Assembly: GCA_038890745.1 (NCBI GenBank)
Contig: JAWAFD010000004.1
Span: 32,001-96,000 of the forward strand
Reading direction: 5' to 3'
DNA from: Candidatus Anstonellales archaeon
Lineage (GTDB): Archaea > Micrarchaeota > Micrarchaeia > Anstonellales > J096
Length of the DNA stretch: 64,000 nt
Shown: positions 1 through 64,000 of the stretch, piece by piece
Layout of the letters: each line of letters starts with the position of its first letter
Position numbering within the stretch: the first letter of the stretch is position 1
The notes under the pieces: model-generated
What the model was told of the DNA's origin: nothing
Database searches by the model: none
Seen by the model: only the letters and a program-made list of their open reading frames with translations
Translations under genes and position numbers: made by a program

Positions 1-1335
1 GAGGAAAAGCAAAAGAGGAGAGAAGAGATTCTTAAGAAAATCTCAGAAATGGAGAAAAAGATAAAATCACTAAGCAGTGGTAAGACAAGAGAAAAAATAG
101 AAAAGGGGTTGGAAGAGGATAAAGCAAAACTGATGGAATGCAGAGAAAGAATTTTTTTCCTTAACAAAAAAATAGAAGAGGCGCAGGCTTCCATAAAAAC
201 AATTAAAGGGAAGGACATCTGCCCGGTTTGTCTCACAAAGCTTGATGAGAAAAAGCAGAGGCAGATTGAAAAGGAGTGGGAAGAAAAAATAACCCGATTC
301 AAAAAGGAATTTTCAGAGGAGAATGAAAAAATTGCGGAACTGTCAGAACGAATAAAAGAAAATGAAAAAACATTAGAGATGCTTAAGGAGATGGAAAAGC
401 AAATGGAGTTTTTAAGAAAGAGCATCCCTGCGGTGGAGGATGGGAGGAGGATTGCGGAAGAAATAAAAAAGTATGAGAAAGACATTTTATTACTCCTTGA
501 AGCTGAAGAGGAAAGTATAGGATTGTATTCAGAGATATCAGAAAAGGAAAAAACAGCTAATGAAATACTCTCAAAAAAGAAAGAGCTTGAGAATGCAAAA
601 AAAGAACTTGAAAAAGCAGAAAAGCAGATTGCGGAAATAGGGTTTGAGGAACAAAAATATCAGGAGGTTTCTGTTCAGTATCAAAATGCAAAGGAGGAGT
701 ATTCAACACTCAGGGCAGTTGTAGACGGAAAGCAGAAACTTATGAAAGAGAAAAAAGCAAGAGTAGAGGTTTACAAAAAAACCATCGAGCAGATAGAAGA
801 ATCAAAGAGATACATTGCAAAAATTGAAAAAGTGTTAGAGGATTTTGCGGTATACAGAAATGTGCTGGCGGAAATGCAGGTTAAATTAAGAAATGAGCTA
901 ATAGAAACAATAAACTCCGCGCTTGTTGAGATCTGGCCGGTTGTCTATCCCTATTCAGATTACCAAAGGGCGAGGGTGATCGCAGATGGCAAGGACTATA
1001 GGTTTGAGCTTTTCTCGAATGGAAGATGGGTCGAGATCGAAAAGGTTGCTAGCGGTGGGGAAAAGGCATGCTTTGCGATAGCGTTGAGGATCTCCTTGGC
1101 AATGACCCTCACCCCAAACATAAACTGGCTTGTTCTTGATGAGCCAACGCATAATCTAGATGCAAACGCAATAAATCTTTTGTCGCAGGCGATAGAAAAA
1201 ACCCTCCCATCATTGATAGAGCAGTTTTTCATAATCACCCATGAGGAATCCTTGATGGGTGCGAATTTCACAAAAGCATATCAGTTTAGGAGAGAGAAAA
1301 CATCCATGGACCCGACGGTTGTTGAGGAGATTTAG
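1..1335 (+). CDS. rad50: Rad50/SbcC-type SMC ATPase, C-terminal part (5' end outside window)
   Basis: Coiled coil with CPVC zinc hook, ABC signature ASGGE, Walker B/D-loop LVLDEPT, H-loop IITH; frame open from position 1. Confidence 0.85.
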   Translation, partial: EEKQKRREEILKKISEMEKKIKSLSSGKTREKIEKGLEEDKAKLMECRERIFFLNKKIEEAQASIKTIKGKDICPVCLTKLDEKKQRQIEKEWEEKITRFKKEFSEENEKIAELSERIKENEKTLEMLKEMEKQMEFLRKSIPAVEDGRRIAEEIKKYEKDILLLLEAEEESIGLYSEISEKEKTANEILSKKKELENAKKELEKAEKQIAEIGFEEQKYQEVSVQYQNAKEEYSTLRAVVDGKQKLMKEKKARVEVYKKTIEQIEESKRYIAKIEKVLEDFAVYRNVLAEMQVKLRNELIETINSALVEIWPVVYPYSDYQRARVIADGKDYRFELFSNGRWVEIEKVASGGEKACFAIALRISLAMTLTPNINWLVLDEPTHNLDANAINLLSQAIEKTLPSLIEQFFIITHEESLMGANFTKAYQFRREKTSMDPTVVEEI

Positions 1336-1376
1336 AAAAATGGTTATTTTTAAATTTTATTAATCAAAAGTATATC

Positions 1377-1721
1377 ATGAAAATGGTTGGTAGAACCCTA
1401 AAAGCAGTTTTCATTGGAATTACATTTTTATTGCCTTCACATCCAGTTTTTGCTAATGGGGGGATTGATGGTATGGTGGACACGACACAAATGAGTCAAT
1501 ACCAACGTATATATAGTGAGATAATAAAAATGAAAAAAGACGACAGTAAAGTTTTTTCCGATGTAGATATTGAGCTACTGGAGAGAATAACGAGAGATGC
1601 TGAGAAATCTACAGGAAAACTCTACTCAGTTATTCCTATTGAGGGTGGGTGTGAAGTTGCATGTCTAGGAAAATTTTCAGATTTTATCCCCAAAATAACT
1701 TATGAGATGCTTATTCAATAG
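1377..1721 (+). CDS. Hypothetical protein with possible signal peptide
   Basis: 114-aa ORF, hydrophobic N-terminus, AT-rich upstream region; no family recognised. Confidence 0.55.
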   Translation: MKMVGRTLKAVFIGITFLLPSHPVFANGGIDGMVDTTQMSQYQRIYSEIIKMKKDDSKVFSDVDIELLERITRDAEKSTGKLYSVIPIEGGCEVACLGKFSDFIPKITYEMLIQ

Positions 1722-3075
1722 ACGTTTCACCGAATTTTTTTAATATGTACTCCAGTTTATGTTTTTGGTGGTTTTCTATCTTATGGGTTCTGGCGTATTC
1801 TTTTAATGATTTTAGCAATGGCCTGCTAGTTCTTTTCCACGCTCCGTTAGAAAGTTTTTCCAAAGCAAAATTAAATACGTAGCTTTTTAGACTTTCGTCA
1901 CCCCCCTCTAGAACATGCGCCATTCCGGCGGATGAGTATAATTCGATATCATCCGGTGTAATTCCATAAACCTTGTCTAAATTATTTTCGTGCATATATT
2001 CGACTAAATTTCCACCACCTATCGCAAGAGAATAGTACCCAACAATATTAAACCACGTAGGGTATTCTTTGTAAAGAATTATCAATTCTGCTATCTCCTT
2101 TGGTTCTTCTACAGACACCCTCTCAGTATCAATCCCCTGCAAAAACAAAACCCAAGCCAATCCATTTATTGTAGCTTTGGTTATCAGCCCAAGTTTAATA
2201 GCCGCCCTGTATACTATCTCCGCATTGCTCAGCAAAAGATCCCTTTCTATCCCAATCTTATTCCCTGCCTCAATCAGCAGATATGTAGCGTAGTTGCTAA
2301 AAAACAAGCCAACCATTGCATTAAAATTATCATAAATTCTATACTCAACAAGCTGAAGGTTTGCTTTTTCAAAATGTTTTCTTATCATTTCTTCATCCAT
2401 CTTTCCTTCTTTAAAATAAACCCCGCCAACATCTTTCAAAGCCCCATCAAGAAAATAGACTTTTCCTTCACCATCCAAAAAAACAAATGTATGACTTTGT
2501 AGATTTCCACTCTCAGTTCTTACAACACATTCGGCAACTTTTGGATTCTGATTTTTCAGATAACTTACAAGATAGGCAATAAAGGTAAACTCAAGGCAAC
2601 CCAATTTTTCTTGTTTTTCTGGATTAATCTCATCCAAATATCCTGGTTTTCCAGCAGCAGACTCCCACGTGAAATTCGATATTAGATAGAGATACGCTGT
2701 GCTTATCCTCTCCAAAACAGTTCCTTCAGCAGAATTGTACCCTTCATTAAACTTGTTTATGAGCTCTGCTGGAATCTTTCTTACTCTGTCCATGTCTGGA
2801 AATTGGGGAAGAAAAGGCTCTTCTAAAGAATACTGTCTTGCAAGGCTCATTATTGTTAAGACTGCTTCCGGGTGGTTCTCTGCCCAGTCAAACAAAGCCC
2901 TCATTAAATAAGGATCTCTTTCTTCAATTCCTCTCTTGAAATCCTGAAAACTGTTTAGATACTCTTTCGCTTTTTCGTATTCTTTGTATCCCTCTGCTTC
3001 CTTTTTGAATGATTTAAAAAGTTCAGTAGGTGTGAGTTCTTCAAGTTTTTTCAATTCCGGGAGGGCAGAGGCCAT
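1711..3075 (-). CDS. Hypothetical protein, possible transglutaminase-like (Cys-His-Asp) domain followed by a helical region
   Basis: 454-aa ORF; motifs LGCLEF ... SHTFVFL ... YFLDG in transglutaminase-like order. Confidence 0.5.
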   Translation of the reverse strand: MASALPELKKLEELTPTELFKSFKKEAEGYKEYEKAKEYLNSFQDFKRGIEERDPYLMRALFDWAENHPEAVLTIMSLARQYSLEEPFLPQFPDMDRVRKIPAELINKFNEGYNSAEGTVLERISTAYLYLISNFTWESAAGKPGYLDEINPEKQEKLGCLEFTFIAYLVSYLKNQNPKVAECVVRTESGNLQSHTFVFLDGEGKVYFLDGALKDVGGVYFKEGKMDEEMIRKHFEKANLQLVEYRIYDNFNAMVGLFFSNYATYLLIEAGNKIGIERDLLLSNAEIVYRAAIKLGLITKATINGLAWVLFLQGIDTERVSVEEPKEIAELIILYKEYPTWFNIVGYYSLAIGGGNLVEYMHENNLDKVYGITPDDIELYSSAGMAHVLEGGDESLKSYVFNFALEKLSNGAWKRTSRPLLKSLKEYARTHKIENHQKHKLEYILKKFGETSIE

Positions 3076-3110
3076 AACAGAAGTTGGTAAGAAAGTGTTT
3101 AAAAAGTTGT

Positions 3111-5483
3111 TTAGAAAAACTCCCTTATGCTCTTCTGGTTTCCAAGTCCTCTTACGTCCTCTTCGCTTACCCCAAGCTCTTTTAGTATTTTCATAACCGC
3201 AGGAAGGATCTGGTTGTTTACATAATACTCAGGATCGTAGTCACCTTCCTTAGCCATCTCAACAGGAATGGCTTTCTCTGAAATGCTCCTCCCTCTTTTG
3301 GAAACTATATACCCGATTACATTCCCGCTCTCTACCTTTCTTCCCTCAAGCTTCTCAAGCTTAAGCGCAGCAGCAACCTCAGGGCTTGTAACCTCATACG
3401 CTCGTGGCTCTTTTTTCAATTCAGTATAGATTACCAGATCCTTTAGCTTCGCATGTCCTTTCATTATTTCGTTCACGGTTTCCTTCACGATCTCGATTGC
3501 TTTCTCCTTGCTTCCTTCCTGAAGGATTGCTTTCAGAACTTTTAGTTGTGTTTTTTTTGCAATCGGGCTCCAGTCCCTTCTCACAAGCTCAAACCCTCTT
3601 ATCTTTATCTCCCCTTTTTCGTTTATTAGCGCATATTTCTTTTTAGCACCTTTTTCCTCTGCTTTTTTGCTTACAAAAACCCCGCGCTTATAAAAATCTT
3701 CAAGCTCAAGCTCCATCTTCTCGGGTAGATTCTTGTTTATGTGCTCCATGAATCTCAAAGCATCCTCTTTTGTTTTGTTTCCAAGAAGCAAAAAGAGGGA
3801 GTCAGTATCTTGATACAGAACAGTAAACCCCCACTTTTCAGCTTCTTTTCCCGCGTTTAGTATGTGCTCCCTTCCCAGTGCAGTAACGCTCTCCGCACAT
3901 TCCCTTTTGTACCATCTCGAGCGTGCGTACCCTAGATATCCATAGAATGAATTTGAAATTATCTTCAGCGCCTGGCTTCTCGCCTTTAGTTTCTCATACT
4001 CCTCGCTCCCTTTCCTCAAACTTTTCAATTTCTTCTTAATCTCAGTTCTCATGTCAACGAGCTTTTCAAGAGTTGAGGGGATGAGCCCCTTTGGTTTTTT
4101 TAAAAAATGCGCGCCAGTAGGAGAGGCGTAAGAGTTTTCTTTGCCCTCGGTAAGCGTGAAAGGATCTATATTATAGCTTATTATTATGGATGGGTACAGC
4201 CCGCGGAAATCAAAAACAGCAATATTTTCGTATATCCCGGGAGCAGGAAGCTTGACAAAAGCGCCCTTTATCGGGTTTGCCATTCTCCATTTTATCTCCT
4301 CCTCTTTTGGCTTCCTTGGTATGATCATGTTTCTTTTCTGCGCCTCATGGATAAGCATGCTTTCAACAAGCTGGCCGGATGTGCTCAGGGTTGTTTCAAA
4401 AAGGGTCATGTTTGCAAGGACAGAAAGCTCTTTCTCAAGCTCAAGGAGCGCCTCACCGACACTGAAAACAGCTTCTGCATCCGCAAGCGAGTACTCAAAC
4501 AGTTCTTCCTTGTTTTCATCCCAAAGTTTCCATATATCCAGCCGTTTGACCATCAGCTTTTCTTTACCCACAACACTTTCATAAACATCCTGTAAGGTAA
4601 ATTTGTTCACATTTATTACTCCTATCTGTCCGAGCAGCCTTGAAGCGGGATAGAGGTCAAAATGTACTCTCCCGGGTATGGTAAGGCCGGTGCTCAGCCC
4701 TTTCTTTCTTCTCTTTGCCCGCTCCTTCCATCTTGCAAAATCAACCCTCGCCTTTATTACCTTTCCCCTACTCTCCAAATAGGGAATGTCAAAGTTTGAT
4801 GAGTTGTACCCGTATATGATCTCCGGGTCGTATTTTTTTATTTTCTCTGAGAAAAGCGAAAACATCTCCTTTTCATCTTTTGCGAGAACAATACTCTCGT
4901 TTTTGTTTTTCTTGTAAGTTATAACTTTTTTTTCATCCGGTGTTTTGTAGCTTATCATTATAACCGGGTCCTTTTTCGCATCCGGCGCGCCATGTGGGTT
5001 GTACACCTCTATGTCAAAGCCCAATCTCTTTTCAAACTCAACCCTATCCTCGCTATCGCAGGAAATAAATTTTTTTATAAGCCTCCCATCCCGCTCGTAG
5101 GTTATCAGCGAGAGGGGGGTAAGTGAAAAATCGCTAAGAAACCTTTTTGTAAAAACAATATCATACTCGTAGCATTCGTACCCTAGCTTATGGTATATGT
5201 ACTCCCTTAGTTTCGGCACATCCTTTGGGGATTCGGCGTAGATTTTTGTGAGCTTCTTTTTTTCATTCCCAAAAAATTTTTCGCTCTCCTCTACCCTCTT
5301 TATTCTAGCGCCATTATACACCCCCGGCTTTATTTTTGTTATTGGGATATCGCTGAAAAAATACGGGTCGTATGGAAAATAAAGCCGGCAGTATTTTTTT
5401 CCTTTTAGAATAAGTTTTACGTATGTCTTTCCATTCTTCGTAATATACCCAACATCTATTAGGTAAGCCTTTCGCCTAACCAT
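3111..5483 (-). CDS. polB: Family B DNA polymerase
   Basis: Exonuclease motifs FDIE and YNSSNFD; polymerase motifs DFRGLYPS, KIISNSFYG, DTDS; C-terminal PIP-like QKSIREFF. Confidence 0.97.
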   Translation of the reverse strand: MVRRKAYLIDVGYITKNGKTYVKLILKGKKYCRLYFPYDPYFFSDIPITKIKPGVYNGARIKRVEESEKFFGNEKKKLTKIYAESPKDVPKLREYIYHKLGYECYEYDIVFTKRFLSDFSLTPLSLITYERDGRLIKKFISCDSEDRVEFEKRLGFDIEVYNPHGAPDAKKDPVIMISYKTPDEKKVITYKKNKNESIVLAKDEKEMFSLFSEKIKKYDPEIIYGYNSSNFDIPYLESRGKVIKARVDFARWKERAKRRKKGLSTGLTIPGRVHFDLYPASRLLGQIGVINVNKFTLQDVYESVVGKEKLMVKRLDIWKLWDENKEELFEYSLADAEAVFSVGEALLELEKELSVLANMTLFETTLSTSGQLVESMLIHEAQKRNMIIPRKPKEEEIKWRMANPIKGAFVKLPAPGIYENIAVFDFRGLYPSIIISYNIDPFTLTEGKENSYASPTGAHFLKKPKGLIPSTLEKLVDMRTEIKKKLKSLRKGSEEYEKLKARSQALKIISNSFYGYLGYARSRWYKRECAESVTALGREHILNAGKEAEKWGFTVLYQDTDSLFLLLGNKTKEDALRFMEHINKNLPEKMELELEDFYKRGVFVSKKAEEKGAKKKYALINEKGEIKIRGFELVRRDWSPIAKKTQLKVLKAILQEGSKEKAIEIVKETVNEIMKGHAKLKDLVIYTELKKEPRAYEVTSPEVAAALKLEKLEGRKVESGNVIGYIVSKRGRSISEKAIPVEMAKEGDYDPEYYVNNQILPAVMKILKELGVSEEDVRGLGNQKSIREFF

Positions 5484-5522
5484 GATTTAGAATGAAAGGA
5501 AAAATTTATTTATGTATTTAAA

Positions 5523-6287
5523 CTACTTTCCCTGCTTTCTTAGAGCAAGCTCTTTTGTAATAAGCTCTTTCATTACACTATGCGGGATGAACCTTCTCCC
5601 ACCTATCTTTACATGAGGAATCCTTCCCCGGTCGAGCCTTCTCTCAAAAGCGTTCCTCCTTATCATTATATTTTTCTTGTGCAGTTCCTCGAGCGCTTGG
5701 GAAACGGAGTAATAGTTTCGAGCGATGTGAGTGAGGGCGTCAATCGCGTTTTTAGGTATAAGGCGTTTTGTCCCTATTTTAACTGATGGAATGGAGTTTT
5801 TCTCTATCCTTCCTATGAACGCCCTGTACCCTATTTCTGGGTTTGCCTTTTTGTATTCCTCATACGCTTCCCTTACAGTATAAAACTGCTTTGATAGGTT
5901 TACAATATCATTGAGAATATCTACAGCTATGTATCTTTTTTTGCCTATTTTTGTGGATGGGACTGTGCCCCTTTCTATCCTTCCACCAAAAGCCCTAAAA
6001 GAAATTGGATAGCCCTTTGAGCGCAGGTACTCATACGCTTCCTGAATATCGAGAAGGCCTGTTTTCTTCAGCGCGCTCCGCTCCACCTTTCCTACTTTAT
6101 ACAATTCCTGTGCTTTTCTGGAAACTTCTGCAACAGTGCTGCTCAGGTTTTTTTCAACCTGTTCCCTGGTTTTCCTAATACTGTTTATATCTATTCCCTT
6201 GAAAGCATCGATCCACTCATCATCAATCTCCTGGTTTATCACGATTCTTCTTCCACGGGGCATATTACCACCTTCTTCTATTTTCAC
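5523..6287 (-). CDS. DNA-binding protein with three tandem MerR/Xis-like (HTH_17-type) domains
   Basis: Three ~52-aa repeats of pattern (Y)xVxEAYExL...RAFxxRIExGxIPSxKIGxRRxI; start may be ATG at 6263. Confidence 0.75.
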   Translation of the reverse strand: MKIEEGGNMPRGRRIVINQEIDDEWIDAFKGIDINSIRKTREQVEKNLSSTVAEVSRKAQELYKVGKVERSALKKTGLLDIQEAYEYLRSKGYPISFRAFGGRIERGTVPSTKIGKKRYIAVDILNDIVNLSKQFYTVREAYEEYKKANPEIGYRAFIGRIEKNSIPSVKIGTKRLIPKNAIDALTHIARNYYSVSQALEELHKKNIMIRRNAFERRLDRGRIPHVKIGGRRFIPHSVMKELITKELALRKQGK

Positions 6288-6344
6288 TCACATCGCTACG
6301 TATATATTTTTTGTGAGTATGTATTTAAAAACCTATCGCCATTT

Positions 6345-7526
6345 TTACACCTTCCTAGACTGCTCATAAACAATCTTCCCCAAAAACCCTACTAATACCA
6401 CTACGACAACAAACAGGATTGTCAAAAACGGGCCCCAATCCTCTCCTTTCCTTTCCTCTTCGACCACACCTTCGCTGACTTCCACTACACCCTCAGCACT
6501 CCTCATGTTTCCTTCATTGTCCTTCAAAAAAACCACAAAATTTGTTGCCCCTTCCTTTAAATTTAATTTGTACGCCCCACCTTCCTTAAATGCGCTGTAC
6601 TTTGTTTTATCATCAGGATAGGCAACCCAAACCTCGGCTATTCCAGAGGGTCTCTCCCCCGGATCCTCTGCCTCTATCACAAGCACGGTCCCGTTCTTTT
6701 CAAGATATAATTTTTTAATCACCGGAGCCCGCAGGTCAAAAACCATAGAATACTCCACCTGTTTTGTCATGTCAATGTCAAGCTCCATCTCTTTTTCCCC
6801 GCAGACTACTTTTCCGTAGTATGTTCCCTTCGGAGTTTGTATGGCGAGTGTTTTGAAAAACGAATAGTTTTTGTTTTCAAGCTGAAAAAAACATTCCATC
6901 CCCTCGCCGGAATCATCGAAAACATTAACCGTAAGGTTAGAATATGCAACGCTTATATCAAAAGTTCTGTCATCATCCACCCATATCTCTGTGCTCCTCT
7001 GCCCTCCTGTATAAAGTATTGTGATCTTTGCGGCTCCTTCTAAAACATTGAAGCTGGCAACCCCGTTTTCTGAATTTTTCTCCTCTCCATTCACTATAAT
7101 CGTAGCCGGAATGGGGTTTCCATTCTCATCCCTCACTTTTACGGTAAGAATGTAAGCATTTTCAAAAACAAAGGTTAGTATGCTTCCGTGCCTTCCGACA
7201 AAAACATCCCTCATCTCCTTCTTTTTGCCTTTATAATTCACAAAAATATCATAGGTACAGTCGAGCTTCGGCTCGTACCACTGATAATTCCTGAGTTTAG
7301 CCAAAACCATTCCATCGCTTCCGGTTGTGAGGTTAGCAAGCCCATATACCCCCTCGCTCTCAACCCCACCATAATCCATCTGAAAATATATTTGAACGGT
7401 TGCATTCTCCAAAGGCCTTGAGTAGTGATCAACTACTTTTATGAAAACATCCTCGCTCCATGATGGCTCGCATTCGGCAGGAAAAAGAAAAGAAAGCAAA
7501 AGCAAAAAAACAAAAATTTTTTTCAT
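6345..7526 (-). CDS. Secreted beta-sandwich (carboxypeptidase-regulatory/Ig-like) protein with C-terminal membrane anchor
   Basis: Signal peptide, repeated VxVxDxxGxPI/L motifs, C-terminal TM helix; overlaps the gyrA stop by 4 nt. Confidence 0.7.
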
Positions 7527-9913
7527 ATCCCCCCCTCGCCCTCAAACACATCAAAACTGCTTACCTCCTCACCCTCTTCAAGCCTTATCAACCTTACCCC
7601 CTGCGTCGCCCGGCCTATTACAGAAATAGTATTCGCCGGAATTCTTATCGCCTTCCCCTTTGATGTGATTAGTATAACTTCATCTTTATCATCTATTGCT
7701 TTAACTCCAACAACAAGCCCGTTCTTTTCAGTTGCCTTTAGGTTTATTACCCCAGTTCCTCCCCTCCCCTGCTTTCTGTACTCGCTAATCTCTGTTCTTT
7801 TTCCATACCCCTTTGTTGTTACGGTTAGAACTGTTGGTTTATTGCATACTGTAAGGGAAGCGACCTCATCCCCTTCCCTTAGCCTTATTCCTATCACACC
7901 TGCGGCATTCCTTCCAACCTCCCTTATCTCCTCCTCCCCAAACCTTATCGCCATTCCTTTCCTCGTTGCTAGTATTACATCATCCTTTCCGCTTGTTTTA
8001 GCAACCTCTATAAGCTCATCCCCTTCCTCCTTTAAAGTAAATGCTCTTATCCCACCCCTCCTAGGGTTTGAAAACTCCTCCATGGCAGTTCTTTTTGCTA
8101 TTCCTTTTTTTGTTAAGAAAAATACATACCCGGTTTCAAGAGCTTTTGTTGGAAGGATTCTCAAAACCTTTTCGTTTTCCTCAACCTGAATCAAGTTTAC
8201 TATTGGCTTACCCTTTCCATACCTATCTGCTTCTGGTATTTCATATGCTTTTAGCCAGTGAACCTTTCCTTTATCCGTGAAAGCAAGAAGGGTTGCTTTG
8301 TTTGTTGTGACCATGAGCTCTCTTACCCCATCCTCCTCTACCCCAACCCCTATTACACCTTTTCCTCCCCTCCCCTGCTTTCTGTACTCTTCCAAACTGG
8401 TTCTTTTTACATATCCCTTCATCGTAACCGTGATCACAACCTCCTTATCCTCAATCAAACTTTCCTCAAAGAATTCTTGAACCTCCTCGCTGCTTATCTC
8501 TGTCTTTCTCTCATCACCATATTTTTTCTTTATCTCCATAAGTTCTTCCTTTATTATTCCATCAACCTTTTCCGGGCTTTCAAGAACCCCGCGGCACCAT
8601 TCAATATTCTTTTTAAGCTCCTCATACTCGGTGTTCAGCTTCTCTTGTTCAAGCCCAACCAATTTTTGCAGCTTCATATCCAGTATTGCCTTTGCCTGCG
8701 CCTCATCTATTTTCAGCATCCCCTTCAATCCTTCTACTGCTTCGGCAACCTCTTTTGTTTTTCTCAGAAAAGAAACAACATTATCAACATCTCTCAGCGC
8801 AGCAAGGAGACCCTCAACAATATGCGCTCTTTCCTCGGCTTTTTTGAGAACGAACGCGGTTCTTTTTCTTACAATTTCCCGCCTGAAATTTAAGAACTCG
8901 TTAAGCATTTCTATTAAACTCATGAGTTTTGGCTGCTTTCCGACAAGTGCAACATTTATTATTCCGAAACTACTCTCCAAACCCGTGTAAGCATAAAGCT
9001 TTTTCAGTATTGCCTCGGCATCTGCATTCTTCTTTATTTTTATGCGAAGCTCCATCCCTGTTTTATCGCTCCTATCCTGGACATCCGCAATCCCATCTAT
9101 TTTTCCTGCTTTCACCGCTTCTACAATATCTTCTATAATCTTCGTTTTTGTAACCTGGTATGGGATTTCCGTAATTATTATTTCATTGTCCTCAACCTTT
9201 GCCTTTGCCCTCACCCTTATTATTCCCTTTCCTGTTTTGTATGCGCTTATTATCCCGGCCCGTCCAACTATGACCCCGCCAGTCGGAAAGTCCGGGCCCT
9301 TTACTATTCCCAGCACCTCTTCCTCTCCCTTTCCATCTATTATCGCAATCAGTGCATCGCATATCTCGTTTATGTTGTGCGGCGGGATGTTTGTTGCCAT
9401 TCCAACAGCAATCCCAGAGGAGCCGTTTATGAGAAGATTGGGAATTTTTGCCGGGAGAACAACCGGCTCCTTTAAACTCCCATCAAAATTCGGCGCAAAA
9501 TCAACAGTTTCCTTTTCAATATCCTCCAGCATCTCTTCAGCAATTCTACTCATTCTAACTTCAGTGTACCTCATCGCGGCCGGGGCATCCCCATCTATGC
9601 TCCCGAAATTTCCCTGCCCATCCACAAGCGTGTACCTCAAACTGAAATCCTGCGCCATCCTCACGAGCGAATCGTATATTGCCATATCCCCATGAGGATG
9701 GTACTTACCCAAAACCTCTCCAACAACCCTTGCGCTTTTCTTATACTGCGCAGAGCTTGTGTTCCCGAGCTCCTTCATAGCGTAAAGTATTCTTCTGTGC
9801 ACAGGCTTCAATCCATCCCTTACATCCGGAAGAGCCCTCCCAACGATCACGCTCATCGCATAGGTAAGGTAGCTTTCTTTCAGGTCCTTTTCAACTGGGA
9901 TATCAACCATCAT
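7523..9913 (-). CDS. gyrA: DNA gyrase subunit A
   Basis: [22 protein letters not shown], catalytic AAMRYTE, GyrA-box QGRGGKG in the C-terminal pinwheel. Confidence 0.98.
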
Positions 9914-9921
9914 TTTCTCGC

Positions 9922-11868
<1,947 letters not shown>

Positions 11869-11980
11869 TTAAAAAACTATCTATTTTTGATTGTTGGGTA
11901 GCAGATGAGGATTTGGTTTTAAATTATTAGTTTTATTAAAAAACAAAAAATTTAAATATTTGTTTTCTTATAAAACAAAT

Positions 11981-13231
11981 ATGAGATTAGATGAACTCAA
12001 TCATTGGTGGGTTGAAAAACAGGTAAAAAAAGAGTTTGCACCAACAACACGCAGGGTTCTCTTCAACACCATTAAAAAAGAACTTAGTCGCAGACAAGTC
12101 CAGATAGTTGTTGGATTAAGAAGGGTTGGTAAATCAACAATATTCTACCAACTTATAGATGACCTAATCAGATGTGGCACAGATCCCATGCACATTGTTT
12201 ATTGCAACTTTGATGAACCAGAGCTACAAGAAAAAAGGGTTGATGATCTACTCAAAGAGTATTCAAAGTTAACTAATGTAGATTATAAGAAAGAAAAGAT
12301 CTACTTATTTTTAGACGAAGCACAAAAAGCTAAAAACTGGGTTGCGGATGTAAAACTGATTTATGATAACCTGCGCAATATAAAAATCTTGGTTTCTGGT
12401 TCGGCATCGCTGAATCTTCTATGTGAAGCTAAAAAAAGTTTGGCTGGTAGAGCTATACACTACGAGTTAAGGCCATTAAGCTTCAGTGAATTTTTAGACC
12501 TGAAAGGTATTCGAATTGAAAAAACAAGATTCCTGCTGTATCGAGAAGTACTTGAAAAGGAGTTTGACAAATTTCTTATGAGACCTTTCCCAGAGCTCAT
12601 TGCTGAAAAAGACACGAGATTTATCAAAAATTATATAAGAAGTTCTGTGATCGAGCCAATTATCCTAAAAGACATCCCAAAAGAGTTTAAAGAAGTTGAT
12701 ATTCTCTTATTAGAAAAACTTCTTAACATCTTTCTCACAAGGCCCGGCCAGTATCTACGGCTTGATGAACTGGCTAAAGAACTAAAGCGAGCCAAAACAA
12801 CCCTATACAAAGCCCTATTCTATCTTGAATTCTCATTTTTAATTAAAAGGGTCTTAAACTTCAGACCTTCCATAAGAGCCGCATCCAGAAAACTGGCTAG
12901 GGTTTATGCTTATCATCCGTGCTTGCTCCTTCCTTTTGACGTAAGTGAGGAACAGTTCGCAGAGAATCTTGTACTATTTGAATTAAACACAAGATATTAT
13001 TGGCGTGACAAGGAAAGGGAGATTGATTTCTTAGCAGACTCAATCCCCGTGGAAGTCAAGCTCAAACCCAGAATCAGTAAAGAGGATACACGGTGGATAG
13101 AATTCTTTCTAAAAAAATATGGGAGGAGTTTGAACATCCAGAAGGCTTACATCATTACAAAAAATTTAGAGGGAAGAATGGATAACATCCAATTAATTCC
13201 GCTATGGAAATTTTGTTTTGAAGGGCTCTGA
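11981..13231 (+). CDS. AAA_14/DUF4143-type ATP-binding protein
   Basis: Walker A GLRRVGKS, Walker B FLDEAQ, SGSAS, C-terminal EIDF...PVEVK; ATG at 11981 preferred over TTG at 11960. Confidence 0.85.
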   Translation: MRLDELNHWWVEKQVKKEFAPTTRRVLFNTIKKELSRRQVQIVVGLRRVGKSTIFYQLIDDLIRCGTDPMHIVYCNFDEPELQEKRVDDLLKEYSKLTNVDYKKEKIYLFLDEAQKAKNWVADVKLIYDNLRNIKILVSGSASLNLLCEAKKSLAGRAIHYELRPLSFSEFLDLKGIRIEKTRFLLYREVLEKEFDKFLMRPFPELIAEKDTRFIKNYIRSSVIEPIILKDIPKEFKEVDILLLEKLLNIFLTRPGQYLRLDELAKELKRAKTTLYKALFYLEFSFLIKRVLNFRPSIRAASRKLARVYAYHPCLLLPFDVSEEQFAENLVLFELNTRYYWRDKEREIDFLADSIPVEVKLKPRISKEDTRWIEFFLKKYGRSLNIQKAYIITKNLEGRMDNIQLIPLWKFCFEGL

Positions 13232-13256
13232 CCCTTAAAAGATAATGAGCTTATTT

Positions 13257-15548
13257 TTATATCCTCCCCAGCTTCTTTTTCAGCATCTCCTTTGCCTCGT
13301 TTATTTTTCCGTGCGGGACAATAATGAGTGCGGTTGCGTTCCCCTCTTTCACTAAAAACGCGTTCTCCTTTTTTCCCAGGCATTCAACCTTTTCTATCTC
13401 TTCCCCAAAACTTTCTTTTACCAAGCTTTCCATTTCGCTCAGGAGTTTGAGCATGAGAATTTTGAGAACGTTTGCCTTTCCTTTTGCAAAATGTCCGCCG
13501 AGCAGTTTTCCATCTTTTACGATTATCCCACCGCTCGCGATTCCTTTTCTCACCATTGCACTTATCAAACTCTGCGCCATCCCTTCAGGACCCTTCACGC
13601 TTCTCTGAAGCACTTCTCCCTCAAGCGCAACCCCTTCCTCAGGGTGCTCCTCAACAAACCTGTTTGCTGCCCAAACCCTCCATGCCTGCGGAATGCTTAT
13701 CATGCTATCAAGAGCAACAGCATCGCTTTCCTCCAAAAGGGATAGGATGTAAGCCTCCCATCTTGGCCAGCTCTCCTTGCTTATTTCTTCCTTTTCCTTA
13801 AGGCCAGCCTTCGCATCCTCTATTTTTTCTGTGTATGCTTTTAGTATATCCCTAACCGCCCTTTGGTCTTCATTCTCAGCAATCATCTTTTCCAGTCTTT
13901 CTAGCGGAACAGATATGAGAAGATCGTACTCTTTTGTTGTGTCTATTTTTTTCTCATTGTAAACATTTATCTCATGCCTTAGCTCCTCCATAAGCTCTTT
14001 TAGTTTCTTCAATTTCAGCGCGTTTGCTTGCGGGCTCAACTCAATAATACTTTTGTAGTATTCCTTTCCACCTACTATTCCTTTTATCTTATCCTCAATC
14101 ACAATGTAAAGGAGGTTAACTCCTAAGAAAAATGTAATGAATGCCAAAAACCCACCGAAATCCTTTCCAAGATATTCTATTGTGGCGCTGAAAACAAGCT
14201 CCTGCTCTGCAACCGGTTTTGCAACATAATGCTGGAGTACGTATCCTGCGCCCAACAGCAACACTGCTCCGAGAACATACCTTCCCCAATAAACATTTGC
14301 CTCGCCTAGAGAACGCTTAAACTCCTTCAAAATATCCTTTTTATCTGTTATTGCAAAAACTATCGAAAGGAGAGATTTTAGAATTTGAATAAGGATGAGG
14401 GAGAGAACGCTCCAGAATGCGATGGAGGTTGCAAGGGCTATGTAGTATCCGTACTGAACTGTTTTTGAGAAAACATTTTTTGTTATATCCGCGGCCTCTC
14501 TGAAGAAAGGAACTGTTTCAAGAGAGATCACCCTTATCGTAATATCCGGTGTACTCCACCTGCTGAAAACATCCTCGCGTGGCTCAAGCGTCGCAATTGC
14601 GGAATAAAGAAGGAAATATTTTGGGTAGGTTGAGGATTTTATAACCGGCCAGACTATTTTTACCGGTGCGTGCTCATAAACATTCCCGCCCTGGAATAGA
14701 TTCAGTTTTATCATGGAAGAGCTAAGCACATTCGGAAGCCGGTCTTTTACATATGTTTCAACATACGCGCCTTTTTCTTCACTATCAACCTGCAGAAGAA
14801 TGGTATACTCATAACTTGTGATCGTTCTTGTTGAATTCCCTACCCTCCTCATTATCTGCCTTATTTTTTCTGTATCATAATTTATTGGAGTGCATATCCC
14901 GAATGCATTTTTGTCCATGAGTGGGTTTGCGTTTATCTCCATCGTGAGAACAAGGATTCTGTCTAGTTTTTGAAGGACGGATGCCTTCTGCGTTTTGCTT
15001 GCCGTGTTTAGGGTTAGTAGCGAGTTTTCCACTTCGGTTATGAGATTATTAAGCTCGTTTATTTCAGAGTAAAATGAGTAGATAGAATACCCAAGGGGCT
15101 CTTTTGCATACTCTTTATATTTTCCGCATGCAGGAGAGGTGCAGATATCAGAGCATGTTTCAACGCTCGTGCATGAACCTGTTCCTATCCCAATATTCTG
15201 TTTGCATCTGAGCTCGCTCTCCTGTTTGTTTGCGCTGAAAGAAAGCATTAGCGACTGCATCTCATTTATATCCTGTTCTGAGAGGTCGTTCACTGCATAG
15301 ACTGTTGTCTCAGCTTCCTTCGGAGAAGCTATTAAAATTCTCGTAAATGTAATCTTTGCCCCTTCTTCTTCAACAACATAGGGCGAAAATTTGTAATACC
15401 GCACATCTGCAATCCCGTCATTATCTATATCCTCGACGCTCACAGCGTATATTTTTTCATACTCTCCAATCTCGACCTTTCTTTCCCTTATACACCCGGA
15501 GGAGATCAAAAGAAGAAAAGCAATTAAAACAAACGAAAACTTTCGCAT
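13257..15548 (-). CDS. Membrane protein: lipoprotein-like signal, Cys-rich extracellular domain, about 3 TM helices, coiled-coil cytoplasmic region
   Basis: LISSGC lipobox-like motif, CxxxxxCxxxCxxxxC cluster, central hydrophobic segments. Confidence 0.7.
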   Translation of the reverse strand: MRKFSFVLIAFLLLISSGCIRERKVEIGEYEKIYAVSVEDIDNDGIADVRYYKFSPYVVEEEGAKITFTRILIASPKEAETTVYAVNDLSEQDINEMQSLMLSFSANKQESELRCKQNIGIGTGSCTSVETCSDICTSPACGKYKEYAKEPLGYSIYSFYSEINELNNLITEVENSLLTLNTASKTQKASVLQKLDRILVLTMEINANPLMDKNAFGICTPINYDTEKIRQIMRRVGNSTRTITSYEYTILLQVDSEEKGAYVETYVKDRLPNVLSSSMIKLNLFQGGNVYEHAPVKIVWPVIKSSTYPKYFLLYSAIATLEPREDVFSRWSTPDITIRVISLETVPFFREAADITKNVFSKTVQYGYYIALATSIAFWSVLSLILIQILKSLLSIVFAITDKKDILKEFKRSLGEANVYWGRYVLGAVLLLGAGYVLQHYVAKPVAEQELVFSATIEYLGKDFGGFLAFITFFLGVNLLYIVIEDKIKGIVGGKEYYKSIIELSPQANALKLKKLKELMEELRHEINVYNEKKIDTTKEYDLLISVPLERLEKMIAENEDQRAVRDILKAYTEKIEDAKAGLKEKEEISKESWPRWEAYILSLLEESDAVALDSMISIPQAWRVWAANRFVEEHPEEGVALEGEVLQRSVKGPEGMAQSLISAMVRKGIASGGIIVKDGKLLGGHFAKGKANVLKILMLKLLSEMESLVKESFGEEIEKVECLGKKENAFLVKEGNATALIIVPHGKINEAKEMLKKKLGRI

Positions 15549-15571
15549 GTTTAGAATTCAGCGAAATGCTT

Positions 15572-16015
15572 TTAAAAATGAACGCTTTTTCGTTTTTCCC
15601 AATTTTCAACCCCACCCTCGATGACTCTAAAAACCGGATTTGCTTCTATATTTTTTACTGCTTTTATCTCATCATACTTTTTTCTGTCTCTTTTTCTTAA
15701 TTTTTTAAGAAGATGACTGAACTCAAAAATAACCTGGCCCCGAGTGACTTTTATAATCCCTTTCTTTTCAACCGGCTCTATTTTGTTTATGTTAAATTTA
15801 TATCCTCTTTTCCTGCCCTCACTATGGATATAGTAGAGATAAGAATTAATCGCTTCTATTGGTTTTTTGAGATTTTTAAATCTTATAAGCTGCGGATGGT
15901 TTTTGTATCCAATAGTTTTTCCTTCCAAAACTTTTTTTGCCAGCAACCCTTCTCTCCAAACAGCCACAAGCCCTTTTTTATCTAAATATCTTGGGTGTAT
16001 AGACCAAAGCCGCAT
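15572..16015 (-). CDS. Pyrimidine dimer DNA glycosylase / T4 endonuclease V-like family protein
   Basis: MRLWSIHPRYLDKKGLVAVWREGLLA...GYKNHPQL signature. Confidence 0.85.
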   Translation of the reverse strand: MRLWSIHPRYLDKKGLVAVWREGLLAKKVLEGKTIGYKNHPQLIRFKNLKKPIEAINSYLYYIHSEGRKRGYKFNINKIEPVEKKGIIKVTRGQVIFEFSHLLKKLRKRDRKKYDEIKAVKNIEANPVFRVIEGGVENWEKRKSVHF

Positions 16016-16069
16016 GCTATCTAAAACAATTCGCAAAAACAAAAAGGAAAAGATAAAAGGGAAAAAAGA

Positions 16070-16285
16070 TTATGCGTTCTTCATCCTCGCCCTGTAAACA
16101 TAACCGTCTTTTCCGAGGAAGTAAAGGTATCCCTCTTCTTTTGTTATCTTTTCATTCCCAACCTTTTTCTTCCTTCCGCTTTTGTTGTGTTTCATCGGTG
16201 TTGCCCAGACATAACCGTCTTTTCCGATGTAGTAGAGATATCCCTCTTCCCTGTTTATCTTTTCCTTCCCAATTCTCTCAGCCAT
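16070..16285 (-). CDS. Small basic protein made of two tandem repeats, possible nucleic-acid binder
   Basis: 71 aa; GxEKIx(R/K)EEGYLY(Y/F)(I/L)GKDGYV(W/Y)xxxMK occurs twice; GGTGA SD-like motif upstream. Confidence 0.8.
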   Translation of the reverse strand: MAERIGKEKINREEGYLYYIGKDGYVWATPMKHNKSGRKKKVGNEKITKEEGYLYFLGKDGYVYRARMKNA

Positions 16286-16375
16286 GCTATCACCGAATTA
16301 GAATAGAATGGAAAGATTTATTAAGTTTATCTCGAAGAGAGAAAAGCTTTTAATTCATGAAAAATACTAATTTTT

Positions 16376-17626
16376 ATGGATTTTGGCAAAATTCTGAGAA
16401 AAATTTCTCCTTCACAAGCCGAGAAGCGCATGCTGAATGCAACGGCTAAGGAGGTTGTTTCAAAACTAAAAAAATACATTCCTGCTGAACCCATGCTCAT
16501 GGGTTCCATAGCAAAAGGGACATCCCTAAAAGGCGAGGCGGATGTAGACCTCTTCTTTTTATTCTCTAAAAAATATACAAAGGAGGAGATGGGAAGGATT
16601 GTAATTACCGCGTGCAAGAAAGTTTTCAGGAATGTCCTTGTCCACTACGCAGAGCATCCCTACGCGCGCTTCTACTACAAAAAAATAAAATTCGATATTG
16701 TACCCGCGTACAAATTGGAGAGCGTTTCTGAGATGGGAACATCTGTTGACAGAACGCAATTCCATCTTAAGTATATTAAAAAGCATCTCAGGAAATCCCA
16801 GATTAAGGAGGTTCTTCTGCTAAAACAGTTTCTGAAAGCAAACGATCTTTACGGTGCGGAGATAAAAACACAGGGTTTTTCTGGCTACCTCTGCGAACTT
16901 CTCATCATTGAGCATGGTTCTTTTCTTAACCTTCTGAAAGCCGCGAGCAAATGGAAGCCAAAATTTCCCGAACCGCTTGTTGTGCCAGACCCTGTTGATG
17001 AGAAAAGAAATGTTGCCTCTCCGCTTAGCAGGGAAAATTTTGATAGGTTTGTTGCGCTCGCAAAAGAATTTCTGAAAAATCCAAGCGAGGAGTTTTTCTT
17101 TCCAAAAATAAAAAAACTGAGCAAAAAACAATTGGCAGAAAAATTTTCGAATATCGTTGGGCTTGTTTTTCCTTCTCCAAAAGTTGTGGATGATATAAAA
17201 TGGGGGCAGATCAGAAAATTGAAAAATCAGTTAGAGCATTTTCTTTCTCACAAAGGATTTTTTATTGAAAACATATTTCTGTACGATGATGGAAAGATCT
17301 CAGCATTTATAGTTCATTATTTCCCCGACAGGCTTCCTCCGTATGCGGTTCAGCGCGGCCCGCCAATCACGGATGAAAAAAACGTCCAGGCATTCAAAAA
17401 AAAGCACAGAAAAACATTTGTAAAGGGTGAGAGGGTGTATGCTCTCGAAAAACAGCCGCAGGAAATCGAGCACCATCTCCGCATTTTTCTAAAATCTACT
17501 CTCCCATCGAAATACGAGAAGAATAAAAAGAAAATAAGGATATACAAAAAAGAAAAGGTGTTTAGCAAGTTTGCAGAAATGCTTTCACGACAGATTTTGA
17601 AGAAGAACATTTTTAAACCTTTATAG
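16376..17626 (+). CDS. cca: Archaeal (class I) CCA-adding enzyme
   Basis: GSIAKGT...DVDLF, YAEHPY, DIVP, VDRT, YGAE...GFSGYLCELL. Confidence 0.95.
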   Translation: MDFGKILRKISPSQAEKRMLNATAKEVVSKLKKYIPAEPMLMGSIAKGTSLKGEADVDLFFLFSKKYTKEEMGRIVITACKKVFRNVLVHYAEHPYARFYYKKIKFDIVPAYKLESVSEMGTSVDRTQFHLKYIKKHLRKSQIKEVLLLKQFLKANDLYGAEIKTQGFSGYLCELLIIEHGSFLNLLKAASKWKPKFPEPLVVPDPVDEKRNVASPLSRENFDRFVALAKEFLKNPSEEFFFPKIKKLSKKQLAEKFSNIVGLVFPSPKVVDDIKWGQIRKLKNQLEHFLSHKGFFIENIFLYDDGKISAFIVHYFPDRLPPYAVQRGPPITDEKNVQAFKKKHRKTFVKGERVYALEKQPQEIEHHLRIFLKSTLPSKYEKNKKKIRIYKKEKVFSKFAEMLSRQILKKNIFKPL

Positions 17627-17640
17627 ACACATTATAGTCC

Positions 17641-19128
17641 ATGGAAACTATTAGTTCAAAAATATCCAACTTGCATAAAGCATACAAACAACTTAATGGC
17701 TACAAAAAAATAAAAGAGGTAGCAAGAGAATTGCGGTTTGAGATCTCTAAAAGGATGTCAACTAGGTACGATATTATTGTTGAGTTTCCTCTTTTTATAG
17801 TACAAAAATATAACCTAAACCCTATTACGAGGCCCATAAAAGTAATAAAAGAAGAAGGAGGAGAATCTGTTTTTAATATCTATCTCCCTCCTATGCATAC
17901 GCATCTTCCAGTGGAGTTTTTGGAGAGATATAGGGCAGAGATGGGAAAATATATACCGTGGTTTGTTGAGAATTATCCGAACCTCCGCACATCCCCCATT
18001 GGTGCAAATGATTTTGATGTTCTGATTACTGTTGTGTTAAGAGAATTGATGAAAACAAACCATTATTTTTTAGAATACCTGCGCGATGAAAACAAGATTC
18101 TTGAAGAAAAAGGACTTAGGAAACGCCTTCTTCTTACCACTGGAGAAGCTTTCATTGTTTTCTTCATCTCAAAAATACAAGAGAAAATATTTAATATGGA
18201 GTTAGAACTAATGAATTTACTTTTGTCCATCATAAAAAGTGATGTGAGCAGAATAGATGTTCTTGCCGTGATACAAAAAGCAGGAAGAGAAAACAACAGC
18301 GCTTTGATTGAAGACTTTATAACCACAGAGCAGAAGAAGTACCATGAACAGAGGATGCAGAAGCTTAAAAGAGATGTTGGGGCTTATACTTGGTTGTTTA
18401 CGGATGAGGAACTTAAGAAATGTATCACCGAAGATGATTACTCCATTATAAAAAGAAAGATTAACTTATGCGATATATTCTCAAAACTTTTTTCAGGCCC
18501 TGATTTTCTTAATCTTGATAAAAAAGCGGATAAAAGTTTAATCCGTTTGATTATAAATATGTCGCTTGGTGCAGGAATAGAGAATGGAGCTGATGCTCTG
18601 AAATGGCTTTTTGAAAACAGAAAAATCTTTGATGCTTTGAATTTACCAGGTTCGAAAATGATATCGCATGCGTTGAAAAGGATTGAGAATCGTAAGATTG
18701 CTGAAACGAACAAAAAACAAAACAGGAGTGGGAAGGTGTCGGTAAAAACGAGTAGTGGCAGTGATAAAAAAAGGGACGATAAGGCAAAACTCAGAGAAAG
18801 AATGAATAAAGTTTGGAGCGAAGAATTACAGAAAAAAATTGAAAATGAAGGGGTTGACCCGCTCGCTGCCTATGCTTGTTTGGAGGCTTTTAAAATGAAA
18901 GGTGGGGCATACCCAACCGGCGCTGCATACAGAAACTTTACAAATGTTATGAAAGCCGCGAGTGGGAAGTATGGTGATAGAGAAAAGATAAATGTTGCGA
19001 TGGAATTTTTGATTTCTATAGGTATTGTTTTGGTCCGTGGGGATAAAAACGAAAAAACCGCAAACCTGACACACTATAACATTAAAGAAGAGTGGCGCGA
19101 GATTGCATTCTGGGTTGAAAAGCCATAA
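17641..19128 (+). CDS. Hypothetical protein
   Basis: 495-aa ORF; no family recognised. Confidence 0.65.
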   Translation: METISSKISNLHKAYKQLNGYKKIKEVARELRFEISKRMSTRYDIIVEFPLFIVQKYNLNPITRPIKVIKEEGGESVFNIYLPPMHTHLPVEFLERYRAEMGKYIPWFVENYPNLRTSPIGANDFDVLITVVLRELMKTNHYFLEYLRDENKILEEKGLRKRLLLTTGEAFIVFFISKIQEKIFNMELELMNLLLSIIKSDVSRIDVLAVIQKAGRENNSALIEDFITTEQKKYHEQRMQKLKRDVGAYTWLFTDEELKKCITEDDYSIIKRKINLCDIFSKLFSGPDFLNLDKKADKSLIRLIINMSLGAGIENGADALKWLFENRKIFDALNLPGSKMISHALKRIENRKIAETNKKQNRSGKVSVKTSSGSDKKRDDKAKLRERMNKVWSEELQKKIENEGVDPLAAYACLEAFKMKGGAYPTGAAYRNFTNVMKAASGKYGDREKINVAMEFLISIGIVLVRGDKNEKTANLTHYNIKEEWREIAFWVEKP

Positions 19129-19165
19129 AACACACATTTTAAATATTTTTCATATAATATGCATC

Positions 19166-20236
19166 ATGGAAGTTATCTCAACTCTGGGAAGCCATTCTGC
19201 GTTGGATGTGTGCGAGGGCGCTAAGCGACATAATTTTAAGACCCTTGTTGTTTGCAAAAAAGGGAGGGAAAAAACATACGATCAGTATTATAAAACAAGG
19301 GTGAGGAATGGGGTAATAATTGGGGTTGTGGACAGTACAATAATTCTAGATGAGTTCAAGCAGATTGCAAACAAGGATGTGCAGAAAAAGCTGGAGGATA
19401 CAGTTTTTATTCCGAACAGAAGCTTTGCGGTTTATGTTGGCTATGATGTAATAGAAAAGGAAATTCATTTTCCGATTTTTGGGAATAAGTTTTTGCTCAG
19501 GGCAGAGGAGCGGGACGCTCCGAAAAATCAATTCTACCTTCTGGAAAAGGCTGGAATAAAAATACCCAAGGTTTATGAAAGGCCAGAGAAGATAGATTCG
19601 CTTGCGATAGTGAAGGTAAGCGAGGCAAAAAGGCATTATGAAAGGGCTTTTTTTGTTGTTTCATCATATGATGAGTACATGGAAAAGGCAAGCCAGATGC
19701 TGAGCGCAGGAATGGTAAAGGAGGAGGATTTGAAGAATGCGAGAATAGAGGAGTTTGTAATCGGTGCGCAGTTCAATTTCAATTTTTTCTACTCAAAAGT
19801 GAATAACGAGCTTGAGCTTCTTGGGCTTGATACCAGGAGGCAGGTGGATTTGGATGGTTTTCTCCATCTTCCGGCGGATAAGCAGCTGGAGGCTCTGAAA
19901 TACAAAAAACCAAAGAATATAGAAGTAGGCCATTTCGCATGCACTATAAGGGAAAGTTTTTTGGAGAAGGTTTTTGAGATGGGTGAGAAGTTTGTTTCAA
20001 CTGTGGAGAAGGAATATGGAAAGTTTGCGGGCCCCTTTGCCTTGCAAGGAATAATAGATGGTAATGAAGAGATGAAAATATTTGATGTGAGTTTTAGGAT
20101 GCCGGGCTCACCCGGAACGAGGTTTACTCCTTATTGCTATTATTTACACAGAAGAGGGTGCGGGGTTGGAGAAAGGGTTGCTGTTGAGATCCGAGAGGCG
20201 ATAAACAAGGAGATGCTGGATGAGGTGACGACATGA
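19166..20236 (+). CDS. purP: PurP-family ATP-grasp protein (FAICAR synthetase-like)
   Basis: TLGSHSALD, PNRSF, FNFNFFYS, GPFALQ; ATG at 19166. Confidence 0.85.
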   Translation: MEVISTLGSHSALDVCEGAKRHNFKTLVVCKKGREKTYDQYYKTRVRNGVIIGVVDSTIILDEFKQIANKDVQKKLEDTVFIPNRSFAVYVGYDVIEKEIHFPIFGNKFLLRAEERDAPKNQFYLLEKAGIKIPKVYERPEKIDSLAIVKVSEAKRHYERAFFVVSSYDEYMEKASQMLSAGMVKEEDLKNARIEEFVIGAQFNFNFFYSKVNNELELLGLDTRRQVDLDGFLHLPADKQLEALKYKKPKNIEVGHFACTIRESFLEKVFEMGEKFVSTVEKEYGKFAGPFALQGIIDGNEEMKIFDVSFRMPGSPGTRFTPYCYYLHRRGCGVGERVAVEIREAINKEMLDEVTT

Positions 20237-21237
20237 TCGCGAAGGAAAAAATAAATAGGATTGTTGAAAGTTATAAAGAGCTAAAAATAGCTACGCTCTG
20301 CTCCCACTCTGCCTTGCAGATTTTTTATGGTGCGAAGTTAGAAGGAATAAAAACAATCGGTATATGTACAAAAGAAAAGAAAAAACTTTACGAAAGATTT
20401 CCGAACACAAAGCCAGATGAGTTTATAATAGTAGATAGTTATAAGGATGTTGATTTCAGCGAGGTTGTTGCCAGAGAAGGAATAATCATTCCACATGGTT
20501 CTTTTGTTGAATATCTTGGGAAAAAACTTGATGCTGCTGAGGTTCCGGTGTATGGAAACAGAAAGTCGCTTGTTTACGAAAGGGATAGAGAAAGGATGCT
20601 CTCCTGGTTGAGGAAGGCCGGAATAAAGGTTCCGAGAACCCTTAAACCAAAAGAAATCAAAAAACCGGCAATAGTCAAGTTTCCGGGAGCAAAGGGGGGG
20701 AGAGGATACCCTATAGTAAAAAGCTATGAAGAGTACAAGAAAAAAGTTGGGGATAGGGAAGCGATCGCACAGGAGTTTATCTCAGGCATAAGAGCATACC
20801 CGCATTATTTTAATTCTATTTTTGAAGGTGTTGAATTGCTCGGGGTTGATAGAAGGATAGAGAGCAACGCGGATGAGTTTGCAAGGGCGATCGCGGCTGG
20901 GTATAAAGACATATCATTTACAATAGTTGCTAATGAAAGCATAATTCTGAGGGAAAGCCTTCTTTTGGAGTATGTAAAGATAGGGGACGCTGTTGTCAGC
21001 GCTTCCAAAAAAATATTTGGTGGAATTTTCGGCCCGTTCTGTGTTGAAACAATAATTACCCCGGATTTAGAGATATACGCATTCGAAATCTCCGCGAGAA
21101 TAGTTGCCGGAACGAACATTCTCTACCATCCATACGCCGAGTTTGCTTATGGAAAGGATATGTTTATCGGAAGAAGGATTGCGGTTGAGCTGAAAAGGGC
21201 ATTTAGAGAAAAAAGGATAAAGGAAATTGTTTACTAA
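20233..21237 (+). CDS. purP: Second PurP-family ATP-grasp protein
   Basis: ATLCSHSALQI, PHGSFVEY, GAKGGRG, LRESLL, FEISARIVAGTN; ATGA overlap with upstream paralogue. Confidence 0.88.
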   Translation: MIAKEKINRIVESYKELKIATLCSHSALQIFYGAKLEGIKTIGICTKEKKKLYERFPNTKPDEFIIVDSYKDVDFSEVVAREGIIIPHGSFVEYLGKKLDAAEVPVYGNRKSLVYERDRERMLSWLRKAGIKVPRTLKPKEIKKPAIVKFPGAKGGRGYPIVKSYEEYKKKVGDREAIAQEFISGIRAYPHYFNSIFEGVELLGVDRRIESNADEFARAIAAGYKDISFTIVANESIILRESLLLEYVKIGDAVVSASKKIFGGIFGPFCVETIITPDLEIYAFEISARIVAGTNILYHPYAEFAYGKDMFIGRRIAVELKRAFREKRIKEIVY

Positions 21238-21238
21238 G

Positions 21239-21489
21239 CGCCGGGGGTGGGATTTTCAGCCAAACCACCCTCCAAAACATCCTAAACAGATATGGGGTGG
21301 AAGCGTGATGCGGTGAAACAAGTGCGACCCAAAAGTTTAGGAGGGTTGGGTCGCACCGAAGCCCTCCGGGTTGTTTCATCGCATCAGGGGGGATGACAAA
21401 GAGTTAAAGCCCCCCTGGGCTTTCGAACCCACGCACCCTTTCGGGTAACAGCTTAGCAGGCTGCCGCCATACCTCTAGGCGACCCCGGC
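21239..21489 (-). tRNA. tRNA-Ser(GCT) with 169-nt T-loop intron (59/60; intron 21253-21421)
   Basis: Minus strand: acceptor GCCGGGG/CCCCGGC, anticodon arm GCAGC-CTGCTAA-GCTGT, long variable arm ACCCGAAAGGGT, T-stem GTGGG/CCCAC; BHB TTCG/TGAA helix with AAA and AAT bulges. Confidence 0.92.
21306..21386 (-). mobile_element. 81-bp MITE-like element, copy 1 (inside tRNA-Ser intron)
   Basis: 16-bp terminal inverted repeats (one mismatch); 80/81 identical to 26171-26251; mobility is inferred. Confidence 0.6.
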
Positions 21490-21564
21490 ACACTCTTTTT
21501 TCTGCACAAAAGGCTTTAAAAACTCTCCAAATCCTTTTTAAACATTTCTTATCCTAAATTATTC

Positions 21565-24500
21565 TTGTTTATGGTGATGGAAATGGCAGAAGAAAAAAGT
21601 TTTGTGGATAGGCTTAAAGAAGATAGAGGGGCATTGGCGCTGGCGCTTTTAGCGCTTCTTTTAATTATATTCGGTGTTTTTGCTGTTCTTGGAGGAGCCG
21701 GCGTAGTTACCATGAGCCCGCCAACAAACCTGCAGGCAACAGTAATCTATCCTAATGTCAAACTTACCTGGGACCACTCGGTTGATTATCCAGATCCTTG
21801 CATAGGCTATAATGTATATTGGAGTACAACCCGTGGACAATTAGGGATTTTGCAGAATGCAGAGCCGATTGCGGATACTAAATATACTATTAAAAATGTA
21901 AAACCAGGAACTTATTATGCAACTGCTAGATGTGTTGATAATGCAGGAAATGAGGATGGTAATCTTGAACAGACCGAGGTTAAGGTTGAACTTCAGCCCC
22001 CGTCAGGTCTTTCAATAGTAATAAATGATGGGGCAGAATACACGAACAAAAGAGATGTTACGCTTGCTCTTTCAGCAACAAATGCCGAAGAATGCACGAA
22101 TGCAAATGAAAATATGGATTGGAGCCCGTGGGGTCCGTATACGGTAGAAAAGGAATGGAAGCTTACAGAGAACGCAGGAGGATGCGAAGAGAAAACAGTT
22201 TACTACAAATGCAGAAACGCTGGTGGAGAATCTTCTCCTGTTTCTGACACAATAATTCTTGATACCCTTCCGCCTTCAGTTTCATTCAACGTTCTTTCTG
22301 CAAAGGATAACACACTAACCATACAGATATTTGCGCAGGATGACTGCGTTCGAGGTGTAGATTGTTATGTTTTTGCAGGTAATCAGCAGATTGGCTCCAT
22401 CCAAAATCTTGCTGGGCAGGCTGAGAGAACATATGAGGTTCCGTATGGAACATATCTATTAGCTGTTGCCTGTACTGATGGTGCAGGAAACTCTGGTTCT
22501 GCTGCACTTGAAGTAAATGTTAAGCAACCCGAGAATGCAACAAACAAAACAGAGATATCCATAAAAATAAATAATGATGCTGCTACAACAACCTCTCTTG
22601 ATGTAACCCTAAACCTTTATTGCAGAATAAACGGGGAAACTCCAGATGCTGTTTACTACAGCAGCGCTGAGATGGGTGAGGTTGGGCCTGAAAGCTACAC
22701 AACATCAAGAAGCTGGGAGCTTGATAATAAAGCCCCAGAGCACACTAGAACTTACACAGTTTGTTATAGGTGCGAAAAGGACGATGTTACGGCAAGGGCA
22801 TGCGATTCCATAAGGTATGTTGTTGAAGAAGAAGGTGGAGGAGGCGGAGGTGGCGGAGGTGGCGGTGGCGATGGACAGGTTCCGCCAAAAAACCTTAAAG
22901 CAGAAATAATTGGATACAGAACCCCTATTGGTACCGGATGGCACTTACCGGTGCTAATACCAGATACTGAAGTTACAAAGGGGAGTGGAGAGACTGGAGG
23001 AGTTTACCTGAGCCTCTCTTCAAGCGGTGCAACTGAGTGCAAGGTTTGGAATGAGAAAATAGAAGGCGTAGATACAGGTGATGATGAAGAGAGCGATGTT
23101 GAATGGAGTTCAGACCTTGTAAATAATCCTAGGTATCCTTGGAAGCTTATTCCTTCTATGATAGTGCAGGTTGAACCAGGGCCAGGAGGGGATGAGTTTA
23201 GACCTAAGGCATTTATAATTATTGTTGGGGATGGAAACAGAACAATAAATTATAAATGCAAAAATAATGCAGGTACAACAGGACCGATTAAGGATAGTAT
23301 ATGGTATGATGCAACAAAACCAAGCTCTGTTGTAAGTTTGAGCGGGGAATATAGAACAATGCTTGGTGAGGGAGATATTGGTTTACCAATTATAAACATA
23401 AAGCTTACATGGGAGCCTTCTGTAGATAACTCTTGGAACTGGGAAGGATATACGCACAAAGGAATACAGCTTTACTCTGTTTGCAGAGCATACACCCTAC
23501 AGAACGACCCAACAAAGTCAAAGCACGACTTTGGATGCAAAGACTACACTCCGGCAGAGATCGGATGCGAGGAGGAAAATGGCTATTTTGCGCTTGAGTG
23601 TGCTCTTACTGACTTTGAACTTCCATCCGACCTACTCAGTCAGGGCGGAAAGATGTGCTATGATGTTAGTGCTTGGGACTATGTTGGATGGCAGAGCAGT
23701 GCTGAACGTGTTTGCGTGGATGTTCCACCATCAGGGCCGATAGATAAAGTTCCAGAAATAATATGGGTTGCAATATATGAAGGAGTAGGTGGGATAGGCG
23801 AAGGCGGAGGAGAGGAACTTCAAGCAAAGGAAAGCACTAGTAAAGTTGAAAAGATAGTAGGTAGCGTAAGCAGTCAAAACCCAACATCAGTTATTCTACT
23901 TGCGCAGCCTGCATATGAAGGAGGTGTACCTCTCAGCCCACCACCGGGAGAGAGCGGGGATATGTACACAAGAATTGCAAATGTTCGTGTACGGGTGATG
24001 GCAGTAAATGCAGAGAAGTGCATGCTTGGGAATGATGGGCCTGTAAAAGGTCAGCCAGTATGGAGCGGAACCTGGAGTGACTATAACGGAGACCCAACAA
24101 CATATACATGGACATTAAATGATAAAGAGGGAAGAAGAACAGTATTCGTTAAATGCAAAAATAACTTCGGCGAGTCAGCCATAGCTAGCGATAGTATAAT
24201 CTACGACCACACGCCGCCCGAAGTTGTTGGTACTGATTGGAAGGCGAATTACATAGAAACATGCGAGAAGAACTGGATATATGTTGCATGGAGCGGTGTA
24301 TTCAATGATGCGATTTCAGGTATAAAACAATATACTGTTAGAGAATATACGCGATATCTAATTGGCGGAGGAGGAAAAGGAGGGCCAGCGTATAACTGGA
24401 CAGAGACAGGAAACTGGACAACTCAAGATACATTCTTGTACGACTACAACTTTGTAAAGGATACTACGTACAAATATACAATAACTGCATGCGACAATGC

Positions 24501-24579
24501 AGGCAACTGCAATAACGTTGGTGTTACCACGGATCCGGTTACACCAACAAAAGACCCGTACAACGTTCCGTGTGAGTAA
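21565..24579 (+). CDS. Large Cys-rich surface protein with FN3/Ig-like repeats and N-terminal membrane anchor
   Basis: N-terminal TM helix, FN3 motif PPTNL...LTWD...YNVY, repeated INDG...VTL...W.L...KTVY.KC.N modules, poly-Gly linker; start may be ATG at 21571-21583. Confidence 0.8.
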   Translation: MFMVMEMAEEKSFVDRLKEDRGALALALLALLLIIFGVFAVLGGAGVVTMSPPTNLQATVIYPNVKLTWDHSVDYPDPCIGYNVYWSTTRGQLGILQNAEPIADTKYTIKNVKPGTYYATARCVDNAGNEDGNLEQTEVKVELQPPSGLSIVINDGAEYTNKRDVTLALSATNAEECTNANENMDWSPWGPYTVEKEWKLTENAGGCEEKTVYYKCRNAGGESSPVSDTIILDTLPPSVSFNVLSAKDNTLTIQIFAQDDCVRGVDCYVFAGNQQIGSIQNLAGQAERTYEVPYGTYLLAVACTDGAGNSGSAALEVNVKQPENATNKTEISIKINNDAATTTSLDVTLNLYCRINGETPDAVYYSSAEMGEVGPESYTTSRSWELDNKAPEHTRTYTVCYRCEKDDVTARACDSIRYVVEEEGGGGGGGGGGGGDGQVPPKNLKAEIIGYRTPIGTGWHLPVLIPDTEVTKGSGETGGVYLSLSSSGATECKVWNEKIEGVDTGDDEESDVEWSSDLVNNPRYPWKLIPSMIVQVEPGPGGDEFRPKAFIIIVGDGNRTINYKCKNNAGTTGPIKDSIWYDATKPSSVVSLSGEYRTMLGEGDIGLPIINIKLTWEPSVDNSWNWEGYTHKGIQLYSVCRAYTLQNDPTKSKHDFGCKDYTPAEIGCEEENGYFALECALTDFELPSDLLSQGGKMCYDVSAWDYVGWQSSAERVCVDVPPSGPIDKVPEIIWVAIYEGVGGIGEGGGEELQAKESTSKVEKIVGSVSSQNPTSVILLAQPAYEGGVPLSPPPGESGDMYTRIANVRVRVMAVNAEKCMLGNDGPVKGQPVWSGTWSDYNGDPTTYTWTLNDKEGRRTVFVKCKNNFGESAIASDSIIYDHTPPEVVGTDWKANYIETCEKNWIYVAWSGVFNDAISGIKQYTVREYTRYLIGGGGKGGPAYNWTETGNWTTQDTFLYDYNFVKDTTYKYTITACDNAGNCNNVGVTTDPVTPTKDPYNVPCE

Positions 24580-24594
24580 TCTTTTTTCTTTTTT

Positions 24595-25155
24595 ATGTTT
24601 TTTAAAAACCCTTACATTAAAATTTTTCTTTTTTCTGTTTTTCTAATACTCTTAGTTATTATTATTTCTGCCTATTTTACGAATTATTCGACGTTTTCCA
24701 TGAGCAAGGGAAAAAAGCCAGCTTCGGTTAGACATGGAGAGTGGATGGAATACAGGATGGAACCGGAGAATAAAACAATTTTTTATTATTCCTTAGGTCA
24801 GGATTGCTACAGGATAAAAATTGAAAACGCCACTTTTGATTACTGTATAAACAAAACAGGAATTTTTCCGGACCCTCTTGCTTATTTTTATCTTCCAGTC
24901 ATTCCATACAACAATCGCACGCCATCTTACTATGCTCAATTTGCAAACATCTCTGGTTATGTTTTTGAAATAGATTCAACACATTTCTATTACTCCGGTG
25001 AAACCGAGTATATCGATAGGCCGGCATACATCATAAAAACAAACAAAAACACTACGTATTTAGTTGACAAAGAAAAAGAAATAGCAGTTTTTATTGATTT
25101 TGGTCAGGTTAAGCTGAACCTGACAAATTCGTCTTTCTTACAGAGAGGGGGATGA
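24595..25155 (+). CDS. Hypothetical membrane-anchored protein
   Basis: 186-aa ORF with N-terminal TM segment. Confidence 0.6.
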   Translation: MFFKNPYIKIFLFSVFLILLVIIISAYFTNYSTFSMSKGKKPASVRHGEWMEYRMEPENKTIFYYSLGQDCYRIKIENATFDYCINKTGIFPDPLAYFYLPVIPYNNRTPSYYAQFANISGYVFEIDSTHFYYSGETEYIDRPAYIIKTNKNTTYLVDKEKEIAVFIDFGQVKLNLTNSSFLQRGG

Positions 25156-25294
25156 CCCCCTTTTCTAGCTCCTCCCGGGCTATTTCTATAAAATCCTGCT
25201 CTGGTTTCACTTTTATCAATGGGGGAGAGCCTAAGGCAAGCTGAAATGCCCTTGCACCAAGTATTCTTGCGAGTTCAAATTTATCGTACTCCAT
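25109..25294 (-). CDS. rpoK: RNA polymerase subunit Rpo6 (K)
   Basis: KFELARILGARAFQLALGSP...IAREEL...IPL. Confidence 0.93.
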   Translation of the reverse strand: MEYDKFELARILGARAFQLALGSPPLIKVKPEQDFIEIAREELEKGVIPLSVRKTNLSGSA

Positions 25295-25298
25295 CTAC

Positions 25299-26078
25299 TC
25301 ACCTTTTTCCGCCCCTTTTTCTTTCTTTTGTTTTTTTGGGTTTTATTATTTTTGGGGAAATTCTTTTAATGCTTTCTCCCGCTTCAGCCGACCCCATTCT
25401 TTCTTCAACATGTGGCTTTCTTTCCTCCTGCTCTCTTTTCTTTTTCATTTCCTCAATCTCAATCTGCATCCTGTTTAGCCTTGCTTCAATATCGTTTATC
25501 TTATTTCCGAAATTTGAGATCATCATCGTAAGCCGTTCTATTATTCTTGTTTCCTCCTTCTCAAACTCCTCCTCTCTCTCCATCGCATGCTTTGCTACCT
25601 CGACCTTGCTTAGCATAGTGCTTACAAGCTCTTTGTAATCACTTATGCCCGGAAGAATGATGTCCGATTCCCCAACATTGCTTCCGGCAGTCTCTATTCT
25701 AAGCGTTGCAAGCCCTAAAAGCTTTTCCAATGGGCTTCTTTCTATATTTACATTTTGCATTTTTTCATATGGTACAACATATGTTTCAGTTCTTATAACC
25801 CCCTTCCTTATCCTTATTTCTGTTTTGTCTAATTTATACCTAAATGCTTTATACACAAGCTCTATCCATGCGAAATAGGGAAGCGCAATGAGCAAAAGTA
25901 GGATGAAGAGGACAACAGGTCCGATGCTTGAGTCAAAACCCAGAAAGTTTATATTGAACCTTACTATTGCAAAACTTAGGATGATCCATATCACAAGGAG
26001 TAATAGTATTGCATTGAGCGACCACAGGAACTTTACTTTTCCATCAAGATGAACCCATTCTCCGTTTTCTTCATTCAT
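25299..26078 (-). CDS. Membrane protein with bacterial-type PH (bPH_2/YdbS-like) domain and coiled-coil tail
   Basis: Two TM helices, then IRKGVI...VPYEKMQNV...LLGLATLRIETAG; start set at ATG 26078 because the longer ORF runs into tRNA-Trp. Confidence 0.8.
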   Translation of the reverse strand: MNEENGEWVHLDGKVKFLWSLNAILLLLVIWIILSFAIVRFNINFLGFDSSIGPVVLFILLLLIALPYFAWIELVYKAFRYKLDKTEIRIRKGVIRTETYVVPYEKMQNVNIERSPLEKLLGLATLRIETAGSNVGESDIILPGISDYKELVSTMLSKVEVAKHAMEREEEFEKEETRIIERLTMMISNFGNKINDIEARLNRMQIEIEEMKKKREQEERKPHVEERMGSAEAGESIKRISPKIIKPKKTKERKRGGKR

Positions 26079-26137
26079 GATAGTTGTTTGTATTTTATTG
26101 TTTAAAAATGTTTGGGGCTGCTGGGATTTCCACCAGA

Positions 26138-26482
26138 CCAGGGGGTACTTTAACTTATTCTCAGACCCCCTGATGCGGTGAAACAACCCGGAGGGCTTCG
26201 GTGCGACCCAACCCTCCTAAACTTTTGGGTCGCACTTGTTTCACCGCATCACGCTTCCACCCCCTATCGTATTAGGGGACCAGAGGGGAGGTCAGCTTAT
26301 TAGATGACCCCCCTAGCTCCAACCCCCCTATCTTATACGAGCAAGGGTTAGCCAAGGGGGGACTTAAGCATATTCTTATTCCCCCCTCACGCTTCCACCC
26401 CCCTATTTTATACGAGCAAGGGTTAGTCAATATAGGGGGTAGTAGAGTAAGGGGGTCTGCGATAAGCAATAGTACCCCCTAG
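26138..26482. repeat. Cluster of four ~50-nt GC-hairpin repeat units (three on +, one on -) plus a 34-nt direct repeat, inside the tRNA-Trp T-loop intron
   Basis: Units start near 26138, 26280, 26352 (+) and 26482 (-); 26322-26355 vs 26397-26430 match at 32/34. Confidence 0.85.
26171..26251 (+). mobile_element. 81-bp MITE-like element, copy 2 (inside tRNA-Trp intron)
   Basis: Perfect 16-bp TIR TGATGCGGTGAAACAA/TTGTTTCACCGCATCA; inner 11-bp inverted repeat; 80/81 identical to 21306-21386; mobility is inferred. Confidence 0.6.
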
Positions 26483-26814
26483 TCTAACGGAGGATACATG
26501 GAACCTAGGGGGAAACTTCCCCCTGGGTTTGGTTTTGAACCCAGATATGCAGGTTTCTTCAACCATCCTCCCCTCAGGTTAAGGGAAGGGGTAGGAGATT
26601 AGAAGGAAATGGGGGAACCGTAGGTTCCCCTGGTTCCTCTCCTGGAGCCTGCCGTGTTGCCTGGTTGCACCACAGCCCCAACGCTTTTATTTCTATTCAG
26701 TATTTATTTAAATGCTTTTTGTTTTGTGTTTTTTGGGGGAGTTTTGCTATTCTTATTTTCCGCCTAAAAAGCAACGCATTTAAAACAATATGCTCAAATC
26801 AACGCGGTGGTTGG

Positions 26815-26994
26815 ATGGACCAGGATGGTCTTAATCTCCCTAGGAAAATTGAAAACGGAGAGGTTGACTTATACTCCCTTTCTGATTCTGAAAAAATAAA
26901 AGCAGGCATATGCCCATCGTGCGGAAACAAACTCATGTTTGCAGAAGGATGTAAGACATGCTACAACTGCGGCTGGAGCGGTTGTGACGGTTAG
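26815..26994 (+). CDS. Small zinc-ribbon protein resembling the C-terminal domain of class II ribonucleotide reductases
   Basis: CPSCG...EGCKTCYNCGWSGC; GGTGG SD-like motif before ATG 26815. Confidence 0.7.
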   Translation: MDQDGLNLPRKIENGEVDLYSLSDSEKIKAGICPSCGNKLMFAEGCKTCYNCGWSGCDG

Positions 26995-26996
26995 GT

Positions 26997-28325
26997 TTAG
27001 ATTATTTTTACTATCTCTTCCAAAATTTCCTTCTCAAATCCCTTTCTTATTTTGAGCGAAGCCGCCTTATCATGTCCGCCACCGCTTTCTATAAAATCCG
27101 GCGCGGATGATTTTATTTTTTCTATTATTTCATTTGCATTTACTTTTTTCGCTGCCTCATCCGTTACTCGGAAAATAATATATTTTTCGCTATACCCGAG
27201 CACTATCGCATTTTCTCCTTTAACCATATCATAAGCTATGGAGGTTATTTTTCCCCTGCTAGGAAACTCGCCCTTCGTTGCAATCCTATCCAAGTTAAGA
27301 AGATAGATGGTAATACCATCCTTTTCCCTTTTCTTTAGGTTTGCTTTTACGCTTTCCTTCAAGTTCTCCAGTTTTTCCTTCGCCTGCCGGAGCATGGATT
27401 CATAGAGCGCGGGCTTTTCCATAACTTCCCTGTAAAAATCCAAGCTGTTTCCAAAGCTTGAGTATGTTGCAAGGTAATCCAAAACCAAAGCCTTGTTTTT
27501 ATCCTCATCCTCAAAAGGCAAGAGGTCGCTTTTGTCTCCGGCCAGAGATGTTTTTACATATTTTTCAAAATCCATTCCACATGCCCTAGCCACTTCTATG
27601 GCAATATACCCTGCGGTGTGCTTGCTCGCATTTTCTTCGCCAAATTTCCATGGTGATAAAAAACAGGCATACTGCTCAATATTTTTTGCGGGTGGATGGT
27701 GGTCTATTACTATTGTTTCTATTCCATCTGCTTTTAGAAGCTCCAGCCCGCTGATGCTTTCCTCATTTGCTCCAAAGTCAACTAGGATAACAAGCGGCAT
27801 GAAATTATTTCTTGCAGAATTTATGTCTGTGAGTGCATCCCTAACTGAGTATATGGCAGAATTTTGTTGAAATTTTTGTGCATTGAGAATTGAAGAAATC
27901 GCAATCCCACCGACAATACCATCAGCATCTGCATGGAATCTTAAAATAGTAAAACGGTTCAGTTTTTTTGCAACGAGCAGCTTTTTTGCAACCTCCCTTG
28001 CATGCGGAATAAGTTTTTTCATTACTTCTGTTTTTATTATCGGCTCATTTTCCAAAACACGCACGCTTTTTTCTATTTCATCGCATATTCTTTTTCTTTT
28101 TTCTTCGCTTTCCTTTTTTACTTCCTTTGCAACTATCTGTAATGTTTCTCCTCTCAACTGAGTTTCTCCCTTTGCAGTAATAACATCGCCGACATTGTAG
28201 AATTCTTTGCTCAAAACCTCAAGCTGCTCCCTATCCGCAATTGTGAGAACAAAAAAATCCTTTATGTTTTTAACTCTGGTTACTATTCCTGTTTTTTCCA
28301 ATTCCATAAAGGTATTTATGAACAA
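26997..28325 (-). CDS. RecJ-like DHH phosphoesterase with N-terminal OB-fold-like region
   Basis: HADADG, LVDFG, IDHH, C-terminal DHHA1 GGGH motif; start may be 28307. Confidence 0.85.
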   Translation of the reverse strand: MFINTFMELEKTGIVTRVKNIKDFFVLTIADREQLEVLSKEFYNVGDVITAKGETQLRGETLQIVAKEVKKESEEKRKRICDEIEKSVRVLENEPIIKTEVMKKLIPHAREVAKKLLVAKKLNRFTILRFHADADGIVGGIAISSILNAQKFQQNSAIYSVRDALTDINSARNNFMPLVILVDFGANEESISGLELLKADGIETIVIDHHPPAKNIEQYACFLSPWKFGEENASKHTAGYIAIEVARACGMDFEKYVKTSLAGDKSDLLPFEDEDKNKALVLDYLATYSSFGNSLDFYREVMEKPALYESMLRQAKEKLENLKESVKANLKKREKDGITIYLLNLDRIATKGEFPSRGKITSIAYDMVKGENAIVLGYSEKYIIFRVTDEAAKKVNANEIIEKIKSSAPDFIESGGGHDKAASLKIRKGFEKEILEEIVKII

Positions 28326-28359
28326 GTTTGTTTAAAAACACTTTTTTTCATTCTCTTTT

Positions 28360-28755
28360 ATGTTTAAATTCCTTGAACACACCTCTGATGAGCTTCTCTA
28401 TGTTGAGGCCGAGAATTTCAAAAATGCGGTTTCGGATTTGGCGAATGGTATGATCTATTTGATGGAGACAAAATCAGATGAAAAATCTGTAATAACAGTC
28501 CAGTACAAAAATGAAAAATTGGAGGACTTTGTTGTTCGCCTACTTGAAAAAATTATTGCGGAAATCGAGACCAGACCGTTTCATCCTGTTAGGGCGGAGG
28601 TTTTGGAAGCGAAGGAGAAACCATACTATGCAAAAATAAAATTATATGGAGAGAAAAAAACACCACCCAACCCGATAAAAGCAGTTACCTATCACATGCT
28701 CATTGCAAAAAAAGAAAAGGGAAAGTATATCTTCAGGGTGCTTTTTGATATATAA
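28360..28755 (+). CDS. Archease
   Basis: N-terminal FLEHTSD, IKAVTYH, C-terminal FDI. Confidence 0.9.
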   Translation: MFKFLEHTSDELLYVEAENFKNAVSDLANGMIYLMETKSDEKSVITVQYKNEKLEDFVVRLLEKIIAEIETRPFHPVRAEVLEAKEKPYYAKIKLYGEKKTPPNPIKAVTYHMLIAKKEKGKYIFRVLFDI

Positions 28756-29341
28756 CTCTTCTCCCCTCAATCTTGAATTTTCCTTCAGCAAACATCCCAA
28801 CAACCTTTACATAGAGTTTGTGCTCCTCCTTCAAAATTCTCTCTTCCACCTCCTCCGCACTCTTGCAATCTCCTATGTAAACGCATGCCTGATCTATTAT
28901 AGGTCCTCCATCCAAACTTTCATCAACAAAATGAACAGTGCATCCGCTTACCTTAACCCCATGCTCAAATGCCTTTTTTTGCGCATGCATTCCAGTGAAA
29001 GATGGAAGAAGGGCCGGATGAATATTTATTATCTTATTTCTATATCCTTCTAGCAATTCTTTTGTTTTTATTATCCTCATGAAACCTGCTAGGCATACCA
29101 AGTCTGATTTGTACCTGTCCAACAGCTCCTTTATTCTTCTTTCGGCTACTTCCCTACCTTCTCTATAATCCACAAACTCAACCGGAATGTTGTTTGCCTT
29201 TGCTCTCTCTACTGCTTTCGCTTCTTTATTATCCGTAATCAGAACGACAATCTTTGAATTTTTTATCCTTCCATCCTTTATCCCATCGATTATTGCCTGA
29301 AAATTGCTCCCCCTTCCGCTCGCAAGAACAGCGATGTTCAT
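28733..29341 (-). CDS. purN: Phosphoribosylglycinamide formyltransferase
   Basis: IAVLASGRGSNFQA, LAGFMRI, NIHPALLP, GCTVHFV...LDGGPII. Confidence 0.96.
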   Translation of the reverse strand: MNIAVLASGRGSNFQAIIDGIKDGRIKNSKIVVLITDNKEAKAVERAKANNIPVEFVDYREGREVAERRIKELLDRYKSDLVCLAGFMRIIKTKELLEGYRNKIINIHPALLPSFTGMHAQKKAFEHGVKVSGCTVHFVDESLDGGPIIDQACVYIGDCKSAEEVEERILKEEHKLYVKVVGMFAEGKFKIEGRRVIYQKAP

Positions 29342-29393
29342 GAATTTAGAAAGCAGCGCAAAATTATTAAACTCTTTTGCATCAAGAAATTCT

Positions 29394-30512
29394 ATGCACA
29401 GAAACAATTCAAAAAAGCCGAGGATTATAAACAATTCAGATAAAGTAATTCTTGCGCTTGAGGATTTTGTTTTTTCAGTCGGGCTTCGGAAGGATGGAAC
29501 AACATTCCATGTTGAAAAAAGAAAAATAGAAGAGGTCGTTCCTTCTATAAAAAAAGCACTAAAAAGAAAAAATATCCTCTGGCTTGATTATGTTGTTTCC
29601 GGAGATTTTAAAAAACAGGTTTTGAAATCCGCAAGACTTCTTGGGTTTAGCGAACTTCTCGTAAAAAATCTTCTCAAGGCAACTCGTGGAAATTACGAGG
29701 ATTTGGAAACTGAGATGGGCATTCTTCTGCCTGCTATGCGAGTGGAAGGGTTTGATGTAAAGATAAACCCCCTCCTCGTTCTCATAAGAGAAAACCTTAT
29801 TGTAACGATGCACACTGCAGAAGTTACAAGATTTTTCAGGCTTAGAAAGTATGCCGCAACCCTACTCAGAAAGTTTCCAAAAGACATGTCAAACAAGGAT
29901 AAGATAACGATGCTTCTTATAAGAATAATAGATGAGAACAACGCAAGAAATTTTGACTACCTAAGGGTGATAGAGGAGCATGGGGACAAGCTTAGCGCAA
30001 GGCTTGCGGACCCAAAGGCATCCCGGGCACTTATCAGCAAACAGATATATGATATGAAGCATGCGCTCGTGACCTATCTTGATGGCCTTTGGGCAACTAT
30101 AGACGTTCTCAGCGCCCTCAGGTACGGTGATGCAGACCTTCTTACAGATGATATAAAGATAATAGAAAGAATAAATGCTCTCAGCGTTGAGGTTAACGCG
30201 CAGATAGGGCTCGGTGAGCACATGAGCGAGGTTCTTGCAAGCGGGCTTGAGGTTATGCAGACAATATACAACAACCAGCTCCAGATGCTTAACAACAGGC
30301 TTTCACTACTTGTTGCGTATCTTACGATTGTGGGTACTGCTGTTCTCTTACCAAACACCCTTGCAACAATCCTGTCCAATCCTGTCTATGGGCTTGGTCC
30401 TGATGATATGTGGTGGTATAGCGGATTGATAATTGTTTCTACTGTTTTTGCGACGCTTGTTGCGTACTGGTGGGTAAAGAAGATGGGATGGCTGAAGGCG
30501 CTTCCGGAATGA
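29394..30512 (+). CDS. CorA-family divalent cation transporter
   Basis: CorA-like soluble domain plus two C-terminal TM helices; canonical GMN motif not evident; start uncertain. Confidence 0.75.
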   Translation: MHRNNSKKPRIINNSDKVILALEDFVFSVGLRKDGTTFHVEKRKIEEVVPSIKKALKRKNILWLDYVVSGDFKKQVLKSARLLGFSELLVKNLLKATRGNYEDLETEMGILLPAMRVEGFDVKINPLLVLIRENLIVTMHTAEVTRFFRLRKYAATLLRKFPKDMSNKDKITMLLIRIIDENNARNFDYLRVIEEHGDKLSARLADPKASRALISKQIYDMKHALVTYLDGLWATIDVLSALRYGDADLLTDDIKIIERINALSVEVNAQIGLGEHMSEVLASGLEVMQTIYNNQLQMLNNRLSLLVAYLTIVGTAVLLPNTLATILSNPVYGLGPDDMWWYSGLIIVSTVFATLVAYWWVKKMGWLKALPE

Positions 30513-30517
30513 TTTTT

Positions 30518-31015
30518 ATGGTGGTATATACTCGTCAGGGTGATGATGGAGAAAGTTCTGTTGGAGGGCCTAAGATCCCGAAGCACGATTTAATATTTGA
30601 GGTGCTCGGAACTATAGATGAGTTAAACGCAGCTCTTGGGGTCGCTGCGCACAACTCTTCGCAAGTTCCCAAAAAAATTATCCCCCGCATCCAATCAAGG
30701 CTTTTTGATGTTTCTGCGTGTATAATAGGAAAGAAAAAGGAAAAATTTGATGGGGATGTAAAGGAAATGGAAAGGGTGATAGATGATATTGAAGCAAAGC
30801 TTCCCCCTATAAAATCATTCATTGCTCCTTCTGGGAATTCCTCTTATATTGATTTTGCGAGAACGGTTTGCAGGAGGGCTGAGAGAAGGATTGTTCTTTT
30901 TTCGCGCATTAATAAAATAGAGCCGAGCATTTTGAAATTCTTTAATCGGCTCTCGGATTTGCTTTTTGTTCTTGCAAGATATGAAGAGGAAAATAGTAGA
31001 AAAAATATTTTTTAG
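30518..31015 (+). CDS. PduO-type cob(I)alamin adenosyltransferase
   Basis: YTRQGDDG, GTIDELN, ARTVCRRAER, NRLSDLLFVLAR. Confidence 0.92.
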   Translation: MVVYTRQGDDGESSVGGPKIPKHDLIFEVLGTIDELNAALGVAAHNSSQVPKKIIPRIQSRLFDVSACIIGKKKEKFDGDVKEMERVIDDIEAKLPPIKSFIAPSGNSSYIDFARTVCRRAERRIVLFSRINKIEPSILKFFNRLSDLLFVLARYEEENSRKNIF

Positions 31016-31017
31016 GT

Positions 31018-31073
31018 GGCTCAGAAGCTACTCTGTTCATCATTCATCAGACTGGTGCGGTATCCTCACAGCC
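31018..31073 (-). ncRNA. Box C/D guide sRNA (double guide)
   Basis: Minus strand: GGCT-GTGAGGA(C)-TACCGCACCAGT-CTGA(D')-TGA-ATGATGA(C')-ACAGAGTAGCTT-CTGA(D)-GCC; two 12-nt guides, terminal GGC/GCC stem, intergenic position. Confidence 0.88.
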
Positions 31074-31096
31074 AGGTATATTTAATGTGGAACTTG

Positions 31097-31110
31097 TTTA
31101 TTAATTTTTC
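31097..31110 (-). promoter_or_regulatory. Putative BRE-TATA element for the C/D sRNA
   Basis: GAAAAA-TTAATAAA on minus strand about 25-35 nt upstream of the sRNA; could instead serve the divergent ORF. Confidence 0.4.
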
Positions 31111-31128
31111 TAATTATATAAATAATTT

Positions 31129-31827
31129 ATGGGGAGAGGTCTTGCAAAGATTGAGATTATCAAGATAAAAAATGCCGACCAGATTAAGCCCGTTGTACCA
31201 TACTTCCAAGAGCTTTCAAAATATGAAGAGCTTGAATGGCTGGACTATCCAAATATTCCAACCCTTATTAGAGGTGGGAAGGGTTTTCAGCTTGGAGAAG
31301 ATTTTACTCTTTATATGTATGTATGTGGAGGGGTTGTATACGGAAGCGCGTATGTTTCCAAACTCGGTAAATATTCAGTTTTTAATTTTCAAGACCAATT
31401 TTTTTTAAAAGAGATAGAAAAAAGAGAATTTACTGGTGTTTTTGTGCACCCGCTTTTAAGAGGAAACGGTATAGTTGGAAAATTTATTTCTACCGCTTTG
31501 GAAGATTATGATGAATTTCTTATATTGCCAAAAACAAAAAAGGAAGCAGCGCTTGAAGGTTTTAGAGTGCTTTCAGAAATAACCGGAATGTCGATTGAAA
31601 AAATAGAGGAGATATCCTTTCGCGGTACAGAATCATTCTACGAATACTTAAATAAATGTGATTTTGAAACTATTGTTAAGCAGCTGGAGAGGTACATCGG
31701 TGCGGTTGATGAGACTTCTGTTCCTATGGATGTTTGTGCAAAAAAGAGAGGTGTGTTCTTGGGGTATTCGTTTCCTTGGTTTGCTCCGGTGTATTTGGTG
31801 ACGCGCACGCAGAGAGAAAGCTTTTAA
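31129..31827 (+). CDS. Hypothetical protein, possible GNAT-like acetyltransferase
   Basis: VFVHPLLRGNGI resembles GNAT acetyl-CoA binding motif A. Confidence 0.55.
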   Translation: MGRGLAKIEIIKIKNADQIKPVVPYFQELSKYEELEWLDYPNIPTLIRGGKGFQLGEDFTLYMYVCGGVVYGSAYVSKLGKYSVFNFQDQFFLKEIEKREFTGVFVHPLLRGNGIVGKFISTALEDYDEFLILPKTKKEAALEGFRVLSEITGMSIEKIEEISFRGTESFYEYLNKCDFETIVKQLERYIGAVDETSVPMDVCAKKRGVFLGYSFPWFAPVYLVTRTQRESF

Positions 31828-31849
31828 AACAAAAACCTCAAATTTCCCC

Positions 31850-34528
31850 ATGGAAACTTCCTATGCGCCTCTCTCTACATTAACTTTAAGAGCGTATGCG
31901 CATAAACTGAGGGAAAACGAATCATTCTGGAATGCTTTTCTTGTTTTTCTTGGGGCGTTGGGCATTCTCTCAGTCGCACCCTTTTATCCTCCTTATATCA
32001 TTCCTATTCTTGCGATAATCGCCGGAGGAATAGCGTACAAAAAACCTCCTCTTGGAGTGATACTCTCAACATTTCTCGCGCTTTTTTCATTCAGCTACCA
32101 AAGCACTGTTTTTGGATGGGTTTTTCTTTTGGTCCTGGCGTTTGTCCTTTTTGAAGCATGGGAGTATTGGGGGATAATCGCAGCGCTGCAGATTTTGGTT
32201 TTCCTTCCATTCGCTCCATTCCCCATCTCTCTCTTAGGAGGGTTTATTTACCTTGGGATGGTCCTCGCGGCCCTTCATTTCGGCTCCCATAGATCAGTAG
32301 CTATAGCAGCAGGCTCTATCCTCCTTGTCCTTCTTCTTTCTTCAGTATGGCAGGTTGACAATGCAGCGTATTTTCCGATAAAAAAAGAGATATATCTAAC
32401 AAATGAGGATCTTCAGGTTTCAAAGCCCCCCCTTGATATGATCACAATATTTTCGGGGTTTGGAATTGCAGTGGGCAATCTTTTTGATTTTGCAACTGCC
32501 CTCAGGCTAAATGCAGCACTTTCTGTTGTTTCCACAAATCTTTTAAGAATACTTTTTATGGACTCAGGTATTGCGCAGTTGTTTATATGGGCAGCCGTTC
32601 TTTATGTTGTTTCATTTCTTCCGGGTAGAATAAAAACAAAAAACATAGAAATTCTGTGCTCCCTTACCCTCCTTCTCGTCCCACTTTTCTACTATCCCAT
32701 GTGCATGGCGTTTGGGGTTGAGTTCAGAATGGAGATGGTGGCTTATGCTGTTGCATCTGTTCTCCTGATTGCATTTGCAGAATCCATTGGTTTTAGGTTT
32801 AGCAAGGAGCTTGAGATAATAAAAAAAGAGCAGATGAAAATGTACGGAAAGTTTGGGTTGCAGGAGCTTACTTTGAGCAAAGGCGAGAAGGGGCTTGAGG
32901 ATGTTGGGGGGTATGAGGAAGTAAAAAAGGAGCTTAAAGAAGCAATAATTACGCCGTTGCAGAAGGCGGAGGTTGCGTATGCTTATGGGTTGAAACCACC
33001 GAAGGGAATACTGTTTTTCGGCCCTCCGGGAACCGGTAAAACAATGCTTATGCGCGCCCTTGCAAAAGAAATAGACTATCCATTTTTCTATGTTAAATCA
33101 TCAGAGATAATGTCTAAATGGTATGGAGAAAGCGAGAAGAATATAACAGAAATATTTGACATAGCAAGAAAGCATAGCCCGTGTATTTTGTTTTTTGATG
33201 AGATTGACTGGATAGGAAAGAGAAGGGATGCGAGGGCAAGAGGAGAGGGACCTGAGGTTCTGAGCATATTCCTTATGGAGCTTGATGGGTTTAGGACAGA
33301 GAAGCCGGTAATTGTAATAGGCGCAACAAACGTCCCAAACCTTCTCGACCCTGCCCTCCTAAGGCCGGGAAGGTTTGACAAAATAATATACATGCCTGTT
33401 CCTGATATGGAGGGAAGAAAATCAATATTCAAAGTACATACAAAAGGTCTGCCGCTTGCTCAGGATGTTGATTTTGAAAAGCTTGCGAAGATGACAGAGA
33501 GGTTTACTGGCGCTGACATCGCGAATGTTGTTGCAGAGGCAAAAAAGCTTGCCGCAAGCGAGGCAATGGAAAAAAACATCATTGTTCCTATAAGAATGGA
33601 GCATTTTATTGAAGTAATAGAAAATACAAAACCGTCTGTGAGCCTCTCTTTATTGGAAGAGCATGAAAAATTCAAGCTTGATTTTGAGAGGAGTATGGGG
33701 AAGATAAAGGAAAGGGAAAGAAAGGAGGCGGAGAAAAAGATAAAGTTTGCGGACGTTGCAAACTTAGAGGATGTTAAGAATGCGCTGAGGGAGGCGGTTG
33801 AGATGCCTCTCCTCCACCCAGAGCTTTTGGAGGAGTTTGAGGTTAAGCCGGTTTCTGGTATCCTCCTCTTCGGCCCTCCAGGAACGGGTAAAACATACAT
33901 AGTAAAGGCTGCTGCGAATGAGTTCAATGTTCCGATGCTGTTTTTAAGCGGCGCAGAGCTTATGGAAAGAGGTCCTTCTCAGGCTGTTGAGGTGATAAAG
34001 GAAACATTCAACAGGGCAAGGGAGAATGCGCCAGCAGTAATATTCATAGATGAAATAGAAACGGTTGCGCCCGCAAGAGAGGTTGTTAGTCCTATAATGG
34101 GCCAGCTGCTGCAGGAGATGGATGGGATAAGAAAAACAAAGAATGTTGTTGTGATCGGGGCGACAAACCTCCCGCAGATGCTTGACCCTGCCCTCCTAAG
34201 GCCTGGAAGGTTCGACAAAATAATATATGTAGGACCTCCGAATAAAGAAGTAAGGGAGGAGATATTCAGAATACATTTGGGAAATTTTGCGAGAATGTTT
34301 GATTTGGAAAAGCTGGCCGAGGCTGCTAAGGATTACAGCGGTGCGGATATCGCAAGCGTCTGCCAAGAGGTTAAGATGGCACTTGCAAAGAAAAAGCTTG
34401 AGGGCAAAACACCAAGCATGACGAATGCTGAGGTTATAAAAATAATTCAGAGCAGGATGCCTTCAATAAGTCGGGATATGCTTTATGTTTATAAGAAATT
34501 TATAGAGGAGTATGGGGAAAGGAGGTAA
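31850..34528 (+). CDS. Cdc48/VCP-like double AAA ATPase with polytopic membrane N-terminus
   Basis: About 330-aa hydrophobic N-terminus; two AAA modules, each with GPPGTGKT, DE Walker B and DPALLRPGRFD. Confidence 0.9.
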   Translation: METSYAPLSTLTLRAYAHKLRENESFWNAFLVFLGALGILSVAPFYPPYIIPILAIIAGGIAYKKPPLGVILSTFLALFSFSYQSTVFGWVFLLVLAFVLFEAWEYWGIIAALQILVFLPFAPFPISLLGGFIYLGMVLAALHFGSHRSVAIAAGSILLVLLLSSVWQVDNAAYFPIKKEIYLTNEDLQVSKPPLDMITIFSGFGIAVGNLFDFATALRLNAALSVVSTNLLRILFMDSGIAQLFIWAAVLYVVSFLPGRIKTKNIEILCSLTLLLVPLFYYPMCMAFGVEFRMEMVAYAVASVLLIAFAESIGFRFSKELEIIKKEQMKMYGKFGLQELTLSKGEKGLEDVGGYEEVKKELKEAIITPLQKAEVAYAYGLKPPKGILFFGPPGTGKTMLMRALAKEIDYPFFYVKSSEIMSKWYGESEKNITEIFDIARKHSPCILFFDEIDWIGKRRDARARGEGPEVLSIFLMELDGFRTEKPVIVIGATNVPNLLDPALLRPGRFDKIIYMPVPDMEGRKSIFKVHTKGLPLAQDVDFEKLAKMTERFTGADIANVVAEAKKLAASEAMEKNIIVPIRMEHFIEVIENTKPSVSLSLLEEHEKFKLDFERSMGKIKERERKEAEKKIKFADVANLEDVKNALREAVEMPLLHPELLEEFEVKPVSGILLFGPPGTGKTYIVKAAANEFNVPMLFLSGAELMERGPSQAVEVIKETFNRARENAPAVIFIDEIETVAPAREVVSPIMGQLLQEMDGIRKTKNVVVIGATNLPQMLDPALLRPGRFDKIIYVGPPNKEVREEIFRIHLGNFARMFDLEKLAEAAKDYSGADIASVCQEVKMALAKKKLEGKTPSMTNAEVIKIIQSRMPSISRDMLYVYKKFIEEYGERR

Positions 34529-34532
34529 TGCT

Positions 34533-35870
34533 ATGAAGATATATCTAGTAAAGAAAGCAAGGAATGATGCAAGATTCGTTTTTGGGGAGAAGAAGAAAAA
34601 ACTTTCTGCGAGAGTAGAAGGAAAGAATATTGTTGTTGAGCTTGGAGAAAGAAAGGATTTCTGCGATGATGATCTGAGAAAGGCTGCTGCAAAGGCATAC
34701 AGGTTTGCAAAAAGCCAAGAGATTTATGAATTGAATTTTATTCTACCAAGAGTTCTAAAACCAGAGCGGGAGGTTGAGCTGATTGCAGAGGCGCTTTACA
34801 TTTCCGATTACGCCTTCTCCATGAAAACCGAAAAGGAGAAGGAAAAGGAGTTTTTTGCTTACATAGATGCTGATGTGCAGTACGCGAATGTTTTAAAGAG
34901 AACAGCAGTTTTGACAGAGGCGCAAAATTATGCGCGAAATTTGGCAAACCTTCCACCTTTGATTGCAACACCAGAATTTTTTGCAAACGAAGCGAAGAAA
35001 TTGGCCAGCGAGCTTGGGCTGGATGTGAAAGTTTATGATAAAAAACAGATTGAGAAAATGGGGATGGGTGGTATTCTTGCAGTAAGCAAAGGGAGCACAA
35101 ACCCCCCATTTCTTGTTGAGCTCTCCTACTCCCCGAAAGGTGCGAAAAAATACATCGCGCTTGTTGGAAAAGGATTAACTTTTGATTCAGGGGGACTGGA
35201 TATAAAAAACGCGGAGCAGATGGAAGATATGAAATTGGATAAGACAGGGGCTTGCGTTGTTTTGGGTGTTTTGAGAGCGATCGCAAAACTAAAACTTCCT
35301 TTAAAGGTTTCTGCGTTTATTCCATTTGTAGAAAACATGCCGGGTGGGAATGCAACAAAGCCAGGGGATATAATAAAAATGTACAATGGAAAAACCGTTG
35401 AGATACTGAATACTGATGCTGAGGGAAGGCTCGTTCTTGCTGATGCACTTGCGTTTGCGGATGAAAGGAAGCCTGATGGTATTGTGAATGTTGCAACACT
35501 CACAGGAGCGATCTCTATAGCCCTTGGCTCTCACGCAATAGGGATGTTTTCAACAAGCGATGAGCTCACATGCAAGTTTATGGAAGCAGGGGAGAAAACA
35601 TATGAGAGGGTTTGGCTCATGCCTCTTTTTGCTGAATATGGAGAGATGATGAGGAGCGATTTTGCTGATTTGAAAAACATTTCAGGAAAAAAGGAGGCAG
35701 GTGCATGCACAGCAGCAGCGTTCCTAAAAGAATTTGTCTCTGTTCCTTTTGTTCATCTTGACATTGCAGGGGTTTTCAACATAAAGGAAAACCACCCGTA
35801 CTTCAACAAGGGGGCTCCGGGAATTGGGGTAAGGGTAATTACTGAGGCGATACAGAAATGGATGGTCTGA
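34533..35870 (+). CDS. pepA: Leucyl aminopeptidase (M17)
   Basis: VGKGLTFDSGG, MKLDK, NTDAEGRL, ATLTGA, HLDIAG; GGAGGT SD before ATG 34533. Confidence 0.93.
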   Translation: MKIYLVKKARNDARFVFGEKKKKLSARVEGKNIVVELGERKDFCDDDLRKAAAKAYRFAKSQEIYELNFILPRVLKPEREVELIAEALYISDYAFSMKTEKEKEKEFFAYIDADVQYANVLKRTAVLTEAQNYARNLANLPPLIATPEFFANEAKKLASELGLDVKVYDKKQIEKMGMGGILAVSKGSTNPPFLVELSYSPKGAKKYIALVGKGLTFDSGGLDIKNAEQMEDMKLDKTGACVVLGVLRAIAKLKLPLKVSAFIPFVENMPGGNATKPGDIIKMYNGKTVEILNTDAEGRLVLADALAFADERKPDGIVNVATLTGAISIALGSHAIGMFSTSDELTCKFMEAGEKTYERVWLMPLFAEYGEMMRSDFADLKNISGKKEAGACTAAAFLKEFVSVPFVHLDIAGVFNIKENHPYFNKGAPGIGVRVITEAIQKWMV

Positions 35871-36349
35871 ACATAAGACTCATTGGAATTTCTCTCATGG
35901 TGTTTGCGATTTTAATAGTGCTCATTGTTATTTCGTTGACACAGCAATTTTCAAAAGCCATGGATATAGAGTGCGCAGCTGTCTGCGGGCCGCATGAAGA
36001 AACATGCCCACACGCAAAGGGTATTCCGTTGGAAAGCTATGTAGGTTTTACTATTTCGTTGATTCTATTTTTGGTCGGCCTATATCTTATTTCTGTACAC
36101 AAAACAAAACTGGTGGAAGCCACAGAAAAAGAGAAAAGAGTAAAAGGTATATTATCTACGCTAAAAGATGAAGAAAATAAGATATACGATTTGATAAAAG
36201 AATGCGGAGGGGCAGTGTTCCAGAGTGAAATCGTAGAAAAAACAGGATACACAAAGGTTAGGGTGACCAGAGCCCTTGACCGGCTTGAAAGCCGCGGGCT
36301 CGTTGAGAGAAGAAGGAGAGGAATGACAAATATCGTTGTTCTCAAGTAG
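35858..36349 (+). CDS. Membrane-anchored winged-helix transcriptional regulator
   Basis: Two TM helices, Cys/His loop, C-terminal FQSEIV...KVRVTRALDRLESRGLVERRRRG. Confidence 0.8.
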   Translation: MDGLNIRLIGISLMVFAILIVLIVISLTQQFSKAMDIECAAVCGPHEETCPHAKGIPLESYVGFTISLILFLVGLYLISVHKTKLVEATEKEKRVKGILSTLKDEENKIYDLIKECGGAVFQSEIVEKTGYTKVRVTRALDRLESRGLVERRRRGMTNIVVLK

Positions 36350-36414
36350 TTTGTTGAAACTAGTTTCACCAAAACTAATATTAGGTGTTTCATCCTTGTC
36401 TTTGTGGTGATAAA

Positions 36415-37035
36415 ATGAAAAATTGCTGCACAGTTGATAAAAAAGATAGTAAAAGGGAATTGCTGAGGGGGTTGGTATATGGTTTAATTCCGCATACAGG
36501 TTGCATGCTTTTTATTCTTGCTGCAGTTTTTGGTGCAACGGCAGCATCGGCATTTTTTCAGCCATTATTATCAGACCCAAATTTTTTCTACATCCTTATT
36601 GCTCTTTCTTTTGTTTTTGCGACTTTTTCAGCCCTACTCTATCTTAGGAAGTATAACCTTCTTTCTTTCTCTGGTTTGAGAAAGGAATGGAAGTATCTTT
36701 CTACTCTCTACGCGACAACAGTCTCAGTGAATCTTCTATTTATTTTTTTTCTATTCCCATTCATAACAACAACCCTTTACCCAACTCAATCCTTAGCTAC
36801 TCAGAGCAGTTCAATTTTACAGATCAAGCTCGCTGTTAACATTCCATGCTCAGGTCATGCGCCTTTAATAATAGAAGAACTAAAAAAACTTGATGGAATT
36901 AAGAGTGTTAGCTACGAACCGCCAAATCTATTCTTGATTTCATACGACCCAAATAGAATATCAAAGAAAGACATTCTTTCGGTGGAGGTTTTTAAAACGT
37001 ACCCAACAAATGTCCTAGAGGTAGATGGTGATTAG
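36415..37035 (+). CDS. Membrane protein with C-terminal HMA-like domain
   Basis: PHTGC motif, three TM helices, IPCSGH HMA-like motif; directly upstream of the Cu ATPase. Confidence 0.75.
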   Translation: MKNCCTVDKKDSKRELLRGLVYGLIPHTGCMLFILAAVFGATAASAFFQPLLSDPNFFYILIALSFVFATFSALLYLRKYNLLSFSGLRKEWKYLSTLYATTVSVNLLFIFFLFPFITTTLYPTQSLATQSSSILQIKLAVNIPCSGHAPLIIEELKKLDGIKSVSYEPPNLFLISYDPNRISKKDILSVEVFKTYPTNVLEVDGD

Positions 37036-39270
37036 GTGAACAGACATGGAAAAATAACTAATGCTAAAATGAGAAAAGCAGTTTTCTCAGTATCCGGGAT
37101 GCACTGCGCCTCATGCGCCCAGAATATAGAATCCACCCTTAAAAAATTAAATGGCATTACCAGCGCCGTTGTTAATTTTGCGACAGAAAAAGCAACGGTG
37201 GAGTTTAACGAGGCAGTTACAAACGAATCAGAAATCCGTAATGCTGTTGAGCAGCTTGGATATCGAGTTGTTGGCGGGTTTGAAAAAGAGGTTGATAGAG
37301 AAAAGGAGGAGAGAGAGAAGGAAATGAACGAATTGAAAAACTTATTTTTTATATCTGCATTACTTACCCTCCCAATTTTTCTCATATCCATGCCATTCGA
37401 ATGGCTTGGGGTCTATGTTCCATACAAAAATATTGTTCTTTTAATCCTGGCAACGCCCGTGCAGTTTTTTGTTGGCTATAGATTCTACAAAGGAGCGTTC
37501 ATTGCGTTAAAAAACATGACCGCGAACATGGACACGCTGATTGCAATTGGCACGTCCGCAGCTTATTTTTATAGCCTGCTTGTTGTGTTGTTTCCGGATT
37601 TTGGAGAGATAGTGTATTTTGAAACCTCAGCCATTATAATAACATTTATCATTCTTGGGAAATGGCTTGAGGCGGTAGCCAAGGGCAGGGCATCTGAAGC
37701 AATAAAAAAGCTGATTGGACTGCAGCCAAAAACAGCAACAATTATTAGAAGAGGAAAAGAGGTGACCCTCCCCATTGAAGAGGTTGAGGTGGGCGATGTT
37801 GTTTTGGTAAAACCAGGGCAGAAAATACCTGTTGATGGAATTGTTCTGGATGGTTTTTCTTCTGTTGATGAATCCATGATAACGGGCGAGAGTATTCCTG
37901 TAGAAAAGAGAAAAGGCGCCATAGTCATCGGTGGGACTATTAATAAGCATGGTTCATTTAGGTTTAAAGCGACGAGGGTTGGGAAGGACACAGTATTAAG
38001 TCAGATAATAAAATTGGTGGAGGAGGCGCAGGGAAGTAAGGCTCCAATACAGAGGCTGGCTGATAAGATAAGTGGTTATTTTGTCCCAGCAGTGGTATTC
38101 ATCGCTTTTCTCTCATTTTTCTTTTGGTATTTTATTTTTGGGCAACCACTAATCTTTGCGCTGAATGTTTTCATAGCTGTTCTCATAATCGCATGCCCAT
38201 GCGCTTTGGGGCTAGCAACCCCAACCGCAATCATTGTCGGAACTGGGAAAGCCGCGGAGTTTGGGATATTGATAAAAAATGCGGAAGCGTTAGAAAGAGC
38301 ATGTGATGTGGATACGATCGTTTTAGACAAAACTGGAACGCTTACGAAAGGAAAGCCGGAGGTTACAGATATAATTGCACTTGATGGTCTGGGTGAGACG
38401 ATGATTCTGAAATATGCTGGGATTGCCGAGAAAAAATCAGAGCATCCCCTCGCAGATGCAATACTGAGTAAAGCAAAAAATGAAAAAATAAAGATCCCGG
38501 AGCCGACATATTTTATAGCGGCACCGGGGCGCGGGATTATTGCAGAATACAAAAAAAAGAAAATCTTGTTTGGTAATAGACTTCTCATGGAAAAATACAA
38601 AATTGACCTGACCGCCTATCAACAGAAAATAGAAAAATTGGAAAATGATGGAAAAACAGTTATGATTCTGGCAGTGGATAGAAAAGCAGTTGGACTAATC
38701 GCTGTGGCAGATACCTTAAAAGAGTCCTCAAAGGATGCAGTTTTAGAATTGCATAAGATGGGAAAGCAAGTTATCATGATTACCGGGGATAACAAAAGAA
38801 CCGCGAGCGCAAAAGCAAAAGAGCTGGGAATAGAGCATGTACTGGCTGAAATTTTACCACAAGATAAGGCGAAAGAAATCAAAAAATTACAGGAAAATGG
38901 AAAGATTGTGGCGATGGTTGGAGATGGTATAAATGATGCTCCTGCGCTTGCGCAGGCAGATGTTGGGATAGCGATTGGTGCAGGCACAGATATCGCATTG
39001 GAAACCGGCCAGATAGTTTTGGTTAAGAATGACCTTCGCGATGTTGTAAATGCAATAGATCTTAGCAACTACACCCTAAAAAAAATTAAACAAAATCTTT
39101 TCTGGGCTTTTTTCTATAATTCCTTCGGCATACTAATTGCAGCTGGCGTTCTTTATCCTTTTACAGGCATGCTTCTTAATCCAGTAATCGCTGCGATGGC
39201 GATGGCTTTGAGTTCTGTTTCTGTTGTTTCAAATTCATTGTTGATGAAGAGGTATAGAAAAAAACTTTAG
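37036..39270 (+). CDS. copA: Copper-translocating P1B-type ATPase
   Basis: GMHCASC, TGES, CPC, DKTGT, SEHPL, GDGIND, YN and MALSS Cu(I)-type signatures. Confidence 0.95.
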
Positions 39271-39347
39271 GCCTAGGGCAGTAAGCAAAATTTAAAAACA
39301 TATTCATTCTATTTTTCCCGTTCTTCGTATAAAAATGGGGTGAAAAC

Positions 39348-41423
39348 ATGATGGATTTTATACCTATTCTGGTTGCCGTTTTTGCGGTGCTTGTGGCGGT
39401 TGGGCTGTACATACAGATAGCAAAGCTTCCTGCTGGAAATAAAAGGATGCAGGAGATAGCGGGCGGAATAAGGGAGGGTGCGATGGCTTATCTGGGAAGG
39501 CAGAATAAAACAGTAGCATTGTTTTCATTCGTAATTTTCCTCATTTTCCTTGCGATAGGGTATTTTATAAACCCTCTTTGGTATGGGATTGCTGTTGCTT
39601 TTCTTGTGGGTGCTGTGAGCTCTGCCATGGCAGGGTATATCGGAATGGGTGTAACAACCCTTGCTAATGTAAGGACAGCAGAAGCAGCGAAAAAAGGCCT
39701 AAACCCTGCTCTTACGGTTTCTTTCAGAGCAGGACTGGTTATGGGGCTTGCTGTTGTTGGGCTTGCTCTTTTTGGGATAACCTCTCTTCTCTACATATTT
39801 ACAAGTTATGTTCACTCCCTTGATGAGCTCATGCTCATGATAGCAGGGATGGGGTTTGGTGCGTCCTTGATTGCCATGTTCGCAAGGGTTGGTGGTGGGA
39901 TATACACAAAGGGAGCAGATGTTGGCGCGGATTTGGTGGGAAAGGTTGAGAAAGGAATTCCCGAGGATGACCCAAGAAATCCAGCAGTAATAGCTGATAA
40001 TGTAGGGGATAATGTTGGGGACTGCGCAGGGATGGGTGCAGACCTTTTTGAATCCTATATAGTTACAATAATAGCAACTATGATTTTGGGGACATTGATA
40101 TTCAAAAGCTGGGCAGGGGTGGTTTATCCTCTTCTTATAGCCTCTGCGGCGATAGTAGCGACCATTTTTGGTGCGATGTTTGTCAAAGTAAAGGAAAAGG
40201 AAGACCCGATGAATGGCCTTTACAAGGGGATATATGCAACAGCCATTCTATCCGCGCTCGCATTCTTTTTCATAACCCCACTGGTCCTTCCATCAGGAGT
40301 AAATTCATTCAACATTTTCCTTACTGCTTTGATTGGTTTGGTCGTTGCGATTGCGATAGTAAAAATTACTGATTATTTCACAGCATACAGGTTCCCTCCT
40401 GTTCAGTTTATAGCAAAATCCTCTGAAACAGGTGCAGGAACAACATTGATTTCTGGGCTTTCTGTCGGGATGGAAAGCGTTGCTCCATACGCAATCACGA
40501 TCGTTTTGGCCATTCTTTTAAGCTACTGGCTTGGAGGAATATATGGAGTAACCATTGCGGCGATGAGCATGCTCTCCCTAAGCGGAATAATTCTTGCTGT
40601 TGATTCATTCGGACCTGTTTCTGATAATGCTGGCGGGATTGCAGAGATGTCAAACCTGCCATCAAGCGTAAGGAAAATAACTGACAGATTGGATGCTGTT
40701 GGGAACACAACAAAGGCGACAACAAAAGGGTTTGCAATTGCTTCTGCCGGCTTGGCTGCCCTTGCCCTCATCCTTGCATTTGCGCAAGAGGTTAATGTTG
40801 CTGCGTTAAAGCTTGGGGTTGAGGGGCTCCCAACCGTTAACGGATTACCCATGATAAACATAATGCGTGCAGATGTTCTTTTGGGTGCATTCATAGGAGG
40901 GGTTCTGCCATTCCTTTTTTCTTCCTATGCAATGAGAGGGGTTGGGGTTGCTGCTGATGCGATAGTGAGAGAGGTAAGGAGGCAGTTTAAGGATAAGAGA
41001 ATAATGAAGGGAACAGTAAAGCCGGATTATGCTGCATGTGTTGACATCTCAACGAAAGCAGCCATAAGCCAGCTTTATAAATTGGGTGCGCTTGCGGTCA
41101 TAACCCCATTGCTCGTTGGGTTTGTCCTTGGTCCGGCTGCTGTTGGTGGCTTCCTCGTTGGCTCGCTTATTGTTGGTCAGTTCTTGGCTGTTTTCATGTG
41201 CACAGGAGGGGCTGCTTGGGATAATGCAAAGAAATACATAGAAACAGGAAAGTTTGGAGGGAAGGGAAGCGATGCGCACAAGGCAGCTGTTGTTGGGGAC
41301 ACTGTTGGAGACCCGTTCAAAGATACAGCAGGTCCTTCGCTCAACCCGCTCATAAAAATACTGAATACAATAAGCATACTTTTCGTTTCTCTGTTTGTGA
41401 TGTATGCGCTTTATTTAATATAA
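39348..41423 (+). CDS. hppA: Membrane-integral pyrophosphatase, K+-independent H+-pump type
   Basis: GGGIYTKGADVGADLVGK, EDDPRN, DNVGDNVGD, GNTTKA. Confidence 0.95.
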   Translation: MMDFIPILVAVFAVLVAVGLYIQIAKLPAGNKRMQEIAGGIREGAMAYLGRQNKTVALFSFVIFLIFLAIGYFINPLWYGIAVAFLVGAVSSAMAGYIGMGVTTLANVRTAEAAKKGLNPALTVSFRAGLVMGLAVVGLALFGITSLLYIFTSYVHSLDELMLMIAGMGFGASLIAMFARVGGGIYTKGADVGADLVGKVEKGIPEDDPRNPAVIADNVGDNVGDCAGMGADLFESYIVTIIATMILGTLIFKSWAGVVYPLLIASAAIVATIFGAMFVKVKEKEDPMNGLYKGIYATAILSALAFFFITPLVLPSGVNSFNIFLTALIGLVVAIAIVKITDYFTAYRFPPVQFIAKSSETGAGTTLISGLSVGMESVAPYAITIVLAILLSYWLGGIYGVTIAAMSMLSLSGIILAVDSFGPVSDNAGGIAEMSNLPSSVRKITDRLDAVGNTTKATTKGFAIASAGLAALALILAFAQEVNVAALKLGVEGLPTVNGLPMINIMRADVLLGAFIGGVLPFLFSSYAMRGVGVAADAIVREVRRQFKDKRIMKGTVKPDYAACVDISTKAAISQLYKLGALAVITPLLVGFVLGPAAVGGFLVGSLIVGQFLAVFMCTGGAAWDNAKKYIETGKFGGKGSDAHKAAVVGDTVGDPFKDTAGPSLNPLIKILNTISILFVSLFVMYALYLI

Positions 41424-41432
41424 CTTAATTTT

Positions 41433-42449
41433 TTATTTTGCGATTAATTCATTCAATCTTCTCATTGCATTTAGTTTTTCCCTTTCCCCAAGCTCAGCTT
41501 TCTCAACAGCTTCCTTCAAAAACTCTATACTCTCATCATAGTTTGGCTTATCAACTGGGTATGGGATTCCATCCTTTCCCCCATGCGCGAAAGAGTATTT
41601 TATAGGGTCTTTCCAGTCCAATTCAACACCATATATCAGGTTTGATAGCAGAGCAAGTGCCCTTATCTTCTTCTCTCCCATCCCTTTGAAAAGCAAAAGC
41701 TCTTCATAATTTTTTGGGTCAAATTCCCTCACCTTATTAAAAAATTCAATCTCTTTTTTGCTTAGATCCTCTCTTAAAATCTCATGCCTCATCGGCAGCC
41801 TCAAATACTCGCCCTCCTTAAGCGCATCCAAGCTTGCCTTTCTTGCTTCCCTTGCCTCTTTTCCAGTCATGTTCAACACATTTTTTTCATAAAAACCTAT
41901 GATGCTTTCATTCCCTTCTAAAAAGTTATCGCTTGTATCCCAGTGATACCTCCTTGCCCATTCCCCTTTCATCCCCTGCTGGATAACAGCAAAATTCCCC
42001 TTTTCATCAAAAAAGAATGCATGATGGTAGATGGCATAGCCATCCTGAATGCAGGAAGAATCAACCTTTGCGGTTAGCCTGCTTGCCCTTATCAATTCCG
42101 TGGATCTTGCATAACTCAACCCCATCCTTTCGCTTTTTTCTTCTATCTCTTGCGGAGTTTTCAGTCCTGTTTTTCCCTTTCCACCAGCGCCGGCAATCCC
42201 ATCAAAATCCCTTAAGGCTATTTTTAGCGCAGCGGTTGTTGTGGTCGTGGTTCCGCTTGAGTGCCAATCAAAACCCAGAACACAAGAAAGGGATTGAAAC
42301 CATAATGGCATGGAAAGTCTCCGTATCATCTCAGCTGTTCCATACTCTAAAACAATTACCTTACTTATCTCTCTTGCGAGCCCAACCATTCTTTCGAACA
42401 GCCATCTTGGGCATTGGCCAGGATGAAGCGGTAGGTCCATTGTTTTCAT
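41433..42449 (-). CDS. DUF763 family protein
   Basis: LPLHPG..PRWLF.RM, GFDWHSSG.TT, QDGY.IYHH, FAHGGKDGIPYPV. Confidence 0.9.
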   Translation of the reverse strand: MKTMDLPLHPGQCPRWLFERMVGLAREISKVIVLEYGTAEMIRRLSMPLWFQSLSCVLGFDWHSSGTTTTTTAALKIALRDFDGIAGAGGKGKTGLKTPQEIEEKSERMGLSYARSTELIRASRLTAKVDSSCIQDGYAIYHHAFFFDEKGNFAVIQQGMKGEWARRYHWDTSDNFLEGNESIIGFYEKNVLNMTGKEAREARKASLDALKEGEYLRLPMRHEILREDLSKKEIEFFNKVREFDPKNYEELLLFKGMGEKKIRALALLSNLIYGVELDWKDPIKYSFAHGGKDGIPYPVDKPNYDESIEFLKEAVEKAELGEREKLNAMRRLNELIAK

Positions 42450-42500
42450 AACTTTGTTTCTGTTTTTTAGCTTAAAAATTTACCTATACCTTCCTTCCAG

Positions 42501-42830
42501 CTATTTGCATGGAATTGGGAACCCTAGTTCTTGCATTACCCAAGGGCCGATCAAAGCAACCAGAATAGCGATAAGAGCACCGATAAGCATAGCCGTAGCC
42601 CACACATTCGCCCTGCTTCTTGTTTCTGCTCCAAGCACCTGCCCTGCTGCAAATATAACCGCTGCGAATATTATGAGGATTATTATGATTACGGGTAAGA
42701 GGCTCTCAAGATATATATAGAATCCGCAAAGTGCATTCATTATCTTCTGTGGAGCCTCGTTGGGTTCAGGTGGAGGCTTTGCTCCGAAAACGAGAAGAAG
42801 AAATAAAAAAAGAGAGAGGAGTTTTTTCAT
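42501..42830 (-). CDS. VirB2/TrbC-like pilin, paralogue 1
   Basis: Signal peptide plus two hydrophobic helices joined by GQVLGAETRSRANVWA. Confidence 0.65.
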   Translation of the reverse strand: MKKLLSLFLFLLLVFGAKPPPEPNEAPQKIMNALCGFYIYLESLLPVIIIILIIFAAVIFAAGQVLGAETRSRANVWATAMLIGALIAILVALIGPWVMQELGFPIPCK

Positions 42831-42847
42831 ACTATCAGCTTAAATGA

Positions 42848-43180
42848 TCATACTCCGCATGCATTTGAAATTTTGCCAGTTCCCCATATTACATCTAGAA
42901 ACCAAGGCACGAGTATTGCAACCGCAAGTCCGATCAAAGCACCCGTTAGCATTGCAGTAGCCCACACATTCGCCCTAGCCCTTGTCTCTGCACCCATTAC
43001 CTGTCCAGCCGCGAATATTACTGCCGCAAATATGATCAATACTGCTGCAAAGATTGGTAGAGTATCTCTCAGAAACTTATACAAATCACACAGTGCAGTT
43101 AGTATTGCTGCGGTCCCTTCTTGCTGCGCCATTACTAAATTAACTGCCAAAAGCAGCAAAAGCAAAGCAATTTTTTTCAT
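42848..43180 (-). CDS. VirB2/TrbC-like pilin, paralogue 2
   Basis: Signal peptide plus two hydrophobic helices joined by GQVMGAETRARANVWA; near-identical core to neighbour. Confidence 0.65.
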   Translation of the reverse strand: MKKIALLLLLLAVNLVMAQQEGTAAILTALCDLYKFLRDTLPIFAAVLIIFAAVIFAAGQVMGAETRARANVWATAMLTGALIGLAVAILVPWFLDVIWGTGKISNACGV

Positions 43181-43253
43181 TCTTTTCTACCTCCTTTTTT
43201 GCTTATTCTTATTCACGGAAACATTTTTAAATAATGCTACTTCATGCTTTTTT

Positions 43254-44732
43254 ATGGATTTTGACGATATCTCTGAGAAAATGCTATATTCAGTGGTTGC
43301 TCTGTATTTTCTCTTTGTTTTCTTTTATTTTGCCGCGTACACTCCTCAGAAAATTTTTGAATCATTCGTCGACCTGCCAGACACCGCCGCTTCAATCAAG
43401 GTATTCTCGGAATATGGGTTTTTTGGAAAGGTTCCATATTTTCTTGATGGTGAGTATTATCTTTTTGGCTCCATCCCTCCTTTTACTGCTGTTCTTGGTT
43501 CAATAGTAAATGTTATTGTAAATGATTACATACTCTCAGCAGCATTACTTTCTCTTACTGCCAACGTGGCGCTTTTTTATATTCTTAATTTCGTAATACT
43601 CAAAAATCAACCGACGTTTTACAAGGTTGCATTATCAATTTTTCTCCTTGCCGACTATGTTCTTGGTACTCTTTTTCCATTTGGTTGGAGGATAAGACAA
43701 ACTTGGGCGATTGTTTTCGCACTCTTAGCGTATATCAAAAGCGATAGCAAGCCCTTACTTTTTATTTTTTCATTCCTTTCTTTTATCTCCCAAACTCTTG
43801 TTGGCTCTATCTTTTTTTTCCTCCTCTCTTTTAAATTCTTACTTGAAAGAGATGACATCAAAAAGATTCTAACCCTCCTTCTTTCTCTTATGCTCTCTTT
43901 ATTATTCGTTTGGAAGTTAATAACTCTGTCCCCATTGCCACCGAAGTATATTGGTTGTTCTAATGATTCCACCGCATTTATATTTTATTATTTTATTTTT
44001 TTCCTACTTTTTTTACCGTTCTACATAATTATTAAAAAAGCGAATCTATATGAAAAATTAGGGATGTTGCTTTTTTCATTTCCTGCTCTCTCATGGTTTT
44101 TATATAACTATTCATCAGATCTTTGGTATACATTCTTTTCAGCAATTCCTTTTTCTTTTGACCTCATCTGTGCCATATTCTCTCCTTCGCTATTTTTCTT
44201 TGTTGTTTCATTCTTCAGCAGAGAAATTCTTCCAGATCCATACAAAAAAATTTTTGCATTCTCCGCATATCTCGTTCTTATGACCTCTCTTTCACAATAC
44301 AATGTTGAAGGCTATGGAGCACCAGTTTTCTTTGAAGGAAAACATGCGGCAACATACGCAGTTGCAATAACTGGCGAACCTTCGCTTATATTTGATGTCG
44401 AACCTCTTATGAAATACTCTTCTCTATCATTCTTGAGAAATGAAGATATGTATTTTGCTGAATCTCCTATATCTACTCAGCTTAGTAAAGGAGAATACTT
44501 TTTTAATTTATCCAAATTTACCAAATGCTTATGGGTGGGGGATGAGCCTTGCATTCCACCCGGCGACCAAGATTTGTATATTTTGTACTACTATAACACA
44601 GTAAAAGGGCGTACAGCGCGATCAAATTTAAGCGATGCGTATATCATTGACAGAGTGCTGAACAACGCAGCCAAGAACAACTTAACCGCTTACAACATTT
44701 CAAAACTAATCATTATTCAGAGAAATCCCTAA
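43254..44732 (+). CDS. Polytopic membrane protein, possible GT-C-like glycosyltransferase
   Basis: Many TM helices, acidic first loop (VDLPD), soluble C-terminal domain; start at ATG 43254 (longer ORF overlaps the pilin antisense). Confidence 0.6.
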   Translation: MDFDDISEKMLYSVVALYFLFVFFYFAAYTPQKIFESFVDLPDTAASIKVFSEYGFFGKVPYFLDGEYYLFGSIPPFTAVLGSIVNVIVNDYILSAALLSLTANVALFYILNFVILKNQPTFYKVALSIFLLADYVLGTLFPFGWRIRQTWAIVFALLAYIKSDSKPLLFIFSFLSFISQTLVGSIFFFLLSFKFLLERDDIKKILTLLLSLMLSLLFVWKLITLSPLPPKYIGCSNDSTAFIFYYFIFFLLFLPFYIIIKKANLYEKLGMLLFSFPALSWFLYNYSSDLWYTFFSAIPFSFDLICAIFSPSLFFFVVSFFSREILPDPYKKIFAFSAYLVLMTSLSQYNVEGYGAPVFFEGKHAATYAVAITGEPSLIFDVEPLMKYSSLSFLRNEDMYFAESPISTQLSKGEYFFNLSKFTKCLWVGDEPCIPPGDQDLYILYYYNTVKGRTARSNLSDAYIIDRVLNNAAKNNLTAYNISKLIIIQRNP

Positions 44733-45925
44733 ACAACCTCCCCCCAGCCGGCAAGCCTCCATCTCTGCCCAATCCTTCTGCTCAGCGCTGCCTTATTTCC
44801 TTTCTCAAAAACCATGGGTCTTTTCAGTTTTATCGTTGCTATTCCTTTTCCCAATTTTGCTATCACACCCACATCGGTTGCGGTATAGACATTCACAACA
44901 ATCGGCTCACCTTCTTTAAGAGGAGGATTTTCAATATCCTTTCTATCTAGTAAATTATACCTTATCTCTATTACATTTCTTGGAGCAGGGGTTTTTCCAG
45001 GAAGGGAGAGTATGCTTCCAGCGAGCTGGTCTGATTTTGTGAGAGAAGGATCCAGGTCTGTTCCTATCGCTACAAGACCACCAGGCCGTGCCTCGTTTAT
45101 TTCCTTATTCTCTACCATCAATTTCTCAACCCTGAATCTGATTTGTTTTTGCGTTCCGTTTCTTTCTATCCCCGGAGAGATTTCTAACTCATCCCCAATT
45201 TTTATTTTTCCGCGCACGAGCGAGCCACCTAAAACCCCACCCTTTAGCTCAGGTATGGGTGTTCCGGGTTTGTTGACATCAAAAGAGCGGGAAACGAGCA
45301 TGAGCGGGGGTGCGTTCTCCTCCCTTTTCGGCGTCGGAATATATTTCTCTATCGCCTCAAGAACCTTTTCAACATTAACTCCTGAAATTGCAGCAACGGG
45401 TATGATGGGCGCATTTTCAGCCACAGAACCTTTTAGAAAATTCTTTATCTCCTTGTAATGCTCAATCGCCCGCTCCTTGCTCACAAGGTCTATCTTTGTC
45501 TGCACTACGATTATGTTTCTTATGCCGAGAATATTTAGGATCATGAGATGCTCTTCGGTCTGTGGCTGAGGGCATGGCTCGTTTGCTGCGATTAGAAGAA
45601 GGGCCCCATCTATTATGCTTGAAGCCGCGATCGCAGTTGTCATAAGCGATTCATGACCAGGAGAGTCTACAAAGGAAACCCATCTTTTTAATTCTGTTTT
45701 TCCACCACATTTTAAGCATTTTTCTTTTGTTCCATAAAGTTTGCATTTTGAGCAAAAATATATCTTTGCGTCAGCGTACCCCAATCTTATGCTTATTCCC
45801 CTTTTTATTTCCTCGCTATGAGTGTCTGTCCATTTTCCGGTTATCGCTTTTGTGAGCGTTGTTTTACCATGATCAACATGCCCAAGCAATCCGATGTTTA
45901 CTACCGGCTGGCTAAATTCAATCAT
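44729..45925 (-). CDS. eif2g: Translation initiation factor 2 gamma subunit
   Basis: GHVDHGKT, RGISIRLGY, zinc knuckle, DSPGH, CPQPQT, RSFDVNKPG. Confidence 0.97.
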   Translation of the reverse strand: MIEFSQPVVNIGLLGHVDHGKTTLTKAITGKWTDTHSEEIKRGISIRLGYADAKIYFCSKCKLYGTKEKCLKCGGKTELKRWVSFVDSPGHESLMTTAIAASSIIDGALLLIAANEPCPQPQTEEHLMILNILGIRNIIVVQTKIDLVSKERAIEHYKEIKNFLKGSVAENAPIIPVAAISGVNVEKVLEAIEKYIPTPKREENAPPLMLVSRSFDVNKPGTPIPELKGGVLGGSLVRGKIKIGDELEISPGIERNGTQKQIRFRVEKLMVENKEINEARPGGLVAIGTDLDPSLTKSDQLAGSILSLPGKTPAPRNVIEIRYNLLDRKDIENPPLKEGEPIVVNVYTATDVGVIAKLGKGIATIKLKRPMVFEKGNKAALSRRIGQRWRLAGWGEVV

Positions 45926-46314
45926 TTTTCACCTTCCTTTTTTTCTTTTTTGCCAAGAATTTCTTCTAGCGGTATGCTTCCCTGTTCAACAACCTGCGCA
46001 TTTACCTGAACAGTTTCTGTAGAAAACACGGCCCCTCGTACTGTTTTTCTTCTTCTTTCACCCTTTCTCTTTGGCCTTAAGCCAGGCCTATCAGCAATAA
46101 AGACCTTGGTCTTTCTCTGCCCGCTCACATCCCCCCTCATGGGTATTCCTGATGAATCGCTGCCTCCACTCAGTTTAAGCTTGTATCCAGGTAGTCCAAA
46201 GTCATTTCCGTCCACTACCTCGCCAATTCTTTTTCCAACTATCAGCATCTCCTTTTCTTTCGGTATTTCCAAAGTGTATGTTTTGCCCTCCTTTGTGCCT
46301 ATGTTCATTTTCAT
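45922..46314 (-). CDS. rps6e: 30S ribosomal protein eS6
   Basis: GYKLKLSGGSDSSGIPMR, GERRRKTVRG. Confidence 0.95.
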   Translation of the reverse strand: MKMNIGTKEGKTYTLEIPKEKEMLIVGKRIGEVVDGNDFGLPGYKLKLSGGSDSSGIPMRGDVSGQRKTKVFIADRPGLRPKRKGERRRKTVRGAVFSTETVQVNAQVVEQGSIPLEEILGKKEKKEGEK

Positions 46315-46372
46315 ATGCTCACCGGAGCTACCCTTAGAGAGAATGTTTTTTTAAACATTCCCTTCCATAACC

Positions 46373-46807
46373 ATGCGTGATAGCATGGGGATATTAGAAA
46401 ATGTTAAACATGTTTTTGGGAAGAAGGAAAAAAAAGAAGAGCAGGGTGCTGTGAGGATGAGGGCTAAGTTTGTTCCTTTGCATGCTTTCAAGCACAGGGA
46501 TGAGAAGATTAGTTTGATAGTAAGCGTTAGCAATGAAACACCATCTGAAAAGCTTGTTTCACTCGAGGTTTTCATAGACCCAAAGGCGTTTTTAGGATTT
46601 AACTCAATATGCACTCATAAAAATGCTGAAAAAAAGCTTGGTATGCTTAAGCCAGGAGAAACGAGAGAGGAGCATTTTACAATATACAGCACAAGCCAGA
46701 CACCAGCAGGGGAGTATGATGTACGCGTTAATGCAAACATCCATTATCTTGACTATGACAAAATAGAGAGCCAGATAAAAAAATCACTCAAACTTAAGGT
46801 TGTTTAG
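46373..46807 (+). CDS. Hypothetical beta-rich (Ig-like) protein
   Basis: 144-aa ORF with LKPGET and TPAGEY turn motifs. Confidence 0.6.
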   Translation: MRDSMGILENVKHVFGKKEKKEEQGAVRMRAKFVPLHAFKHRDEKISLIVSVSNETPSEKLVSLEVFIDPKAFLGFNSICTHKNAEKKLGMLKPGETREEHFTIYSTSQTPAGEYDVRVNANIHYLDYDKIESQIKKSLKLKVV

Positions 46808-47102
46808 GCGGGGCGGGAGGAGATACCTGCTTCTCTTTCTTTATTATTTCATCTATTAGCTTTACAACCTCCATTCCTGTTTCTGTAAGCTTTGCGATTC
46901 TTTTCTTTCCTTTTGATTCTATCTTAACAAGCCCTTTGCTCTCGAGCAGATGCACAAGACCAGTTACATAAACATAGGTCGTACCCGTTTGTTTTGCTAT
47001 CTGGGAGAGATAGAGCTCGCTGTCCTTCATTGCAAGGAGTACCCTTGAAGGTTTGTCCTTTATAAATAACATTTTTCCACCTTTTTTATCTTCGGGAACC
47101 AT
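46794..47102 (-). CDS. Winged-helix DNA-binding protein
   Basis: YLSQIAKQTGTTY.YV..LV..LESKGLV...KGKKR. Confidence 0.8.
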   Translation of the reverse strand: MVPEDKKGGKMLFIKDKPSRVLLAMKDSELYLSQIAKQTGTTYVYVTGLVHLLESKGLVKIESKGKKRIAKLTETGMEVVKLIDEIIKKEKQVSPPAPPKQP

Positions 47103-48529
47103 CTTTCGAGCAGGAGAAGAATTATGATTCTTTTGTTTTTTTTCGCATTCTTCTTTCCATCTTTACTTTTTTTTCCTAAAACTCCGGTTAAGCTTCCAAC
47201 CATTTTTACTAGATTTGCCTTTATCTGCTCGGTATGTTTCTTCACTCTAATTACGAATTGAAAATAAATCTTTGTTTTTGTTTCCCTAACCCTATCCTTA
47301 ATAATTTTAATTTTATTATCTATATTGGCGATCATACTTCTTATTCTTATCATTTTTATTTTTTCTTTAAGCGCCTCGGCTTTCATCCCAATCTTATTTT
47401 TAATTTTCCCTATCCTTTCAATCAAATTCTGAAAAGAAATTTTTATTTTTTTTGTTAGGTATTCGGGTGGTTGTTTTTTTAGGATATCTCTCTGGGCGGG
47501 TACTATCCTACATTCATAGTTTTCCTGAATTTTTTGTTTATTCTCTTTTTCCAGGATTCGTTTGGTAGTGGTTTCTTTTTTTTCTTCTTTCTTTATGTTT
47601 TCTATATCTTTTGATTTTGTATAATCAAACAAAACATATCTACTCAATTCTTGAGTAGGCGGGTAGATTAAAACTTTTGGCTTGATGAAAGTTGGATTTT
47701 TTTGGTTTGGTTCTGGGTTCTCTAATTTTATGTTCTCTGGGGGAGTCATGAATTCAGCGGGTTTTGGTAAGTTCTGTTCTTTGTTTTCTAACTGGGTTCC
47801 GCATCCTTGCCAAGGAGTATGTTTGTAATATTTTGTACTCTCCAACTTTGGAGTAATTCTGCGCATTTCTTCTTTCATCAAAGCAGTATAAAAGAAAGAA
47901 TGAGAGGGGGGATTTAAAATGTAACTATAGTTACAATGGACCTGCCCCCCATCCATCCCAGTTATTAATTTTTCCCATCCCAAAACAGTTTTTCTTTTTG
48001 TTGTTTCCTGATAAAATCTTACCCCAGAATCGTTGAATACTAAAAATCTGTCAAATACCATCTCGCTGATTTCAAAAGAAACCGGAGCATTTGGGCAGGA
48101 ATAGCTTACATTCTTTATCATCTGGATATCATACTGAGAAAAATCCTGTTTATACTTATCAACCTTTTCTTCATCCTTAAAAGTTATCTCGCTTATGCTC
48201 GCTGCTCTTATGTTGTCTATACTTAAAAAAACAGGTTCGTTGTTAACTACTACGCAAGGCAACCCATCCCCTATGTAAAACTGAATCCACTGCTCTCCCT
48301 CTCCATTCCTTTCCCCGTAAGCTATCCTCTCAACTATCACATCCTTGTTTTTTGTTATTTCTCTTATATCTATGCTTTTTACGTATCTTCCGATGTTTGT
48401 TTCCACAACATTGAACCCGCTGATCCGTTTTACAAGCTCCCCTAATGTTTCGTTCTCATTTGCCCTTACCTTAATCGTTGCTTTTGACCCATCGCATATC
48501 TGAACATTTAGCTTTATCCATTTAGGCAT
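47060..48529 (-). CDS. Hypothetical protein; N-terminal beta-grasp (DUF4430-like) region and Lys-rich C-terminus
   Basis: G.YVKSID...WIQFYI pattern; start moved to ATG 48529 because the longer ORF overlaps tRNA-Lys. Confidence 0.55.
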   Translation of the reverse strand: MPKWIKLNVQICDGSKATIKVRANENETLGELVKRISGFNVVETNIGRYVKSIDIREITKNKDVIVERIAYGERNGEGEQWIQFYIGDGLPCVVVNNEPVFLSIDNIRAASISEITFKDEEKVDKYKQDFSQYDIQMIKNVSYSCPNAPVSFEISEMVFDRFLVFNDSGVRFYQETTKRKTVLGWEKLITGMDGGQVHCNYSYILNPPSHSFFYTALMKEEMRRITPKLESTKYYKHTPWQGCGTQLENKEQNLPKPAEFMTPPENIKLENPEPNQKNPTFIKPKVLIYPPTQELSRYVLFDYTKSKDIENIKKEEKKETTTKRILEKENKQKIQENYECRIVPAQRDILKKQPPEYLTKKIKISFQNLIERIGKIKNKIGMKAEALKEKIKMIRIRSMIANIDNKIKIIKDRVRETKTKIYFQFVIRVKKHTEQIKANLVKMVGSLTGVLGKKSKDGKKNAKKNKRIIILLLLERWFPKIKKVEKCYL

Positions 48530-48560
48530 GCTACCAACCGCATCAAGTCCTTTGGAGTAT

Positions 48561-48656
48561 CGGGCCTGGCGAGATTTGAACTCGCGACCTATGGATCTCC
48601 TTGCTTTTAAGGAGGCGTAAAAGTCCACCGCTCTGGCCAGGCTGAGCTACAGGCCC
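48561..48656 (-). tRNA. tRNA-Lys(TTT) with 21-nt canonical intron (37/38; 48597-48617)
   Basis: GGGCCTG/CAGGCCC; GTGGA-CTTTTA^A-TCCAT; GCGAG-TTCAAAT-CTCGC. Confidence 0.93.
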
Positions 48657-48708
48657 TGCAGTTTTTTTTCTTGGTAATGTTTTTTAAACATAACCAGAGA
48701 TTAGGCAT

Positions 48709-49977
48709 GTGATGGATGTAAAAAGTTTTAAGAACGAGGTTGTCGGCGCCTTTACAACCTTTCTCGCCATTTCCTATGTTATCATAGTTGTTCCAAGGAT
48801 ACTCTCTGATGCAGGCATTCCTTTTTCTGATGCGCTCGCTGCAACAGCGATAGCAAGTGGTGTTGCGACAATAATAATGGGGATGATTGCAAACAGGCCG
48901 TTTGCGGTTGCTCCGAGCATAGCCCTCGCCGGCTTTTTCACCTATACTGTTGTAATTGGGCTTGGGGTTTCTTGGCAGATTGCGCTCGCTGCAGTTTTTT
49001 TTGAGGGTATTCTTTTCTTTGGCCTTTCTATTTCAAGGATAAGGAGCTGGTTCGGAGTCGGAATTCCATACAATCTAAAATACTCTATGATAGCCGGAGT
49101 AGGCCTTTTCCTCGCATTTCTTGGTATGAGAGAAGGTGGGATAGTAGTTCCTGATGAGAACATGTTTGTAAGAATGGGGAGTTTGTTTGCCCCTGCCCCG
49201 GTGATTACAATAATGGGATTTTTCATAATGGCAATCCTTCTTCTGAAAAAGGTCCGGGGGTCTCTTCTTTTTGGGATAGTTTTTACAACTATAATAGCAG
49301 TTTCCGCAGGTCTTTCCTCCCTCCCAACAGAAATATTCTCTGTCCCCTCACAGCCCTCAACTTTTTTTGCGCTTGATATCCATGGGTTGATGAATGCCTC
49401 CATCCTCTCCATAGTTCTTGCATTCTTTATGGTTGATTTTTTCGATACGCTTGGCGCTTCAACCGCCCTCCTTGTAAAGATTGGAGATGTAAACGAAAAA
49501 GGGCATATAAAAGGGCTTGACAAGGTGATGATAGCGGATTCTATCGGGACGACACTGGGAAGCGTGATAGGGGTTCCTGCCCAGATTGTTTATCTGGAAA
49601 GCGCAGCAGGAGTACATGAAGGGGCGAAAACAGGGGTTGCGGCATTCATAATAGGCATTCTTCTCATCCTCTGTATGTTCTTCTATCCGCTCATAGAAAA
49701 AATACCCATGGCTGCAATAGCACCCGCTCTAATAATTGTTGGGCTTTTGCTCGCTACAAACATAAGGCATGTTGATTTCAGCGAATTTACAGAGGCCCTT
49801 CCATCCCTTCTCATGCTTTCAGCAATTCCCCTTACATTCTCCATAAGCCATGGGATTGGTATTGCGTCCATTGTTTATGTTGTTGTGAAGCTCTGCGCAG
49901 GCAAGTACAAGGATGTCCATCCTGCCATGTATGCAATAGCCACCCTTTTTTTCCTTGACTATCTCCAAGTATTTTAG
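48709..49977 (+). CDS. NCS2/AzgA-family purine permease
   Basis: TTFLAISY, ANRPFAVAP, DFFDTLG, YLESAAGV.EG.KTG. Confidence 0.92.
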   Translation: MMDVKSFKNEVVGAFTTFLAISYVIIVVPRILSDAGIPFSDALAATAIASGVATIIMGMIANRPFAVAPSIALAGFFTYTVVIGLGVSWQIALAAVFFEGILFFGLSISRIRSWFGVGIPYNLKYSMIAGVGLFLAFLGMREGGIVVPDENMFVRMGSLFAPAPVITIMGFFIMAILLLKKVRGSLLFGIVFTTIIAVSAGLSSLPTEIFSVPSQPSTFFALDIHGLMNASILSIVLAFFMVDFFDTLGASTALLVKIGDVNEKGHIKGLDKVMIADSIGTTLGSVIGVPAQIVYLESAAGVHEGAKTGVAAFIIGILLILCMFFYPLIEKIPMAAIAPALIIVGLLLATNIRHVDFSEFTEALPSLLMLSAIPLTFSISHGIGIASIVYVVVKLCAGKYKDVHPAMYAIATLFFLDYLQVF

Positions 49978-49985
49978 GTGATGGC

Positions 49986-50774
49986 ATGAGTATTCTCGTT
50001 CAGCTTTCAGATGCTCTCAAAAAAAGTATAGAGGAAAATTGCGAGGAAAATACCGCGGTTGCTTTTTCCGGTGGGGTTGATAGCACAACCATCGCAGCGG
50101 TTGCAAAAAAAGTTTGCAATGTTTTTCTTCATTCAGTTGGGACTGAGAAAAGCCAGGATTTGGCGTACGCAGAGAACGTTGCTAAAAAACTCTCCCTCCC
50201 TCTACAAAAGCACGTTCTTGATGAAAAAGAAATACTATCCCTTTATGAAAAGGTTTATTCCGTTGTTCCTTTTAATGCATTCAAAATAGACATTCTTATC
50301 CCAGCCTACAAAGTTATTGAATCTTCGAAAGAGGATGTTATTCTTTTTGGCTCAGGAAGCGAAGAGCTTTTTGTTGGGTATGATAAATATTATAGGTTTC
50401 TGGATGAGGGGAAGGATCTGGATTCCATCCTCCGCAAAGATTTTGAGAACCTTAACGAAAAGGGAGGGGATATCTGGGCAATAAAGCAGATTGCAAAAAA
50501 ACTTAAGAAAAAGGTTGCATTTCCTTTCTACAACAAGAAGATTGCAGATATTGTTTTTTCCATTCCGATTAAAGAAAGGGCAGAAGACAGGGAGCTTAAA
50601 AAAGGGATTTTGCGAGAGGCAGCGGCGCTTTTGAAGGTTCCGAAAGAGGCGCTTTTGAGAAGGAAAAAATCCATGCAGTATGGAAGCGGGGTGCACAAGA
50701 TAGTTGAAAAACATAAAAAAGAGCTTGAAGAAAAGTTTCCGCAGAAATTATTTTTTAATCTACCTTCTCAATAA
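49986..50774 (+). CDS. Stand-alone asparagine-synthase-type ATP pyrophosphatase domain protein
   Basis: AFSGGVDS PP-loop, GSGSEELFVGY, K.ILR, RRKKSMQYGSG; no glutaminase domain. Confidence 0.85.
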   Translation: MSILVQLSDALKKSIEENCEENTAVAFSGGVDSTTIAAVAKKVCNVFLHSVGTEKSQDLAYAENVAKKLSLPLQKHVLDEKEILSLYEKVYSVVPFNAFKIDILIPAYKVIESSKEDVILFGSGSEELFVGYDKYYRFLDEGKDLDSILRKDFENLNEKGGDIWAIKQIAKKLKKKVAFPFYNKKIADIVFSIPIKERAEDRELKKGILREAAALLKVPKEALLRRKKSMQYGSGVHKIVEKHKKELEEKFPQKLFFNLPSQ

Positions 50775-53021
50775 AGGCAACTCTCTTCTCACACTCTCCC
50801 TAAACTGCTCCTCCCACTCTTTCTGCGCCCTTCCAAAATCCACCCCTCCTCCTTCCTCCTCCAAACTAACCATTATCTTATTTGCTAACGTGTTCGCTTT
50901 CAAAACAAAATCAAGCCCCATGATTTCATTAACCCCGCTTTCAACGCTTGCCCTGTAGATATCATAGTAAACTTTTCCCTTATAGAATGCCTGGAGAATG
51001 TATTGTTCAGGTGGGATACCGGTTTCCTCGCTCCTTCTTTTTAAAGCAGGAGGAACGCTTTCTATGTCCAACTCCTTTTCTAGCTTTCCAATATCAATGT
51101 TTGAAAAATCATTTGAGTTTGCTTCAGGATTTTTTATGAATTTTGCATCAACTTCTGAATTTTCAACGTTCGTCCCCCTCTTGTACTCAAAAACCTGTAC
51201 AAACGCCTTATTCTCCCTATCTGCCTCAAACTCATACCCGAGCACCCTGTATATCCTTCCTTTCCTCCCGAACCTAATCTTCTTCAAAAACGTGTACCTA
51301 TCTGTTGCAAACATGCTTGCAGATGGGATTCCAAAGACAAGCTCCAGCCTATCCCGTACATCCTCCAAGCTTTCTGCGTGAAGGTTGTAGAGTAGGAACA
51401 CTCCGGGTTGGGTGTTTAACAGGTTGATTACCCCCTGCACAGCAACCCTGCTCCTTATTTCGTTTATTATTAAGGCAGCATCACCCATCCTCAGCAAGGC
51501 ATTTGCCATGCTGACAAGGTCAAGCTCTTTTCCCGTTGGTACCTCCTTTTCAGAGCTCTGAACCTTTGCAGCACCTATATGAAAACCTCTTTTCCTAAAA
51601 GCCCTTACCGGGATCTCCTGTATATCCTGAATTGGTATGATTCTTTTGTTCGGCCCTATCGCAGTTATTTTCGCAGCAGTAAAAGCAGTTTTTCCGCTTC
51701 CTTTAAGACCAAGGACTGCCTCGCTGCAACCAAGCGTAACCATAACATCATCATACCCGCAGAAAAATGGGGAGAAGGATTTTAGGTAGAGATACTGAGG
51801 ATATGTAAATGGCTCTTCCTGCATTATTCTAAGCGCTCCCTGAAATTCTCCGAATGTTGCCGGAGGCCTTGTAAGGTGGCACCTCATGCTATGCCTTTTC
51901 ACCACCACATCAGCAATAGGATTGTTCTCATCAAATTTTGTCCCCTTCTCAGCAAGTATCATGTTCCTGAAAGCGCGTTCAAGAAGTTCACGATTGTATC
52001 TAAAAAGGGTGTGAACAATACCGAATTTCCTATGCTCCAAATATATAGGAGAGTTTTCGCTATCGATGTAGATATCCGTGATGTTTTCCCAATCAAGAGC
52101 GATGTTTTCTATCGGAGAGCCAAGACCAACAACCCAGGATGCTGCCTCCCTTCCCATTATTAGCGCCTGCTCAGGGGTTATGTCTATTCCCTGCAAAAGA
52201 GCGCTCTCCATAAAAAATTGTTTGTACTCCCTGGCTTTAAGATCAAATATTATGTTGAAATCAGCGCCTGTGAAGTTCTCTTTCATCTGTTCATCTATAA
52301 GTTTTTTCAGCATTGTTTTAAGTTGAGGGGTGAGGGTTTCCATTATCGGGTTTCTCAATTGGTATATGTACATGTCCTTTTCAGGTATTTCATAGATCTG
52401 TACCTCATTTCCATATTCCAGTTTATATGATGCATCTTTTCCCTCAAGCTTCACCGCGTCTTTTGGGAGTTCAAGCGCAAGAAGATTCACAAAAAACAAA
52501 CTTTGCAATCCGACAAGAGAAAGAAAAGCGCTTCTCAAATCCCCGGTTTTCTCTACTAATTTGTACAGCTGCGTTTCCTTGAACCTTCTCAAAATACCGT
52601 TTTTCCACGACAGAAATGTCTCATAGCTTTTCATAAAAGCTGCGGTATCCGGGGTTGGCTCTTTGTATGCCTCCAGTTCCCTTGCAGCTATGAGTGGGTT
52701 CATGAAAGTATAATTATAAAATTTCCTTAGCGCCTCCACCCTTGGGTTATAGTGCGGGTCCTGTTTTATTCCGTATATATCCTTTCTCAGCATTAGCGCT
52801 TCTATTTGCGCAATAACCTTAGCGTACTCAACAAGTATAGAGGTTGCCTCCTCACTCAGCTCAAAACTAACCTCCTCCTCGTACCTTATTCTGCTCAGAG
52901 GCTTTGTTTGCGTTGAAAGGTCTTTTAGATGGTAGTTGATGAATTCTGGAGAGGCAAATTCAAAAGGGCATTTAGCCAGGTCTACAAATCCGACCGTTCC
53001 CTCTACCCTTAGGTTGCACAT
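50760..53021 (-). CDS. Type II/IV secretion-system ATPase (VirB11/TadA-like)
   Basis: ITDIYID, Walker A GLKGSGKT, IQDIQEI, ALLRMGD...INEIRS, NLHAES. Confidence 0.8.
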   Translation of the reverse strand: MCNLRVEGTVGFVDLAKCPFEFASPEFINYHLKDLSTQTKPLSRIRYEEEVSFELSEEATSILVEYAKVIAQIEALMLRKDIYGIKQDPHYNPRVEALRKFYNYTFMNPLIAARELEAYKEPTPDTAAFMKSYETFLSWKNGILRRFKETQLYKLVEKTGDLRSAFLSLVGLQSLFFVNLLALELPKDAVKLEGKDASYKLEYGNEVQIYEIPEKDMYIYQLRNPIMETLTPQLKTMLKKLIDEQMKENFTGADFNIIFDLKAREYKQFFMESALLQGIDITPEQALIMGREAASWVVGLGSPIENIALDWENITDIYIDSENSPIYLEHRKFGIVHTLFRYNRELLERAFRNMILAEKGTKFDENNPIADVVVKRHSMRCHLTRPPATFGEFQGALRIMQEEPFTYPQYLYLKSFSPFFCGYDDVMVTLGCSEAVLGLKGSGKTAFTAAKITAIGPNKRIIPIQDIQEIPVRAFRKRGFHIGAAKVQSSEKEVPTGKELDLVSMANALLRMGDAALIINEIRSRVAVQGVINLLNTQPGVFLLYNLHAESLEDVRDRLELVFGIPSASMFATDRYTFLKKIRFGRKGRIYRVLGYEFEADRENKAFVQVFEYKRGTNVENSEVDAKFIKNPEANSNDFSNIDIGKLEKELDIESVPPALKRRSEETGIPPEQYILQAFYKGKVYYDIYRASVESGVNEIMGLDFVLKANTLANKIMVSLEEEGGGVDFGRAQKEWEEQFRESVRRELPLLRR

Positions 53022-53110
53022 AAGGAAGAATTTGTTCTATCGGTTTAAAAATCTTTCTGATTTTTAAAAAAATCGATTGATTTATAAAATGTTCGATTGA
53101 ACAATGAATT

Positions 53111-53674
53111 ATGCTTTCAGAATGGAGAAAATTTAAAGGATGGCTGGTGCTGGAGTTTTTTTTCAAGAATCCGAACATGCAAATCCATTCAAGGGAACTG
53201 GCTAGAAGAACAGGTATAGCCCAAGCAACATGTACGCATTATTTCAAGGTTTATGAAAAAGAGGGAGTTTTAAAAAGCAGGCGCGTGGGGAACATTCAGC
53301 AGTATTGGCTTAACAATGAGGAAGAAATAGTAAAACAGCTTAAGAAACTCTGGTTTCTCTTGCTTATAGAAGAGAGCGGGTTTGTGGAAGAACTGACCAA
53401 AAAAAACAAAAATATTATTGAGGTTTATTTGTATGGCAGCTACGCGAGTGGAGAATTTGCTGAGCAGAGCGATGTGGACCTTTTGATAATCGCGCAGGGT
53501 AAGGAATTTGACAGGACAGCTGTAGAAAGGTTTAGAAGAATTATCGGAAAGGAAATTCAGATACTAATGCTAAGCATTGGCGAGTGGAGGGCGCAGGTAA
53601 GGAAAAAAACCCCATTTAGTCAGTCTGTTTTGAGAAACCATGTGAAGCTGTTCGGGGGTGGTTTGAGTGAATGA
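53111..53674 (+). CDS. HTH plus minimal nucleotidyltransferase (MNT antitoxin-like)
   Basis: N-terminal wHTH; YGSYASG...SDVDLLII (GSx10DxD). Confidence 0.88.
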   Translation: MLSEWRKFKGWLVLEFFFKNPNMQIHSRELARRTGIAQATCTHYFKVYEKEGVLKSRRVGNIQQYWLNNEEEIVKQLKKLWFLLLIEESGFVEELTKKNKNIIEVYLYGSYASGEFAEQSDVDLLIIAQGKEFDRTAVERFRRIIGKEIQILMLSIGEWRAQVRKKTPFSQSVLRNHVKLFGGGLSE

Positions 53675-54098
53675 TGAAGCCGAAGAGTGTTTGGAAAAAG
53701 GATATATAAGAAAACTGAGCCATGTGCCGAAAGAAAGAATAGATAGTGAAATAGCAGAGGCAGTAAATTTTCTTTCAGAGGCAAAAGAAATAATAGGCAA
53801 AACTCATGCCAATAAGTCCGCGTTCCTTGCTGCGTACCAATCCATGTTTCATTCAGCAAGGGCCCTTCTGCTCCTAAAAGGGTATAGCGAAAGAAGCCAT
53901 TACTGTCTTGTAATTTTTACGAAAGCCATTTTCAGAGGCTCGGAGGTATACAGATATCTTGAAATGCTGGACTCCTATAGGGAGGTTAGGCATGGTGCCT
54001 CATATGGTGGGGCCTCACTATCGCGGGCAGATGCCGAAGAGATAATAAAAGATGCTGAGAATTTCCTTAGGGTTGTTAAAGCATGTTTAAAGAAGTGA
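53667..54098 (+). CDS. HEPN domain protein
   Basis: AYQSMFHSARALL...SH, RHGASY; overlaps the MNT gene. Confidence 0.88.
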   Translation: MNDEAEECLEKGYIRKLSHVPKERIDSEIAEAVNFLSEAKEIIGKTHANKSAFLAAYQSMFHSARALLLLKGYSERSHYCLVIFTKAIFRGSEVYRYLEMLDSYREVRHGASYGGASLSRADAEEIIKDAENFLRVVKACLKK

Positions 54099-54102
54099 GA
54101 AC

Positions 54103-55191
54103 GTGGGCGTCGGAATACTTGAAAAAATAAAGGCGATTGAGGAGGAGATTGCGAGGACCCAAAAGAACAAAGCAACAGAGCATCATCTAGGGCTATTGAA
54201 GGCAAAACTCGCAAAGCTCAGACGGGCCCTTCTTGCTCCCAAAAAATCCGGAGGAGCTGGGTATGATGTTAAAAAAACAGGAGACGCAACAGTTTCCATA
54301 ATCGGTTTTCCATCTGTTGGAAAATCAACCCTCCTTAACGCGCTTACGGGCGCAAAGAGCAAAACAGCACCGTATGAATTCACAACCCTTTCAGCAATTC
54401 CGGGCGGGCTGATATACAAAGGAGCAGAGATTCAGGTTTTAGACCTTCCCGGAATAATACAGGGGGCAAAGGATGGAAGGGGAAGGGGTAGGGAGGTGAT
54501 AGGGGTTGCGAGAAAATCAGACCTTTTGTTAATCCTTATCGACCCATTCTCTCTTTGGCAGTACAAAATAATCTTGGATGAGCTAAACGCTTGCGGAATA
54601 AGAATAAATGAAAAACCACCAAATATAGTTATAGAAAAAAAATCAACCGGCGGGATTACCGCTGTTTGGACGTGCAAACAAAAAGGAATGAGCATGAATG
54701 AAGTGCAAGGGGTCCTTCAAGAATATGGGATACATAATGCAAATGTTATATTCCATGAGCCCGGGAGCGTTGATAGGCTGATAGATGCAATAGAGAAGAA
54801 CAGGGCATACATCCCCGCTATAGTTGTCCTAACGAAGGTTGACCTGCTAAGCGATAAAGGAAGAGAGGAAATAAAAAAACAGATAGGCGAGTACGTTCCG
54901 GTTTCGGCCATGACTGGAGAAGGGATAGAAGAATTAAAAGAAAAAATTTTCTCCCATATTGGATTCATAAGAATATACACAAAGGATGATTTTGGGAAGG
55001 TTGCGGATAAACCAATGGTGCTGAAAAAGGGAGCCAGGGTTGAGGATGTTTGCAGGCGGATCCACACCTCTTGGATTGAGAATTTTAGGTATGCGCTTGT
55101 TTGGGGAAAAAGCGTAAGGTTTCCTGGCCAGAGGGTTGGGCTTGACCATGTTTTAGAGGATGGGGATGTTGTGAGGATAGTAACAAAATAG
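54103..55191 (+). CDS. drg: DRG/OBG-family GTPase with TGS domain
   Basis: KNKATEHH, GFPSVGKS, YEFTT, DLPG, WGKS...GQRVGLDH. Confidence 0.95.
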   Translation: MGVGILEKIKAIEEEIARTQKNKATEHHLGLLKAKLAKLRRALLAPKKSGGAGYDVKKTGDATVSIIGFPSVGKSTLLNALTGAKSKTAPYEFTTLSAIPGGLIYKGAEIQVLDLPGIIQGAKDGRGRGREVIGVARKSDLLLILIDPFSLWQYKIILDELNACGIRINEKPPNIVIEKKSTGGITAVWTCKQKGMSMNEVQGVLQEYGIHNANVIFHEPGSVDRLIDAIEKNRAYIPAIVVLTKVDLLSDKGREEIKKQIGEYVPVSAMTGEGIEELKEKIFSHIGFIRIYTKDDFGKVADKPMVLKKGARVEDVCRRIHTSWIENFRYALVWGKSVRFPGQRVGLDHVLEDGDVVRIVTK

Positions 55192-55199
55192 GTGAGAAG

Positions 55200-55466
55200 A
55201 TGCCACCTCAAAATGAAATAAAAGAAGTAATAGAATGGTGCGAAAAAAGAAAGCTTGAAACAAAAAGGGTAGTGCTTATAGAGAAAAACATCTTTAGGGA
55301 AAGGTTCGGCTGGACATTTAGGTTTCCTTTTATAGAAATAGACAGACCGTTAGAGGTTGCGAGCAAATTCAATTTAGTTTATGACTCAACGACAAAAACC
55401 TTATGGCATTTCCTTAACGGAAACTGGAGAAAAATAGAGCCGGATTTTGAGGTGAGAAAAAGCTAA
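55200..55466 (+). CDS. Hypothetical protein
   Basis: 88-aa ORF with GGTGA SD-like motif upstream. Confidence 0.65.
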   Translation: MPPQNEIKEVIEWCEKRKLETKRVVLIEKNIFRERFGWTFRFPFIEIDRPLEVASKFNLVYDSTTKTLWHFLNGNWRKIEPDFEVRKS

Positions 55467-55513
55467 AGAAAAGGTATTTAAATGTTTGAATACAAAATAT
55501 TGATGGTGGGAAG

Positions 55514-55786
55514 ATGGCTCACAGAAGAAGGGAGAGAAGAGGAGAATTGGAGAAAGGAGAACCAGATGTTAAACAAATTCTTTCTCAGATAGAAAAAGAG
55601 CTTGGGCTTAGGGTACCTTCTCGCAGAGAAATTGAAGAGTACGAAATTGCTGCGCTCACAAAGAGAATAAAAGACGCAACCGGCGCAATATCTGAGACAG
55701 CGTATAGAAAAGGGTATGAAGATGCGAAAAAGCTTGCTGCCCTGCTGGACAAAGGAGACTCTAAGTATCTGAACAGGTGGGGTTGA
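55514..55786 (+). CDS. Hypothetical protein
   Basis: 90-aa ORF with GGTGG SD-like motif upstream. Confidence 0.6.
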   Translation: MAHRRRERRGELEKGEPDVKQILSQIEKELGLRVPSRREIEEYEIAALTKRIKDATGAISETAYRKGYEDAKKLAALLDKGDSKYLNRWG

Positions 55787-55790
55787 TAGA

Positions 55791-56144
55791 ATGGGAGCAT
55801 TTGATAAGGTAAGCGAGGAAGCGAAAAAAGCGATGGTTGCTGTCTGGAAAACCATGAACCCTGAAGATAAGATGCATTTTGTAAATCAGGTTGCGCTTGC
55901 GCTTAGCATATGGGGAGATGATGAGAAGGGAAAAGAGATGGTCGCTTTGATTATGGAAAAACTTGTTGAGGATGGAAGCAAAAACCTTGCGGATTTTGGC
56001 CTTTATATAGAATGGTTCCTAAGATCGGGTGGGGAGGAAATATACAGAGCTAAGGCTGAAAAAGCGAAGAGAGCTGTTCTTGTGATAGATGGATACAGGA
56101 TAAAGCACGGCCTGCCTTCCGAGCCGCAAAAAACAATTCTCTAA
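55791..56144 (+). CDS. Hypothetical protein
   Basis: 117-aa ORF, co-oriented and 4 nt after the previous ORF. Confidence 0.65.
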   Translation: MGAFDKVSEEAKKAMVAVWKTMNPEDKMHFVNQVALALSIWGDDEKGKEMVALIMEKLVEDGSKNLADFGLYIEWFLRSGGEEIYRAKAEKAKRAVLVIDGYRIKHGLPSEPQKTIL

Positions 56145-56147
56145 AAT

Positions 56148-57464
56148 TTAAACTGCAAAAGCGAGCACCCCAACATCCTGCGCGCTTCCCTTCACGATAA
56201 AACCATCCTTTTCTTTATAAACATTCATATTCTTTTTGGCAGCTCTCGCAATATTCTGTGCGGTTTTTCTGCAGTCCCCGTTCGAAAGTTCGAAAAACCA
56301 TTTTTCAGAGTAGGCATCAACGATTTTACCCTCCTCTTCTTTAAAGGGTGCGTTCATCCAAACCCCCTTGTTCACTGCAACTAACATATCAAAACCAGAT
56401 AGGTCAAGAGAAAAAAGGTTTGTTTTTCCAAGCTTGAATTCCCTATGAAGCACTTTCATAACATCTTTTCCGTTTATTTTCTGCGAAAATCCTCCTAGAT
56501 AAGCAAAAGGAATTCCCATCTCTTTTAAGAACTCATTTTTTGCTATCTTCTCTCCTAGTTCTACCAAACCAGAGATTCCATCATCTGTTGTAAAACATCG
56601 TGAGAATCCGGAAATTCCATAAAGCCTTTGGTTGCCTACTTTCAAAACAACCGCCCGGTCCCCAAGAACAAATCCCGCAAGCGCCTCGCATCCTCCATCG
56701 AATTTTTCACTTATCCGCGCATCCGCCTCCTTAGCAAAACTTTCAAGCAAACCAAGCCCGTTCGCTTCCTCTGGTTTTTCTCCAAAAAGCTCAACATAAG
56801 ATTTGAAAATATCCAAAGCAAATGAAGAGATCTCATGCTCCCTTGCCTTACCCTCCTTTATCCCATCGAAAATTCCGAATGCAACAATCCTTTGCCTCTT
56901 AAAATACATTTCCTGGAAGAGTAGGCTTACGGATGACCTGCTCATCCTCTTTTTTCTCGGCTTTTTCTCAACTATTGCATACGCGTTGTTGAATTCCGTC
57001 CCTCTCTCTTCACTTTTTACCACATCCCTGCCGTATATTTCGATACCCTCAGACATAAGAAGGGAGTTTACATCCACCCTTTCAGCAATATTAAAAAGTA
57101 ATTTTGCTTTTTCCATGTATTTTTTTCTCAATCTTTTTGAGTGTATGGAATGCCACTGGTACCCTTTTTTGTATATCGGGATAAGCTTCATTATTGTTCT
57201 TGCTTCTGTTCTCTTCGGGTCTATGTTATAGATAGATATGAATTTTTCAAAATCCTTTCTATCCACCATCCTTTTTTCAAAATCCTTACCGACGACCCTA
57301 GCGAGTATTCCGGTGTACTGCACATCAGAAAGTACCTTTTCTGCATAGCTTGCTATTGTTGCAACAGACAGCCCCTCGGTTATTCTCTCCTCATTTTTAA
57401 ATTCATTTTTTGTTTTTTCTGGCCTATGCTCTTCGTAAATTTCTTTTCTGAAGGAAACTGGCAT
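56148..57464 (-). CDS. Protein with degenerate C-terminal PP2C-like phosphatase domain
   Basis: FGIFDG, KVGNQRLY, VAVNKGVW, AQDVGV follow PP2C motif order; ATG at 57464 preferred. Confidence 0.6.
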   Translation of the reverse strand: MPVSFRKEIYEEHRPEKTKNEFKNEERITEGLSVATIASYAEKVLSDVQYTGILARVVGKDFEKRMVDRKDFEKFISIYNIDPKRTEARTIMKLIPIYKKGYQWHSIHSKRLRKKYMEKAKLLFNIAERVDVNSLLMSEGIEIYGRDVVKSEERGTEFNNAYAIVEKKPRKKRMSRSSVSLLFQEMYFKRQRIVAFGIFDGIKEGKAREHEISSFALDIFKSYVELFGEKPEEANGLGLLESFAKEADARISEKFDGGCEALAGFVLGDRAVVLKVGNQRLYGISGFSRCFTTDDGISGLVELGEKIAKNEFLKEMGIPFAYLGGFSQKINGKDVMKVLHREFKLGKTNLFSLDLSGFDMLVAVNKGVWMNAPFKEEEGKIVDAYSEKWFFELSNGDCRKTAQNIARAAKKNMNVYKEKDGFIVKGSAQDVGVLAFAV

Positions 57465-57524
57465 GCCCCAAAAGTGAATGAAAAAATTTAAAAACATTCT
57501 TTTCGAAGCATTCCCGGTGAGAGT

Positions 57525-58898
57525 ATGCCGGCAAAGGATGTTTTAGATAGGATAGCATCTTCAGGAATAAAATGGCTCTACCTTGAGTTTGTTGATGTTC
57601 TGGGTTATTCCCATTCTGTGGGTGTGCCTTCGCATGGAGTTTCTGAGGAGGAGCTGGAGAGAGGGGTTTCACGCTCTGATGTTGGGTCTGTTTTTAATGA
57701 CCATGAGGAGCTTTTCCTAAAGCCAGACCTTGACACATTCGCATTCATTCCCTGGATGGATTCTGCATCTAGGATGATATGCAACATCTACACGCAAAAA
57801 GAGGAGTTTTATCTAAAAGACCCTCGGTATATTTTACAAAGAGCAGTTAAGAACGCTGCGGCCGCAGGTTTTGATGTGAAGGTTGGAAGCGAGATTGAGT
57901 TCTACTTTTTCGATGGTGTTGCGGTCGATAAGATAAATCCTGAGAGAGGGCCGAGCGTTATGCTGGATACAAGAGAGGCAAAATGGAATCCCTCCCCTCT
58001 TGTAAACTGGGATAAAGCAAGCTTGATTTCTGCCCCTTTTGATACATACCACATCCTCAGGTCAGAAATACTTAATGTTATGAATGACAACTTTCATGTT
58101 TCAGTAGAATCCCATGGGCACGGGGACGGTCCAACGGGACAGCAGCATGTTTCCCTTCCGCCATTTTCCCTTCTTGACAGCGCAGATTACCTCCTAACTT
58201 TCAAAAACGCAGTTAAGAACATTTCTATAATGTCAAATGTTTTTGCAACATTCATGCCACTCCCTGTTTTTAGGGAAGCCGGAAGCTCCCTGCGCGTGAA
58301 CATAAGTTTGTGGGAGGGCGAAAAGAATGTTTTCTATGATGCAAAAAACGAGTACGCAAATCTGAGCTCTGCTGGTAGGTATTTTATAGGAGGAATCCTT
58401 GAGCATGCGTCCGCACTTTGCGTTTTCACCAACCCATCTACAAACTCATACAAAAGGCTTGCTGCCTCTCCAAAATACATAATGTGGAGTGCGAAAAATA
58501 AGGATGCTGTCGCGTATGTTCCTGTAAGACACGGAGAGGCAGAGGATAGGAAAAGAATAACATTAACATTCCCAGACCCGCTTGCAAACCCATACCTTGC
58601 GTATGCAGCTATAGTTGCTGCCGGGCTTGATGGCATAAAGAAAAAAATTGACCCGGGCGACCCTGTTGATGCTGATGTTTCGACCATGCTTTCTAAAGAG
58701 AGGAGAAAGCTCGGGGTTAAGGAACTGCCGAGTAATCTTATGGAAGCGATCGCCTTTTTGGAAGCGGATAATGAATTCTTAAAGGGAACATTCTCTTCTG
58801 ATATAATCGCAGATTACCTTGAAAACAAAATAAAAGAGCACAGGGAAAACGAGTTAAGGCCGACGAGCTATGAGTTCCAAAAATACTTCAACCTCTAG
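57525..58898 (+). CDS. Glutamine synthetase type I-like protein with degenerate active site
   Basis: GS fold motifs LKPD, DPR, EIEFY, ATFMP, NSYKRL, NPYLA, LDGI; several catalytic residues replaced. Confidence 0.85.
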   Translation: MPAKDVLDRIASSGIKWLYLEFVDVLGYSHSVGVPSHGVSEEELERGVSRSDVGSVFNDHEELFLKPDLDTFAFIPWMDSASRMICNIYTQKEEFYLKDPRYILQRAVKNAAAAGFDVKVGSEIEFYFFDGVAVDKINPERGPSVMLDTREAKWNPSPLVNWDKASLISAPFDTYHILRSEILNVMNDNFHVSVESHGHGDGPTGQQHVSLPPFSLLDSADYLLTFKNAVKNISIMSNVFATFMPLPVFREAGSSLRVNISLWEGEKNVFYDAKNEYANLSSAGRYFIGGILEHASALCVFTNPSTNSYKRLAASPKYIMWSAKNKDAVAYVPVRHGEAEDRKRITLTFPDPLANPYLAYAAIVAAGLDGIKKKIDPGDPVDADVSTMLSKERRKLGVKELPSNLMEAIAFLEADNEFLKGTFSSDIIADYLENKIKEHRENELRPTSYEFQKYFNL

Positions 58899-59619
58899 CG
58901 GGAGAAAGATAATTGTTGGCTGTTGCGGGTTTGCATTAAACAAGAAAGAATATTTTAAAAGGTTTGAGGCGGTTGAGGTCCAAAACACTTTCTATACTAT
59001 CCCAGCAAAGATGGATGTATTTAAGAAATGGAGAGAGGAGGCTCCGGAGAACTTTATCTTTACCCTAAAGGCTTGGCAGCTCATTACGCATGATCCATCC
59101 AGTCCCACATACAGAAAGCTTGGTATGAAAATTCCAGAAGAGAAGCATAAGAATTACGGATTTTTCAAAAACACGCCAGAGGTTTTTATGGCGTGGAAAA
59201 GGACTGAGGAGGTCGCGAACGTATTGGATGCTAGAGTTGTTGTTTTCCAATCTCCGGCTTCCTTTAAGCCTAATCAGGAAAACATAGAAAATATGCGGCG
59301 CTTTTTTAGAAAAATAAAAAGAAAAAATTTTTTGTGTGCTTGGGAGCCAAGGGGGGAGTGGCAGGAGAAGAGTGTAAAAGGGTTGTGTGATGAATGCGGT
59401 ATTATTCATTGTGTTGACCCATTTAAACAAAGGACAGTATCGCGCGGGATAAACTACTTCCGACTTCATGGAAAACCAGGGTATAACTTGAGGTATAGAT
59501 ATACGTTGGAGGATTTCGATGCTCTCGTTAGGTTTTGCGATAAAAAAGAAAATTATGTTTTCTTTAATGTCCTTTCCATGGCCGAGGATGCTGCTGGGTT
59601 TAAAAAATTCCTGCTTTGA
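58870..59619 (+). CDS. DUF72 family protein
   Basis: VGCCGF, VEVQNTFY, F.FTLKAWQLITH, FQSP, WEPR, YFRLHG. Confidence 0.9.
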   Translation: MSSKNTSTSSGRKIIVGCCGFALNKKEYFKRFEAVEVQNTFYTIPAKMDVFKKWREEAPENFIFTLKAWQLITHDPSSPTYRKLGMKIPEEKHKNYGFFKNTPEVFMAWKRTEEVANVLDARVVVFQSPASFKPNQENIENMRRFFRKIKRKNFLCAWEPRGEWQEKSVKGLCDECGIIHCVDPFKQRTVSRGINYFRLHGKPGYNLRYRYTLEDFDALVRFCDKKENYVFFNVLSMAEDAAGFKKFLL

Positions 59620-59660
59620 TATGTTTTTATTTATTTTTATTCTTAATTTTTAGTCCTTGA

Positions 59661-59774
59661 GGGCCCATAGTCGAGAGCCTTAAGCCCTGCTAACATTTGT
59701 CAGCTGAGGCCGACAATGGTTAAGACGCCACCCTTACAAGGTGGAGATCCCCAGTTCGATCCTGGGTGGGCCCA
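59661..59774 (+). tRNA. tRNA-Val(TAC) with 41-nt D-loop intron (15/16; 59676-59716)
   Basis: GGGCCCA/TGGGCCC; CCACC-CTTACAA-GGTGG; CCCAG-TTCGATC-CTGGG; GTCG/CGAC helix with AG^A and AA^T cut sites restores GTCGAG-TGG. Confidence 0.9.
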
Positions 59775-59778
59775 AAAG

Positions 59779-59828
59779 CCAGGGGGGGGCCTTAGCTTAT
59801 TAGTTGACCCCCTAGCTTCAACCCCCTA
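59779..59828 (+). repeat. Copy of the ~50-nt GC-hairpin repeat in the tRNA-Val 3' trailer
   Basis: AGCTTATTAGTTGACCCCCTAGCTTCAACCCCCTA vs AGCTTATTAGATGACCCCCCTAGCTCCAACCCCCCTA at 26294-26330. Confidence 0.8.
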
Positions 59829-59844
59829 ATAGATTAGATGTTTT

Positions 59845-60264
59845 TTATTCTTCTATTTCAAGAGGCAATCCTTTTTCCTCAAACCTTTTTTGCATGTTTT
59901 CCCAGTGCATCTGCCCTCTTTCTTTATTTTCCATTTTTTTCATAAAATAAGCATGGACTTCGGAAATAATTTCTATATACGCCGCTGCTTCATCGGACTG
60001 CACAAGCACGTATGGTTTTAGCAATTCGATCAAAGCATCGAAATAAGCATTTCCTTTCCCCAGTTTATCGTTATCAACTTCTTTGCAGAACCATGCTGCA
60101 ATTTCTTCAGCACTTTTTCCTTCCTCAACCATTTTCTTTATCTGCTCTTTTATACTATCCACTTTCTTCTCCGCAACCTCCTTGAATTTTCCAAACTCTA
60201 CTCCTCCATTCGGCCCAGGTTTTATTCCGGGTTTTCCTGTTGGTTTTTTTGTGTCTTTGAACAT
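59845..60264 (-). CDS. Hypothetical protein
   Basis: 139-aa ORF with GGTGA SD-like motif upstream. Confidence 0.65.
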   Translation of the reverse strand: MFKDTKKPTGKPGIKPGPNGGVEFGKFKEVAEKKVDSIKEQIKKMVEEGKSAEEIAAWFCKEVDNDKLGKGNAYFDALIELLKPYVLVQSDEAAAYIEIISEVHAYFMKKMENKERGQMHWENMQKRFEEKGLPLEIEE

Positions 60265-60350
60265 ACACTCACCAATGTATTTTTATGTTAAAATATGTTT
60301 AAATATCTTTCGTTTTGTTTTTAAATATTTCTTCATCAAAATACCATCCA

Positions 60351-60474
60351 GGGCCTGTAGCTCAGCCTGGTCAGAGCGCCGGACTCTTAATCCGGGTGTC
60401 GGGGGTTCGAAGAGCCCTTTTTGCTTCGCAAAAAGCGCTTCAGCGGAAAAGGTTCGGAAATCCCCCCAGGCCCG
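60351..60474 (+). tRNA. tRNA-Lys(CTT) with 49-nt T-loop intron (59/60; 60412-60460)
   Basis: GGGCCTG/CAGGCCC; CCGGA-CTCTTAA-TCCGG; BHB TTCG/CGGA with AAG and AAT bulges, AGCC/GGTT inner helix. Confidence 0.93.
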
Positions 60475-60485
60475 ATGGTGCGAAA

Positions 60486-60980
60486 ATGAGATACATAAAA
60501 TACTCTTGGGAGGAAATAGAAAAGCTTACTGAAAAATTGGCCGAGAAAATAAAAAAGAGCGGTTTCAGGCCGGATTATTTAGTGGGCATTCTTCGCGGGG
60601 GATTGGTTCCGGCTAGGCTGCTATCGGATTTTTTGGACGATACGAAGATTTCGTTTATAGGCGTAGAGTTCTACAAAGGTATTGCAGAAACTAAGGATTC
60701 CCCAACCATTACTCAACCCATCCCGATTGATGTTAAGGGAAAGACTATTCTCCTTGTTGATGAGATTGCGGATACAGGAAAAAGCATCATGGTTGCTATA
60801 AATCATCTTAAAGAAAAGGGGGCCAAGGAGGTGAAGATTGCAGTTATAGATTATAGGTTCACATCAAAATTTAAGCCGGATTTTTATGCCCGGAAAATAA
60901 AAACAAAGGCATGGGTAATCTATCCTTGGATGAAAAAGGAAACAGAAAGACTGCTTAAGAAAAAGGTTGAGGAATTATGA
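60486..60980 (+). CDS. Purine phosphoribosyltransferase (type I PRT)
   Basis: GILRGGLVP, ILLVDEIADTGKS, WVIYPW; ATG at 60486 (longer ORF overlaps the tRNA). Confidence 0.9.
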   Translation: MRYIKYSWEEIEKLTEKLAEKIKKSGFRPDYLVGILRGGLVPARLLSDFLDDTKISFIGVEFYKGIAETKDSPTITQPIPIDVKGKTILLVDEIADTGKSIMVAINHLKEKGAKEVKIAVIDYRFTSKFKPDFYARKIKTKAWVIYPWMKKETERLLKKKVEEL

Positions 60981-61513
60981 AGGCAGCGGGATACTGGATA
61001 TACACAATAGCTATGCTTGTTTTTGCCCTACCTATATTTATAACTCCATTGATAGGACCTTCAAACCAAAAACTTTTTCTTTTTATGCATGAACTTTATG
61101 GCCCAACCTGCCACCAGCTGACCTCCCGTTCGCTTTGCTATTTTCCAGCAAACCTTACGATTACAAATTGTTTTCCAACCAATGAATTTAGTTTGAGTAA
61201 GCAGGCGATTGTAAAAAGGGAAGAGTTTGGCACCGGCTACAAGTTTCCTGTTTGCGCAAGGGATGTTGGTGTGTATGGAGCAGCCCTTCTTTCAGCTCTT
61301 CTCTACCCATTGTTATTCAAAAAAGACAATCTGGAAATCCCACCGTTGATATTTTTCATAGTTGCGATTCTTCCGATGGCGATAGATGGAGGGATGCAGC
61401 TTATAGGAGTGTGGGAGAGCACAAACCCGTTAAGAGTTACAACCGGTGCAATAGCCGGATTTGCTATGACTTTCTACGCAATCCCTCTTTTAAACAGAAT
61501 ATTTAGAAAATAA
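60977..61513 (+). CDS. DUF2085-type membrane protein
   Basis: CHQ...RS, VCARD.GVY, PMAIDG..Q, STN.LR..TG. Confidence 0.85.
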   Translation: MKAAGYWIYTIAMLVFALPIFITPLIGPSNQKLFLFMHELYGPTCHQLTSRSLCYFPANLTITNCFPTNEFSLSKQAIVKREEFGTGYKFPVCARDVGVYGAALLSALLYPLLFKKDNLEIPPLIFFIVAILPMAIDGGMQLIGVWESTNPLRVTTGAIAGFAMTFYAIPLLNRIFRK

Positions 61514-61522
61514 AACAGAAAA

Positions 61523-63412
61523 CTACCTTAACCTTATTGCTTCTAAATTCATGGGTGCTCTTGTTTCAACCATCATGTTTCTTGCTATATCCCTTGCGAA
61601 TTCCTCTGTTTTTCCCCAATCCCCATGCATTGTGAATACCCTGTTTGGCTTCGGTTTTACATTCCTTATCCATGCAACAAGCTGTCTCCTATCACTGTGA
61701 CCGGAAAATCCTTCTACAGTTGTTACCTCCATGTTTATTTTTAGCGTCTTTGCCCTTCCATTCTCGCCAACAATCGGTATTTCTTTTATTCCGTGCTGAA
61801 TCTTGTTTCCTAAAGAAAGAGCGCTCTGGTATCCTACAAAAATAAGCGTGTTTCTCTCATCCTCAGCCATTAGTTTTAGGTATTCTACGGATGGCCCTCC
61901 TGAAAGCATTCCAGAAGGAGCGAGGATAACTGCCGGATCACCGTTTACTATCTCCTCCCTGTTCTCAGCAACTTTAATAAGCGGGCATTCAAATGGGCTA
62001 TCGTTTGAGAGTATTCTCTTGTGCAAGCTGTTTTTAAGATACTCTGGGTAAGCTGTGTGGATTGCAGATGCCTCCATAACCATGCCATCGATATAAATCG
62101 GGACATTCCAATCCGGATTGTTCCTCGCATAATTCTCAAGCACAAGAAGAATCTCCTGGCTCCTTCCAACTGCGAATACAGGAATCAAAACCTTCCCCCT
62201 TCTTTGTACTGTGTTATTTATTACCTCAATAAGCTTCGCTTCTCTTTCCTCTCTTGCCACTCCAATATCATTCCTTCCTCCGTATGTAGATTCTATGAAA
62301 AGCGTTTCAACCCTGGGGAATGTTGTGTGAGCTGGATTGAACAAATTCGTAAAACCAAACTTTATATCCCCACTGTAGATGAGGTTGTGCTTTCCTTCCC
62401 CTATATGCAGGTGTGCTATTGCAGAACCGATTATATGGCCGGCGTTGTAGAATGTAAGCTTCGCACCCGGCGTGATGTCCACAACTTCATCATAATTTAT
62501 GGTTATGATATTTTTGAGCTCTTTCTGTATATCCTCCTTTGTGTACGGAGCATCCGCGCCCCAGAATTTTTTCACTATGTTCAAGTAATCCCTCTGTAAA
62601 AGGGCCATGAGGTCCTTTGTTGGGGGTGTTGCGTAAACCGGCCCATCATACCCATACGCAAAAAGATACGGAAGAAAACCCATGTGGTCAAGATGGCCAT
62701 GCGTAATTATTACAGCATCTATCTCATCTATGGAAAACCCAAGCATGTTTAGATAAGGGAATGCGTACCTAGGGTCCAATGTTTCCGGGTTTATTCCTAC
62801 ATCTATGAGTATCTTGCTCTTGTTTGTCTGTAAAAGAAGGCAACTCCTCCCAACCTCCCTAAATCCACCGAGCATTACTGTTCTTACCCATTCTATCTCG
62901 GGGGATGGCTGATTTATCTTTTTTCCAAGTTTAAGGAGGAATTTTTTTCTATCGCTTGCATACGCAACCTCACTTTTCCTCACTCCTTCTATTGTTGAGG
63001 ATGCCATCGTTGGGGTTCTCAAAACTATCGGTGCCCACCCGGTTCTTATCAATATCTCCTTTAGCCCAACCCCACCCTTTCCTATTATCAAACCGGGTTT
63101 TTCGGATTCTATTATAACTTCTGAAAAATCAGCATTAAACCATATATTCGTGATCTTTGCTTCTTCTGTGAGTATGGATTCTATCTCTTTCTTTGCTTTT
63201 TCAGGGTCCATCAACTGCGATTTGTCAACCCTTACATATATCTTCTTCTTTATCGTGCTCGCAATCTTTTTGACCAAGTCCTCATATTCATAAAATTTCT
63301 TTATATCCTTTACATATATAGCTATCACTAGACCTAGCGGTTCTATGGAAGTCAGACCGCACTCTGGCGGCACTATTTCTTTTATGGCTTTTTCTATCTC
63401 TGCAAACTGCAT
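61523..63412 (-). CDS. fttA: Beta-CASP ribonuclease aCPSF1 / transcription termination factor FttA
   Basis: KH domains, GGFREVGRS, THGHLDH, AGHIIGS, ESTYG, FSGHSD. Confidence 0.95.
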   Translation of the reverse strand: MQFAEIEKAIKEIVPPECGLTSIEPLGLVIAIYVKDIKKFYEYEDLVKKIASTIKKKIYVRVDKSQLMDPEKAKKEIESILTEEAKITNIWFNADFSEVIIESEKPGLIIGKGGVGLKEILIRTGWAPIVLRTPTMASSTIEGVRKSEVAYASDRKKFLLKLGKKINQPSPEIEWVRTVMLGGFREVGRSCLLLQTNKSKILIDVGINPETLDPRYAFPYLNMLGFSIDEIDAVIITHGHLDHMGFLPYLFAYGYDGPVYATPPTKDLMALLQRDYLNIVKKFWGADAPYTKEDIQKELKNIITINYDEVVDITPGAKLTFYNAGHIIGSAIAHLHIGEGKHNLIYSGDIKFGFTNLFNPAHTTFPRVETLFIESTYGGRNDIGVAREEREAKLIEVINNTVQRRGKVLIPVFAVGRSQEILLVLENYARNNPDWNVPIYIDGMVMEASAIHTAYPEYLKNSLHKRILSNDSPFECPLIKVAENREEIVNGDPAVILAPSGMLSGGPSVEYLKLMAEDERNTLIFVGYQSALSLGNKIQHGIKEIPIVGENGRAKTLKINMEVTTVEGFSGHSDRRQLVAWIRNVKPKPNRVFTMHGDWGKTEEFARDIARNMMVETRAPMNLEAIRLR

Positions 63413-64000
63413 TACTCCACCATTTTTGCTACTTGTTTTTTGTCAAATCTTTTGAAGCCTTTTTTTGTTATGACAGCAACATCGATATCCTCGCCGCTTG
63501 CAGCATCCCTCCTTATCGCGGCCCAAACGCTTTTAGCAGCTAGCCTCGCGCCTTCCTCAACGCTCTGATCCTCTTTATACTGTGTTTCGAGAACACCAAA
63601 CGCTATCGGGCTTCCCGAACCGGTTGATGTCATCTTCTCTTCAGTCACGCCCCCAAGAAGGTCCACGCTGAAAAGCCTTGGCCTTTCATCCACACCCCCT
63701 ATAAGAATCTGCACCCAGAATGGGAAGAATTTGTAAGCAGAAAGGATGTTTGCCAGAAGGGTTGCGGCAGCCTCCACGCTTATTGGCTTTCCATGTTCTA
63801 ACCTGTAGTTTTTTACCTCAGTCTGCATCCATCTAACCAGCTTCTGTGCATCTCCTACCGAGCCTGCTATCGTAATCCCAATATGTTCATCTATTTGATA
63901 GATTTTGTCGATGTCCTTGCTTGCTATGAAATATCCCATGGTTGCTCTCCTATCAGAAGCAAAAACAATCCCATCCTTCACAACAATACCTACTGTGGTC
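63412..64000 (-). CDS. psmB: Proteasome beta subunit (5' end outside window)
   Basis: TTVGIV at window edge, DRRAT, AGSVGDAQ, TGSGS, RDAASG; next to aCPSF1 as is common in archaea. Confidence 0.93.
   Translation of the reverse strand, partial: TTVGIVVKDGIVFASDRRATMGYFIASKDIDKIYQIDEHIGITIAGSVGDAQKLVRWMQTEVKNYRLEHGKPISVEAAATLLANILSAYKFFPFWVQILIGGVDERPRLFSVDLLGGVTEEKMTSTGSGSPIAFGVLETQYKEDQSVEEGARLAAKSVWAAIRRDAASGEDIDVAVITKKGFKRFDKKQVAKMVE

Follow-up and report, generated by a model that had tools for sequence, protein, structure and literature searches.

Two split tRNA genes and the element in their introns

The window, a 64,000-nt stretch of an Anstonellales genome (G000), contains two minus-strand genes, tRNA-Ser(GCT) and tRNA-Trp(CCA), whose T-loop introns each carry a copy of the same 81-nt element (Table 1). 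Neither gene was detected by ARAGORN or Rfam in the raw window, and ARAGORN called both once the T-loop intron had been removed in silico. The host introns have a BHB at their exon-intron junctions and, by sequence and ARAGORN, the exons join to a tRNA. The first-pass annotation had reported a 97/98-nt match between 21294-21391 (minus) and 26166-26263 (plus), inside the introns of two minus-strand tRNA genes; alignment and ARAGORN on the spliced forms confirmed this. The matching 98 nt comprise a 5-nt flank, the 81-nt core, and a 12-nt flank. The 16-bp terminal inverted repeats described at the same time are perfect in copy 2, but pair at 15 of 16 positions in copy 1.

Table 1. Positions of the tRNA genes, introns, element copies, and repeat modules in the window
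Feature	Position	Strand	Details
tRNA-Ser(GCT) gene, split by T-loop intron	21239..21489	-	cloverleaf; ARAGORN on spliced form
tRNA-Ser(GCT) intron, 169 nt, at 59/60	21253..21421	-	strict BHB by sequence (H UUCG/UGAA, h GCC/GGC)
81-nt T-shaped element, copy 1	21306..21386	-	transcript reads short hairpin first
Copy 1 terminal inverted repeats	21306-21321 and 21371-21386	-	single mismatch at 21379
tRNA-Trp(CCA) gene, two introns	26113..26679	-	ARAGORN on spliced form
tRNA-Trp(CCA) T-loop intron, 407 nt, at 59/60	26127..26533	-	H UUCA/UGGA, h CCA/UGG
Host repeat module carrying copy 2	26135..26268	+	G5-loop-C5 hairpin and spacer
81-nt T-shaped element, copy 2	26171..26251	+	terminal inverted repeats 26171-26186 and 26236-26251
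Copy 2 inner parts	short hairpin 26187-26195; linker CTTCG 26196-26200; long hairpin 26201-26235	+	
Sister module	26381..26406	+	TCA (26387-26389) in place of element of filled modules
tRNA-Trp canonical 37/38 intron, 87 nt	26555..26641	-	ARAGORN i(38,87)

The Ser(GCT) intron belongs to an intron family that is also found in Leu(GAG), Leu(TAG), and Arg(TCT), and these four introns have common ends and a common BHB. The Trp T-loop intron is packed with host hairpin modules; the one carrying copy 2 is inverted relative to the tRNA when compared with the Ser intron. The 81-mer was also considered as a BHB intron in its own right and rejected: on inspection, its ends form a symmetric 16-bp stem and have neither the 4-bp helix nor the bulges. 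The element is intron cargo and not an intron.

That one window copy is an assembly artefact is extremely improbable, although palindromes confuse assemblers and one locus (L350) is bordered on either side by a single flank in mirror image. In Logan contigs of four runs, used as the assembly check, unique contigs reach both introns with zero differences in runs X1 and X2. Of the two loci that the annotation wished to see confirmed by spanning reads, the Ser-side junction is bridged by one X2 piece (21349-21423, no differences) extending more than 31 nt to either side; among the contigs listed, none spans the Trp copy and 31 nt to each side of it, and the assembly data support its junction only partly. 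Against an artefact also stand the private variants and flanks of each locus, the N-free window contig, and a sister-species contig (L284) whose Trp T-loop intron holds a family member.

Filled sites, empty sites, and the copies of one genome

Fourteen full copies of the 81-nt element were found in G000: seven in five T-loop introns, five behind tRNA 3' ends, and two elsewhere. The specificity for tRNA introns suggested by the first reading did not hold, as half of these copies lie outside introns and no tRNA gene was called at six element loci scanned in other taxonomic families. All 14 occupy one type of site, a particular C-run in a hairpin repeat linked to tRNAs, and sequence variants go with the flank class of the copy. 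The Ser and Trp copies of the window share this C-run and CGCTTCCACCCC flanks. Their modules align over 135 nt at 91% identity and are inverted together with the element. The opposite orientation of the two copies therefore reflects the inversion of the host module itself, and the sense/antisense contrast does not show two insertions. A real flip is seen in the Leu(GAG) copy, which has the sequence of the Trp copy but is inverted within Ser-type flanks, and both element orientations occur in the same flanks at loci L350-L355. Doublets have an 82-nt period in three of three cases, and each member of a pair has its partner as closest match.

These observations suggest that the 81-mer likely made one or two entries into the host repeats of this genome, and that its further copies arose when the repeats and introns around it were copied. 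One insertion followed by copying, which the annotation had put on a par with two insertions, is thus the better option; its view of a recently copied, non-autonomous element that is nested in a host repeat and moves at the DNA level is supported. As the shared flanks suggest, recombination or gene conversion would have transferred copies of repeat modules and of whole T-loop introns from one tRNA gene to another, with the element carried along. Recombination between the 16-bp arms might then flip the inside of the element, and hairpin-aided slippage on the flanking C could produce the exact 82-nt doublets.

Empty counterparts of several filled sites were identified. The sister unit at 26381-26406, earlier taken as the empty site, has the sequence quoted for it and is the nearest empty-site look-alike for the intron copies, but it carries a 3-nt replacement and is not an exact empty site. 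Cleaner pairs, which show a CC duplication, lie elsewhere in G000: CCCCC^CCTGC vs CCCCCTGC in nine places and CCCCC^CCTTA vs CCCCCTTA in four. For the CCCCC^CGC junction, no exact empty counterpart was found in the genome. At the strain level, 151 nt of the Ser intron in the window correspond to 82 nt in X3, where the element is missing; G001 and G002 likewise have no element in their Ser introns. In the sister species, the Trp T-loop intron occurs both filled (L284) and empty (L147), the two being identical on the sole flank present in L284. Finally, a 107-nt family member in G000 lies where an aminotransferase-like ORF overlaps aTrm56; the site is empty in both of two congeners, relative to which the filled site is 2 nt short.

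The aTrm56 site bears directly on the alternative that the element is a non-mobile palindromic module, whose copies are merely shuffled from one repeat array to another through recombination, template switching, or gene conversion. Such shuffling would account for each of the 14 full copies of G000 and for the mixed footprints, and agrees with the failure of the search described below to find an enzyme. However, the aTrm56 member stands alone in single-copy DNA without guiding homology, and its orthologues are empty; another copy lies in frame in single-copy DNA, within a ribosomal protein S9 gene to which it adds 36 codons, and many unrelated sites are occupied in G028, G208, G274, G307, G315, and G353. 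The filled and empty aTrm56 sites appear largely to refute this alternative for the family, and we regard it as improbable.

Since filled and empty sites both exist, members of the family evidently insert at new sites. Judged from the empty sites, these are genuine insertions, usually accompanied by a 1-2-nt direct repeat. Among 46 distinct junction contexts, which are not independent, a 2-nt repeat occurs in 16 and a 1-nt repeat in 23, while seven lack a repeat. In G028, a 2-nt repeat was found at nine of 11 distinct non-nested junctions (nesting assigned by the analyst). Of eight junctions nested in another member, none has a 2-nt repeat; the nested footprint, CTT^GGT vs CTTAGGT in six places, points to a 1-nt loss. 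A short staggered cut, most likely of 2 nt, made by a DDE-like enzyme would produce the CC, GG, GA, CG, or CA direct repeats.

A conserved shape and its distribution

All members share a T-shaped fold that consists of a 16-bp terminal stem, two hairpins, and a 5-nt linker. The inverted repeat has 0-3 mismatches across copies, and compensatory changes, seen at 15 of 27 pairs, preserve the fold. Conservation does not extend to the terminal sequences (TGATG, TGACA, TAACA, AAACA, AGATA, CGAAA), with TG..CA ends in the 81-mer and most members. The family is non-coding; matches to its covariance models measure 68-155 nt, and the 30 intact copies of G028 are 103-104 nt long with a hairpin sum of 66-67 nt. 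The 81-mer has a fold z of about -9 on both strands, matched in 0 of 200 shuffles.

This strong covariation, together with a stable three-way junction formed by the 81-mer as RNA, is what would be expected of a functional structured RNA freed from tRNA introns and maintained by selection. Nevertheless, both orientations occur and fold equally well on both strands, the element is missing from orthologous introns of close relatives and present in only one of 18 other genomes of the taxonomic family, its copies elsewhere lie mostly outside tRNAs, and it has no Rfam match; such a role is very improbable. Within introns, its tolerance may be explained by splicing. The intron-borne element is predicted to fold as a closed domain that leaves the BHB intact, so that the splicing endonuclease, a domain of which is encoded in G000, would remove it. 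Consistent with this, the cost of forcing the BHB (over MFE) is the same with or without the element (3.0 kcal/mol for Ser and 7.8 for Trp). Against it, the equilibrium fold predicted is not the BHB, with P(H) at most 0.03 in all five genes; for Trp and Leu(TAG), the predicted T-stem is close to 0.

Covariance models placed the family in nine of 150 genomes of the order. Outside the genus of the window, members are mostly intergenic, and some are nested in another copy, within its linker or its stem. In phylum-wide samples of 149 genomes, with 26 candidates scored per genome (weak members may escape), G002 and G058 alone were positive; the G058 copy, counted among the nine carriers, lies on a 2.3-kb contig, possibly a mis-binned one, that shares 97% identity and its flanks with G002. 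None of the conclusions depends on G080, an unpublished genome. A loose pattern scan of genome contigs, with zero archaeal among the 80 loci listed, was attributed to chance; hits in 126 of 401 genomes were coding-sequence noise, exact paired matches being confined to G000, G002, and G058, and a 1.5-kb inverted pair in G400 was likewise due to chance. In metagenomes, three of 120 loci from the loose scan were real. In a further scan, 10 of 40 matches clearly passed the model, all of them Micrarchaeota records. An actinomycete match was marginal (21 bits), and scans of viral sequences gave zero family members.

A putative mobilising enzyme and relations to known systems

Taken together, the 81-mer is rather probably a shortened member of a gene-less family of T-shaped inserts of this order; it likely entered the tRNA-linked hairpin repeat once or twice via a putative trans-acting transposase and then likely spread as a passenger. 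The earlier statement that no transposase lies nearby was borne out, and none with matching ends was found. The 94% complete G000 genome has zero matches to Y1_Tnp, DDE_Tnp_1, DDE_3, phage integrase, or IS110, the set searched. The ends of the IS605, IS4/5, and IS110 elements of carrier genomes are unrelated to the family; no shared ends were seen among the IS605, IS4/5, IS110, and IS200 elements inspected. In 1.11 Mb of G028, solo ends are contig breaks, nested copies, or truncations, and zero bracket a gene. Two specific origins were rejected: for an IS630-type, TA-duplicating MITE, TA duplication is conceivable for the TAAC-ended subtype only, and for an IS110/IS1111 derivative, no sub-terminal repeats or bridge RNA are held in common with an IS110 recombinase element. 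The unconserved terminal sequences are unusual for a DDE substrate and count against the passenger reading.

These variable ends on a fixed geometry fit a different, possible but clearly less probable mechanism, in which an HUH enzyme (IS200/IS605 TnpA-like) or host repair moves a single-stranded hairpin recognised by its structure, as in REP/REPIN or PATE-type elements. The signal would then be geometry rather than end sequence, and the mobile unit the 81-mer plus the final C. Compensatory changes and nesting fit such a mechanism; the reversed 81-mer reads GAAG-hairpin-TTCAC, resembling IS200/IS605 right ends, and one host module is like an IS200 right-end hairpin of G028. This genome, the carrier with the most copies, has 14 Y1_Tnp matches, and Y1_Tnp is present in five of nine carriers vs 41 of 150 genomes overall. 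This co-occurrence is, however, weak (Fisher p=0.063, relatives not being independent), G000 and G002 lack a Y1_Tnp match, and at 18 loci no copy adjoins or forms the end of a Y1 HUH TnpA gene. IS200/IS605 transposition is not known to duplicate its target, whereas 2-nt repeats are common in the family. Judged by eye against the guide rule, the linker did not track the terminal tetranucleotide, GAAG/TCAC fitting in the 81-mer only. A more speculative extension, which we consider rather unlikely, is a shape-defined archaeal mobile DNA: a single strand folded into a T, with a 16-bp stem, two hairpins, and a C-N3-G linker of 5 nt, pasted by an HUH-type or host enzyme into duplex DNA and other hairpins which, together with host repeats, would represent a route of tRNA intron growth and turnover caught in the act.

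REP/REPIN and other non-autonomous derivatives of IS200/IS605 are hairpin-based and nested, and occur in genomes with Y1 HUH transposases. The family differs from them in its frequent 2-nt duplications, its long terminal inverted repeat, and the lack of a flanked TnpA/RAYT gene. Double-hairpin elements of fungal mitochondria share the features of the mobile GC clusters of yeast mitochondria. According to PMC4478555, these clusters, like the family, are short GC-rich hairpins with 2-3-nt flanking repeats, enzyme-less so far, that retain their structure through loop variation, merging, and shuffling; both kinds are organellar, whereas the family has a long closing stem, and no homology is claimed. 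With the Rickettsia palindromic elements, compared by description rather than by sequence (PMC10969869), it shares palindromic inserts of ~100-150 nt able to sit in frame in genes, as does the S9 member, while another overlaps the aTrm56 start region; in-frame coding insertion is, however, exceptional here (one clear case).

Prokaryotic MITEs include Sulfolobus SM1-SM4, and some DPANN genomes hold dense MITE sets (PMC10969869, PMC11602168). As characterised in these sources, they are <500 bp, gene-less, and multi-copy, with terminal inverted repeats, short direct repeats, and presumed trans mobilisation. The family likewise is short and non-coding, has terminal inverted repeats, and is multi-copy with filled and empty sites. 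In contrast to these MITEs, it keeps its T-shaped geometry but not its end sequences, is GC-rich, has a 1-2-nt direct repeat that becomes a 1-nt loss in nested copies, lacks an identified partner IS and, in the genus of the window, is confined to tRNA-linked repeats and T-loop introns. Literature searches of non-subscription papers returned no description of it, although the MITE tables of PMC11602168 may include it; it is apparently an undescribed MITE-like family hitch-hiking in tRNA introns.

The host introns share their position and BHB motif with the T-loop 59/60 introns of ARMAN-2 and, as in Thermoproteales, where intron families common to several tRNA genes are cited in 10.64898/2026.10.13.758758, related introns occur across tRNA genes. 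The assayed ARMAN-2 example given in PMC3239211 is 13 nt long, whereas those described here measure 169-407 nt, are built of repeat modules, and carry a mobile insert. The 2026 Asgard survey (10.64898/2026.10.13.758758) leaves open the origin of the DNA in archaeal tRNA introns and reports no general route. Here, a defined mobile insert whose filled and empty alleles differ between strains makes the growth and copying of T-loop introns directly traceable. The family also combines features that ordinary MITEs lack, namely a conserved geometry combined with freely varying ends, nesting in the manner of Russian dolls, and a target-dependent footprint, and provides a concrete substrate for hunting its enzyme. 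Because the tRNA association is the local habit of one genus, the 81-mer is less surprising than the first reading implied.

The element, its window copies and their host introns

The window covers positions 32001-96000 of contig C4 in a 0.99-Mb archaeal genome (G000), and the sequencing runs containing it are hot-spring metagenomes. The near-identity of two of its segments reported in the first-pass annotation was confirmed at 97 of 98 nt. Their 81-nt core is predicted, on either strand and as DNA or RNA, to form a T in which a 9-nt and a 35-nt hairpin, joined by a 5-nt linker, stand on a terminal stem of 16 bp; 0 of 200 shuffles were as stable (z -7.7 to -9.2). Both host introns contain a strict BHB by sequence, and a splicing endonuclease domain is encoded in G000; in ARMAN-2, introns at 59/60 are known and are cleaved in vitro (PMC3239211). 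According to folding prediction, the BHB is not the equilibrium fold of the host pre-tRNAs; imposing it gives a complete cloverleaf and costs 3.0 kcal/mol for Ser or 7.8 kcal/mol for Trp, equal with and without the element. Splicing would remove the element from the view of the mature tRNA.

Euryarchaeal tRNA-Trp introns carry a C/D box guide; inspection by eye of the 37/38 intron of tRNA-Trp revealed none. The DUF1246/DUF1297 genes next to the 3' end of tRNA-Ser are PurP-like, and in genome G002 an extra gene separates the pair from the tRNA (L156). Both tRNA-Val genes of G002 have T-loop introns containing a family member (L190, L191).

Element copies, tRNA genes, and neighboring features (window coordinates unless a locus or contig is named)
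Feature	Position	Strand	Size	Remarks
Element core, copy 1	21306-21386		81 nt	within tRNA-Ser(GCT) intron
Element core, copy 2	26171-26251		81 nt	within tRNA-Trp(CCA) intron
Diverged relative	L019:1444-1550 = G000:C2:135073-135179		107 nt	overlaps aTrm56 start region
tRNA-Ser(GCT)	21239-21489		169-nt intron	intron at 59/60; joined exons called as tRNA
tRNA-Trp(CCA)	26113-26679		407-nt intron	intron at 59/60; joined exons called as tRNA
tRNA-Trp 37/38 intron	26555-26641	-		repeat recurring beside duplicated tRNA-Leu fragments on contigs C2 and C3
tRNA-Lys(TTT)	48561-48656	-	21-nt intron	canonical intron
tRNA-Val(TAC)	59661-59826	+		D-arm intron; host-repeat module directly 3' of gene
tRNA-Lys(CTT)	60351-60475	+		short T-loop intron; missed by ARAGORN default, matched only in part by Rfam
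DUF1246/DUF1297 genes	19103-21237	+		tandem pair ending directly at tRNA-Ser 3' end
Predicted surface protein	21565-24579	+	1004 aa	between the two tRNAs; fibronectin III/Ig-like domains, poly-Gly linker

Copies, host repeats, and empty sites in G000

BLAST recovered 14 full copies in G000; a decayed copy, a truncated end, and a diverged relative of 107 nt were also found. The element is not confined to tRNA introns: only 7 of the 14 full copies reside in T-loop introns (five introns: Ser-GCT, Trp, Leu-GAG, Arg-TCT with two copies, and Leu-TAG with two), five are located just behind tRNA 3' ends, one upstream of a tRNA, and one without a tRNA nearby (contexts assigned by manual reading). Each of the 14 is preceded by the C-run from a single host hairpin module, and 21 of 26 repeat clusters are tRNA-linked, likewise by manual reading; therefore, the tRNA association is a property of the host repeat.

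Relative to the Trp copy, the others carry 0-7 nt differences, and sequence variants track flank class. The Ser, Leu, and Arg introns have both ends in common, so copying involved the entire intron, element included. The opposite orientation of the window copies is not evidence of two insertions, since the host module of the Trp intron is inverted along with the element. A true flip is found at Leu(GAG), where the core is identical and the flanks are Ser-type, with the inside reversed. The element also occurs as three head-to-tail doublets; the period is 82 nt (core + C) in each, and the two members of a doublet are closest to each other.

Non-intronic copies have exact empty modules in G000, namely CCCCC^CCTGC versus CCCCCTGC (9 places) and CCCCC^CCTTA versus CCCCCTTA (4 places; ^ marks the insertion point), and a CC duplication is the footprint of both pairs. 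No exact empty form of the intron-type junction CCCCC^CGC was found in G000. The TCA sister unit put forward as the same site without the insert departs from it by 3 nt; a later join at TCAC microhomology is the likeliest origin. In a diverged strain (run X3), the stretch corresponding to the 151 nt with the element in the window Ser intron is 82 nt long and consists of other modules; the element is absent from the Ser introns of genomes G001 and G002 and from the G002 Trp intron. The latter intron, empty in G002, holds a 103-nt-type member in a 318-nt metagenome contig (L284), which is short and could be chimeric. The diverged 107-nt relative occupies by itself an overlap of genes beside aTrm56, the site being empty in both congeners, and shows that insertion occurs without any host repeat. 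This member alters the C-terminus of an upstream aminotransferase-like ORF (named from sequence motifs); the aTrm56 frame stays open across the element, whose right arm supplies a GTG at the point where the congeners have TTG.

Relatives in other genomes

A covariance model built from G000, G002, and G058 copies identified members in three more genomes, and a second model found them in 9 of 150 genomes of the order, with 65 match rows in G028 (both strands counted). A phylum-wide genome sample yielded no further carriers, and the public records bearing members are labelled Micrarchaeota. With a structure parser, 1.11 Mb of G028 yielded 30 intact copies and G000 yielded 15, the reversed control none. 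For 12 diverse members, pairing is retained in 97.5% of cells, and both partners change in 15 of 27 pairs, versus at most 5 in slid controls, the structure being derived from the same sequences. Stem length, junction letters (C-R-A/CC and C/T), and a C-N3-G linker are kept, outer end letters are not conserved, and stem mismatches are concentrated at positions 8-10 (21 of 27).

Outside the genus, ARAGORN called no tRNA genes in six family loci scanned; further contexts include one member beside a tRNA 5' end and several nested in other copies. Russian-doll nesting reaches three levels in G028 (L518:900-2000 and L516), in a setting crowded with further short hairpin repeats and with IS200 ends in multiple copies. 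In L534:1380-2111 (G353:C3), a 107-nt member at L534:1501-1607 lies in frame in a ribosomal protein S9 gene (Pfam) and contributes, with one base, 36 extra codons to its low-complexity N-terminal extension; an empty allele was not seen. At L350:1950-2986, a member lies between slightly diverged mirror copies of one gene start; the arrangement is a genuine inverted duplication or else a chimera formed from strains of opposite orientation.

Footprints, candidate enzymes, and mode of movement

The insertion footprint depends on the target. In G028, a 2-nt direct repeat marks 9 of 11 non-nested junction types and none of the 8 nested types, of which at least one has a 1-nt loss relative to six in-genome empties; in G353, each of the five sites is flanked by one G on either side. 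We consider it fairly probable that the element is non-autonomous: a transposase acting in trans would place it with a short staggered cut, in the G000 lineage it would land in the tRNA-linked repeat, and afterwards it would be carried, flipped, and doubled via recombination and slippage. The main rival, structure-guided single-strand transposition, seems unlikely. The element is MITE-like in its working and behaves as a MITE in three tests; its flanking duplications are of mixed length, and no partner IS emerged among the elements inspected. A literature search, with one relevant supplement outside its reach, found no description of the T-shaped family.

The first-pass annotation had seen no transposase in the window, and no enzyme was identified here: profiles for Y1_Tnp, DDE_Tnp_1, DDE_3, phage integrase, and IS110 had no matches in G000, and the IS elements inspected in carriers have ends that differ from the family. 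The one weak TnpB-profile match in G000 belongs to a zinc-ribbon protein whose gene neighborhood is ordinary. IS200-type TnpA is present in 5 of 9 carriers versus 41 of 150 genomes overall (p=0.063) and is abundant in G028; the genes examined never have the element as an end. IS200/IS605 elements are reported to be common in Micrarchaeota generally (PMC13343696). When one host module (L002, L147, L355) was compared with G028:C15 and sister contigs, its TCATAGGGG(G)-loop-CCCCT matched the last hairpin before TTCAC at an IS200 right end of G028; the host repeats may be derived from IS200/IS605 ends.

Follow-up and report, generated by a model that had tools for sequence, protein, structure and literature searches.

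The stretch of DNA analysed here, referred to as the window, covers 64,000 nt (positions 32001-96000 of contig C4) of the genome of a tiny hot-spring archaeon, G000, which is 93.8% complete and consists of 0.99 Mb in five contigs (C1 to C5). On the minus strand, at window positions 26679-26113, lies a tRNA-Trp(CCA) gene of 567 nt that is interrupted by an 87-nt intron at position 37/38 and by a BHB intron of 407 nt at position 59/60. Exon 1 (tRNA positions 1-37, 38 nt; 26642-26679), which is single copy in the genome, is followed on the same strand by the 37/38 intron (26555-26641), exon 2 (positions 38-59, 21 nt; 26534-26554), the 59/60 intron (26127-26533) and exon 3 (positions 60-73, 14 nt; 26113-26126), which has no encoded CCA tail. 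ARAGORN does not call a tRNA-Trp in the raw unspliced window, and the in-silico removal of the 87-nt and 407-nt introns leaves a 73-nt tRNA that it calls tRNA-Trp(cca), which bears out the claim of a first-pass annotation that 567 nt of gene are spent on a 73-nt product. The canonical BHB that this annotation placed at 59/60 around 26533-26127 could likewise be read base by base on the minus strand, with CTGGG (26544-26540), TTCA (26539-26536) and AA^A before CCAAACC on the 5' side, and GGTCTGG (26139-26133), TGGA (26132-26129) and AA^T before CCCAG (26125-26121) on the 3' side. It is a strict 3-4-3 motif with 4/4 central pairs (one of them G-U), an outer helix of 5 bp and an inner helix of at least 3 bp, while the BHB of the 37/38 intron is of the relaxed type with 3/4 central pairs. 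An AT-rich, TATA-like stretch read from the sequence some 25-33 nt upstream of the gene (26701-26712, minus strand) is presumably a putative archaeal TATA box. The gene for a bPH_2 membrane protein downstream (25299-26078, minus strand) also adjoins tRNA-Trp in the congener G002 and in the metagenomic locus L024 and serves as a synteny marker. Elsewhere in the window, positions 21565-24579 encode a secreted protein of 1004 aa that contains a run of glycines and repeats of extracellular modules.

This appears to be the only tRNA-Trp gene, since exon searches and a relaxed anticodon scan found no second copy in the 93.8% complete G000. One of the 11 motif candidates from the scan was real; the other 10, and the relaxed ARAGORN calls at C3:127382 and C1:282677, are not tRNA-like. 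The genome also holds what is needed for splicing: a 375-aa protein matches the epsilon2 EndA of the ARMAN-2 type (4fz2) over its full length (E 2e-88), and RtcB is encoded as well (E 5e-175). According to the available part of the source, a substrate with a 59/60 intron of 13 nt is cleaved in vitro by the ARMAN-2 enzyme (PMC3239211). By its BHB shape, the tRNA restored on its removal and the presence of EndA and RtcB genes, the 407-nt insert is an archaeal BHB tRNA intron, and the host EndA and RtcB would be expected to splice it. A second, 147-aa protein with a weak match to the EndA catalytic domain was seen at C1:152348-152599 (L022).

The 407-nt intron is built from a small set of modules, in the order A, L, linker, R1, linker, R2 and R3 with a nested T element, all given here on the minus strand. 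Module A (26489-26533) is the 5' end of the intron and carries hairpin HA (26527-26504), the further hairpin that had been noted within the intron, and is common to six other T-loop introns. L (26432-26485) is an antisense copy of module R, and three sense copies follow: R1 (26350-26406), a variant of R that is also found in the Gly(CCC) intron and in five arrays; R2 (26279-26331), whose nearest relatives are in the Thr(CGT) and Ser(CGA) introns; and R3 (26135-26267), the 5' part of which resembles family-B introns in antisense and the 3' part the trailers of Arg(CCT) and Leu(TAG). The four related hairpin units described earlier are thus one antisense and three sense copies of a single module, diverging from each other by 15-30%, and the direct repeat reported at 75-nt spacing is present and measures 48 nt at 85%. 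In a standard family-A intron, a linker joins hairpin HA to a single R, which is followed by the BHB end. Six-frame translation of the intron gave short frames only, none of them credible and none encoding a nuclease, in agreement with the earlier reading that there is no credible open reading frame, and the homing-endonuclease BHB intron was rejected as a class for want of a nuclease frame. An Rfam search with the intron returned nothing at gathering score and 27 weak matches at E<=10, with no ribozyme among them. The minimum-energy fold predicted for the intron has L paired with R3 and sequestering the BHB's 3' half. Imposing the BHB on this fold carries a penalty of 6.7, 5.5 and 5.6 kcal/mol at 37, 65 and 75 C, larger than for any other of the 24 T-loop introns compared (others 0.9-6.5). 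This is a relative caveat only, since nearly all 24 have their BHB disfavoured by the model.

The T element (26171-26251, 81 bp) has two inner hairpins and is bounded by a perfect 16-bp terminal inverted repeat, and to this extent the first-pass description of it as a terminal-inverted-repeat element stands. It does not behave as a free MITE in this genome, because all 14 full copies (a 15th copy is partial) lie at one site of R, sometimes doubled and once flipped, so that the test of site dispersion failed and the class was rejected. The flanks of the 14 full copies show no consistent target duplication, and none of the five stretches that match the T pattern in the genome contigs was read as transposase-bearing. 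A T-element fragment within a perfect 16-bp hairpin is also seen at a gene start at C2:135085-135180 (L126). That gene we take, from how it reads, to be like the tRNA methyltransferase Trm56.

The earlier note was right that the intron accumulates repeats, as its module anatomy confirms, and that a repeat array sits within a BHB intron of an essential tRNA, but it missed that the array is the expanded form of a 131-145-nt intron family common to six other tRNAs and that the modules form a genome-wide family. Iterated BLAST of G000 with the interior of the Trp gene (both introns and exon 2) gave 28 loci, and 22 of them lie within 250 nt of a tRNA T-arm, in zones that make up about 3% of the genome; the remainder are three contig ends, one orphan tRNA-Ser 3' half and two T fragments elsewhere. 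When sliding 25-mers of the Trp intron were compared with the other 27 module loci, the best donors changed along its length, from family-A introns (intron positions 1-37) to trailer and array copies without mismatches (49-97), R1 variants (133-181), the Thr(CGT) and Ser(CGA) introns (193-253), family-B introns in antisense (265-361) and the Arg(CCT) and Leu(TAG) trailers (349-397). Positions 49-97, which belong to L, are identical to the Leu(GAG) trailer, to the array upstream of Leu(CAG) and to a C3 contig end, and matches at the module junctions are poor, with 5-10 mismatches. These donor switches make the intron a mosaic and not a simple tandem expansion.

The tRNA census of G000 comprises 43 genes (46 rows less two spurious ones and a duplicated 3' end; where ARAGORN mislabels genes with several introns, the isotype names are our own reading), and 25 of these genes have a 59/60 intron. 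Fourteen of the introns are short (32-51 nt), seven belong to family A, which comprises six introns of 131-145 nt and the 407-nt Trp intron, and four belong to family B (169-253 nt), with module R in the opposite orientation; Leu(CAA) has one more 59/60 intron, outside the 25 counted by the census scan. Hairpins of the short type are found at 37/38 as well as at 59/60, in one case, Ile(GAT) of G001, within a single gene. Anticodon-loop introns of 125-240 nt that derive from another tandem hairpin family were seen at C2:248976-249323 and C1:313720-313900 and at a further locus, L056. The place of the 87-nt 37/38 intron of the Trp gene is taken by unrelated introns in G002 and L024, and its 5' hairpin recurs adjoining duplicated tRNA-Ser(TGA) 3' halves at C3:77017 and C2:227690. 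These 3' halves begin at about position 39 and are repeated at C2:227690-227874 and C3:77017-77275 with the hairpin in antisense; the orphan half on C2 lies 21 kb from any tRNA and differs in its variable arm.

Modules are also found outside introns. Module-bearing trailers follow 14 tRNA genes of G000, with modules starting at the tRNA 3' ends in both orientations, and by our own reading the trailer start lies no more than about 2 nt from N73 in 12 of the 14. Three of them carry a duplicate of their own tRNA 3' end (24, 25 and 45 bp), and the idea that all trailers are att-type duplications was dropped since this holds for only those 3 of 14. The clearest single event is seen at C4:96622 (C4:96600-96740, L127), where a protein gene has a hairpin insert of 96 bp at its stop codon. 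The insert lies between 18-bp direct repeats, has an empty site in both G001 and G002 and contains a module also present in the Thr(GGT) trailer; at random positions, duplications of at least 14 bp were found in 18 of 3000 cases. Another hairpin module, at C5:13019, has a 16-bp duplication. The region around it (C5:13000-22000, L124) contains an array of convergent gene pairs that are paralogous, nearly identical in promoters and N-termini and divergent in C-termini, together with hairpin modules and an open reading frame that we take to be RelE-like. Target duplications across sites range from 16 to 45 bp and were found at three of the 14 trailers and two non-tRNA sites and not at the Trp intron, and the A-type 5' motif, with 20 occurrences, has a duplication at three. 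Since duplications are seen at only 3 of 14 trailers and 3 of 20 A-type motifs, one insertion mechanism does not cover all sites.

Comparison with relatives points to turnover. The Trp intron matches 5 of the 176 genomes of the order at E<=0.001, namely G000, both congeners (82% and 88% complete) and two genomes of another family. In one of the latter, G155, the Trp gene is followed by the HA module and its 3' end is partly duplicated; the copy in G170 was set aside as evidence of transfer, since it is the sole match in that genome, stands at a short contig's end and may be mis-binned. The Trp T-loop intron is absent from all 11 genomes outside the genus, among the 12 of 18 loci listed. In G002 the Trp ortholog has a 145-nt family-A intron at 59/60 and an antisense R trailer. 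A metagenome scan added two further orthologs: L023 is near-identical to G002 in its flank and first intron and has a T-like insert in its family-A intron before the contig ends, and in L024 the intron is of the short type (50 nt), with a family-A copy in antisense following N73. From the tRNAs matched in Rfam searches (30 of 36 matches fetched for G002 and 23 of 23 for G001), the presence or identity of the T-loop intron differs among G000, G001 and G002 for Trp, Thr(CGT), Gly(CCC), Arg(TCT), Leu(TAG) and Ser(GCT). For Thr(CGT), introns of family A, family B and the short type stand behind the same C59 in the three genomes; the intron-less orthologs in other genera have A59, and none with C59 was seen among them. 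The Val genes keep T59/C60 with or without introns, while Gly(CCC), with A59 and a family-A intron in G000 and T59 in both sisters, is a counter-case to precise insertion. The Arg(GCG) trailer of G002 (L036) contains duplicated, non-functional 3' ends with short 59/60 introns that the real gene does not have.

Several readings other than the accumulation of mobile or recombining modules have to be weighed. That the array is an assembly artefact, a chimeric path through common repeats, might be suspected because contigs of G000 break inside such arrays and because no public contig, among those from the hot-spring runs, spans the 407-nt intron. However, exact identity between the Trp gene and any other locus extends over 93 nt at most, each of the gene's 477 91-mers occurs once in the genome, and the 15-30% divergence of the units also speaks against it. 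Both flanks of the locus are covered in four hot-spring runs of one study, which may include the source sample, and the locus-specific junction piece 26239-26335 is found without differences in run X1, at a depth of 47.9 versus 65.6 for the flanks, and again in X2, both possibly source samples; module depth in X1 rises to 1700, as expected for a multicopy repeat. We therefore give an artefact hardly any credence. A functional role for the excised circle, which the first-pass annotation had suggested, be it that of a modification guide, a regulator or a scaffold, is very unlikely too. The annotation's other suggestion, that the circle is a mobility intermediate, may hold. Excised archaeal tRNA introns circularise, and the 37/38 intron of tRNA-Trp in Haloferax volcanii is described as a C/D guide in the part of PMC3326292 available. 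The Trp intron also has a very stable predicted fold (-215 kcal/mol versus -150 +/- 6 in 60 dinucleotide shuffles, z -10.9), and its transcribed strand folds better than the complement (-199). This stability is largely trivial, because L is an inverted copy of R, and the modules lie in both orientations, with the antisense strand folding as well or better in 6 of 10 other long introns. Neither the sequence nor the length of the intron is conserved within the genus, box C is absent (0 RTGATGA, though there are two CTGA), and there is no Rfam match at gathering score, on which grounds a box C/D guide was rejected as a class. A replicating RNA of the viroid or retrozyme kind, autonomous or helper-dependent, whose intron circles are copied while tRNA ends prime or receive the copies to give tandem and antisense arrays, is unlikely, if slightly less so. 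The size and rod-like fold of the Trp intron would suit it, as would tandem units of 73-82 nt, both polarities and the start of 12 of 14 trailers close to N73 although the acceptor ends of tRNAs share little sequence. Against it, no Rfam ribozyme family was matched (for lack of a known self-cleaving ribozyme the viroid-like class was rejected), RVT_1 was not found in the genus, viral contigs were without a match, and the tandem units are sub-modules and not whole introns. The apparent CCA register of the trailer starts, which had pointed to tRNA-primed reverse transcription, is weakened as evidence, being equally explained by T59 plus the start of a family-B intron (TAAGCC), as in Gly(CCC) of G001.

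The modules could instead be non-autonomous targets of an integrase or casposase supplied by a virus, a plasmid or the host, as mini-elements placed at T-arms or gene ends with target duplication, of which those in the T-loop survive as introns. This reading is doubtful but stronger than the three above. The duplicated tRNA 3' ends of 24, 25 and 45 bp and the 16-18-bp duplications at non-tRNA sites fit it, and so does the HA module behind tRNA-Trp in another family. Casposons are reported to insert into the 3' regions of tRNA genes and into the 3' end of a protein gene, often in tandem, and to leave duplications of about 15 bp; their targeting is described as guided by the T-loop, and one casposase accepts both single-stranded DNA and single-stranded RNA (PMC9939771, available part). 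A mobile-element model of tRNA disruption is also on record (PMC3293823, available part). Yet the duplications vary in length (16-45 bp), most modules have no terminal inverted repeats, the modules occupy dozens of distinct targets, and no mobilising enzyme turned up among the families searched. Tyrosine integrase PF00589 was found in 0 of 19 genomes of the family, not even as an Xer-like protein, and RVT_1 in 3 of 19, none of them in the genus. Searches for transposase families (PF01609, PF01797 and PF07282) gave DDE_Tnp_1 in 4 and Y1 in 1 of the 19, again with none in the genus. The TnpB of G002 and the reverse transcriptase loci of the family were rejected as the source of the modules since they have no sequence in common with them. 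Deletion-bearing remnants of a TnpB element (IS200/IS605-type) adjoin tRNA trailer arrays in G002 (L030, L054, L119). Cas1 is present in 6 of the 19 genomes, with the G000 copy linked to CRISPR and to neighbours of the size of cas4 and cas2; none was found in G001 or G002, and no solo Cas1 was found in the genus. The CRISPR-Cas locus of G000, with 60 repeats, lies at C3:20600-35600 (L148). Its 59 spacers do not match the modules, and viral contigs gave 0 matches for the T and HA patterns.

We consider it probable that the Trp locus holds a real BHB intron in a single tRNA-Trp gene, presumably spliced, that serves as a landing pad for small non-coding hairpin cassettes present throughout the genus. 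Modules are shared among tRNA loci, are assembled into mosaics, turn over between sister genomes, lie in both orientations and in one case form a clean insertion with a duplication. The cassettes are best read as selfish or neutral, having piled up in the parts of the pre-tRNA that are spliced out or trimmed, by insertion and inter-locus recombination. The epsilon2 EndA would cut both bulges and RtcB would join the exons, and since these enzymes remove everything between the BHB arms, the content of the intron should be nearly neutral; 3' trailers, removed by 3' processing, would be nearly neutral likewise. The Trp site may have started as a standard family-A intron of about 140 nt and have reached 407 nt through several events in which parts of other tRNA-linked arrays were copied in both orientations, among them the L-linker-R1 block, R2 and an antisense family-B piece with T. 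Such copying could proceed by insertion and by microhomology or inter-repeat recombination, with cassettes moved by host repair and recombination or by an enzyme provided in trans. A duplicated T-arm could by itself give rise to a BHB, given that TTCGAA, the T-loop sequence, is self-complementary and that a copy of GGTTCGAA plus two bases forms the end of several short introns; introns may have originated in this way.

The ends of the cassettes give hints about the mobilising step. Target duplications and inversions favour events at the level of DNA, and the ends at the RNA-processing sites 37/38, 59/60 and N73 favour an RNA-guided step and hint that excised-intron RNA, or a single-stranded copy of it, takes part; selection accounts for the ends at 37/38 and 59/60 and not for the precise starts at N73. 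For this step we hold DNA template switching or recombination to be the leading candidate, just short of an even chance, RNA-templated capture to be a distinctly weaker one, an integrase- or casposase-like enzyme acting in trans to be weaker again, and anything else to be quite improbable. A more far-reaching possibility, which we put forward tentatively and would not expect to hold, is a class of enzyme-free mobile elements living in the processed-away parts of pre-tRNA. Excised intron RNA or a single-stranded copy would be joined at 37/38, 59/60 or N73 and fixed in DNA, the self-complementarity of the T-loop would provide a BHB in either orientation, and EndA and RtcB would act as the excision system. 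If this were true, at least four such events would be stacked in the 407-nt Trp intron, and the family would be a still active source of new tRNA introns in archaea.

In its available part, a 2014 review calls the mechanism of tRNA intron transposition unknown (PMC4090602), and a 2026 preprint, to the extent available, identified no general route by which introns are gained in Asgard archaea (10.64898/2026.10.13.758758). In the genus studied here, intron families turn over between sister genomes, and since donors, recipients, empty sites, both orientations and non-intron copies are all visible, routes of gain become testable, so that the Trp intron and its family show in concrete terms how tRNA introns of archaea can be acquired and enlarged. 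A practical marker is that a non-coding tRNA intron can reach about 400 nt; standard tRNA finders miss introns of this length, and such genomes will thus seem to be without essential tRNAs. The Trp intron is extreme in its length, and the most plausible reading is that selfish or neutral hairpin cassettes have piled up within this intron of an essential gene. The accessible part of the 2014 review gives lengths of 11-129 nt for archaeal tRNA introns (PMC4090602), about a third of the present length at most, although we do not claim that this intron is the longest known. Our literature search, conducted mostly outside the subscription journals, returned no paper that deals with the module family or with non-coding tRNA introns of archaea that are filled with repeats or longer than 130 nt.

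Among known systems, the 59/60 introns of ARMAN-2 (Ca. Micrarchaeum) share the site, the strict 3-4-3 BHB, the epsilon2 type of EndA and the multi-intron tRNA, but the 59/60 intron tested there has 13 nt, while the one described here has 407 nt and is built of dispersed repeats (PMC3239211, as far as available). The euryarchaeal tRNA-Trp C/D guide intron is also long and in tRNA-Trp, with circularisation to be expected in both cases, but in the available account (PMC3326292) it lies at 37/38, is conserved and has C/D boxes, whereas the present intron lies at 59/60, is species-specific and is without box C. The T element is like MITEs (PMC11602168, available part) in being small, non-coding, multicopy and hairpin-rich with 16-bp terminal inverted repeats, and unlike them in its one fixed site in R, the lack of a consistent duplication, the absence of DDE_Tnp_1 and Y1 from the genus and its array in an essential RNA gene. 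With casposons and tRNA-targeted integrative elements, as far as the available parts of PMC9939771 and PMC3293823 describe them, the cassettes have in common insertion at tRNA 3' and protein-gene 3' ends, target duplication at some sites and tandem accretion; unlike casposons, they are units of 50-150 bp without an encoded enzyme, with variable duplications, many targets and T-loop insertion rescued by splicing. The casposon arrangement of a solo cas1 and polB between terminal inverted repeats is absent, as the modules have no coding content and the sole Cas1 of G000 lies beside a CRISPR array. A tRNA island of the tyrosine-integrase type is echoed by the att-like duplications at some loci, with PF00589 found in 0 of 19 genomes. 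REP/BIME mosaics are arrays of direct and inverted units, and the hairpin-rich mosaic arrays of direct and inverted units found here resemble them. Another counterpart is the set of transposed introns of Thermoproteales (Fujishima et al. 2010, as cited in the available parts of PMC4090602, PMC4033280 and 10.64898/2026.10.13.758758), whose mechanism is given there as unknown. As in those families, with near-identical introns in different tRNA isotypes and positions, families A, B and short are shared across 7, 4 and 14 of 43 genes and differ between close relatives. Unlike them, the introns described here are long, modular, nested and present in both orientations, and their modules extend into 3' trailers and to the end of a protein gene.
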